From Eledone cirrhosa (taxonomy: Eukaryota), in the NCBI GenBank assembly GCA_964016885.1, contig OZ024741.1:363692001-363756000 (forward strand): a stretch of DNA of 64,000 nt. The letters are read 5' to 3'. Numbering within the stretch: the first letter of the stretch is position 1; the number at the start of each line of letters is the position of its first letter. The position numbers and the translations under genes were made by a program. The notes below the pieces were generated by a model. The model had not been told where the DNA came from. It was given only the letters and a program-made list of their open reading frames with translations, and made no database searches. This document shows positions 1 to 64,000 of the stretch, piece after piece.

Positions 1-1884
1 GATCGATTCTCTCTCTGATTAGTTGCGCTATTACTTTTTCCGTGACCTTCATGACCTGGTCGATTAATTTAATGCCTCTATAGTTACTCCTATCTAGGGC
101 GTCTCCTTTACCCTTGTAGCAGTTAATGATGATGCTGCTATGCCAGTCCGTCGGAACAACCCCATTCTGTATGACTTGGTTTACTATCCGTGTGACCATG
201 GTGTGTCCCACCGTTCCAGAGGCTTTCAGCATTTCAGCAACTATTTCCGAAGGCCCAGCCGCCTAACCCGTCTTCATATCTTTGATTGCCTTACTTATTA
301 TACTACCTTCGACTAACACTCTATTGGGTCGATGTGGGGGAGACTTTCTTTCTCCCATTTATTCTCCTCATTTAGTAGCCTTTCGTAGTGACACTTCCAA
401 GCTACCTTCTTATCAGCGTCAGTGATGGCAAGTACGCCATCATCATTAAGTACACACTTCTCCCCGACAATATCACGGTTTTCCTTGACACATTGCCTAG
501 CAATCCTGAACACCTCACGTTTTTGGTCCTCGCGTTGAAGAACATGCTTGAACTTTCTTTCCTCTGCTTCCCTTCTTGCGAAGTACACTTGTCTCCTAGC
601 TTCCCTCCTGGCCACTTGATAGTCTTCTCTACTTCCCCCATCCCGCCATACTTTCCAAGCCTGCTTTTTGGCCTTAATTGACTCCTCCACCTTACTGTTC
701 CACCACTATGTTACTCTCCTCCTGCCTAGAGGCCTGCTCCAGCCACAGACTTCGTCTGCCGCCATCAGCAGGTTTGCTTTCAGGAATTGCCACTGTTCCT
801 CTATATTGTACGACTCTAATTGCTCTTCCTTACTGTTGAAAGCATCAAGTAATATGCTTTTAAATTTATTTCTGGCTGTGGGGTCCTTTAGCTTCCATAT
901 TTTTCTCCTGAGGATAGTCCTCTTCTGCTGTCGAGTACGTCTCGTCCTGACTATGAGGTCGCTAATTATCAGTCTATGTTGGGAGGTGCATTCTTCATAG
1001 GGGAGGGATTTAGTGTTTACAACAGACACTCTGTCACGTCTTCTGGTAAGGATATAATCTACCTGGCTGGTATGTTCCCCTGATCTGTAGGTGATCAAGT
1101 GATTGTCTCGTTTTTTGAAGTTAGTGTTACAGATAGTTAGGTTATTTGCATCACAGAATTCCAGGATTCTGGAGCCTTCCTCATTTCTAGTACCAAACCC
1201 ATAGCCTCCGTGGATTCCGTCATAGCCGTCACAATTTTGACCAACATGGCCATTTAGGTCGCCAGCAATAATTATATAGTCACTGTCGGTTATTTGGGAG
1301 GTAGTGAGCATCAGTGTCTCATAGAATCTCTCTTTTATAGCGCCAGGCAGTCTGGATTGGGGCGCGTATGCCGATATTACTGTCACAGTAGTTCTATTTA
1401 GAACAAGTCTTATTTTAATTATTCTATCATTTACTCTATTTACATCTATTATCTTATCCACCCATTTTTCTGCTAACATGATTCCTACCCCACCTATCCC
1501 ATTGTCATTTCCCACCCAGAAAAGCTTATAGCAACGTTTTTTACCCACAATGAATCTAGCAGACGCGCCCCTCCACCTGGACTCTTGGATACAGCAAACA
1601 TCAACCTCCTTACGTTCAAGCATTTCTACAAGCTCGTTAGAGCGGCCTTTTAAGGTGCCTACATTTATGGTACCAACTCTGAAGTTTTGGATTGTGTTTG
1701 GAGGATGGGGCGCAGGGATGGGTGAGGGGGATGGGGTTGGGGTTATGTTGGCCATCCACGGACGAAACAAAGAGGAGGGGGCCTTGCCCTTTCGTCCGGC
1801 AGCATGAGGTGAATTTGTCGTTATCTTTGGCATTGTCATCGAGTGTCCAGATTCTTCAGACTCTCCAGAAATTCCATAGTCCAT
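1..1884 (-). pseudogene. Disrupted APE endonuclease-reverse transcriptase ORF
   Basis: TAG at ~706 where the other copy has TGG, and a stop at ~313; ORFs 706..1884 and 313..690 are collinear with the 48650 copy. Confidence 0.85.
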
Positions 1885-1992
1885 CCATTATATCGAAAAG
1901 CAGCCAGAAGTGATAGCATAGGCCGTTGACTTGTGATTGGTCCAAATAATAAGGTGGAGAGTGGGGGCGGGAGGGAGGGGTATGGGGTAGTT

Positions 1993-3015
1993 AGCAAAGA
2001 GAAGATTATTTAGAACAATATGAATATATGGACCGATAGGTTGGAGAGAGATAAGGAAAATGGCATTTACATTATACTTCGCAGGGAACGACGAGGTCTG
2101 ATCATTTATAAGCGTTGACAAATTCTGAGATTCGTACCTCGCGATAGGTTTATTTATATTTGGTGAGATAAGGGAGTGATTGAAAGGGTGACCTAGCCGG
2201 CTCGTAATACGATATAGTGGGGCCGGGGGTAAAGGATTAGAGGGACAATGAGGCCATTTTATAAATCCTAGCATTTTTCGGCCAAAATTAAACAAACAAG
2301 ATTGTTATTTTAGAAAAGCAAAGAGAAGATTATTTAGAACAAATGGGGTAGTTAGCGAGAGGTTTTAAATGAAATCTTCGAATTTTGGGGGGCATAATTG
2401 GAGAAGCATATAACAGTAATAATAAGCGAATAATGGGGTTTTAAAATACAAGAAGATTATTTACAAACAACCAGACAGAATTATAGAATAGCATTGAGAG
2501 AGAGAGCAAAGATTGGATTTTGGGCGATAATACGGATATATGAATGAATGGACCGATAGCAAAGAGAAGATTATTTAGAACAATATGAATGAATGGACCG
2601 ATAGGCTGGAGAGAGATAAGAAAAATGGCATTTACATTATACTTCGCAGGGACGAGGTCTGACCATTTATAAGCGTTGACAAATTCTGAGATTCGTACCT
2701 CGCAACAGGTTTATTTATATTTGGAGAGAGAAGGGAGTGATTGAATGGGTGAGCTAGCCAGCACGTAACACGCTATAGTGTGGACGGGGGGTTAAGGATA
2801 AGAGGGACAATGAGGCCATTTTATAAATCCTAGCATTTTTCGGCCAAAATTAAACAAACAAGATTGTTATTTTAGAACAAATGGGGTAGTTAGCGAGAGA
2901 TTTAAATGAAATCTACGAATTTTGGGGGGCATAATTGGAGAAGCATATAACAGTAATAATAAGCGAAAAATGGGGTTTTAAAATACAAGAAGATTATTTA
3001 GAAACAACCAGACAA
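1993..3015. repeat. Imperfect ~565-bp tandem duplication upstream of the RTE ORF
   Basis: 1993..2478 aligns with 2558..3015 (agcaaagagaagattatttagaac ... acaaccagaca). Confidence 0.85.
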
Positions 3016-3056
3016 TATAATGTATATATATATATATATGTATATATATATGTATA

Positions 3057-3119
<63 letters not shown>

Positions 3120-3160
3120 ATATGTATATGTATATATGTATATATATATATATATGTATG

Positions 3161-3213
<53 letters not shown>

Positions 3214-3228
3214 GTATATATGTATATG

Positions 3229-3288
<60 letters not shown>

Positions 3289-3289
3289 T
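3016..3289. repeat. (TA)n/(TATG)n microsatellite
   Basis: Direct reading. Confidence 0.97.
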
Positions 3290-3328
3290 GTGGGAAAGTT
3301 AAAATTAAGGAACACTTGTGATTATTTA

Positions 3329-3368
3329 TGCCCTTGAGAAGCCCAACTGGGCGAAATGTACGTAGGTG
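3329..3368 (+). ncRNA. Minimal hammerhead-like motif (U3-A8 core variant) in a ~300-bp pLTR-like island
   Basis: cc-TTGAGAA-gccc(aact)gggc-GAAA-tgtacg-TA-gg; near-palindromic stem III; stem I only 2 bp; AATAAA just downstream. Confidence 0.5.
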
Positions 3369-3585
3369 ATATTTTAAATAAACATGTTTTAACGGTCTAT
3401 TCTCCGATTTTTAACTTTCCTACGTGCTTACGCTCTGCTAACTCTCTAGCCCACTAAATATTAATACTTCGAATATTTATTACTGCCGGCACTAGTATCG
3501 AGCACCTTTGGCATACGCTACTTGGCAAATAACTATATGTATCACCTATCCCTCCTTTTTCTCTCTTTCTCGATACGTAAATACT

Positions 3586-5032
<1,447 letters not shown>

Positions 5033-5124
5033 ACTTTGAACTTTGAATAACTTTGAAATGTTTTGGCCAGTATTGGCCCAGGCCATCTCTAACTTAATAG
5101 CACCACCTGGCGAAGTCTTTCAAT

Positions 5125-8100
5125 TCAGGATTTGGGCACCATGGCCCATTCGAGAAGAGAATTACTGTTTGCGGAGACATATCCGGGTGTGGGTGGTTTG
5201 TCCGGGATTACTTGGAGGAATTTGTCCAAAGACTTCTTGAATTTTGTGTGGTCAGTTTCTGTTTTGACGTGTCCTGGTGTGATGTTGAAGAGAGCAGGGC
5301 CGATTGAGGTGAAATAATTGTGCCGTATTGTTGTTATGAGTTGCGATTTAGATTTTTGAATGGGACGGATAGCACGGGGCCCAAGCCTTGGGTGTATCTT
5401 GAAGGCGATGCCAACATCATTTGGGCAGTGATGATGGAACATTTTCCACATCATGCAGATAATATAACGCTCACGGCGACGTTGGAGTGAGTAAAGTTTC
5501 AGGTTTTCCAATCGACCCCAGTAGTCAAGGTCTGACATGCCATCTATCTTTTTCGTGATTGCCCTTTGAGGAGCTTCAAGTTTCATGATACTTTGTTTCG
5601 TGTGGGGAGACCACAGTGGACAACAGTATTCAAGGTGTGGTCGGGCGAAAGTAGAGAAGAGAAGGATAATGGTGCGGGAATCTCTCGACTGGAAGGTTCT
5701 GAGGATCCAGGAACACATTCTGCGGGCCATGTCAACTTTGCTGCTTATATGCGTGGTCCAGCTTATGTTGCTGTCCACGGTTACTCCCAAGTCTCTGATG
5801 TTGTTAGATGCCACGAGAGTTTCCCCGGAGGGAAGGGAGTACGGGAGTTTCAGAGCATCCTCTTTTCCAAAGTGGATCAGTTCGAATTTGTCTTCGTTCA
5901 GTAACATGTTGTTCTTTTCTGCCCATTGGGTAACAGCCAGTAGGTCTGACTGAAGGCTTATCCGGTCATCCACGCCATTGATGACCTTTTGGAGCTTGGA
6001 ATCATCAGCGAAAATTTTAATGTTGCTGTGTTTGATGATGTCAGTGATGTCATTAATATAGATGATGAAGAGAAGTGGGCCCAACACAGTGCCTTGTGGG
6101 ACTCCACTACTGACTTTGGCTGGGCTTGATTTGACTCCCTCAACTACAACATGTTGGGTTCTGTTTGACAGGAAGCTCTTGATCCACTGCAGCAGCTTTC
6201 CAGTGACACCAATATTGGACAGCTTTCTCAGTAGAATGTTATGATCAACCCTGTCAAAGGCCTTGCTGAAATCAAGGTAGATAACATCAGTGTTGGAACC
6301 CTCTCCCAAGGCTCTCAAAATGTCATCAAAGTGATGCAGTAGTTGCGTCAGGCAATCCCTTCCATTACGGAATCCATGCTGGTTGGAGTTCAGCATATTG
6401 TTACTCTCAAGGAAGTGGGTCATTCGCGATCTCACCACTCGCTCAAATACCTTAATGATATGAGAGGTGAGTGAGATTGGACGGTAATTCACGGCAAGGG
6501 ATTTGTTTCCCTTTTTGAAAACTGGGACAACAGACTGGGATAGAAGGTTTTCTGGCACATATCCAGCATCCAGTGAGTTCCGCCACAGATTGGCAAGAGG
6601 AGAAGCAAGTTGGTGTTGACACGCCTTCAAGACACAAGCAGGGAACCTATCGGGACCTACTGCTGAATTATGCTTGATTTCCTTTATTGCCGCCAAGACA
6701 TCAGGGGCGCCAAACGTTATGTCCGATAAGGTGTAATGGGGAGTAACATCGCCGATACAGCCCAGATCGGCCATATCAGGATTGCTGAAAACAGAGCAGT
6801 ATTGTTTCTGCAGTATCTCACCCATGGTTTTAGCATTGTCTTGAAGAGTGCCATTTTCATCAATTAGAGGGCCAACAGTAGAGCCAGTGATTTTGTGTTT
6901 TTTTGCAAATGAAAAGAACACTTTGGGATTGAGTTTGATCTTCTCAATGGCCCAGGCCTCTTCAGCTCTTCTCTGATTGTTGATGAGGGACATTATGTTG
7001 TTTTGGAGGTTATGTTTTTTAATCTCTAGTGATGAAATGGCAGTCAAGTTGATGTGTTGCTGCTGACAGTATTTCAGATTGTTGATTTTTTTGTTCGTTC
7101 TCTTAATTTTTCTGATGAGCGTTTTTCTATTTCTAGGGATTCTGCTCTTAGATTTGTTTATAGTTCTTAATGGGGTGTGTTTAGCACATATGTTTGTAAC
7201 AGTGTCCACAAATGTCTGCCAGGACTTTTTGATGTTAGTGGGTGTATGAGTGTGCGTGAAGGACCAGTCGACATGTGCAAGATCATGACTGATCGCTTCC
7301 CAGTTTGCATTGTGGAAATCCATAGCGTCAAACGGATGGACAGGAGAAATGACATTGGGTTTGTATATTGGACGGTGGAATCTCAGATCACAGAGAACCA
7401 TGTCATGATCAGAGAGTAGAGTTTTCTCCACTGCAATATTGTGGATATTGTCAGTGTGATTGCTGAAAATTAAGTCTAGGACGTTTTTGTGGCACCTCGT
7501 TGGTTCGAGCACTAGTTGGGATAGGAAGAAATCATCCATGAAGTCAAGAAGCGATTCCACAGCTTCCCTGTCAGAGGTTGAGGCAGAAGAACCTGGTGGC
7601 AGGGTGTTTGTGGACCAGTCAACTCCGGGGAGGTTGAAGTCCCCCATCATTAAGATGTTGTCAGGGTGACACTCTTGGATGAAACACTTTATGCTGTTGA
7701 GGCATTCCTTGAAGCATGGTACAGGCGTTTGGGGTGGCCTATAGAGCCCAACTACTAATAGGTTGTTGGTTTGACTGAATACAGTGACTGCCTCACAGTA
7801 TCCATTAGTGAATATGTTCATAGCCTCTGTTGAGAAAGAATTATGGACATAAATGGCAGTTCCGCCCTTTCTTCTGCCAGCGCGATCAGCACGGATGGCT
7901 TTGAAATTTTTCACTTTCACCTCGGCTTCCAAGTGGAGGTTACTGAGATGGGTTTCAGTGAGGACGAAGAAAGGGATGTGGTTTGGATGGACATCAATCC
8001 AGTCCTCCAGGAATTTGATCTTCCATTTTTGAGTATTGGTGGAAGGGCTGATGCCTTGGGCGTTAAGCAAAAATGTAGAGGCGAGAGTGGATGGTTTTAA

Positions 8101-8145
8101 TTGTTTTGGTGTGTTGTTAATTTGTTTGTTTGTTAATGGCAGCAA
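5125..8145 (-). CDS. LINE ORF2: APE endonuclease + reverse transcriptase (frame open up to 8262; no ATG before the APE motifs)
   Basis: LTETHL, GLYRPP, MGDFNLP, SDHD, YRPISLTS, QHGFR, LDFSKAFDRV, GVPQGTVLGP, FADD; CR1-type C-terminus [18 protein letters not shown]; 1006 aa with no stops. Confidence 0.95.
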   Translation of the reverse strand: MLPLTNKQINNTPKQLKPSTLASTFLLNAQGISPSTNTQKWKIKFLEDWIDVHPNHIPFFVLTETHLSNLHLEAEVKVKNFKAIRADRAGRRKGGTAIYVHNSFSTEAMNIFTNGYCEAVTVFSQTNNLLVVGLYRPPQTPVPCFKECLNSIKCFIQECHPDNILMMGDFNLPGVDWSTNTLPPGSSASTSDREAVESLLDFMDDFFLSQLVLEPTRCHKNVLDLIFSNHTDNIHNIAVEKTLLSDHDMVLCDLRFHRPIYKPNVISPVHPFDAMDFHNANWEAISHDLAHVDWSFTHTHTPTNIKKSWQTFVDTVTNICAKHTPLRTINKSKSRIPRNRKTLIRKIKRTNKKINNLKYCQQQHINLTAISSLEIKKHNLQNNIMSLINNQRRAEEAWAIEKIKLNPKVFFSFAKKHKITGSTVGPLIDENGTLQDNAKTMGEILQKQYCSVFSNPDMADLGCIGDVTPHYTLSDITFGAPDVLAAIKEIKHNSAVGPDRFPACVLKACQHQLASPLANLWRNSLDAGYVPENLLSQSVVPVFKKGNKSLAVNYRPISLTSHIIKVFERVVRSRMTHFLESNNMLNSNQHGFRNGRDCLTQLLHHFDDILRALGEGSNTDVIYLDFSKAFDRVDHNILLRKLSNIGVTGKLLQWIKSFLSNRTQHVVVEGVKSSPAKVSSGVPQGTVLGPLLFIIYINDITDIIKHSNIKIFADDSKLQKVINGVDDRISLQSDLLAVTQWAEKNNMLLNEDKFELIHFGKEDALKLPYSLPSGETLVASNNIRDLGVTVDSNISWTTHISSKVDMARRMCSWILRTFQSRDSRTIILLFSTFARPHLEYCCPLWSPHTKQSIMKLEAPQRAITKKIDGMSDLDYWGRLENLKLYSLQRRRERYIICMMWKMFHHHCPNDVGIAFKIHPRLGPRAIRPIQKSKSQLITTIRHNYFTSIGPALFNITPGHVKTETDHTKFKKSLDKFLQVIPDKPPTPGYVSANSNSLLEWAMVPKS

Positions 8146-9320
8146 TGGGAGTTTGTGCAGTGGGGTGATAGTGGAGGGTGGTGCTGGGTGATAGCTCGAA
8201 TGTTTTTTTCCAGTTCTTTTGCCAGATTCATTATGGCTAAAAAAGAGGAAGAAGTTTCCTGTTTAGAAGACTGTTGGTGACTGTGGTAGTGGTTATTTTT
8301 ATGTAGGTTATGGTTTTTGTTTTTGCTTTTATTTTTAATTTTATTTTCATTTATCCGACGGGTCCCCGGGAGATGGGTAAAGGGACAATCCCGGTCTAAA
8401 CACAATCTGTCTCGCAGGGAAAAACGGCAGATTTGTGGATTCCTTGTTTGAGTTATTGGTGGTTGTGTTGGTGTTAAATTAGAGTATGTATTATGGTGGT
8501 GGCTGTTTGTGGGGATAGATCGTTTTGTCCTAGGTAAATGGGTGAATTTGCAGCCACTATCCGTACATATTCTATAGCGTAGAGAGTAGCGGCAAATGAT
8601 GGGGTTTCGAGTGGGTGGGTATATGGGTGTGGGTGTTGTGAGAGGTGTAGATGATGGTTTGGGTAGGATTTGACGACCTTTGTGGACTGTGGGAGGGAGA
8701 GTTCTTGTTCTGGTATTAGAAGGTAAATTCCTTGACATAGCAGTAGACAAAAATGTTGTAGTAGTAGTAGTAGTAGGCAGAGATGTTGGCAGTGGTGATG
8801 ATTGGACTGCTGGGCCAGAGAAAGGATGTGGCGTTTCATGCTGTGAGACAGAGGCTACTGGGGGGTCAATAGTTTCATTTAGTAGATCGGCCATTGTTGA
8901 TGAATCAAGGAGTGGTTCACACTGTTGTTGTTGCTGTTGTTGATGTTGTTGTTGTAGCTGTTGTTGATGTTGTTGTTGTAGCTGTTGTTGTTGTTGCTGT
9001 TGTAGCTGCTGTTGTTGTTGTTGTTGCTGTTGTAGCTGCTGTTGTTGTTGTTGCTGCTGCTGGACAGCATTCGAAGAGAAAACACACCGTAGTTTATCCA
9101 AATGTTTATTGATTAATTTAAAAGCAATTTCGATTTGCTTTAATTTATTTTGAATCTGTTGTTCAGATCGAGTTTTCAAAAATTGAACTGTACGTTTAGC
9201 AATGTCGTTCAGAGATGAAGCATCTATATCTTCTGTTTGGGAAAGGCAATGCCATGTGTTTATTAGAATGTCGATTTCATTATCAGACCAGTTCTGTTTG
9301 GATTTTTGCTGGTTAGCCAT
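8133..9320 (-). CDS. LINE ORF1: Myb/SANT-like N-terminus, polyQ tract, two CCCH zinc fingers
   Basis: WSDNEIDILINTW...RSEQQIQNKLK; Q-run; C-x8-C-x4-C-x3-H twice; directly upstream of and overlapping ORF2. Confidence 0.85.
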   Translation of the reverse strand: MANQQKSKQNWSDNEIDILINTWHCLSQTEDIDASSLNDIAKRTVQFLKTRSEQQIQNKLKQIEIAFKLINKHLDKLRCVFSSNAVQQQQQQQQQLQQQQQQQQQLQQQQQQQLQQQHQQQLQQQHQQQQQQQCEPLLDSSTMADLLNETIDPPVASVSQHETPHPFSGPAVQSSPLPTSLPTTTTTTTFLSTAMSRNLPSNTRTRTLPPTVHKGRQILPKPSSTPLTTPTPIYPPTRNPIICRYSLRYRICTDSGCKFTHLPRTKRSIPTNSHHHNTYSNLTPTQPPITQTRNPQICRFSLRDRLCLDRDCPFTHLPGTRRINENKIKNKSKNKNHNLHKNNHYHSHQQSSKQETSSSFLAIMNLAKELEKNIRAITQHHPPLSPHCTNSHCCH

Positions 9321-9603
9321 TCTAGTTTTGAGTGTGTGTGTGTTTTAGTTAAGTATTTCAATATATATATATTTTTTTTTTAAATTTATTTTTGATTTAT
9401 TTTTGTTTTTTGTTTTTCTTGTGTGTGAGTGAGAAGCGTATATATATATAAATATGAGTATATATATATATATATATGTATATTCTGGTTATTTGAAATT
9501 AATTAAGTTAATGAAAAGACGAAAGTATATAATAATAATTTGTAGTTAAAGGAAAATGTACTCACAAGTTCGTGTGTGTGTGTTTTAGTTAAGTATTTTC
9601 AAT

Positions 9604-11276
<1,673 letters not shown>

Positions 11277-11887
11277 TGTCAGGTCACCAGTTGGTGCTAC
11301 TGGTAACATGTATCCCAGTACAACCTGTCTCATGGTCGGGTCGTTGGCGACTAAACTGGCAACCCCACCAAGGTTTCTTGGTGAGGAGGGTGACTTTGGA
11401 CATCCTGCAGGACTAAAAACAAAACCTGTCAAAGGGCAAAGGAGCTCTTAAGAGTCAATGGCCATCCAAAATCACCGGGAGAGATGACCCCTTAGCCTTT
11501 GTCAAGGCAGAATTCTAGGAGAAGGAAAACTCTGATATAACACCTGCAACCCTGATGGTATCCAATGATGTTGACTTGTTCTTCTTTTTGGTAAATATCA
11601 TCTTGGTTAAGAGAGTGGGACTGGCTTTGTGCAGTGCCTTTGCTCACTATAAAAGCTTCACGGCACAGGCATTGCTTTATATCTGGAGATCTCTCTGCAC
11701 ATGTCGTCACATGGTACCATGGGCCCAACACTATGTGTCAATAATTGTCACAAGTGTAGTCTTTGTACCAGAGTTTTCAAGTCGCTGGCTGGACTAAAAA
11801 GTCACACTCGTTCAGCGCATCAGTAGGGGTTCTCCTACATGGATATAAAGTAGTGGCCGTACTCGAAAACGAGTTGGCAGCCACCAT
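11277..11887 (+). mobile_element. ~610-bp non-coding retroposon, full-length copy
   Basis: Same ends as 43227..43831; TA on both sides; no credible ORF. Confidence 0.8.
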
Positions 11888-11914
11888 ATATATATGTATG
11901 TATATATATATATA

Positions 11915-12249
11915 GGAGGCACATGGCTTAGTGGTTAGAGCATTGGCCTTGCAATCAAAAGGTTGTGAGTTCAATTCTCAGACCGGGTGATGTGTTGTTT
12001 CCTTGAGCAAGGCACTTTATTTCACATTGCTCCAGTTTACTCAGCTGTAGAAATGAGATGATAGGGATTGGGGTCCCTATCATTCCACTGCAAAGTGGTC
12101 GTGGAGGTGCCACGGCAAAAAAGCACCCAGCACTCACTGTAAATGAGGTTGGTGTTAGGAAGGGCATCCAGCTGTAGAAATCAAGCCAGAATCAGTTCCC
12201 GTCCCACCCTTGCAAGCAGGGAAAAGTGGACGTAAAATGAGATGATGAT
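11915..12249 (+). mobile_element. tRNA-derived SINE with RTE-derived 3' tail
   Basis: A box TGGCTTAGTGG, B box GTTCAATTC, central tccttgagcaaggcactt, tail matching the RTE 3' UTR (51894..52060), (GAT)n end. Confidence 0.9.
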
Positions 12250-15209
<2,960 letters not shown>

Positions 15210-15422
15210 CGTTTCTGAATTTGTTTAGCAAGATTCTTTATCTGAAATCGTGTGTTGAAACCGATATTGTTATACTTTGGGAGGGTCATGTTGCCAATAA
15301 GAAACACACGCACCAGTTGCTTTCACTTCAATTTAATTTAATATATATTTATAAATTTACAAATTTATAAATTTCTGGTTGGTTGGTTGGTTCCACAACC
15401 AGATAGTTGTTTATATATATAT

Positions 15423-15467
15423 AGTCATAGTTCTTTCGTCACACACTCTGTGACCTCTTCAGTGACT
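15423..15467 (-). ncRNA. Type I hammerhead ribozyme in PLE pLTR
   Basis: agtca-CTGAAGA-g-gtcac(agagtgt)gtgac-GAAA-gaac-TA-tgact. Confidence 0.8.
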
Positions 15468-17090
15468 GGGGATTTCTTTCTTCGTTTCTGTGCCTTTCCT
15501 TTCTTCTATCCTACGCCATTTTGTTTGTGTGTGGGTTGCGTGCTCAGTTTGCGCATGCGCCACATCCGGGTGTCTGTGTGTGTTTGTGTTCATTTTTCTA
15601 TTTTTATATTTTTATATTTATATTTGTTTGTTTATTTATTTATTTATTGTTGGTTGGTTGTTTGTTCTATGTGTGTGTGTGTTTTCATTTTGTCTTGTGT
15701 GTGTTTTCATTTTGTGAGTGTTTTCAATTGTAAGTTGTTTATATATGTGTGTGTGTGTTTTCATTTTGTCCTTAATTGTAAGTTGTGATGTTGCTGTTCC
15801 ACTCATATTTTCTATTTAATTTTGGTTTTAATTCTTTTATGCTTACTGCCTCTGTAATTTGCCTAAACATTGCGTCTTTCTTGTGTGTGGATTCTATTTT
15901 TATTTCTATGCTCTCTAATTTACCCCTGTGTTCTATCTTAGCATGTTGGTAGAGCACAGATGATTCTTTACTATCTTGGAGGTCTCGCCAGTGTTCATTT
16001 ATTCGTTCCCCTATACTACGAGCTGTCTCACCTATGTACACTATATTTTTGTTTCTACATTGTCCCTCAGTACATCTTATGCTATATACTACATTTCTAG
16101 TTTTACAGTTAATATGGGGGCTTATTTTACAGGTTATACATTTCTTATCTATACATGAGGGTCTTTGGAACGGGTATGTCTTGCTAATAAGTGTTTTTAC
16201 GGAGGTACCAGGTCTTTCTACTATCTTAATATTGAGATTATGTTTCTTTAGGGCCCTTCTAAATTTGTAGGCTAGAGGTGAACTAGCCTACAAATTTAGA
16301 AGGGCCCTAAAGAAACATAATCTCAATATTAAGATAGTAGAAAGACCTGGTACCTCCGTAAAAACACTTATTAGCAAGACATACCCGTTCCAAAGACCCT
16401 CATGTATAGATAAGAAATGTATAACCTGTAAAATAAGCCCCCATATTAACTGTAAAACTAGAAATGTAGTATATAGCATAAGATGTACTGAGGGACAATG
16501 TAGAAACAAAAATATAGTGTACATAGGTGAGACAGCTCGTAGTATAGGGGAACGAATAAATGAACACTGGCGAGACCTCCAAGATAGTAAAGAATCATCT
16601 GTGCTCTACCAACATGCTAAGATAGAACACAGGGGTAAATTAGAGAGCATAGAAATAAAAATAGAATCCACACACAAGAAAGGCGCAATGTTTAGGCAAA
16701 TTACAGAGGCAGTAAGCATAAAAGAATTAAAACCAAAATTAAATAGAAAATATGAGTGGAACAGCAACATCACAACTTACAATTAAGGACAAAATGAAAA
16801 CACACACACACATATATAAACAACTTACAATTGAAAACACACACAAAATGAAAACACACACAAGACAAAATGAAAACACACACACACATAGAACAAACAA
16901 CCAACCAACAATAAATAAATAAATAAACAAACAAATATAAATATAAAAATATAAAAATAGAAAAATGAACACAAACACACACAGACACCCGGATGTGGCG
17001 CATGCGCAAACTGAGCACGCAACCCACACACAAACAAAATGGCGTAGGATAGAAGAAAGGAAAGGCACAGAAACGAAGAAAGAAATCCCC

Positions 17091-17135
17091 AGTCACTGAA
17101 GAGGTCACAGAGTGTGTGACGAAAGAACTATGACT
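17091..17135 (+). ncRNA. Type I hammerhead ribozyme in PLE pLTR (mirror copy)
   Basis: Same motif on the + strand. Confidence 0.8.
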
Positions 17136-17316
17136 ATATATATATAAACAACTATCTGGTTGTGGAACCAACCAACCAACCAGAAATTTATAAATTTGTA
17201 AATTTATAAATATATATTAAATTAAATTGAAGTGAAAGCAACTGGTGCGTGTGTTTCTTATTGGCAACATGACCCTCCCAAAGTATAACAATATATATAT
17301 ATACATATATATATAT

Positions 17317-17434
<118 letters not shown>

Positions 17435-17463
17435 GTATATATATATATATGTATATATATATG

Positions 17464-17494
<31 letters not shown>

Positions 17495-17663
17495 ATGTAT
17501 GTATATATATATGTATATATATATGTATGTATATATATATATATATATGTATATATATGTATGTATATATATATATGTATATATATATATGTATATATAT
17601 GTATATGTATGTATATATATATGTATGTATATATATATATATATGTATATATATATGTATGTA

Positions 17664-17716
<53 letters not shown>

Positions 17717-17722
<6 letters not shown>

Positions 17723-18300
17723 TATTTATTAAAATAACAGATTAAAGTTTAAGCAAAGAATCGCTGCTTTCACTCTTAACGGGATCTTCTGAAACAAACA
17801 AAGTCAATCTGTAAACGCAGAAGTGGATATTTCAAAAAACGTTGCAACCGGAGGAAGACAGGAAGACGATACTTTGGTTCGTGGTAACGTTCGCTGGCAA
17901 AGAACGGGAAAAAACGAATAATACGTCATTAATAGGAGCGGTGCGTAAAGACACAACCACGTTTATGGTATAAAAGAGGTCGTAGACTAATGTTCTCTTA
18001 GGTGGTGCATAGAGACGTTCTCTGGCAATGAACGAAAAAACGAAGATAATAAGTCAAATGTGGAGCGTGGAGAACAATAGCACGCAAAGACAAAATCACG
18101 TAAATGGTAAGTAGAAGTCGTAGACTAAAATTCTAACTAGGAGACCAAATGAATCTCCGCTACAGAGTTAAGAACAAAGTAAATAAATACAATACAGAAG
18201 TAATAGAAACAAATAAATACATACACGCAAACAGATACGTACATACACAAGCATACGCAAAACCTTACCATAGGTATACAAAACCACGCACATATAAATA
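17717..18300 (-). mobile_element. 3'-end fragment of the PLE family at 29697..31708
   Basis: Aligns with 29697..30300; contains a two-copy ~135-bp internal repeat. Confidence 0.8.
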
Positions 18301-18488
18301 TGTGTGTGTGTGTATGCTTATGTACATATATATGTACATATATATATATATTAGAAAGTGAGGTTTTTTTTACAAAATGAAAAATAACCGAGGTGTCCTA
18401 CACGAGTGAAAGTATAAAGAAAAAGAGATGAAATCGAAAATGCAACTGGAGTCTTATTTTTAAAAAAAATATATATATTTATTTGGTT

Positions 18489-18526
18489 CCTTTACCGGTT
18501 TCGCAGTTCTTCTGCTTTTCAAAAGG
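18489..18526 (-). ncRNA. Minimal hammerhead (U3-A8 variant) in the Neptune-like pLTR
   Basis: cctt-TTGAAAA-gcag(aagaa)ctgc-GAAA-ccgg-TA-aagg; palindromic stem III ACCGGT. Confidence 0.75.
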
Positions 18527-19381
18527 TGAGTTGAGATGGAGGGTCTGTGGTTTTTCTCACATCTGGTTGGTCTCTGAATGTTACTTGTTTTATATGGAAA
18601 AAGTGGCTCGAAATGCCAGGTTTTTCGAGAAGTAATTTGATTGGTTTGTCAATAATTATAATAAATTTCGCGCCAGTTCGCGTTACAATAGTTCCTCAAA
18701 TAAGAGGGGTGGGGGTTGTCGCAGGTTGTTTTTTCATATATGAGTGTTTGAATTTCTTTTTACTTGAAAAAAGGAGGCTCACGAAGGCTTTTTTTTGGTT
18801 GGTTATAAATGAAATTATGGCTGTCACGTGAGCAAATTTTCATTAAATTTTTGTGCCCTTATTTGGAAATCCACTCTGTAGCCTTTTTTTAGAGAATTTT
18901 TTGATAAGTGAAAGATAATGGTCAAGAGAAAGGGATGGGAGAATTGTTCTGGTTCAGTGAATATGGTTAGTTCGCTGGGGTGTCAGAATTCAGATTTTCT
19001 ATTGAATAAAGAAAGTAAAGATATGTGTGTTTATTTGTGTGCTTGTGTGTGTGTGTGCGTGTGTGTGTGTGTGTTTGAATTTCTTTACTTAAAAAAAAGG
19101 TGGCTCACGAAGGCTTTTTTTTAATAAACGTGATTTGATTGGTTATAAATGAAATTTGGCTGTCACGTGAACAAGTTTTCATTACATTTTTGCGCCCTTA
19201 TTTGGAAAACTATTCTGTAGTCTTTATAGCGAATGTTATGACAATGGAAAGATAGTGGTCAAGAGAAATGGCATTGGGAGAATTGTTCTGGTTCAGTGAA
19301 TATGGTTAGTTCGCTGGGGTGTCAGAGTTCAGATTTTCTATTGAAGTGAAGATATGTATGTTTATTTGTGTGCTTGTGTGT

Positions 19382-19432
<51 letters not shown>

Positions 19433-19925
19433 TGTGTATGTGTGTATTGGAAGATGATTCTATTAGTAGAAATGGGGGAGGGAGTTGTGTGTGTGTGTAT
19501 ATGGGTGTTATGTGTGTGTGTGCGAGTATGTTAAGATGGAGAGAATATATATTTTGTGTGTGTGTATATATATGTGTGTAGGAAAGTGGTTCTATTAGTA
19601 GAAATGGGGAGGGAGTTGTGGGTGTGGGGATTGTTATGTGTGTGTATGGGTGTTATGTGTGTGGGAGTATGGTTAGCATGTTAAGATGAAGAGAATATAT
19701 ATATATATATATATTGTGTGTGTGTGTATGTGTGTGTGTAGGAAAGTGATTCCTTTAGTAGGAATATTTTTGAATGAACATATTTTCCTTACTTATTCGT
19801 GTTTGCTGTTGTATTGTCAGTGCAAACGTATGTTAAGGTTTATTTAGTTCGGGTTTTTATTTTCTAAAGTAGAAGGTGTTATGTGTGTGTGTGTATGTCA
19901 TATTGTGGTGTTGACATAATGTATA

Positions 19926-22222
19926 TTAAACCATATTTAATGTTGGTCTATATTTTTGAATAAACATATTTTCCTTATTTATTCGCATTTGTTCTGTTGT
20001 ATTGTTAGCGCAAAGGTAAAATGGGAAGACTTGGAATTTGGGTGTCTTATTACTTGCGCAAATGTCTAGATGTGCACTTAGTGGTATCTGTCTCGTGGTT
20101 GGATCTCGTAATTGTTGGCGATGAACTGTCATTCTGTTTCTGAGTGTGAGTTTAGTTTGTCCTATATAATCTTCATTGCATCCTTTACATTTAATGGCAT
20201 AAATTAGATTTTTTGATGAGCAAGTGAAGTGATTTTTTACAGTAAAATTTTGTCCTGATTTAAATGTATACGTGTTGCCTTCAATGAGGTGAGTGCAGGT
20301 TTCACAATTAGAGCGACCACATTTTTTGATACTTGGTTGTGGGTTTGTGGTAGGTAATTTGGCATTGGTGAGTAATGTTTTCAGTGATTTTGGTTGTCTT
20401 TTGCTTTTGATTATTTTGTGTGTTTCAAGGGCTTTTTTCATTCTTGGGTTTTGTTTTAGTAGTGGGATGTTATTGTGAATAGTGTTGTAAGCTTCCGCAT
20501 TTCTTGGGTTGTGTGTTGAGATATAGGATAGAATATTGGACGTACCTTGAATTTGTTTCTGTTTCCGTAATTCATCAATGTCTATTGCTTTAGCCCTTTC
20601 TATTCCATTATTTATTAGTAATAGTGGGTACTCTCTCTCGAGTAGAATTTCCTTTAATTCTTGAAGTCGTTTATTTCGCGTTTCATAATTGGAGACAATT
20701 GTGCAAATTCTTTTTGCTAGGTTAAAAGAAATGTTCGTCTTCGTGTGCTTTGGATGGTTGGAGGTGAATAGCAGATATTGTTTGGAATCTGTTGGTTTGT
20801 AGTGTATGTCAGTTTCGATATTTGTGTCTTTTTTTAAGATTAAGATGTCCAGAAATGGGAGTTGATCTTGGCTGTATTCCATTGTGAATTGGATGTGGTT
20901 ATTAATGCCGTTTATTAAGTTTTTGAAATCCTTCAGTTGGTCGAGTGTGTGGGACCAAAGAATGAGGCAATCATCCAAGTAGCGTTTCCAATTCTCTGAT
21001 AAATATTTGTGGAAGTTCAATCCGTATTTTGATTTGGACTGTTCATATATCTGGACCTCTAAGTATGCCATGACTAAGTTGGAGCGGCTTTTGTACCCAT
21101 CGCAGTCCCCGATATTTGCTTGTAAGTATTACCATCGAAATCAAAAAAGTTGTTCTGTAGGATGAATTTTAATCCCTCGGTGATGAAGCTTTTTTCTATT
21201 CTGTCAGGTATCTCATTGGGATATTTCTCTAGCCAGAATCCTATTGCTTCTAATCCGTATTGGTGTGGGATCGTTGTGTAGAGATTCACTACATCGAAAG
21301 ACACAATAATAGTGTCGTTGTTGACATGTTTGGGGAGGTGGTTTAAGAGGTCCAGATCGTCTCTTACAAGGCTTGGTATGTGTTTCAGTATTGGTTTCAG
21401 TAGTATGTCTATAAAGTTGCTCAATCTGTGTGTTTCACATTGTGGGCCCGCTACAATTGGTCTTAATTTAAGGTCTGTGGGGTATTGTGTGTTCACGCAG
21501 GCTGAGGTGGATTGTTTACAGGCATCGTTGATTATTTTACACTTGTGGATCTTCGGAAGTCCGTAAAGGTTGCTGGTTTTGTATTCAAAATTTGTTAAAT
21601 AATCGCGTTCCTTTTTAGTTAGGTCTTCCTGGTATCGATAAATCAGTGTGTTTAATTTGGTCATTATTTTTGATTGCTGGTAGTTTTTTACTCTTTCATA
21701 GTAATTAGTATTTTGTAAGAGAGAGAACATAGAATTTTTATATTTTTCAGCCTCCATAATGACAACAGTACTTCCCTTGTCCGCTTCCTTAATTATAATG
21801 TCCGTATTGTTTTTTAGTTCATGGATAATCTCCCATTCCCTTCGACTCGTGTTGGGTTTGGGTTTAGGTTGCGGTAGTTCATGATATGGGAAGGTAGCTA
21901 TGTGGTCACAAAATTTGTCCAGAACTCTGTTTCTACCTTTTGTTGGGTTGTAGCTGCTTTTATTCCGTACAATTGATTCGTCGTTATTCTCCTTGTCAAA
22001 GAATTCCTCTGTGAGACGTAATTTTCTACAGAAGTGTGAGATATCGTCATTTATCTCGTTGGGGTTAGGGTATTGTGGTGTTGGTGTCAATTTCAGACCT
22101 TTGGAGAGAATTTTTACTTGTTGGGCTGAGAGGTTTGTATTTGAAATGTTAATTATTTTCGGTTTTTCAAAATCGGTTTGTGCCACCGGGTGCCGTGAGT
22201 CCTGTAGCCTTGGTCTAAAAAA
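19926..22222 (-). pseudogene. PLE RT + GIY-YIG ORF with one in-frame TAG at 21074
   Basis: ORFs 21074..22186 and 19926..21071 are contiguous across GTKAAPT*. Confidence 0.85.
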
Positions 22223-23355
22223 TGATTTTTCTGGAATGTTTTTTCAATGGTATTATTATATCTAATGGTATTTCCTCTGTTGTTGTGTGGTCTTGTATAG
22301 AAGTTTCGGACGTATTGAGGTTCGGTTTGTTGATAGTCCGGGTTGTAGATTTTGTTCCTTTGTGTGGGTTGGGATCTACGGTTTTGTAACAGGCTCTGTG
22401 TGGGCAGGGGTCTACGGTTTTGGAATAGGTTTTGTGTGGGTTGTGATCTGCGGATCAGGTCCTGCCTTGTGTTCGGGGATCTTTGGTTTTTGTTAGTAGG
22501 GTTATAGTTTTGTCTATGGTTTCTGGGATTATCGTTATAGTTTTGCTGTGGGTATGTTGGACGTTTTGTTACTTTTTTTGTTATTTATTGTGCATGTGGT
22601 GTGTGAGTTTTAGTTTGTTTTAAAAATGGGTTACCTGTATGTTGTTCATTTTTGAAGTCCATTTCGTAGTTGTTGAACCAGGTGGCGTTTTTTTCCCATC
22701 GCTGGAGGGATGTTAGTTCTTCATCCTCACAGTTTTCTTTCCAAAGTTTTAGGTTTTTTTTGTAGAGTAGGCCTTCAGAGTGCTTTGAGATTTCTGTGTC
22801 CATCTGTTGGTCGAGTGACTTGAATTCTTCTTCGTTGGAGTTGGCTCTTAATCGCAACAGTTCTATTTATGTTTTAAATTTTTCCAATGCCATCTTTTCC
22901 CTAAGTCTTTGTTGGTTTTCTGGTTCATTCGGGATGGGTTTTATTTGGAGTTTTTTGGGGAGGATGATTGGGGTAGAGTTTAGCCACTTTTCATATATGT
23001 CTGCCTTGCCATTATTTTTTAGGAGATTCCAAAGGGCGAATTTGCGGGATGTGAGCTTTTGAGTGCATATGTTGATTAGGGTGTTTTTCACTGAGTGGAC
23101 ATCTCGTAGATTGGGTTCTAACGGTTGTTCCAGCTTTTGGAGCATTGCTGTTTCAATGGTTTCGATTAGCTTAGTTAATACTGGAGTAATATTCGTCTCT
23201 TGGGTATTTTCTGTTTCTTCGTGGGGTCCTTTTTTATAGATGTGTATTTGGTCCACTTTGTTGGTCAAAATTGAGAGTTTAGAGGAAATCTCTTTGAGTT
23301 CATTTAAGATGTCCTGGTTCAGTGAGTTGTTGTTTTGTTGAGACTTTGGTGGCAT
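22153..23355 (-). pseudogene. PLE upstream ORF (about 400 codons) with two premature TAA (22867, 22585)
   Basis: One frame from ATG 23355 to TAA 22153; 22584..22153 checked by hand and open. Confidence 0.7.
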
Positions 23356-23694
23356 TTTCGGTCTTCGTGTGGTGGGTATATATTAGAAAGTGAGGTTTTT
23401 TTTCAAGTAAAAAGAAATTCAAACACTCATATATGAAAAAACAACTTGCGACAACCCCTTCTCTTATTTGAGGAACTATTGTAACGCGAACTGGCGCGAA
23501 ATTTATTATAATTATTGACAAACCAATCAAATTACTTCTCGAAAAACCTGGCATTTCGAGCCACTTTTTCCATATAAAACAAGTAACATTCAGAGACCAA
23601 CCAGATGTGAGAAAAACCACCGGTAAAGGAACCAAATAAATATATATATTTAAAAAAAAAAATAAGACTCCAGATGCATTTTCGATTTCATCTC

Positions 23695-26092
<2,398 letters not shown>

Positions 26093-26312
26093 ATTAAATT
26101 AAAAATGTACATCCACATATGTATACTGAAATACTAGTATGCATATGAATACACACACGTGTACATATGTAGATGTACCGAGTTTTTCACTGGACACTTT
26201 ACTGTGAGTGTCCAGCTATTCTGTATGTAAACACACAGACAAACCGGTTTTTAGAGTCATACTGGTTTTCGAGGAAACACCTTTCCTCTATTCTCCAGAA
26301 AGCCAGACAAGG

Positions 26313-26357
26313 AATATTGGACTAGTTTCGATGTTGTTACATCTCATCAGCAATATT
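26313..26357 (-). ncRNA. Canonical type I hammerhead ribozyme
   Basis: aatattg-CTGATGA-gatgt(aaca)acatc-GAAA-ctag-TC-caatatt. Confidence 0.92.
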
Positions 26358-26778
26358 TACCTATCTTCCGGCCTTTCTAGAGAATCGTAAAAGCACATAT
26401 CGTTATATGCTTTTTCTATGAAAATTAGTAGTGGGCAGACTAATTTGCATAGAGCGTGAGTACGTACCGGTTCAGCGGAGACGATAAAAACAAATAACGA
26501 AACGAAATTAAATTTCGTTTCGTTTGTAACTCACTTTTGTATGACTGACGCTTAAACAATTAAATTAAAAATGTACATCCACATATGTATACTGAAATAC
26601 TAGTATGCATATGAATACACACACGTGTACATATGTAGATGTACCGAGTTTTTCACTGGACACTTTACTGTGAGTGTCCAGCTATTCTGTATGTAAACAC
26701 ACAGACAAACCGGTTTTTAGAGTCATACTGGTTTTCGAGGAAACACCTTTCCTCTATTCTCCAGAAAGCCAGACAAGG

Positions 26779-26823
26779 AATATTGGACTAGTTTCGATGT
26801 TGTTACATCTCATCAGCAATATT
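26779..26823 (-). ncRNA. Canonical type I hammerhead ribozyme (copy 2)
   Basis: Identical motif 466 bp away. Confidence 0.92.
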
Positions 26824-27161
26824 TACCTATCTTCCGGCCTTTCTAGAGAATCGTAAAAGCACATATCGTTATATGCTTTTTCTATGAAATACACGTGTGT
26901 GTATTCATATGCATACTAGTATTTCAGTATACATATGTGGATGTACATTTTTAATTTAATTGTTTAAGCGTCAGTCATACAAAAGTGAGTTACAAACGAA
27001 ACGAAATTTAATTTCGTTTCGTTATTTGTTTTTATCGTCTCCGCTGAACCGGTACGTACTCACGCTCTATGCAAATTAGTCTGCCCACTACTAATTTTCA
27101 TAGAAAAAGCATATAACGATATGTGCTTTTACGATTCTCTAGAAAGGCCGGAAGATAGGTA

Positions 27162-27206
27162 AATATTGCTGATGAGATGTAACAACATCGAAACTAGTCC
27201 AATATT
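27162..27206 (+). ncRNA. Canonical type I hammerhead ribozyme (inverted copy)
   Basis: aatattgctgatgagatgtaacaacatcgaaactagtccaatatt. Confidence 0.92.
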
Positions 27207-27498
27207 CCTTGTCTGGCTTTCTGGAGAATAGAGGAAAGGTATTTCCTCGAAAACCAGTATGACTCTAAAAACCGGTTTGTCTGTGTGTTTACATACAGAA
27301 TAGCTGGACACTCACAGTAAAGTGTCCAGTGAAAAACTCGGTACATCTACATATGTACACGTGTGTGTATTCATATGCATACTAGTATTTCAGTATACAT
27401 ATGTGGATGTACATTTTTAATTTAATTGTTTAAGCGTCAGTCATACAAAAGTGAGTTACAAACGAAACGAAATTTAATTTCGTTTCGTTATTTGTTTT

Positions 27499-29381
<1,883 letters not shown>

Positions 29382-29492
29382 CATTATATGTATATACATT
29401 ATATATATATATACATATATATATATATACATTATATATATATATACATTATATATATATACATATATATATATATACATATATATATATAC

Positions 29493-29551
<59 letters not shown>

Positions 29552-29571
29552 AATTATATATATACACATAT

Positions 29572-31708
<2,137 letters not shown>

Positions 31709-34399
31709 TGTAGTGACCTACATTCCGCGGGCTCACATACATTCTCTGTGCGTGATTTGGCTCAGTTCAGCCAATCAGCGCCAGTAGAAGAGGATGTATC
31801 CCTACGCGCCCTGAGGAAGAAATTCACCACGAAGATTTGAAGAATCTCGCTCTTGTACCAGAAACTTCGAGCCAGCAACACGCATAATGTAACAGTGAGA
31901 TATTGCACCACTAGCCTCGCCGGCTTAACGGCGCAATGGCACATTCCATTTTGTAACCTCTTTGTATCTGTAACTTCAACCATATAAATAAACAAACATT
32001 TCATCTCTAATTACTGCGGTTGAAGTCGTTGTTATGTTACTCGTGTCTCAATAACATCTTTAATCCATGCTGCTGGAATTGGCGACCTGACGAAAGGAAT
32101 ATTGTAAATAGATGGTAAATAGATCGAGGGACCTTCCCTCACGTCTATGTCAACAAGATAATCCAACGAGGATACTATCACTTACCACACTGGCAACTAA
32201 CGACCACTGATTCTACCACCCTGCTAAAGTGGCGATAACATCAACAACTAATACTGATAAAGTGGTGGCCGACGTAAGAATATCACGCAGCCCTTCTTAT
32301 TCATTCAGTTTAACTTTTATTGCCACGTCGCAACTTGCGAAAATCCAGAATATTCCTTTTAAGATTTTTGAAAAATTGGCAGTATTTCAAAAACTTTTTC
32401 GCCACGAAAAAATTTCAAGATGGCTACCGACATGTCATGGCTACGCTTGACAACAACAATGACAGCAGCAGCGACAGCGTTGTTTAACCACTGACCAATA
32501 CAGGGAACAGTGAGTGGCAGCTTCATAACCTTACCGACGCAAACCACCACACATCGGAAATTTCAAAACGGCTTGTAACTTTACCGACGCAACCACCATA
32601 CCTTCTGTCTCGTTACCACAGGGACGCGAGAAATTGAGACAGTAGTTTTCTCACCATTATGGCGTCAGACGTGACTGCCATATTTGGTGACTCCTAATCT
32701 ACAGAAGATTCTTTGACTTTGCTTTAACAATAAGAAACACAACCGTGTGGCGGGACGGGAAAATGGCCACGAAATCTCACAAAAACACCATACATCTAAC
32801 CCCTAACGGCATTAACAAACTTCTTTTTCAGTTTTCAGATAGAACTAGTGTCTGTACACTGGTGATGTGTGAACTATTTGACTTTGAAAAACTTTGAACT
32901 TATTGAGCAATTTCTCTGCTCCCCTAGATTGACTTTGAATTATCAGTTTGTTACATTCACATATTTCTTTGTAGAATGCATTTACTTGTTTTGTGCTCTT
33001 TTGCTATTTTCTTGCTCATGGTTTTTGTTCATTCACATTCTTTGCTGTTTTACATGCCTGCATATGCACACATTTTTTTTTATCACACACCAACATGTTC
33101 TTGGTATATGTTCTTCAAACGTAATATTCTGCGAGTCCCTTTTCACCTGGTTGAGATACTGTCACATGCTAGCAGCTCACAGATCTTAATCCACTGGATT
33201 CAAACAGGCACCGCAACACGAGAATACATTGCAGCTGAACTCAAACAGCTTCGCATCTCGTTGCACACTGATCGTCCATGACGGCCATCCGTCTTGTTGT
33301 TTTTGCCCGACTCGCTGGGAAAGCAACAAATTGAACAGGACTTGTTAGCATTTCGGCCACTTCTGTGGATTCGCCCGAATTATGGAATTTACACTGCAAC
33401 CCACCTACAGATTAAACTTGCCTTTTGTTCTTTACAAAGCAACCAGCCATTTTTTCCTGGCTCCACAGCACATTCGACAATACATCTGGGGGCCATCATT
33501 TTCTCGCCAGCACTGGTAAACTACCATAATAGCTTCGTTCACAGCTACTGGTACAACGCTTACCATTAACATTTAATGCAAGAACAGCAACTTCGCCCAT
33601 GTCAGACTTTATCCGTTTTTTGTTAGACCTTTGGCGGTCACGTATAAACAACAAAACAACTGGTCATTTGACACAGCGGCTCAACACGGCCCGTAGCGCC
33701 TCATTTTTTGTTCTTGCATGCAACCTTCTGCTCAATTATTTTTTCTCTGATGTGCTCTTTCAGCATTTGTTCTTGCTGATTCAATAATATGTGGGTCCTT
33801 GGTTTCTTCGTTATCGATTTTCGGCTGAAAATCTGGTTGGAGGTGATGTAGTGACCTACATTCCGCGGGCTCACATACATTCTCTGTGCGTGATTTGGCT
33901 CAGTTCAGCCAATCAGCGCCAGTAGAAGAGGATGTATCCCTACGCGCCCTGAGGAAGAAATTCACCGCGAAGATTTGAAGAATCTCGCTCTTGTACCAGA
34001 AACTTCGAGCCAGCAACACGCATAATGTAACAGTGAGATATTGCACCACTAGCCTCGCCGGCTTAACGGCGCAATGGCACATTCCATTTTGTAACCTCTT
34101 TGTATCTGTAACTTCAACCATATAAATAAACAAACATTTCATCTCTAATTACTGCGGTTGAAGTCGTTGTTATGTTACTCGTGTCTCAATAACATCTTTA
34201 ATCCATGCTGCTGGAATTGGCGACCTGACGAAAGGAATATTGTAAATAGATGGTAAATAGATCGAGGGACCTTCCCTCACGTCTATGTCAACAAGATAAT
34301 CCAACGAGGATACTATCACTTACCACACTGGCAACTAACGACCACTGATTCTACCACCCTGCTAAAGTGGCGATAACATCAACAACTAATACTGCTAAA
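31709..34399 (+). mobile_element. Non-autonomous LTR retrotransposon (553-bp LTRs, CCTT TSD)
   Basis: LTRs 31709..32261 and 33847..34399; TGG-initiated PBS-like sequence at 32263; purine-rich ggaggtga before the 3' LTR; CCTT at 31705..31708 and 34400..34403; no gag/pol ORF. Confidence 0.88.
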
Positions 34400-34405
34400 C
34401 CTTTG

Positions 34406-34477
<72 letters not shown>

Positions 34478-34479
<2 letters not shown>

Positions 34480-35315
34480 AAGAATGAATAATAACAGGTA
34501 GACATCATAAAAAGGTAATTTATTCCGTGTGCTTACAAGTGTTTCCACGGTGGTACTGCAGCCTAGTTATGCTACGTGCAAATTCACAAGTACTTGCAGA
34601 ACTCAAATATCCAATGCTGTGACCACTGTTTCCTCAGAGCAGAATGGTAAAATGTACAATGTAAAAACCCTTAAGTGGGGTTGTTGGGGAAGATAGAGTA
34701 GAAAAGGAAGAGAGAAAAGTAGGGAAGAGGGAGAGAGAAAGAAAGATATGCAGGGTTGGAGAAGTAGGAGAGAGTGGCTTGTAGATATCTTAATCAAAAT
34801 GTTATGGTAGGGGTTTTATTATACTGGTTACTTTTGGAGAGATGCGTTGATAGTTAAGGTCGGAATTATTTATTGCCCCAGAGGGCAGGTTCATAGATGT
34901 TGAGAGGGAGGTAGGCCAAAGGCGAGAGAGAGAGAGAGTGTAATGGATGTAGAGAGGGGACAGACAAAGTTTGTGTGGTGAGTGAACTTTGGATTTGTAG
35001 TAGTAATCTAGGAATTGCACTGAGTTGCCATGTATAGTGATAAGCAGTGTATTGTCTTGTAGTGTGGGGGGAAGAGAAGGTTGTTAGCTAGAAAGCGGTG
35101 TTATAGTTACGGGTTCGAATGTTAAGTTATTTTATAGTGAGAGAATTTAGCTTTTAGTTTGTGGTTGCAGTATAATGATCGTTCAATTCTATCGTTAAGT
35201 AGTTTGTTTTTGGATTTTAATATGTAAAAGAGCTCAAGGTTACATAACCTGCAGTACTTCAATCCACTCCGATATGCACTTGCGCTGGAAAGTATATCCC
35301 ATTTTAAGGTGAACT
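34478..35315 (-). mobile_element. PLE 3' fragment (GIY-YIG C-terminus + pLTR)
   Basis: - strand translation [35 protein letters not shown], homologous to ~41900..42080. Confidence 0.8.
34530..34641 (-). ncRNA. Hammerhead with extended stem II
   Basis: tgct-CTGAGGA-aacagtggt...accaccgtg-GAAA-cacttg-TA-agca. Confidence 0.65.
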
Positions 35316-35420
35316 ATATATGTATATATATATATATGTATATGTATATATATATATATGTATGTATATATATATGTATGTATATATATATATATGTATA
35401 TATATATGTATGTATATATG

Positions 35421-35477
<57 letters not shown>

Positions 35478-35502
35478 GTGTATATATATATATGTATATA
35501 TG

Positions 35503-35552
<50 letters not shown>

Positions 35553-35558
35553 TACATG

Positions 35559-35589
<31 letters not shown>

Positions 35590-35604
35590 GTATATATATA
35601 TATG

Positions 35605-35636
<32 letters not shown>

Positions 35637-35830
35637 TTTCGTTTCTGAATTTGTTTAGCAAGATTCTTTATCTGAAATCGTGTGTTGAAACCGATATTGT
35701 TATACTTTGGGAAGGTCATGTTGCCAATAAGAAACACACGCACCAGTTGCTTTCACTTCAATTTATTATAATAAATTTATAAATTTCTGGTTGGTTGGTT
35801 GGTTCCACAACCAGATAGTTGTTTATATAT

Positions 35831-35875
35831 AGTCATAGTTCTTTCGTCACACACTCTGTGACCTCTTCAGTGACT
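35831..35875 (-). ncRNA. Type I hammerhead ribozyme in PLE pLTR
   Basis: Identical to the motif at 15423..15467 although the flanks have diverged. Confidence 0.8.
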
Positions 35876-36075
35876 GGGAATTCCTTTCTTTGTTTCTGTG
35901 ACTCTCCTTTGTTCTGTCCTACGCCATTTTGTTTCTGTGTGTGTGTTGTGTGCTCAGTCTGCGCATGCGCCACATCCGGGTGTCTGTGTGTGTTTATGTT
36001 CATTTATTTATTTGTTTATTTACATGTTACTGGTTGGTTGTTTGTTCTATGTGTGTGTGTGTTTTCATTTTGTCC

Positions 36076-38559
36076 TTAATTGTAAGTTGTGATGTTGCTG
36101 TTCCACTCATATTTTCTATTTAATTTTGGTTGTAATTCTTTTATGTTTATTGCCTCTGTAATTTGTCTAAACATTGCGTCTTTTCTGTGTGTAGATTCTA
36201 TTTTTATTTCTATGTTCTTTAATTTACCCTTGTGTTCTATTTTAGCATGTTGGTAGAGTACAGATGATTCTTTACTATCTTGAAGGTCTCGCCAGTGTTC
36301 ATTTATCCGTTCTCCTACACTACGAGCTGTCTCACCTATGTACACTATATTTTTGTCTCTACATTGTCCTTCAGTACATCTTATGCTATACACTACATTT
36401 CTAGTTTTGCAGTTAATATGGGGGATTATTTTACAGGTTATACATTTCTTATCTATACATGAGGGTCTTTGAAAAGGGTATGTCTTGCTAATAAGTGTTT
36501 TTACGGAGGTACCTGGTCTTTCTACTATCTTAATATTGAGTTTATGTTTGTTTAGGGCCCTTCTAAATTTGTAAGCTAATTCATCTCTAGGGGTTGTATC
36601 GATGAACATTACACTCTGGTATTTATTGCTATCATACCATGAGTTTATTCTATTAGCCTTGTTCCTAGTTCTTTCTATTCTATTCCAAAATTTGCTCCTA
36701 TACAAGGGGCAGGTCCCATTTATGTCATTATTTACCATTTTTTCCCATTTGGTTCTGGCTCCTCTATACACTCTGATTTTATCTCTCTGATTGTAGCCAG
36801 AGAACTGCATACGGTGGATGAAGTGTTGTATGTGTGTCTCTAGTTCTTCGGGGTTGCACATGCGGGACACGTTTCTCATCACCCGTACCAAATCCGCAAT
36901 CAGTATGTTGATTTTGGTATGGTCCGAAACGGCCGAGTTTCGGTGGATCAGATGTTTGGAAGTCATGGGTTTGGCATAATGGGAATGGAGGATTTGTTTT
37001 TTGTTGTTAATGGTATCTAATCAGAGCTCTGTGTCTAGTACAGGTAATCGATGGTTGGGGTGTTTACTTGGGTAGTCTATAGTAACTCTAATGCTCTGGT
37101 GGATGGAGTTTGCTATTTGCTGGATGCTTTCCATTGTGTTTTTCTCTAGTTCCTGACTGTTCTCTAGTGGGGGTGTCTTAACTACGATGTTTATATCATC
37201 AACGTAGCGGGAGTACATTATCAGGGTTAAGGGGTCTTCTAATTGTTCTTTAAGTTTAAGTTTAAGTCTACTGTCGCACCATACCATGAATAAGTTAGCT
37301 ATGTCGCCTGCAATGCTAACACCAATGGCTGCTCCTTCCTCTTGGGCATATGTTTTTCCATTAAATTTGAACATATGTTCCTTAAGGGTTAGTTTTATGC
37401 TGGCCCCTACCGCATGTGCAATCATTTTCTTCAGTTCATCGTGGTTTTCGGGTGTCCATATGGCTCTGGTCCACCCGTTCCATCTATCTGTGTGGGTTTT
37501 CTTGGCCATTGAGGTAATGGTAGGTGGTCTGCCTCTTGCTGGTCTTGTAGGGAACAGGTTGCTAAGGTCATATGTGTCTAGGTAATTATTACTATAGGTA
37601 AGCTTAAGTAGGAGTCTCAGCTCACTGGTATCAATCCCACGGAATTCAACCTTGCTCTCACTGATTATTTCTACGCATTTCTCCACAGCAAAATCCACGT
37701 CAATAGATGGATACAGGGACACAACATCCATACTGCCTATTATGCAGTTTGTTAGGTCCCTAGATCGGTTACACACGCCGATTTTGCTGAGGAGGTCCTC
37801 CGTGCAGTCACATACATCTGGGGACATTTCAATGATGGGGCGTATGATCAGGGAGAGGAAGTAGGACAGTCTGTAGTTACTAGCAATGTTAGCTCCACAG
37901 ACTGGCCGTGTTGGTGGTCCCGCGACAGGGTCACAGCCCGTTTTTTGGTCTTTTCGAAGCCCATACAACGCCGGCACGTCATTGTTCCAGGCCTGGAAGT
38001 TGTTGGCAGTCCTTTTGTTGGGCTGCATTATATTCGTCCACATCACCATATGGGCATTGAGGGCTTTTTCTCTATCCTCATGCTCCTGTGGTGTTACCTC
38101 TCTTGTGTTAGTGATGTGGGATTGCATTGCCTGGATGTAGTTTGGCAGGCTGTCAACCGACATTCTGCCAGACTTGTCTGTTGGAAAGCATGCTATCTCT
38201 CCATTACGCGAGCGCTGCATAAGCTTACGCAAGCCATTTGCAGATTTTTCTCCCAGTTGCTGGGCCTCCATTCTATTATGCTTCTTGCTATACTGTTCTA
38301 TAATATTTCTAAGTTCGGATCTAGCTATACTAAATTGTGCTTCTGTTTGTTCATCGACCTGCGACGGCAATTGCATGCGTTTGTTAAATGGTAAAGTCGT
38401 GGCGTGGACTCGTCGCAGGTCGAACGATTTATCGGAGGGATTATAAAACGTAGAGTTCCCGGCTGCTGCTTTATGTGTATTAGTGCTATTGTTATTGTTA
38501 GTTGTGTTGTTTCTATTTCTATTTCCACCAACAGCCTCCTGGTTGTTTCTGTCTCTCAT
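36076..38559 (-). pseudogene. PLE RT-EN ORF with a single in-frame TGA at 37021
   Basis: ORFs 37021..38559 and 36076..36966 are in the same frame. Confidence 0.85.
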
Positions 38560-38857
38560 AATTACTCCTGTCTCTTTCCACTGGCTGATTGTTGTTATCT
38601 ACCCTATTTTGTGTGTCTGTGTGTTCGTCTTGGTTATTCTCTTTGTCCTTAGTCTCCCTTCTCTTTTTAATCCTATTACTTTCCCTTATTTCTGTGATTT
38701 CTGTGCTACTGTCATTACTTGTTTTCTGTGTCTGTGTGTTTGTTAAGATTGTGGTGGTGGTGAGAGGCATTGAATGTGTGTGTGTTGTTGTTGTTGATGT
38801 GTGTTGTTGTTGATGTGTGTTGTTGTTGTCTCCGTGTGTGTTGTTATTGCTGTTTGT

Positions 38858-39215
38858 GTCAGTAGGCATCTCTAATAAAATACCCCCCCCCCACCCATCC
38901 ACACCGCCCCTTTCAATGTAAAGTTATGTTGGTGCCACAACGTCCAGGCCGAAACAAATGAGATCGTGTAGGTGTCACGACAAAAAATACACAGTCCACG
39001 CTGTAATGTGGCCGTGTAGGAAACACGGTAAAAACCTCCCAGCCCCACACTGTAAATGTGGTTGGTGTTAGGAAGGGCATCCAGCTGTAGAAAACCCGCC
39101 AGACAATCCTATGCGAGCAAGACAATCACTGTTGCCTCAAGTGGGAAAACCCCCGTCCAAACCCATGCAAGCGTGGAACACGGACGTTAAACGATGATGA
39201 TGATGATGATCATGA
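38858..39215 (+). mobile_element. RTE family A 3' UTR fragment with (GAT)n tail
   Basis: Aligns with 51691..52060. Confidence 0.9.
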
Positions 39216-39233
39216 TATATGTATATATATATG

Positions 39234-39491
<258 letters not shown>

Positions 39492-39981
39492 ATGGAAAAA
39501 TTTGAACAGGGACAAAAAAGAGAGGCAGTACAACGAATGTTTATTAATTTCCCGCTTTGGAGAGTGGGGTGTTGGTGGGGGACGACGTTTCGGGCATAAG
39601 CCCTTCCTCAGGTGAGAAGTGTGTGGGAACAGAGTTCAAAGAGTGTGTAGGGGAAAGGTGGAGAGACATATAGCGAAAGGAAACGGTGCGAATGAAAAAA
39701 ATAAAAATAAAAATAAAAATAAAGCATGATCAAAATACAAGGAATGAAATACATTTAAATATAAAAGCATGATCAAAATAAACGGAAATTAAAAGGGGGG
39801 TAAAACAGGTGGTGGAAGGGTGTGGGGTGTGTAGGGGTGGTGGCGGGTGGAGTGGGGAGAGGGAGACGGGGTGTCCGAGCGGGGAGGGCTGAAGGTGGTG
39901 TGTGTGTGTAGGTGTACGTGTGTGTGTGTGTATGTGAAAGTAAGGGTTGGGGGAAAAACGCGGTTGCATGTTCAGGAAGAT
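39492..39981 (-). mobile_element. Orphan PLE-type pLTR fragment
   Basis: TA-flanked island carrying a minimal HHR. Confidence 0.55.
39582..39613 (-). ncRNA. Minimal hammerhead ribozyme
   Basis: ac-CTGAGGA-a-gggc(ttat)gccc-GAAA-cg-TC-gt; palindromic stem III ACGT. Confidence 0.75.
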
Positions 39982-40044
39982 GTATACATATATATATATA
40001 TATGTATATATTTATATATATGTATGTATATATATATATATATG

Positions 40045-40083
<39 letters not shown>

Positions 40084-40205
40084 TTATATATATATATATG
40101 TATATATATATATCTATATGTATATATATATAAATGTATATATTTATATATATATATGTATAAATATATATATATATATGCATATATATAAAAATGTATA
40201 TATAT

Positions 40206-42745
40206 AAAAATACAAGAAAACTAATGAAGCTACACTTAAAAACATCAACAACTCGGCATGTGAAATTGTTAAAAAACTTTGTATTGACGATAGAACGCAA
40301 CCCTTAACACCAGCTACACCATCCTTCAACCTGAAAGACCACAAGGTAAACTTCGATACTGACCCTAAAATTAGACTTATATGCCCCTCTAAATCTGATA
40401 CAGGCAAAATTAGCAAATATATACTAGACAGAATTATCCCCCAAGTTAAGGCTAAAGTAGATATTAAACTATGGGGTAACACCCATGAGGCAATAAGATG
40501 GTTTAATAGCATTACTGATAAGAAAAAAAATCAAAATTTATTCGGTTCGATATTGATGAATATTATTTCTCAATTTCACCTGATACTCTGCATGAAGCTC
40601 TTTCGTTCGCTAAGGCTAATTCCGACCTTACGGATGCTGAAATTAATATTATTATGGAAGCGAGGAAAACTATTGTTAAATTTCATGATAGCTACTGGGT
40701 TCGCAAAGATAGACCTTCTAATTTTGATATTACTATGGGTTCCAATGATTCGGCGGAAGTAACTGATCTTGTGGGAATTTATATCACCCACAGACTACAA
40801 GGAAAATTCAAGGATCTCCACGGTGGAATCTACCGTGACGATGCGCTCCTATTAGTTAAGCATATGAATAACCAGAATTTAGAAAGGATGCGTAAAAATA
40901 TCAGAAAGCTTTTTAAGGAACTAGGATTAATATTACATTTGAATATAACCTCAAAGAGGTTAATTTCCCTGATGTTACTTTGAATCTCAATACAGAAACG
41001 ATTAAACCGTTCCATAAACTAAATGATAACCTTAAATATGTAAATACGGGTTCTAACCATCCACCCTCTATAATTAAATCCATCCCTAGAAATATTTCCC
41101 TTAGAATCTCCCGCCTGTCGTCCAACCAGCAAACCATCAAAGAACATGCCGAATATTATGATGATGCACTTAGGAAGGCTGGACACCTAGATAATATAGA
41201 GTATATAGTCGACGATCACCAAAACCCCCAAAATAAATCTCATAGAGGTAGAAATAGCATAGAATCACCACCATACATACACTACCGCAATAGACACACT
41301 AATAGTCGCACACCACCAAACAGAAGGCGATGTAAAGAGTATATATGGTACAACCCGGTCTATAACAACTCTATTAAAACCAATCTACCCTCACAATTCT
41401 TTCGATTAGTTAAAAAACACTTTCCAACATCACATAAATATAATAAAATCTTAAACCCTAACACTATTCGACTTTCATATTCAACCGCCCCTAATATTGA
41501 ACAACATATAAAAAAGCTTAACGCAAAACGGTTGTATAAACGCCTTCCAACACATAACAATACACGTAAAACATCGGCTATAACATCACAAAACAACAAA
41601 CAACATCCCGTCCTACCTAAGCAACCTCATCAACCCATCCATGCCAATACAACAACGCAAAATTATAACTGTAACTGTGTCCAACCAGGAATGTGTCCGT
41701 TGAACAATCAGTGTCTTGAACGCAACATCATATACAAATGTACTATCGAATCGGATAGCCAGAAGTGGTACTATGTGGGGTCTACAGCTACCTCCTTCAA
41801 ATCTTGCCTTTATAGACATCGTTACTCAATAAAACATGAAAACCAGCGTTATGTAAACAACACTCGCAGACAAGGCTTGGCAGCTGCGCGAAAATAACCA
41901 ACAATTTAACCTAAAATGGGATATAATAGTGTCTGCCCCTGCATAAACCCACGGACAGGAATTTTGTAAATTGTGTAATATGGAATTATTTTGTATTATG
42001 AAATCAAAAAATATTTTTTTTAAATAACAGAATAGAGCGATCGTTATACTGTAACCATCGCTTGAAATCTACATTTTCATATTACAAACACTACCAGGAT
42101 TGAACGCCTGTCTCCATCTCCGTTTGATTGTCAAAATACATATTAACATTCTCTATGAGTCTTAATTCTATCAACTCTTTTATTCTTTACCATTTAATAT
42201 AAACTGCTATAGATAAAATGAGATTTCTTAATTCAATTCCCTAATGCATATACCAGCAGGCTACCAGCATTGTTGTTATTCAGTAGCAGTGAAAATCTCC
42301 CTCTTCCTTAATTGACACTTTATATCTATTAATACTACTACACCAAACGACCAGCCCAGTCCATTATTCAATTGGTCAAGTATAGATTAAAATAGGCACT
42401 CCCAAAAAATTCTTATTTAGATAAAATAAACCATATTGTATTCTCATTAGAAATCTTTTATATACTTGTTTACCAGTAAATTGAATAGCCATCTGTCATA
42501 TACTATCCCTCTCTTCTTCCTTTCTTACAACTAATATAAATACTTCAATTTTTCTGATTTTTTCCAATTTATCCAATATCTCTGAAGAATTGACAACTGA
42601 TTATACATTTGCTATCGAATACTTGCTAACATTATATGATTACGCAAGCAGCGATACATAGGTATTCCGTCTGTTACAGAAACATATGTCAATACCTAAT
42701 AAATTCCTTTATAAAAGCACTTTTATTTTATATTCATCTTTTCTA
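40206..42745 (+). mobile_element. 5'-truncated, frameshifted Penelope/Poseidon-type PLE
   Basis: LKDHK, FDITMGS, GIYRDDAL, SNHPP, WYNP, CNC..CPLNNQCL, YYVGST. Confidence 0.88.
42577..42694 (+). ncRNA. Degenerate long-stem-II hammerhead-like motif
   Basis: CTGAAGA(42582)...GAAA-catatg-TC with palindromic stem III; stem I poor; same position as the 34530 motif, before aataaatt. Confidence 0.4.
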
Positions 42746-42757
42746 TGTATATATATG

Positions 42758-42794
<37 letters not shown>

Positions 42795-42814
42795 GTATAT
42801 ATATATATATATAT

Positions 42815-43021
<207 letters not shown>

Positions 43022-43226
43022 ATGTGTATATATATGTATGTATATATATGTATATATATGTGTATATATATATATGTATATATATGTATGTATATATATG
43101 TATATATATATATATGTATGTATGTATATGTATGTGTATATATATATGTATATATATATATGTATGTATGTATATATATATTTGTATGTATATATGTATA
43201 TGTATGTATGTATGTATATATGCATA

Positions 43227-43830
43227 TGTCAGGTCACCAGTTGGTGGTACTGGTAACATATATCCCAGTACAACCTGTCCCATGGTCGGGTCGTTGGCGA
43301 CTAAACTGGCAACCCCACCAAGGTTTCTTGGTGAGGAGGGTGACTTTGGAAATCCTGCAGGACTAAAAACAAAACCTGTCAAAGGGCAAAGGAGCTGTTA
43401 AGAGTCAATGGCCATCCAAAATCACAGGGAGAGATGAGCCCTTAGCCTTTGTCAAGGCAGAATTCTAGGAGAAGGAAAACTGATATAACACCTGCAACCC
43501 TGATGGTATCCAATGATGTTGACTTGTTCTTTTTGGTAAATATCATCTTGGTTAAGAGAGTGGGACTGGCTTTGTGCAGTGCCTTTGCTCACTATAAAAG
43601 CTTCACGGCACAGGCATTGCTTTATATCTGAAGATCTCTCTGCACTTGTCGTCACATGGTACCATGGGCCCAGCACTATGTGTCAATAATTGTCGCAAGT
43701 GTAGTGTTTGTACCAGAGTTTTCAAATCGCTGGCTGGACAAAAAAGTCACACTCGTTCAGCGCATCAGTAGGGGTTCTCCTATATGGATATAAAGTAGTG
43801 GCCGTACTCGAAAACGAGTTGACAGCCACC

Positions 43831-43831
<1 letters not shown>
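43227..43831 (+). mobile_element. ~610-bp non-coding retroposon, full-length copy
   Basis: Aligns end to end with 11277..11887. Confidence 0.8.
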
Positions 43832-43902
<71 letters not shown>

Positions 43903-44085
43903 GTATATATATGTATATGTATATATGTATATATGTATATGTATATATGTATATGTATATATGTATATATGTATATGTATATATGTATATGTATATATGT
44001 ATGTATATATGTATATGTATATATGTATATATATATATGTATATATATATATGTATATATATGTATATATATATGTATATATATG

Positions 44086-44117
<32 letters not shown>

Positions 44118-44209
44118 TGTTTATATATATATATATATATATGTGTGTATATATATATGTATATGTGTATATATATATATATATGTATATATGTATATAT
44201 GTATATATG

Positions 44210-44262
<53 letters not shown>

Positions 44263-44359
44263 GTATGTATATATATATATATGTGTATGTATATATATAT
44301 ATATGGATATATATATATGTATATATATATGTATATATATATGTATATATATATGTATG

Positions 44360-44390
<31 letters not shown>

Positions 44391-44437
44391 GTATATATAT
44401 ATGTATATATATATATGTGTATATATATATATGTATA

Positions 44438-44524
<87 letters not shown>

Positions 44525-44532
44525 GTATATAT

Positions 44533-44749
44533 AACGAAGGAAATGTGGTAAGGAACCAGGTGGACCATAACGCACCAAAGTACTCAATACTTGAGGTAGT
44601 AGAGTGGGTAATAGGAACCAGTAAGACCTCGACAGCTGAGCTCAAGCCGTTTCGACGGCTAATTCTGGACCTTATTAGGTCCAATTCAGGTTCAGAATTA
44701 GCCGTCGAAACGGCTTGAGCTCAGCTGTCGGGGTCTTACTGGTTCCTAT
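44533..44749. mobile_element. Miniature fold-back insertion of the 59691..61222 family
   Basis: Arms 44611..44672 / 44688..44749; left end matches 59691..59830. Confidence 0.8.
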
Positions 44750-44770
44750 ATGTATATATATATATATGTG

Positions 44771-44819
<49 letters not shown>

Positions 44820-44820
44820 G

Positions 44821-44851
<31 letters not shown>

Positions 44852-44942
44852 ATATATGTATGTATGTATATATATATGTATGTATGTGTATATATATATA
44901 TGTATATATATATATGTATGTATATATATATGTATATATATG

Positions 44943-44973
<31 letters not shown>

Positions 44974-45225
44974 GTATATATGTATATATGTATATATATA
45001 TGTGTATATATATATTTATATGTATATATGTATACATATATATGTATATATATATATGGATGTATATATATGTATGTATATATATATATGTATGTATATA
45101 TATATATATGAATGTATATATATATGTATGTATATATATATATGTATGTATATATATATATATGTATATATATGTATATATATATGTATATATATATGTA
45201 TATATATATGTATATATGTATATAT

Positions 45226-48200
45226 GTCCTGGCTATGACATTAAACTACATCCAGTGGCAAGGCTCCAGTTCGGGAGTTCAGGAGATGTGGGGAATGTGG
45301 AGTTACCCCTTAGTTGTCATGACTCCCAGGTCTGCCCTGGCCCGGGGTGGTAGTACCTGTTAGGGCTCCATTTATGGGTTAAATAACTACCTTATTCGAG
45401 TGGCGCCGGTAAGGTATTGTCAGCCATTGAAAAGAAATATGGAGAGTCGATCTAACAGCACTAGGGTTAGAGCCCCTAATTACACTGTCAAGGAGCAGCC
45501 TGGTCGTTATGACTCTGCTGGCTTAGAGCCACAGAGAGGGCCAGTGGATGATGGATCAGCTGTCTCTGAGACAAATATAAAGAATGCAGTTTTGTCCTGC
45601 AGAAGAGCCATCAAAATGGGCACTTTGAATGTGAGGACTATTCGAACGCTGGAGAAGAGAGAGGAGTTGGGACATCTGTTCGAGGAGAGTGGTATACAGA
45701 TACTTGCGATCCAAGAACACAGGATTCTACACGATGAGCCCGTGAGGAGTGTGATGATCGGGAGGAAGAGCCAGCTCATCACTACATCGGCAGTGAAGAA
45801 CACAACAAATGCTGCAGTAGGAGGAGTGGGTTTTGTGTTCAGTGCAAAAACCAATCTGTTGGTGAGGGAAATAATGCCTATCTCCCCGCGAGTGTTGAGG
45901 GTGACCTTCAATGGAAACCCAAGACTGACAGTCATCTCAGCCTATAGTCCAACCGATGGGGACAGTGATGTGAATGCCGAGGAGTTCCATGAGGAGGTGT
46001 GTAGAGCTGTCAACACCACTCAGGCACACAATATCCTGCTTGTTTTGGGGGACTTCAATGCACATCTGAGTAAGGAGGGCAGTGAAGATCCTTGCTGGTA
46101 CTTCCATAACAACACCAACCGAAATGGAAGACTACTGAGAGACACCCTCCTGGAGGCGAACTTGATGGCGACCAACCTAAGGTTTAGGAAGAATCTGGGG
46201 AAGATGTGGACCTACATCTCAGATATGCACCTGTCCAAGTCCCAGATTGATTTCATTCTGGTGAGGAAAAAGTGGCGGAATAGTGTTCTGAACACGGAAC
46301 CATACAGCTATTTCAGTACACTGGGTAGTGACCACCGGCTTGTTATGAGTGAGGTCCGCGTGAGCTTAAGAAAGAGCAAGGCTCAGCCCCGGAGAACAAT
46401 CTATGACTGGGGAGCTTTCAAGGAAGATGATAAGCTACAGGAGAGGTTCACAGTGGAAGTGAGAAACAGGTTTAGTGCTCTGTGTGGAGAGTCAGAGGAG
46501 AGAGAGATTGGATGGACTGAGGAGAGTGTGACGAGGAGGTACGGGCACTTCCCCAATGCAGTGGCGAAAGCAAGTGAAACCCTGGTGCCGAGGAAAAAGA
46601 ACAAAGGGAAGCACGTCAGTTCTGCAAACCCAAAAGTGTGTGCAGCTAGAGAACACCTGAAAGCTGCCAGGGACCAATTCTATGCTGATCCTACGGAGGA
46701 GAGGATGGAGACTGTGGAGGTGATGAGGGAAGAGCTCTGTACCGCTTACACTGAGGTCAGAGAGGAGGCACTGATAGAGAAGATCAGAAGTGTGGAGAGA
46801 GCGGTTGACAGATCTGGATGTAAGGAGAGCTGGATGATCATCAACGAGATCACAGGGAGGAAGAAAAGGTGTTCGAGTCAGATCCAGGGAACGGGGCCCG
46901 AGGATAGGAAGAAGAAATGGCTAGACCATTTTAGGACCCTACTAGGAGAGCCACCCTCCACAGCCCAGAGCACTGGGGAGATCAGGCGGCTGTTTGAGGA
47001 ACTGGATGTTGAGACAGAGCCCTTCACCAGAGAGGAGCTTCAGAGAGCCAAGAAGAAGATCAAGGAGGGCAAGGCTCATGGAGAAGATGGAGTGGCATCA
47101 GAGGTGATGAGGAGGTGTGATTTTGATGATATCATCTTGGGGTTCTGTAACGGGGCACTGGAGAAAGGAGTTGCCCCGAATCAGTGGAGGATCAGTAACA
47201 TCGTCCCAGTGCCAAAGAAGGGAGATCTCTCTAACACCAACAACTACCGGGGGATCTCACTGACATCACTTGTGGCAAAGACCCTCAACAGGATGATTCT
47301 TAACAGGATCCAGCCTGAGATGGAGAAGAAACTCAGGGACAACCAGAACGGCTTCAGAGAGGGTAGATCAACCACCAGTCACATCCTGATGCTGAGGAGG
47401 ATATTAGAGGGAGCTAGAGCAAAGTGCCTTCCTGCGGTCATGGTTTTCATTGACTTTAGGAAGGCCTTTGATTCTGTGGACCGTTACTGCCTGATGAAGA
47501 TCTTACAGGCTTATGGAATCCCCAAGAGGATAGTGGACCTGATATCACTGCTCTACACCAACACCAAAGCCCAAGTCATTACACCTGATGGGATGACAGA
47601 GTTCTTTGAGATACTGGCTGGAGTGCTCCAGGGAGATACATTGGCTCCCTACCTTTTTATCATCGTAGTGGACTATTGTATGCGCCTTGCACTGGAGAAA
47701 CACCAGGACACTGGCTTTACTGTAGCACCGGCTCAGAGCAGGAGAGTTGGGGCGAAAAAGATATCGGATGCTGAATTTGCCGACGACATAGTTTTGGTGA
47801 CAAATACAGTGAAGGAGGCAGAGGATTTGATGCGGGAGGTTGAGACTGTGTCGATGAGTGTGGGGCTGAGAATGAATGAGACTAAAACAAAATATCTGGT
47901 AGAGAATGTTGAGAAGCCAGAGGGGATCACTAATGTAGGCGGGAAGCCGCTGGAATTGGTTGAGGACTTCCTGTATTTGGGAGCAAAGATTGGGAATACG
48001 GAGGATGATGTGGTTGAGAGGAAGAGCAAGGCCTGGGCGGCGTGTCACAGCTTGAGATCGGTGTGGAAGTCGGACCTTCGTAGAGACCTGAAAATCCGCC
48101 TCTTCATTGCTGTAGTGGAGTCTGTGCTGCTGTATGGGTCTGAGACTTGGACACTGACCAAGAGACTCACTCAGATGGTGGATGGGTGCTACACGAGAAT

Positions 48201-48532
48201 GCTGAGGATGGCTCTGAACATTAATCAGTATACACTGAGGATGAAAAACTCAGAGCTGTATGGGAGCATCCCAAAAGTCAGCTCAAATGTGACACAGAGG
48301 AGACTGAGGTTGGCTGGACATGCTCACCGACATCCAGAGTTGACATTGCACTCAGTGCTCCTTTGGGAGCCCCTACATGGACACACTAGAAGAGGAAGAC
48401 CAAGGTTAACATATGTTGATGCCCTAAGGACAGACACTGGTCTGTTGGAGATGCAGGATATGGCAGCGATAATGAGGGACAGAGACCGCTGGAGAGAACT
48501 CGTCCATGGATCTCGGGAATTTTACCCGCCTT

Positions 48533-48535
<3 letters not shown>
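45226..48535 (+). mobile_element. Apparently intact RTE-clade LINE (family B)
   Basis: Short 5' leader plus a single ORF; stop codon abuts (AT)n. Confidence 0.92.
45400..48534 (+). CDS. APE endonuclease + reverse transcriptase (first ATG at 45439)
   Basis: [72 protein letters not shown]; 1044 aa with no stops. Confidence 0.95.
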
Positions 48536-48626
<91 letters not shown>

Positions 48627-48649
48627 GTGTATATATATATGTATATATA

Positions 48650-51600
48650 TGTGGTGGTACCATAAATGTAGGCACCTTAAAAGGCCGCTCTAACGAGGTT
48701 GTAGAAATGCTTGAACGTAAGGAGGTTGATGTTTGCTGTATCCAAGAGACAAGGTGGAGGGGCGGGTCTGCTAGATTCATTGTGGGTAAAAAACGTTGCC
48801 ATAAGCTTTTCTGGGTGGGAAATGACAATAGGATAGGTGGGGTAGGAATCATGTTAGCAGAAAAATGGGTGGATAAGATAATAGATGTAAATAGAGTAAA
48901 TGACAGAATAATTAAAATAAGACTTGTTCTAAATAGAACTACTGTGACAGTAATATCGGCATACGCGCCCCAATCCGGACTGCCTGGCGCTATAAAAGAC
49001 ACTGATGCTCACTACCTCCCAAATAACCGACAGTGACTATATAATTATTGCTGGCGACCTAAATGGCCACGTTGGTCAACATTGTGACGGCTATGACGGA
49101 ATCCACGTAGGCTATGGGTTTGGTACTAGAAATGAGGAAGGCTCCAGAATCCTGGAATTCTGTGATGCAAATAACCTAACTATCTGTAACACTAACTTCA
49201 AAAAACGAGACAATCACTTGATCACCTACAGATCAGGGGAACATACCAGCCAGGTAGATTATATCCTTACCAGAAGACGTGACAGTGTGTCTGTTGTAAA
49301 CACTAAATCCCTCCCCTATGAAGAATGCACCTCCCAACATAGACTGATAATTAGCGACCTCATAGTCAGGACGAGACGTACTCGACAGCAGAAGAGGACT
49401 ATCCTCAGGAGAAAAAATATGGAAGCTAAAGGACCCCACAGCCAGAAATAAATTTAAAAGCATATTACTTGATGCTTTCGACAGTAAGGAAGAGCAATTA
49501 GAGTCGTACAATATAGAGGAACAGTGGCAATTCCTGAAAGCAAACCTGCTGATGGCGGCAGACGAAGTCTGTGGCTGGAGCAGGCCTGTAGGCAGGAGGA
49601 GAGTAACATGGTGGTGGATCAGTAAGGTAGAGGAGTCAATTAAGGCCAAAAAGCAGGCTTGGAAAGTATGGCGGGATGGGGGAAGTAGAGAAGACTATCA
49701 AGTGACCAGGAGGGAAGCTAGGAGACAAGTGTACTTCGCAAGAAGGGAAGCAGAGGAAAGAAAGTTCAAGCATGTTCTACAACGCGAGGACCAAAAACGT
49801 GAGGTGTTCAGGATTGTTAGGCAATGTGTCAAAGAAAACCGTGATATTGTCGGGGAGAAGTGTGTACTAAATGATGATGGCGTACTTGCCATCACTGACG
49901 CTGATAAGAAGGTAGCTTGGAAGTGTCACTATGAAAGGCTTCTAAATGAGGAGAATAAATGGGAGAAAGAAAGTCTCCCCCTCATCGACCCAATAGAGGG
50001 ACCAGCAGTGTTAGTAGAAGGTTGTATAATAAGTAAGGCAATCAAAGATATGAAGACGGGTAAGGCGGCTGGGCCTTCCGAAATAGTTGCTGAGATGCTG
50101 AAAGCCTCTGGAACGGTGGGACACACCATGGTCACCCGGATAGTAAACCAAGTCATACAGAATGGGGTTGTTCCGAAGGACTGGCGTAGCAGCATCATCA
50201 TTAACTGCTACAAGGGTAAAGGAGACGCCCTAGATAGGAGTAACTATAGAGGCATTAAATTAATCGACCAGGTCATGATGGTCACGGAAAAAGTAATAGC
50301 GCAACTAATCAGAGAGCGAATTGATCTAGATGTAATGCAGTTCGGGTTTGTGTCAGGCAAAAGTACCACAGACGCTCTTTTCATTGTACGACAACTACAG
50401 GAGAAGTACCTAGCTAAAAGTAAACCCCTATACTTAGCTATCGTCGACTTGGAGAAAGCCTTCGACAGAGTCCCCCGTTCCATTATCTGGTGGGCTCTTA
50501 GAAAACTAGGTGTTGATGAATGGCTTGTGAGAGCTATACAAGCCATGTATAAAGAAACAGTCAGCAAGGTTAGAATTAACAACGAATATAGTGAAGAGTT
50601 TAGCGTAAAAGTTGGTGTTCATCAGGGCTCTATTCTTAGCCCCCTACTATTTATTATTGCCCTTCAGACTATAACAGTGGAGTTCAAGACCCGCTGCCCA
50701 TGGGAACTCCTATACGCAGATGATCTAACGCTCATAGCTGAATCAATGGTCGAGCTAGAGAAGAAATTCCAAACATGGAAGCACGGCCTAGAATCAAAAG
50801 GCCTTAAAATTAACCTGGCTAAGACTAAAGTTCTAGTTTGTAGGAAAGAAAATAAGGCGCCGGTCCCTTCAGCGAAATGGCCATGCTCAGTGTGTAGGAA
50901 AGGCGTAGGTAGAAACTCCATTTTATGTCCCAAATGCAAAGTATGGGTGCATAAAAGATGTAGTGGGATCACAGGTAAGCTAACTAAGAACATAGATTTT
51001 ACATGTGGCCGATGCTCTGGTGCAATAAGTAGCAGCAAGTGCCCACCAAATACTAGCTCTTTCAATTGCGCAGAGGGTTCTATAGAAATAGTGGACAGCT
51101 TCCGTTACCTGTGTGACAAAATCAGCAGTGGGGGAGGGTGCTCTGAAAGTACAGTAGCTAGAGTCAGAACTGGATGGAAAAAGTTCAGAGAGCTTATACC
51201 ACTATTAGCCGCTAAAGGGTTCTCCCTATAAATGAAAGGCAGGCTGTATGATGCCTGCATACGAACAGCAATGTTGCATGGCAGTGAGACCTGGGCATTG
51301 TGTGCAGAGGATATACGCAGACTAGAGAGGCACGAAGCTTGCATGCTCCGCTGGATGTGTAATAGTAACATACGCGAACGGTAAAGCATAAACGAACTAA
51401 GGGAAAAATTAGAAATAAGAGGGATCAGATGTTGTTTACTCGAGAGAAGGCTACGTTGGTAGGGTCACGTGATGCGCATGAAAGACGACAGCTGTATAAA
51501 AAGTGCAGGGCAATAAAGATAGACGGTAGCTACGGAGTAGGCAGACGCAGAAAAACCTGGAACGACCTGATACACTCCGACCTCACATACTTACACCTCT

Positions 51601-52060
51601 CCAAGACAATGTCACTGGACCGAGATCTTTGGCGGCACTCAGTAATAGAGAAGACCCGCCTTACCTAAATACAAAGTAAAACCTACTACAGTCAGTAGGC
51701 ATCTCTAACAAAATACAGCCCCGTCTCACCACCCCGCCCATTCCACACCGCCCCTTTCAATGTAAAGTTATGTTGGTGCCACAACATCCAGGCCGAAACA
51801 AATGAGATCGTGTAGGTGTCACGACAAAAAAACACACAGTCCACGCTGTAATGTGGCCGTGTAGGAAACACGGTAAAAACCTCCCAGTCCCACACTGTAA
51901 ATGTGGTTGGTGTTAGGAAGGGCATCCAACTGTAGAAAACCCGCCAGACAGTCCTATGCGAGCAAGACAACCACTCTTGCCTCAAGTGGGAAAACTCCCG
52001 TCCAAACCCATGCAAGCGTGGAACATGGACGTTAAACGATGATGATGATGATGATGATGA
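48650..52060 (+). mobile_element. 5'-truncated, degraded RTE family A with 3' UTR and (GAT)n tail
   Basis: APE and RT (YRGIKL, QFGF, DLEKAFDRV, GVHQGS, LLYADD) split by frameshifts and stops. Confidence 0.92.
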
Positions 52061-52142
52061 TATGTATATATATATATGTGTATATATGTGTATATGTATA
52101 TATATATGTGTATATATATATATGTGTATATATATATATATG

Positions 52143-52197
<55 letters not shown>

Positions 52198-52200
52198 GTG

Positions 52201-52232
<32 letters not shown>

Positions 52233-52462
52233 TGTATGTATATATGTATATATACATATATGTATATATATATGTATATATATATATATGTATATATATA
52301 TATGTATATATATATATGTATATATATATATGTATATATATATATGTATATATATATATGTATGTATATATATATATATCTATGTATATATATATATGTA
52401 TGTATATATATATATGTATATATATGTATGTATATATATATATGTATGTGTGTATGTATATA

Positions 52463-52935
52463 TGTCCTATGGTCGGGTCGTTGGCGACTAAACTGGCAAC
52501 CATACCAAGGTTCCTTGGTGAGGAGGGTGACTTTGGACATCCTGCAGGACTAAAATCAAAACCTGTCAAAGGGCAAAGGAACTCTTAAGAGTCAATGGCC
52601 ATCCAAAATCACTGGGAGAGATGACCCCTTAGCCTTTGTCAAGGCAGAATTCTAGGAGAAGGAAAACTCTGATATAACACCTGCAACCCTGATGATATCC
52701 AATGATGTTGACTTGTTCTTCTTTTTGGTAAATATCATCTTAGTTAAGAGAGTGGGACTGGCTTTGTGCAGTGCCTTTGCTCACTATAAAAGCTTCACAG
52801 CACAGGCATTGCTTTATATCTGGAGATCTCTCTGCACTTGTCGTCACATGGTACCATGGGACCAGCACTATGTGTCAATCATTGGCACAAGTGTAGTGTT
52901 TGTACCAGAGTTGCCAACAAGTTGGCAGCCACCAT
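52463..52935 (+). mobile_element. ~610-bp retroposon copy, left-truncated with an internal deletion
   Basis: Matches ~11330..11775, then jumps to the ttggcagccacca end. Confidence 0.8.
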
Positions 52936-53884
<949 letters not shown>

Positions 53885-54532
53885 TAATATAATATAATAG
53901 ATAACAAAAAACGCTTATAGCATATGCATATCTTTACTTGCTAACATTGTTTCATCCGCACTATAAGTGGGACTCATCAGAGCATAAAGGTTAATTACAT
54001 ACCATACAAGCAATAACAAATCCAAGACATTGAAGAATGAAAGGTAATAATAGACGATAAAGGATAAGAATAAAAATAAAAGTAAAATAAAAATAAGGGG
54101 TGCTATCAGTCACAGTTGGGCGGGGTGCTGTCAGCATATAGTTACATACAAGCATACACATGGATAAGAGAACAGACAAGAGTAGACACATGGATAAGAG
54201 AACAGACAAGAGTAGATAAGATAATGGGATTAGGTAAGAGTAGGTAAAAAATAGGTAAAAAATAGGTGAAAAACAGACTTATAATATATATAAATAAGAA
54301 AATATAAAGAAATACAAAGAAATACATAACAAACTTACATATAAAATATAGGGTAAGGAATGAGATAAAATAATATAAAATTAAAATTAAAAATTATATA
54401 CATAGAACATAATATAATATAATCGTAAAATAAGATAAAATAAGGTAAACTAAAATCAAATAACATAGACTAAATTAAAATAATATAATATAAGATATAA
54501 TTAAATGTATAATTAAATGTAATTAAATGTAA

Positions 54533-54580
<48 letters not shown>

Positions 54581-57500
54581 AAAAAATTAAAATTTAAATT
54601 TAAATTTTAAAATTAAAATTTAAATTTAAATTTAAATAAATAAATAAATAAATAAATAAATGGAGTCAAGTAAGTAAATAAATAAAATTAGATAACATGA
54701 AACGAAATAAAATAAAATGAAATAAAGTAAATTGAGATAAGATATATATTTTTTTAGAATATATCTCTTGAATATATCAGGGGCCCACGAAGGCACTAAG
54801 TGTCACAGTTATGTGTATCACTTGACCAATTTTTTAAAATATATTTCTTGAAAACATCAGGGGCCCACGAAGGCACTAAGTGTCACAGTCACCAGTATCA
54901 CTTGACCATTGCAAGGCAATGGAGGCGTCCCAGGTTGGGCAGTCTCGAAAGTTCACTCGAAAGTCATGGGTGTGCATTCACACAGTTGAGCGGTGGGGTA
55001 ATCACAAACCGGTTCACACACGGGCAGGAGTCCAATGGTCAGAGAGAGGTGCATCGAAGGAGGTAGAAGAATTCACGTGCATTAGCAAGCGAGGCGCAGG
55101 CGGGTTAAAGCAAGCAGACACAGTTGTAGCGCATACAAAAGATATATAAAAAGACAGAAGATATATAAAAAATAGCTTCAAGAGCCATTAAGTCACCGCA
55201 TTGGGACATCACAAGATTGTACACATCAATATGTTCAGCACGTATATGCACGTATACACACCACATGCATATGCAGAGACGGTATACATATATATATATA
55301 TATATTTTTATATATACAGACACATATAACCACCTACACCCATACACATATAAATGTATACACGGACACACACGCACACACACACAGCGTAGGACACCCG
55401 GGTCAAAGCCGATATTAAACACCGAAATACCACATTAGACCAGACCCACCACCACAGGTAATACAATCAAAACAAATACATACGATGAGATGTAGTAAAA
55501 TAAAGTTGAAATCCTACGGAGATATTCATGTCCGCACGTGCCATTGCCCGATTCGAGTGTACACAGACCGTTAGTAACTACGGAGGGCTATCGGGGCCAA
55601 AACGTTACTTTCGGGATCATAAAAACGACCGTCAATATATGGAAGGCCGATCGTGCTAGAAAGACTACAACCCCGGGTAAGAGCTCCCAGAGGTCAGCCT
55701 GTAGATCTTGAACCACAGAATATGAGGGCAACACGTATATGCGCCACGTATCCACTGCTTACGGCGGGATGGCACGGGTCCGCCCACAGTTACAGGCTAA
55801 ATTTCTACTAGTGCAGCCTAAATCGCAGTACACGCTTTACATAAATACATTACATCACAACTCATGCGCATACAGAGGTACAGATCAACAAGATATACGT
55901 CAGGATAGGTCCACCAATGCACTAATGGTGGGTAGGCCAGCGTGGATGGGTTACATCCACTGTGCCAAACAGGGGTGCTTATTAACATACACTCCCCTGC
56001 ACACCCCAATATCAAGATCAATATCCACCCACAGGCATACGTATACATTCACCGACTCGTATACATAGACGACCAACAATAGGAGACAGTTACACACAGT
56101 CAGAGACAGTTACACAAGACAGCCCAACTGGAGGAATAAGGAAGTGCTAGCTAACAGGTTTAAAGTAGAAGAAAGAGCTTAATATTCGGTGGGGGCAAGA
56201 GGAAAAAATTTCAGACTTTCTATTTAGTAGAGGGCATTTAGCAAATATAATAGAGTGGGATTCGGCAAGGTACAGGTTACATACTCTACTATGAGGAGTA
56301 TATGGATGGGATTTAGCAACCTGCCGCCAAGTAAGTGTGTAAGGTGTTCGTGCATTTTTTAAATTATGGACGTACGCTGCCAAGGAGGTGGAGTTCCTCA
56401 GTTTATTATGTCTAAAAGTGCATTGATGAGAGTTAAATCTGGTCTTAAAGGGGGTGGAAGTTGATCCTATATAGGTCCTAGTGGACGCCGTAGTTACCAC
56501 ATCATACGCATAAACTATGTTTCTAACAAGGCAGAAACCATTCAGGGGGAAGCCTGAAGCCCTTCTACAGTTACAACCTCTGGTGATGCTATTCTCAGAA
56601 AGATCACCACCAGTGTTTCTGCCCACTCTATCCACTACCGTGTTTTCCCCTAGGCTTAGGTTGTCCAGGCCTTCCTTTATTTTCTTATTATTAGTAATGG
56701 CCAGATGAGAGGCCAGATTTTGGGTTGTAGAATACGAAAGTTTAACAACATTCTTATTGAGGATAGAGTGGTACCTATTACCAGGAGGGAAGTTCCGTTC
56801 TAGCACAGAGAAGAAGGCCCTAGGAATATTTATAGCCACTTCAGAATTAAAAGGGGGGTTGAAGTATGTATTCAATCTTCTTCTATTCTTTTTATTCTTT
56901 CTATTTCCATCAGTATTATTAGCATTATTATTTCTACGGTTCCTATGCTCACCTAGTCTATGCGGGGAGCTGCGAGGCCTACCATTGCTATTACTTAGAC
57001 TAATGGTGTCCTGCTGGTTCATTCCACCGGCATCTAGAAACCTCCCGTTCACGACACCTCTATTGTTATTACTTAGACTAATGGTGCCCTGCTGTTTCAT
57101 TCCACCGGCATTTAGAACCCTCCCATTCGCGACACCTCGATTACCAATGGACATATTATGTGTTATAACAACACTGGTAGAGCTACTATTAGGACCATTA
57201 TTTCCCTGGGTGTAATACAATTTGTCCCTAAAGCCGGATCTAGCTAAGGCGTCGTTATAGTAATCAGCCTGCGAGTCAAACGCCTCCTCACTATGTGAGA
57301 GTGAACTTATTCTGTTAGATACGCCCTTCAGTATACCGCTGATGACAGACCTAGGGTGGTTGGAGTTGGTATTCACGTAAGTCAGCAATTCATTGGGCTT
57401 ATGGTACGGTGTGTACGTATGGTTATCCAAGTCCAGTGTAACATCTAGGAAGTTCACAGTTCTATCATTTACATCCATAGTAATGGATAGGTTAAATGTT

Positions 57501-57613
57501 TTAAAAAAGCTATGCAGCTTTTTCCTAATGCGCACTATATTATACTTACTAGTATCTATGGAGAGTAGGGCGTCATCCCGGTACAACCCGCCCCTAAGGA
57601 AAGGGAAGTTACT
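53885..57613 (-). mobile_element. 5'-truncated Penelope/Poseidon-type PLE with a ~2.2-kb 3' region
   Basis: Open frame 56147..57613: [33 protein letters not shown]; HHR near the far end. Confidence 0.85.
53939..53984 (-). ncRNA. Type I hammerhead ribozyme
   Basis: tgct-CTGATGA-gtcccact(tat)agtgcggat-GAAA-caatg-TT-agca. Confidence 0.8.
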
Positions 57614-57616
57614 ATG

Positions 57617-57652
<36 letters not shown>

Positions 57653-57670
57653 AATATATATATATGTATG

Positions 57671-57717
<47 letters not shown>

Positions 57718-57982
57718 GTATGTATATATATATATATATGTGTATGTATATATATATGTATATATATATGCATGTATATATATATATGTATATATATATA
57801 TATGTATATATATACAATATGTTGAAAAGGTAACACACCAGAGAGAGATATACAGTGCGCTATCAATAAAACAGGGGAAAAACCACCAGTGTATGGAATC
57901 TATAATCTATGAAAGGCAGACTATAGACACGATAATTAAAAATATAAATTAAAGCGTAAGTAAATACCTCTATAACTATATA

Positions 57983-58062
57983 ACACACGTACAAATCCAA
58001 AGAGATGTTTCGCCAGTAATTTATTGACAGAAATGGAATAACCTCGGTTCATCAGCGTGTGT
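57983..58062 (-). ncRNA. Hammerhead (542-bp unit, inverted copy)
   Basis: Reverse complement of the 58314 motif. Confidence 0.68.
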
Positions 58063-58313
58063 AAGGCTATACATTTCAGACAACACTAAGAGAATTTTAA
58101 AAGTGACTGTCCAGCTACACGTGGGAGAGAGAAGTCACAGCGTGTTTAAGGGCAGTGAACTAGTGGCCTCTGAGGTACGAACTGCTAGAAAGGGCAGCCC
58201 AAAACCACTCAGAGAAGTGTGCTCAACCAAACATGCTGTGACTTCTCTCTCCCACGTGTAGCTGGACAGTCACTTTTAAAATTATCTTAGTGTTGTCTGA
58301 AATATAGAGACTT

Positions 58314-58393
58314 ACACACGCTGATGAACCGAGGTTATTCCATTTCTGTCAACAAATTACTGGCGAAACATCTCTTTGAATTTGTACGTGTGT
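58314..58393 (+). ncRNA. Hammerhead (542-bp unit)
   Basis: acacacg-CTGATGA-accgag...ctggc-GAAA-ca...tg-TA-cgtgtgt; 7-bp stem I; irregular stem II base. Confidence 0.68.
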
Positions 58394-58855
58394 TATATAG
58401 TTATAGAGGTATTTATTTACGCTTTAATTTATATTTTTAATTATCGTGTCTATAGTCTGCCTTTCATAGATTATAGATTCCATACACTGGTGGTTTTTTC
58501 CCTGTTTTATTGATAGCGCACTGTATATCTCTCTCTGGTGTGTTACCTTTTCAACATTTTGTACTTTAAAGAGCTCGGGATTTCTTCTCCTTTGAGCACA
58601 TTATTTACAGGGAATGGCGAGGGCCTATGGCTCCGTTAATTTATCGTGATATTTCGCTCCTTATAACAGTCTTTCCTATCTCTCTGTTTGGTTGAGCACA
58701 CTTCTCTGAGTGGTTTTGGGCTGCCCTTTCTAGCAGTTCGTCCCTCAGAGGCCACTGGTTCATTGCCCTTAAACACGCTGTGACTTCTCTCTCCCACATG
58801 TAGCCGGACAATCACTTTTCAAATTCTCTTAGTGTTGCCTGAAATGTATAGCCTT

Positions 58856-58935
58856 ACACACGCTGATGAACTGAGGTTATTCCTTTTCTGTCAACAAATT
58901 ACTGGCGAAACATCTCTTTGGATTTGTACGTGTGT
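58856..58935 (+). ncRNA. Hammerhead (542-bp unit, copy 2)
   Basis: Same motif 542 bp downstream. Confidence 0.65.
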
Positions 58936-59270
58936 TATATAGTTATAGAGGTATTTATTTATGCTTTAATTTATATTTTTAATTATCGTGTCTATAGTCT
59001 GCCTTTCATAGGTTATAGATTCCATACACTGGTGGTTTTTTCCCTGTTTTATTGATAGCGCACTGTATATCTCTCTCTGGTGTGTTACCTTTTCAACATT
59101 TTGTATTTTAAAGAGCTCAGACTTTCTTCTCCTTTGAGCATATTATTTACAGGGAATGGCGAGGGCCTATGGCTCCGTTAATTTTTCGTGATATGTATAT
59201 ATATATATGTATTTATATATATATATATATATGTATTTATATATATATATGTATTTATATATATATATGA

Positions 59271-59313
<43 letters not shown>

Positions 59314-59440
59314 GATAAATCTACCAAGAGTTTACGGTAGTGTCCAATCCGTATGAAGAACTCAATGTAATCCGGATATCATGGAAAGAAGAGATGCAAT
59401 GAAAAATCACTTTCGGTGAAAGATAAACGGAATACAGAGT

Positions 59441-59591
59441 CATTATTTCTGAAGACGGCATATATATGTGTTTGGTATGTATATTTAATTTTGATAGTTT
59501 GTATAATTTTGTATAATTTTGTACATAGATCTGTTGAATATGCATGCCAATTCTAACACATATATATCCTAGAAACGATCGTTAAATAATG
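59441..59591 (+). ncRNA. Hammerhead with ~115-nt stem II in a TA-flanked island (59311..59655)
   Basis: cattattt-CTGAAGA-[atatatatgtgtt/aacacatatatat helix]-GAAA-cgatcg-TT-aaataatg. Confidence 0.75.
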
Positions 59592-59647
59592 AACTTTTTT
59601 TGTTTAATATAAGGAACTGTTTCATTGTTTTATTCATTATTTTTTTA

Positions 59648-59694
<47 letters not shown>

Positions 59695-59783
59695 AAGGAA
59701 ATGTGGTAAGGAACCAGGTGGACCATAACGCACCAAAGTACTCAATACTTAGGGTAGTAGAGTGGGTAATAGGAACGAGTAGG

Positions 59784-59879
59784 ACTCCGACGGCTGAGCT
59801 CAAGCCGTTTCGACGGCTAATTCTGGACTAAATGAAAATTTTTATCCTGGTATTTGAATAGCCGAGCTTCTCAGGGGGT
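59784..59879 (-). ncRNA. Hammerhead-like motif (CUGAGAA core)
   Basis: Mirror of 61113..61208. Confidence 0.58.
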
Positions 59880-60464
59880 AATTCCATATATGGTAAAAGT
59901 GATTGTCACAAGAATTGGTCAAAAGTTTGTTGTTGAGACATAATAATTCTATCATGGCAATTTGTGGAGGGAAGGGGTAGCTGAACCTGCCAGTAGAAGA
60001 AAGAGGGAGAGGGGGTGGAAGAAACCCAATCGTGCGTTGATAGTGCCAAATCCAGCTGGGCAGGAGGTCAAAGAAGATACTAGGGGGGGGGGGAGTCGAA
60101 ACGATAAGTAAAACAATATGGGGTAAAAATATAGAAAAATAGCGGGAGTGTTAAAAAACAATTAAATGTAAAAAAAAAACAAAAAAAAAAACAATTTCTG
60201 GTTACTATAACCTAAGGACAGCTATCAAGTCTCTCACTGGTACTGCTGGACTAAAGAAAGGTTTACTAGGTGGGATGGAATTATAATGAGACCCTTTTAA
60301 GAGGTATAAGTAAACAACCGAATAAATCTTACGGTGACGGGTCACCAAGTGGGGGCCAACATACTAAAGAAACTACCACGAAACAATTATTCAGAGTCCC
60401 GAGACCAGTACGAAATAAAGGTTTCCACCCCAGGCACAAGGCCAGCAACCACCCGGTGCTAAAA

Positions 60465-60500
<36 letters not shown>

Positions 60501-61112
60501 TTAATACGAAATAATAATTCAGAATCCCGAGTGCCGCCACGATACAAAAAATCTAGTGCAAACTACATAAATGCTCGTACGAAGTATATGTAAAATTTGA
60601 TACGGAAAATTAATTCAAAATCCCCCCCCCCCACCTCCCCCTAAAAAAAAAAATACTGATATACGAGAAATTCAAGCAAAGATACCACTAAGAAATATAG
60701 AAAGCACGGAAAAGGGGCAGCCATCGGGTAAGAAGGCAAGTATCCGGGGTCTAACACATCTGCTATAAAAAGTGGAGTCGGCCAAATCTATCATAGAATA
60801 GGGGAAGGCGGTGGGGTTACATTTAATTGTTTTTTAACACTCCCGGTATTTTTCTTTATTTTTACCCCATATTGTTTTACTTATCGTTTCGACATCCTCC
60901 CCCTCCCCCTAGTATCTTCTTTGACCTCCTGCCCAGCTGGATTTGGCACTATCAACGCACGATTGGGTTTCTTCCACCCCCTCTCCCTCTTTCTTCTACT
61001 GGCAGGTTCAGCTACCCCTTCCCTCCACAAATTGCCATGATAGAATTATTATGTCTCAACAACAAACTTTTGACCAATCCTTGTGACAATCACTTTTACC
61101 ATATATGGAATT

Positions 61113-61208
61113 ACCCCCTGAGAAGCTCGGCTATTCAAATACCAGGATAAACATTTTCATTTAGTCCAGAATTAGCCGTCGAAACGGCTTGAGCTCAGCC
61201 GTCGGGGT
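61113..61208 (+). ncRNA. Hammerhead-like motif (CUGAGAA core)
   Basis: acccc-CTGAGAA-gctcggcta...tagccgtc-GAAA-cggct(tgagctc)agccg-TC-ggggt. Confidence 0.62.
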
Positions 61209-61218
61209 CCTACTCGTT

Positions 61219-61267
<49 letters not shown>

Positions 61268-61307
61268 TTATATATATATATATGTATGTATATATATATA
61301 TATGTAT

Positions 61308-61870
61308 ATAGTAAGTACAGTGAATTTTTTGAAATTTATTTTGGAACTTTTTCTTATTTGCTAAACCTTGATTATATATGTTCTGGCTCGTTAATTTATT
61401 AACCTGCCATTGAACCACATTGGCATATGGTTGGACAATACATGTGTCCCTATACGCTTTTTGCGTGTAGGGATATATACTTTATTATTATTATTCTCCT
61501 CTTGGTCGAGATAAAATTTGGTCGTTTTGACTGCTGCTATTTATAGTGGTAGTAGACTGACCCCCCCCCCCCTGCCTCTGCTTCTATCTTTACACACGTC
61601 ACTGGACAGAATTGCTTCCACATCATTCTTTCTCATCTCGGGAACAATTTTGAATAGCGCCAGTTCGTAATTTGAACTCGGGAATTTTATATTCTCCGAG
61701 TGAAAAGAACCTTCTAACGAGAGTTTATCTTTTCAATGGAAGCCCGCAAGGACTTTCCATTTATTTTTGAGACTCGAAACCGATTCGGTAAAGGTAACCA
61801 TAGTAAGTACAGTGAATTTTTTGAAATTTATTTTGAAACTTTTTCTTATTTGCTAAACCTTGATTATATA
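61308..61870 (+). mobile_element. Retrozyme-like 492-bp unit with ~70-bp terminal redundancy
   Basis: 61308..61378 repeats at 61800..61870; one HHR-like motif; no ORF. Confidence 0.75.
61709..61795 (+). ncRNA. Hammerhead with a G5A core substitution
   Basis: acctt-CTAACGA-gagt...actc-GAAA-ccg(att)cgg-TA-aaggt. Confidence 0.65.
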
Positions 61871-61880
61871 TATATGTATG

Positions 61881-61961
<81 letters not shown>

Positions 61962-61972
61962 ATATATATATG

Positions 61973-62005
<33 letters not shown>

Positions 62006-62148
62006 GTGTATATATATATATATGTGTATATATATATGTATATATATATGTGTGTATATATATATGTGTATATATATATGTAAATATATATGTGTGTGTA
62101 TATATATATATATATGTGTATATATGTATGTATATATATATGTGTGTG

Positions 62149-62179
<31 letters not shown>

Positions 62180-62274
62180 GTGTATATATATATATATGTG
62201 TATAAATATATATATGTGTATATATATATATGTGTATATATATATGTGTATATATATGTATATATATATATATG

Positions 62275-62384
<110 letters not shown>

Positions 62385-62391
62385 GTATATG

Positions 62392-62422
<31 letters not shown>

Positions 62423-62488
62423 GTATATGTATATATATGTATATATATATATGTGTATATATATGTGTATATATATATGTATATATAT

Positions 62489-62524
<36 letters not shown>

Positions 62525-62699
62525 GTATATATATATATATATATGTATGTATATATATATGTATGTATATATGTGTATGTATATATATAGATATGTATGT
62601 ATGTATATATATGTATGTATGTATATATGTATGAATATATGTATGTATATATGTATGTATATATGTATGTATATATGTATGTATATATATATGTATGTA

Positions 62700-63534
62700 T
62701 AGTATTAATTATACTATTTATGGTTATGCAAATACAAAAACCTTTTGCAGTTATATATATTTTTATAAACCCTAAATAGTGGTAGGCAGTAATATATTAC
62801 TACCTTATTACCAGTAAGTTAAATAGCTCAATGTAAAAACATCAGATGATTTACAGAGCAGTTATATGAATTATAAGAATCAAAGAACTGTTCAAAACAT
62901 TTTTATGCTTACAACTGTTTCCTCCAAACCGAGGTTTGGATTCTTCGGAGCAATTTATTATTGAATGAACACTTATATGACCTCCTTTTCACCCAAGAGA
63001 CATACAGATACATATGCAAATATTGTGGATCAACATTCATTATAGCATTTAGAGTGGCAGTACACACTTAGAGATTACATTCATATTAAAAGATACAATC
63101 AAAAATACAGGTTAAAATACAACATGAAATTAAGCGGTTATATAGTGCAAAGGTTATATGTGTGGCAAGCACGTGCGTCTTGTTTATATAGTGTAGCAGA
63201 GAGTTACGTGTAATAGAAGCACTTAAACAGGTAATCGAGAGTGTTAAGGTGGTTGATCTGGTGATGAATTCTTTATATGATTGTTATAGTCTGTGTGTGG
63301 AGAAATAATATAAGTATTAAAAATAGTGTAAGCATTAAAAATATTGGAAATGCGTAGCGAAGAACATCAGACTACGATTCTCTAACTGGATTGTCAAACA
63401 CCCAATATCGAATCGTCGTAGATTATGTGAGGGGCATATAATCTGAAAAATACGCTCCCCTGACTATGAAAATGTCGCAGGGCATGAAATCCATATCATC
63501 GCTTCGCTACGCATTTCCAATATTTTTAATGCTT
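62700..63534 (-). mobile_element. Orphan PLE-type 3' fragment ending in a 33-bp inverted repeat
   Basis: HHR at 62906; inverted repeat 63330..63362 / 63502..63534. Confidence 0.5.
62906..62952 (-). ncRNA. Hammerhead (CCGAAGA core variant)
   Basis: tgct-CCGAAGA-atccaaacc(tc)ggtttggag-GAAA-cagttg-TA-agca. Confidence 0.65.
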
Positions 63535-63535
63535 T

Positions 63536-64000
63536 CTGGGTAGTGACCACCGGCTTGTTATGAGTGAGGTCCGGGAGAGCTTAAGAAAGAGCAAGGCTAG
63601 GCCCCGGAGAGTAATCTATGACAGGGGAGCTTTCAAGGAAAATGATAAGCTACAGGAAAGGTTCACAGTGGAAGTGAGGAACAAGTTCAGTGCTCTGTGT
63701 GGAGAGGCAGAGGAGAGAGAGATTTGAGGGACTGAGGAGAGTGTGACGAGGAGGTACGGGTACTTCACCAGTGCAGTGGCGGAAGCAAGTGAGACCCTGG
63801 TGCCGAGGAGAAAGAACAAAAGGAAGCACGTCAGCTCTGCAGACCCAAAAGTGTGTGCAGCCAGAGAACACCTGAAAGCTGCCAAGGACCAATTCTATGC
63901 GGAGGAGAGGAAGGAGAATGTGGAAGTGATGAGGAAATAACTCTGTATCGCTTACACTGAGGCCAGAGAGGAGGCACTGATAGAGAAGATCAGAAGTGTG
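63536..64000 (+). mobile_element. Degraded internal fragment of RTE family B; runs off the window edge
   Basis: Aligns with 46321..46794, with stops. Confidence 0.9.

Follow-up and report, generated by a model that had tools for sequence, protein, structure and literature searches.

A conserved U_UUU_UUA heptamer in the ORF1-ORF2 overlap of a CR1-like LINE and its relatives, a probable programmed -1 frameshift site

The translation of ORF2 in LINEs is an old puzzle that has been examined mainly in L1. The stretch of 64,000 nucleotides from Eledone cirrhosa analysed here (the window) contains a full-length CR1-like LINE that raises the question again: how is an enzyme made when its reading frame opens inside ORF1 and holds no ATG ahead of its N-terminal endonuclease motifs? 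The features of the element are collected in Table 1, and all of its coordinates are given on the minus strand.

Table 1. Features of the CR1-like LINE and of its ORF1-ORF2 junction (window positions)
Feature	Coordinates	Strand	Remarks
Full-length CR1-like LINE	5045..9603	-	limits approximate; (TA)n-type microsatellite on either side
ORF1	8133..9320	-	395 aa; ATG 9320 to TAA 8135-8133
Last -1-frame stop before opening	8263..8265	-	TAA
ORF2 frame	5125..8262	-	1045 codons; -1 relative to ORF1
Stretch open in both ORF1 and -1 (ORF2) frames	8133..8262	-	130 nt
U_UUU_UUA heptamer	8238..8244	-	predicted -1 slip site; in phase with ORF1
GCCA-9 nt-UGGC hairpin	8221..8237	-	4 bp, no spacer
A_AAA_AAC heptamer	8202..8208	-	second canonical heptamer in phase with ORF1
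ORF2 endonuclease	about 8073-7405	-	
ORF2 reverse transcriptase	about 6510-5779	-	

ORF1 was found to contain an N-terminal W-S-x-x-E..L..W motif, a poly-Q stretch and two CCCH-like fingers. It gave no match against Pfam, and a protein search returned a single weak match with 27% identity over 18% of the query. ORF2 consists of an N-terminal APE endonuclease and a reverse transcriptase, the arrangement of a CR1-group LINE (CR1/L2 lineages), with domain matches to Exo_endo_phos (E = 2.3e-7), Exo_endo_phos_2 (E = 6.6e-14) and RVT_1 (E = 4.2e-31). An earlier sequence-only reading of this DNA had placed ORF2 in the -1 frame, open from 8262, with its first ATG after the N-terminal APE motifs. Both points were confirmed: the stop at 8265-8263 is followed by an open frame down to 5125, and the first Met of this frame, with no earlier ATG, is residue 156, whereas the N motif of the endonuclease, LLNAQGI at about residue 67, and the LTETH motif with its invariant E103 both come before it. 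From the ORF1 stop it is no more than about 60 nt to the beginning of the endonuclease domain, and shortly before this stop the ORF2 frame holds TTG and CTG codons, the TTG being at 8145. Two related database proteins, P0002 and P0006, have a Met start just before the endonuclease motif, these starts being the choices of gene callers.

At the heptamer, ORF1 reads TCT TTT TTA (S-F-L) and the -1 frame reads TTT TTT AGC, so the frame assignment of T TTT TTA at 8244-8238 in the sequence-only reading was correct. Only two canonical in-phase heptamers occur in the whole of ORF1 and both are located inside the 43-codon overlap. The second of them, A_AAA_AAC, had been overlooked earlier; it is specific to the element's family, being missing at that place from the two other families of the same genome (A and B, below), and it may be either a chance occurrence or a second slip site.

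A junction query of 501 nt from the element gave 1179 first-look candidates in the 3.0 Gb genome, and all 40 of the scored genomic copies were 100% identical to it over the 501 nt. A search with the ORF2 protein gave 45 scored candidates without an internal stop and 49 match rows, 41 of them spanning nearly the whole query. Identity is kept to window position 9566 or further in 25 of the 41 loci that reach the junction. The LINE family at 5045..9603 is very young. As its copies are nearly identical, neither conservation within the family nor its comparison with chance is informative, and other families were therefore compared. Sequencing runs X6 and X7 covered only parts of the stretch, and contigs of run X9 contain an abundant family that is about 5-15% diverged from the element. 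This family shows six majority changes in the overlap, none of them in either heptamer, and keeps the -1 stop at 8265-8263; retention of the heptamers would be expected by chance about half of the time (an estimate), so this observation carries little weight.

Database relatives of ORF2 (P0002-P0006, the best three with 38-41% identity) were used as queries for further families. In the element's own genome, P0003 found only the element's own family. P0006 retrieved two additional CR1-like families, A (L062 and others) and B (L066 and others), and P0005 led to the same ones. In both of these families ORF2 is -1 relative to ORF1, the two frames share 226-301 nt (A) or 271 nt (B), and TTTTTTA occurs in ORF1 phase 6 nt (A) or 78 nt (B) past the opening of the -1 frame. 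At this site ORF1 reads (S/N)-F-L and the -1 frame reads F-F-(S/R). Neither family has an ATG ahead of the endonuclease motif, and in both the ORF1 stop is positioned at the start of the domain. A pattern search of 16 loci found 11 copies, all of which keep the heptamer.

More distant relatives were collected by scanning metagenomes with an alignment of the endonuclease, which gave 64 loci with 24-41% identity. The automatic junction tally comprises 67 loci, namely the element, L062, L066 and the 64 metagenome loci, and an overlapping upstream ORF of at least 90 aa was found in 35 of them, 28 in the -1 and seven in the +1 relation. After the removal of two duplicates (L072 and L104) the -1 tally contains 26 loci. 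Seventeen of these carry a canonical heptamer in ORF1 phase within the overlap, compared with 5.2 predicted by the upstream rate in the same ORF1s (27 in 6544 codons, or 0.004 per codon). An earlier hand-picked tally (17 of 19) was biased by the choice of rows and is superseded by the automatic one. The nine -1 loci without a canonical in-phase heptamer are mostly short or cut ORF1 candidates. Among the loci with an ORF1 of at least 300 aa, 14 of 16 carry an in-phase heptamer; the exceptions are L085 and L102, whose ORF1s are 362 and 372 aa long.

The heptamer itself was found to differ among these relatives. TTTTTTA is present in eight metagenome families (L071/72, L073, L074, L075, L078, L079, L104/105 and L114), AAAAAAC was observed at the junction of L090, L113 and L120, GGGAAAC in L118 and L120, TTTAAAC in L082 and AAATTTT in L103. 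The replacement of one slippery heptamer by another (A_AAA_AAC, G_GGA_AAC, U_UUA_AAC) accords with the slippage of tRNAs and is at odds with a splice site or a protein motif. The ORF1s of the relatives include two with a PHD above the Pfam cut-off (L118 and L120) and one with a GDSL esterase (L082), and PHD, esterase and other ORF1 types are described for the CR1/L2 lineages in passages of an ORF1 survey (PMC4120745).

Eleven families share the U_UUU_UUA site (the U6A families), i.e., the element, A, B and the eight metagenome families, and their comparison shows how narrowly the signal is confined. The sequence-only reading had suggested conservation across related CR1 families as a check on the site, and the heptamer together with the following G came through it unchanged: the eight columns TTTTTTAG (TTTTTTA plus G) are the same in all 11 families. 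From -15 to +22 nt around TTTTTTAG, none of the remaining columns rises above 9 of 11, and the gapless identity of the flanks is 31% upstream and 39% downstream. The codon preceding the site ends in T in every one of the 11 families though its residue varies (S, N, D, R), and the codon following it begins with G in all of them though its residue varies as well (A, G, V, E, D). Within the site, all 11 families use TTT for Phe (background 0.60) and TTA for Leu (background 0.12). The joint probability of these fixed choices is 5e-18 on the assumption that the families are independent, and is overstated to the extent that they share ancestry. The F-L pair opens a conserved helix of ORF1, so part of the conservation of the site is at the protein level.

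The geometry around the site varies from family to family. Across the 11 families the heptamer stands 0 to 105 nt past the point where the -1 frame opens (0-6 nt in six of them), and it is followed by the ORF1 stop after 15 to 270 nt. Across 17 families, no -1-frame stop was found in the 983 codons between the heptamer and the ORF1 stop, compared with 0.085 stops per codon upstream of the heptamer and 0.068 per codon in the +1 frame, a contrast that is partly circular as the overlap was defined as open. In at least seven of the 11 U6A families there is no Met from the heptamer to the endonuclease motif. The geometry of the junction, the missing early start codon of ORF2 and the deep conservation of the signal at the nucleotide level are direct observations. 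Judged by comparison across families, the U_UUU_UUA site is conserved far beyond chance.

A quick tree of the reverse transcriptases, built from rows without named CR1/L2 reference elements, places the element, families A and B, L071, L073 and L074 in one clade with 100% SH-aLRT support. All six rows of this clade with a known junction carry U6A. The clade thus marked by U_UUU_UUA plus G contains ORF1s of the PHD or CCCH type. The loci with a +1 relation are organized differently from those with a -1 relation. Five of the seven (L076, L077, L092, L094 and L099) have an ATG within or just past the overlap, which in L076 and L077 is located 5 nt ahead of the ORF1 stop; L097 was outside the inspected rows, and L121 represents the GGGAAAC family with an A run shortened by one A. 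This distribution fits two modes of expression: the -1 loci would rely on slippage, the +1 loci on an AUG and coupling.

RNA structures that might support slippage were searched for downstream of the heptamer. The bases directly after a slippery heptamer sit inside the ribosome during its decoding. The GCCA/UGGC hairpin that the sequence-only reading had described right after the heptamer is indeed present at 8237-8221, and its role as a frameshift stimulator was rejected because it has only 4 bp, begins at the base after the heptamer without a spacer and is not conserved. No stimulatory stem-loop or pseudoknot was found for the element at the usual 5-9 nt downstream. A fold of 141 nt gave z = -1.85, with six of 200 shuffles folding equally well, and shuffled sequences fold as well as the 90 nt that follow the heptamer (z = -0.36). 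RNAalifold returned no consensus pairs on the alignment of the 11 families, and among 17 families a stable hairpin at 7-8 nt was observed in few, namely L079 and L082. Pairing of the 3' UTR with the 45 nt after the heptamer was also considered and rejected, its energy of -18.6 kcal/mol being not above that of shuffles (-15.8 +/- 3.2 kcal/mol; z = -0.87; 49 of 300 shuffles as good). As no supporting RNA structure was found, slippage, if it occurs, rests on the heptamer. The invariant G after the heptamer perhaps aids slippage, and it creates a UAG in the +1 frame that could act as a stop for -2 slips.

The fusion of ORF1 and ORF2 by -1 frameshifting that the sequence-only reading had proposed is supported by the conservation across families, by the phase of the heptamer in ORF1 and by the long -1 overlap. 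We estimate a probability of roughly three in four that U_UUU_UUA is a programmed -1 frameshift site that gives an ORF1-ORF2 fusion. According to this model, a minority of ribosomes would slip back by one base at 8244-8238, where the Phe and Leu tRNAs on UUU UUA would re-pair with UUU UUU and AGC would be read next. The shifted ribosomes would then cross a Ser/Thr/Pro-rich linker of about 60 residues before they reach the endonuclease and reverse transcriptase, and the fusion protein would be made without the C-terminal helix of ORF1. Unshifted ribosomes would end ORF1 35 codons further on, at UAA 8135-8133. The expected outcome is an abundant ORF1 protein and little fusion, as for Gag and Gag-Pol. 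The low basal rate of a heptamer may operate unaided and could suffice for a LINE. The slippage itself, its rate and the activity of the fusion as an enzyme are all predictions from sequence.

The explanations that compete with frameshifting differ mainly in where the ORF2 protein would begin. Termination-reinitiation or non-AUG initiation near UAA 8135-8133, e.g., at TTG 8145 or CTG 8142, would yield a separate ORF2 protein, and we consider it unlikely. It is consistent with the position of the ORF1 stop, which is within about 60 nt of the endonuclease start in the element and right at this start in families A and B, and with the TTG and CTG that stand in the ORF2 frame just ahead of the stop. 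The ATG found 5 nt ahead of the ORF1 stop in L076 and L077 indicates that coupling exists in the wider group, and passages of a recoding review (PMC5009743) call the initiation of L1 ORF2 unknown and of a novel type. However, reinitiation leaves unexplained both the invariant in-phase heptamer with its fixed synonymous sites and the 105-270 nt of open -1 frame that extend upstream of the ORF1 stop from near the heptamer. The element has no AUG at its ORF1 stop, and from the heptamer onwards its -1 frame is free of stops over the 105 nt that lead up to this position.

A start codon might instead be supplied by splicing if UUUUUUAG were a 3' splice site (here after CUUCUUCCUC), with an upstream donor joined to 8237. 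The resemblance of 8254-8237 to a pyrimidine tract followed by AG and the invariance of the post-heptamer G in 11 of 11 families would agree with this, but in families A and B the AG follows no more than T6, which is itself preceded by purines, the A_AAA_AAC, G_GGA_AAC and U_UUA_AAC relatives have no AG or pyrimidine tract, and a splice site has no need to keep the phase of ORF1 or the -1 relation; splicing is thus very improbable. We give marginally less credence to slippage of an RNA polymerase or reverse transcriptase on the T6/A7 run, by which an added base would fuse the frames in the RNA. The overlap does contain runs of six U and seven A, but the G_GGA_AAC and U_UUA_AAC relatives are without a long run, and the ORF1 phase, which this process does not need, is kept in all families. 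In addition, 41 of 42 copies spanning a 251-nt junction query show no gap, a weak test as these are best matches; the single gap, in L050, lies somewhere in the 251-nt alignment. The least credible explanation is that the overlap and its heptamers arose by chance in A/T-rich coding sequence and that ORF2 is expressed by an unrelated route. Within a single family an open overlap of 43 codons would be no great surprise, and a second heptamer is possible at the background of 0.004 per codon, but conservation in 11 families and the exchange of heptamers among relatives speak against chance.

Programmed frameshifting at the element's own site leads to a broader reading, to which we assign slightly less than even odds. 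Structure-independent -1 frameshifting at a bare heptamer may be the ancestral and usual route by which CR1-group LINEs make their enzyme, the heptamer being U_UUU_UUA followed by G in the element's clade and A_AAA_AAC, G_GGA_AAC or U_UUA_AAC elsewhere. Searches of open-access full text turned up no account of a -1 frameshift in LINEs of the CR1 group; earlier predictions may exist in older subscription papers (on CR1, Maui, jockey and similar elements), which fall outside this coverage. Neither 'frameshift' nor 'overlap' occurs in the text of two surveys of CR1-group ORF1s (PMC4120745, PMC13343379). The comparative evidence points to a retrovirus-like slip that fuses two proteins in a large and old group of animal LINEs. 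If this is correct, the ratio of ORF1 to ORF2 would be set by a signal of seven letters, and the fusion would provide a physical basis for cis-preference by tying the enzyme to the ORF1 particle on its own RNA. Annotations that begin ORF2 at the first ATG would then be wrong for these elements. Should the broader reading also hold, the reverse transcriptase of a major animal LINE group would be a Gag-Pol-like ORF1-ORF2 fusion.

The U_UUU_UUA site likely joins the known -1 frameshift sites that link the structural and enzyme ORFs of retroelements. The gag-pol heptamer of HIV-1 is U_UUU_UUA as well. As in retroviral and LTR gag-pol, an X_XXY_YYZ heptamer stands in phase shortly before the end of the element's upstream structural ORF, the enzyme ORF is -1 and has no start of its own, and a fusion at a low ratio is predicted. 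According to passages of the recoding review (PMC5009743), 28 of 51 animal LTR elements have pol in the -1 frame, many of them with such heptamers. In contrast to gag-pol, the element is a non-LTR element and lacks a protease that could cleave the fusion, no stem-loop or pseudoknot is located at 5-9 nt, and ORF1 continues past the site for 35-90 codons. Among non-LTR elements, the same passages treat HeT-A, TART and L1. TRE5-A and TRE3-A of Dictyostelium are, like the element, non-LTR elements with an ORF1 and an APE-RT ORF2, and a figure legend in another review (PMC5911963) has it that a -1 frameshift is required for their ORF2; they belong to another lineage and another host.

L1 and SART1 resemble the element in being LINEs with a bicistronic RNA whose ORF2 is seldom translated and through an atypical route. 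This route is UAAUG coupling in SART1. For L1 it is termination-reinitiation, as given in a part of the recoding review (PMC5009743). Both routes lead to a separate ORF2 protein and involve no slippery heptamer, whereas the element has no AUG, a long overlap and a conserved heptamer. Finally, 2A-like peptides are described in the ORF2 proteins of CR1, L2 and Crack in sections of a further paper (PMC13405545). These are likewise recoding devices of CR1-group LINEs, with an upstream sequence and the APE-RT enzyme translated in a single frame. The 2A peptide parts two products of one frame, whereas the U_UUU_UUA site of the element would join two frames.

Microsatellites of the (TA)n type seem to be where the CR1-like LINE family inserts. 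The full-length copy in the window is flanked on both sides by such arrays (2935-5119 and 9546-11451), and a (TA)n repeat was also found upstream of the second, minus-strand copy at 28720-29245. Elsewhere in the E. cirrhosa genome, a TA-rich repeat lies immediately 5' of all thirteen 5'-truncated copies that were read (among loci L032-L054 of the family).

A total of thirteen of the 45 scored candidates, a set of ORF2-bearing copies with no internal stop, were found to be 5'-truncated. Twelve of the truncation points fall at 8067-8244 and one at 8466 in the coordinates of the window copy. Four copies (L039, L046, L049 and L051) share a 5' end at base 8215 on the minus strand, a position between the U_UUU_UUA and A_AAA_AAC heptamers, and the flanks of these four copies differ from each other. 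Microhomology between the element and the TA target may account for this pattern, as may a search bias.

The reverse-transcriptase remnants in the window presumably correspond to the Penelope-like element named in the sequence-only reading. Both units of the direct repeat in the LINE 5' UTR are present in most full-length copies of the family.

Repeat units and additional reverse-transcriptase sequences in the window
Feature	Position	Strand	Description
Exact 27-nt direct repeat	9332-9358 and 9572-9598		LINE 5' UTR; units 240 nt apart
Second copy of the CR1-like LINE, 5'-truncated	28720-29245	-	Final 146 ORF2 codons, 100% identity
Reverse-transcriptase remnants	47023-47673, 50038-50676	+	~30% identity to LINE ORF2
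Reverse-transcriptase remnant	29-289	-	~30% identity to LINE ORF2

In all the families with the TTTTTTA heptamer at the ORF1/ORF2 overlap, the ORF1 tail past the slip site starts with F-L (8133-8238 in the window; L062 and L066, representing families A and B; metagenome relatives L071-L079) and looks like an amphipathic helix. The predicted ORF1-ORF2 fusion would lack this helix, as it is encoded past the slip site. Both the window LINE and family B have SH(x)CC as the C-terminal end of ORF1.

Stable hairpins starting 7-8 nt past the heptamer, which is the classical spacing, were observed in the relatives L079 (552-581) and L082 (~920-955); most relatives have no such hairpin at this distance. 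Five other relatives (L076, L077, L092, L094 and L099) carry ORF2 in the +1 frame relative to ORF1, with short overlaps of 41-116 nt and an ATG within or just past the overlap. In L076 and L077 this ATG lies 5 nt upstream of the ORF1 stop, an arrangement that is coupling-like.

Follow-up and report, generated by a model that had tools for sequence, protein, structure and literature searches.

In the 64,000-nucleotide stretch of Eledone cirrhosa DNA that we analysed as a whole (the window), positions 61308–61871 hold an insertion of 564 nt, which corresponds to 1.14 head-to-tail copies of a 492-nt unit. When 61308–61870 was compared with the window by BLAST, we found that 61308–61378 matches 61800–61870 over 71 nt (98.6% identity, one mismatch, E about 1e-30). 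This terminal redundancy sets the period at 492 nt, confirming what an initial annotation of the locus had read as a 492-nt period with about 70 bp of redundancy. Neither a further copy of the unit nor an inverted partner arm was found by BLAST elsewhere in the 64-kb window. In unit coordinates, the arm (locus label L152) has its 5' end at 491 and its 3' end at 70. It is adjoined on both sides by TA-rich microsatellite, at 61223–61307 and from 61872 to about 62700. Since the unit reads ATAG where it meets the (TA)n flank, the boundary can be placed only to within 3 nt: the ATA at 61308–61310 and the last few bases of the insert can be assigned to insert or flank alike. The unit has a GC content of 37.8% and contains no open reading frame above 70 aa, and ARAGORN detected no tRNA in 60000–64000. 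The features of the locus are the following:

61223–61307, no strand: 5' TA-rich microsatellite, either target or shared tail, whose first base adjoins the 3' end (61222) of a different repeat
61308–61871, + strand: insertion, a single arm of 564 nt or 1.14 units (BLAST, mapped ends)
61308–61378, + strand: redundant block, copy 1, 71 nt (unit 491–492 plus 1–69), 98.6% identical to 61800–61870
61559–61575, + strand: poly-C tract of variable length, exceeding that of most copies by 6 nt (comparison of copies)
61709–61795, + strand: type-I hammerhead-like domain (descriptor scan, covariation; no Rfam match)
61716, + strand: A at the core G5 position, rare in the family (copy comparison, 24-mer counts)
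61800–61870, + strand: redundant block, copy 2, the true 3' end of the arm (BLAST)
61801–61855, + strand: predicted long imperfect hairpin (unit 492–54), just 3' of the ribozyme (pairing preserved in over 90% of 151 copies)
61862–61871, + strand: GAUUAUAUAU (unit 61–70), the family's fixed 3' terminus, which runs into (TA)n (953 exact junction 26-mers, control 0)
61872–62700, no strand: long 3'-flanking microsatellite of (TA)n/(TG)n (sequence)

The repeat that ends at 61222 belongs to a different family. It forms two head-to-head inverted arms at 59770–60171 (− strand) and 60817–61222 (+ strand), which are 97.5% identical and each end outward in (TA)n (...GGUCCUACUCGUUCC); the 492-nt unit lies in the TA tract right after the + arm. 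At 44612–44748 of the window we also saw a minimal two-armed insertion, made of two back-to-back inverted 59-nt pieces of this neighbouring family's 3' end with 93% identity. Such back-to-back pieces of the same 3' end, 55–65 nt long, were present at about 30 of about 250 fetched loci.

The conserved core of the hammerhead ribozyme is C3 U4 G5 A6 N7 G8 A9, followed by G12 A13 A14, the pair A15.1–U16.1 and H17; its G5 is essential for catalysis, and three helices surround it, of which helix I is open-ended in type I. A descriptor scan over both strands of the window (128 kb) returned one hammerhead-like arrangement only, at 61709–61795 on the + strand, so that the motif proposed earlier, with its CUAACGA core (G5A), is indeed present. 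Helix I pairs ACCUU (61709–61713) with AAGGU (61791–61795) and is followed by the core CUAACGA (61714–61720), in which A occupies position 61716 where G5 is expected. Helix II pairs GAGUUU (61721–61726) with AGACUC (61770–61775) and carries an inserted hairpin at 61735–61761. G12–A14 are provided by GAA at 61776–61778, helix III has 4 bp (ACCG-AUU-CGGU, 61779–61782/61786–61789), and A17 is position 61790. The cut would fall after 61790 (unit 481|482), a prediction made from the motif only. With the second redundant block beginning at 61800, the start of the insert lies about 9 nt past the equivalent cut, in agreement with the initial annotation, or 9–12 nt past it when the ATA ambiguity is allowed for.

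At gathering score, no Rfam hammerhead model matched anywhere in the whole window. At E ≤ 10 there was no hammerhead match on 61200–61900, nor on a copy that carries G5 (L025, 1840–2020), and Rfam returned nothing but chance hits between TA repeats and miRNA models. The minimum-energy fold differs from the hammerhead fold.

A search of the 3.0-Gb Eledone cirrhosa assembly yielded 2,763 first-look candidates for the unit on many contigs, and the 40 of them that were scored are 93–96% identical over the full unit. The family is young and abundant, with a unit length between 485 and 492 nt. Counted genome-wide, 364 exact core 24-mers have G5 and 6 have A5, the window copy being among the six, and contigs of four public runs with three organism labels have G at the position of 61716. 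The family consensus is therefore CUGACGA, a point that the initial annotation had raised. Among 42 aligned ribozyme regions A5 is unique to the window copy, in which we also counted three further private substitutions, besides an extended poly-C tract and the one mismatch between its redundant blocks. In a 422-nt comparison of four A5 copies, at least three sequence backgrounds were distinguished, and one A5 unit stands in tandem with a G5 unit. Because of these separate backgrounds, G5A most likely arose after insertion. The rarity of A5 and the other private changes of the window copy make one more post-insertion change the economical reading. Of the two explanations offered earlier for the A5 core, read-through of an already dead ribozyme or later decay, the second is hence the better supported, and the window copy is slightly decayed.

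A hammerhead core comprises 15 highly conserved nucleotides, as described in PMC6155905. In nearly all of 118 distinct copies of our family the core reads CUGACGA...GAA A...U A, and the core positions (CUGANGA, GAA, A15.1–U16.1 and H17) are kept in subfamilies down to 71% identity; the copy at 61308–61871 departs from the consensus by its A at G5 (61716). The 23 pairs of the hammerhead fold are formed in 94.4% of 2,670 cells across these 118 copies, compared with 16–57% when the partners are slid, and two-sided changes were counted in 66 cells versus 13 ± 3 in shuffles. One pair of helix I is U-A in 100 copies and C-G in 10, while two pairs of helix II occur as G-C 102 / A-U 10 and as G-C 92 / A-U 15 / U-A 3. 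The hairpin inserted in helix II likewise covaries (U-A 86 / C-G 25). In helix III the pairing is kept with one-sided changes only and no compensatory change. Few separate events, inherited among the subfamilies of a single genome, lie behind this covariation; its compensatory changes lend support to helices I and II without proving the fold. From motif and covariation, and with an Rfam match absent, we infer that the family is a hammerhead family, whose cleavage is predicted from sequence. In some subfamilies the tip of helix III is a perfect palindrome (CCGUACGG, CCGCGCGG); by analogy, such tips would permit a dimeric mode as in the newt.

Further pairings surround the domain. Positions 61702–61708, the 5' flank of helix I, can form 7 bp with 61728–61734 in the internal loop of helix II. 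With one covarying pair (A-U 102 / G-C 11), this pairing is kept in 92.6% of cells and is part of the minimum-energy structure; one subfamily disrupts it, leaving 34 cells unpaired at a single pair. It could be a tertiary lock or pseudoknot, or it could be a competing fold. The ribozyme domain is placed between the conserved 3' hairpin (unit 492–54) and helix I. Over 90% of 151 copies preserve the pairs of this predicted hairpin, and all changes in it are one-sided. In addition, AAGGU at 61791–61795 (unit 482–486) can pair with a second ACCUU at 61865–61869 (unit 56–60), which would close the hairpin. These pairs are kept in more than 95% of the 151 copies and show G-U/A-U changes only. The alternative pairing of AAGGU could switch the RNA between one fold for cleaving and another for copying.

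To read the ends of the family, we turned to its genomic copies. In the 30 best loci, every copy has its 3' end either at unit 70 (...CCUUGAUUAUAUAU) or at about 179–186 (...CUUUAUUAU), followed by (TA)n, and the 5' ends differ. The sequence at unit 61–70 (GAUUAUAUAU, 61862–61871) is the putative site at which reverse transcription is primed. Sample 1 was picked by the 3' junction alone in order to avoid bias, using the 953 exact junction 26-mers (control 0) together with interrupted-tail junctions. We fetched 190 places and mapped 189, and after removal of five duplicates and three arms at assembly gaps, 181 arms were kept. Sample 2 was anchored on the other 3' end (184 matches, control 17); here 100 places gave 79 arms, with 20 chance matches and one dropped.

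The arms of sample 1 range from 24 to 1191 nt, with a roughly flat distribution up to about 700 nt and rare lengths beyond. Their 5' junctions are flanked by TA repeat in 82 of 181 cases, by an inverted partner arm in 52 and by other sequence in 47. In sample 2, an inverted partner was present for 60 of the 79 arms. The partners follow a strict pattern. Those of unit-70 arms end 3' at 170–186 in 45 of 52 cases and at 70 in none, and those of unit-179 arms end at 61–78 in 47 of 60 cases and at 170–190 in none. Tandem arrays reach up to three units (L010). If the arms are read as reverse-transcribed laps of a circular or multimeric template, the 71-nt redundancy of the window copy is the excess of its arm over one lap, which in other arms amounts to 43 to about 200 nt, and not an LTR-like fixed terminal repeat.

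Several smaller features of the length and end distributions are worth recording. The number of arms in sample 1 drops from 10 at 650–699 nt to 2 at 700–749 nt, and such a sharp drop above about 700 nt is not what an endlessly rolling circle would predict. Seven arms from several subfamilies end at unit 351–361 (61660–61670 in the window) after 664–694 nt, on their second lap, and four more arms end there after 205–209 nt. This position could be a defined template 5' end or a second-lap barrier. A pile-up after a single lap, the signature expected of circle closure, was rejected, as lengths of 465–513 nt are not enriched over their neighbours. We likewise do not rely on a cluster of partner-arm 5' ends at unit 99–117, which was seen for 10 of 52 in sample 1 and was weaker in sample 2 (5 of 79). 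Finally, 5' ends pile up just 3' of the variable poly-C tract (unit 253–276), with 12 of 181 at unit 265–276.

The initial annotation had held that the 5' end of the template was made by self-cleavage, and the 5' ends of the copies bear on this directly. They are spread over the whole unit in the 260 arms of the two samples, both of which were chosen by 3' ends. A start exactly at 482 was found once in 181 arms (L146) and once in 79 (L338), and 156 of the 181 arms in sample 1 read through the cut site. Around the cut, sample 1 has 5 ends at 479–485 versus 2.6 expected (P = 0.12) and 15 at 472–492 versus 7.7 expected (P = 0.011). The top 3-nt window of the unit is 490–492, with 7 of 181 arms (window copy included) versus 1.1 expected; its nominal P of 1.4e-4 becomes borderline after correction for 492 windows, and none of the 79 arms in sample 2 starts there. 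The top 12-nt window is 480–491, which contains 13 of 181 ends versus 4.4 expected in sample 1 and 3 of 79 versus 1.9 expected in sample 2. Other hot spots of sample 1 are found at 271–276 by the poly-C tract and at 350–361 in a hairpin.

Part of the sample 1 excess overlaps a general surplus of short arms. In sample 2 the cut is about 190 nt from the start site, so that short arms do not interfere; here the 150–199 nt bin holds 13 arms versus 5 and 6 in the neighbouring bins, and 10 of 79 ends fall in 474–8 versus about 4.3 expected (counted by hand from the end list). Ends at or just after the cut outnumber ends just before it. Ends just upstream of the cut (470–481) also occur and count against a cleaved template, because such a template cannot yield them. 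Among seven comparable edges of TA-like words, 491 has 5 ends versus 0–3 at the others. We asked whether ATA microhomology alone could account for the start at 491; given these 5 ends versus 0–3, it is not sufficient by itself, being otherwise neither excluded nor proven.

There is thus no sharp peak at the cut, and what we observe is a diffuse, about 2-fold excess over about 30 nt at the 3' edge of the ribozyme. The proposed clustering of 5' ends at the cut did not appear, and a template end made by self-cleavage is not borne out: the insert spans an uncut 61790|61791, exact starts at the cut are single cases in either sample, and most arms read through. Random 5' ends, which had been named as evidence against self-cleavage, are largely what the copies show, the exceptions being the 2-fold excess near the ribozyme 3' edge and the start at 490–491, seen in 7 of 181 arms and then in 0 of 79. 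That the copy starts 9 bases past the cut is likely due to ordinary truncation during reverse transcription rather than to self-cutting. The excess of 5' ends (13 of 181 in 480–491) is compatible with cleavage of a minority of templates and subsequent trimming.

We consider it probable that 61308–61871 is a single, slightly decayed copy of a 492-nt non-coding hammerhead-motif repeat in (TA)n, made by a Penelope-type reverse transcriptase on a circular or multimeric template and ended by ordinary truncation. The enzyme would start at the fixed AU-rich RNA site at unit 70, and the growing arm would pass the cut site once, leaving 61790|61791 intact. On its second approach the arm would end at unit 491 after 564 nt, little over one lap. 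This end, at +9 from the cut, falls in the zone where ends are about 2-fold commoner, likely through pausing of the enzyme at the folded domain. Since the insert spans the uncut site, its template must have held that site uncut or religated, which points to a circle or a multimer.

A linear RNA template, cut at unit 482 by the hammerhead, would explain the start at 61308 in another way: the cDNA would run off the end and lose about 9 nt, or be joined to the (TA)n target through the closest ATA microhomology. We regard this as unlikely. It draws on the prominence of 490–491 as the top 3-nt window (7 of 181 versus 1.1 expected, nominal P = 1.4e-4), on 480–491 as the top 12-nt window (13 versus 4.4), on the lead of 491 among the seven TA-like word edges, on the surplus of ends at or just after the cut over those just before it, and on the two arms that begin exactly at 482 (L146, L338). 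The 3-nt hot spot is, however, borderline once all 492 windows are corrected for and is absent from the independent sample 2 (0 of 79), and the excess in sample 1 partly coincides with the general excess of short arms. Moreover, the window insert itself holds the uncut site, 156 of 181 arms read through it, exact starts are limited to 1 of 181 and 1 of 79, and ends at 470–481 lie upstream of the cut. Alternatively, the motif could be non-catalytic and the "cut site" meaningless, the element being no more than a structured passenger, like a SINE, of some retrotransposon that targets (TA)n. This appears quite unlikely to us. All core positions are kept across subfamilies down to 71% identity, helices I and II show the compensatory changes that the hammerhead fold requires, the arrangement is the single one of its kind in 128 kb of window strands, and type-I hammerheads in AT-rich repeats of a few hundred bp are described as experimentally active in other animals (PMC7229834). 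These points have to be set against the missing Rfam hammerhead match, which extends to G5 copies, the different minimum-energy fold, the unusually long insertion in helix II, the helix III that shows no compensatory change, and a sister family that seems to have a tRNA T-arm-like module in the place of the ribozyme.

The 1.14-unit structure might also stem from a DNA-level event, either as the remnant of a satellite array or by microsatellite slippage, and not from reverse transcription. Arrays of up to three units do exist (L010), and the flanks are recombination-prone simple repeats. Yet hundreds of dispersed copies on many contigs have the same exact 3' end with individual 5' ends and flanks, the inverted two-armed copies pair the two fixed 3' sites, and shared flanks, as in segmental duplicates, were seen in 5 of 189 places only. 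We hold a DNA-level origin to be very improbable, because the decay of arrays would yield neither fixed 3' ends nor the pattern of paired sites.

Returning to reverse transcription on a circular or multimeric template, a more specific version would have a single 492-nt circle template both arms of an insertion. The two cut ends of the (TA)n target would anneal to different AU-rich sites (unit 70 and about 179), and the folded ribozyme would act as a mild barrier. This proposal is based on the 112 two-armed insertions, in which the two sites are paired and never the same one twice; it is possible and we put it forward tentatively, as a rather doubtful one. If true, the genomic copies would be a readable record of a Penelope-type enzyme copying a ribozyme circle.

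According to Craig et al. 2021 (PMC8557442), insertions of Penelope-like elements have a footprint of four traits: they are truncated 5', form partial tandems, lie next to an inverted 5'-truncated copy and favour (TA)n. The copies of our family show all four. The window copy shows truncation, a partial tandem and TA flanks, and no inverted partner. Genes with a GIY-YIG domain are plentiful in this genome, with 10,596 first-look candidates, of which 150 of 150 scored above the Pfam cut-off. The domain is C-terminal in the open reading frames, with a weak RVT_1 match upstream. Ten of 30 GIY-YIG loci (L227–L251) share a 3' terminus ...CCCUGUUUUCA, situated about 660–920 nt past the endonuclease domain and followed by (TA)n, and this shared terminus indicates that the autonomous elements use the same kind of target. 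BLAST revealed no sequence common to the unit and the GIY-YIG loci in any of the 30 compared out of the 10,596 candidates, with 1.5 kb of flank on each side, and the descriptor scan found no hammerhead in these 30 loci. The open reading frames upstream of the 189 mapped arms are mostly translated microsatellite and stray LINE fragments. We infer that the enzyme derives from a Penelope-like element.

The closest relatives in kind are the animal non-LTR retrozymes as described by Cervera and de la Pena (2020, PMC7229834). Like them, the unit is short (a few hundred bp), non-coding and AT-rich, contains a single type-I hammerhead and lacks LTR, PBS and PPT; its thousands of copies take the form of monomers-plus, dimers and short arrays. 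Differences exist in size, their unit being given as 170–400 nt (150–450 bp) and ours, at 485–492 nt, lying slightly above, and in helix II, where our family has an inserted hairpin of about 45 nt and a motif that escapes the Rfam models. For our family, cleavage and RNA circles are predictions from genomic copies. The fixed 3' start sites, the targeting of TA microsatellites and the inverted partner arms are not described for animal retrozymes in the passages of PMC7229834 that concern us here. In all testable features the element matches the animal non-LTR retrozymes, save for the slightly larger unit and the expanded helix II.

For animal retrozymes a derivation from Penelope-like elements has been argued in a preprint (Li, Clavereau and Pollet 2026, 10.64898/2026.07.22.740005). 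The insertion footprint that PMC8557442 gives for these elements is alike, and the GIY-YIG elements of this genome also end at (TA)n; our unit differs in having no open reading frame and no similarity to the 30 GIY-YIG loci compared. The hammerheads of Penelope-like elements are described in PMC6155905 as minimal forms without helix III, whereas helix III has 4 bp here. Plant LTR retrozymes (PMC4918200) resemble the family as non-autonomous retroelements whose RNA is thought to be excised by hammerheads and circularised. According to that source they carry type III hammerheads in real LTRs, 4-bp target duplications, a PBS and a PPT, none of which was seen here. The hammerhead repeats of newt satellite 2 and of schistosomes, as covered in PMC6155905, share the type-I hammerhead with a short helix III and the tandem arrangement in the genome. 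The dimeric mode described there for newt satellite 2 would in our case follow from the palindromic helix III tips, and their long satellite arrays contrast with the dispersed microsatellite insertions of our family.

A pile-up of 5' ends at the cut would have recorded directly in the genome that animal retrozymes self-cleave during their life cycle, a step so far deduced from RNA work. The 492-nt family carries no sharp footprint of this kind. Most templates were copied through the cut, which fits circular or multimeric templates. The family joins the already known animal non-LTR retrozymes and shows a Penelope-type insertion footprint. What is gained is a defined family whose canonical core lends itself to a cleavage assay, together with two fixed priming sites and a map of 5' ends that can be compared with the pause sites of reverse transcriptase in vitro.

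A further observation concerns a sister family, which shares GGUAACCAUAGU with the unit (C1, 76325528–76325574, and about 40 further places). A search pattern for TA-flanked 5' junctions near the cut gave about 8 usable junctions, being swamped by this family and by multiple rows per locus. Just upstream of GGUAACCAUAGU, at the place of the hammerhead, the sister family has a tRNA T-arm-like sequence (UCCCGGGUUCAAUCGGGG), and many of its copies share one start point, (TA)n followed by AAGUUUAUCCCGGG.
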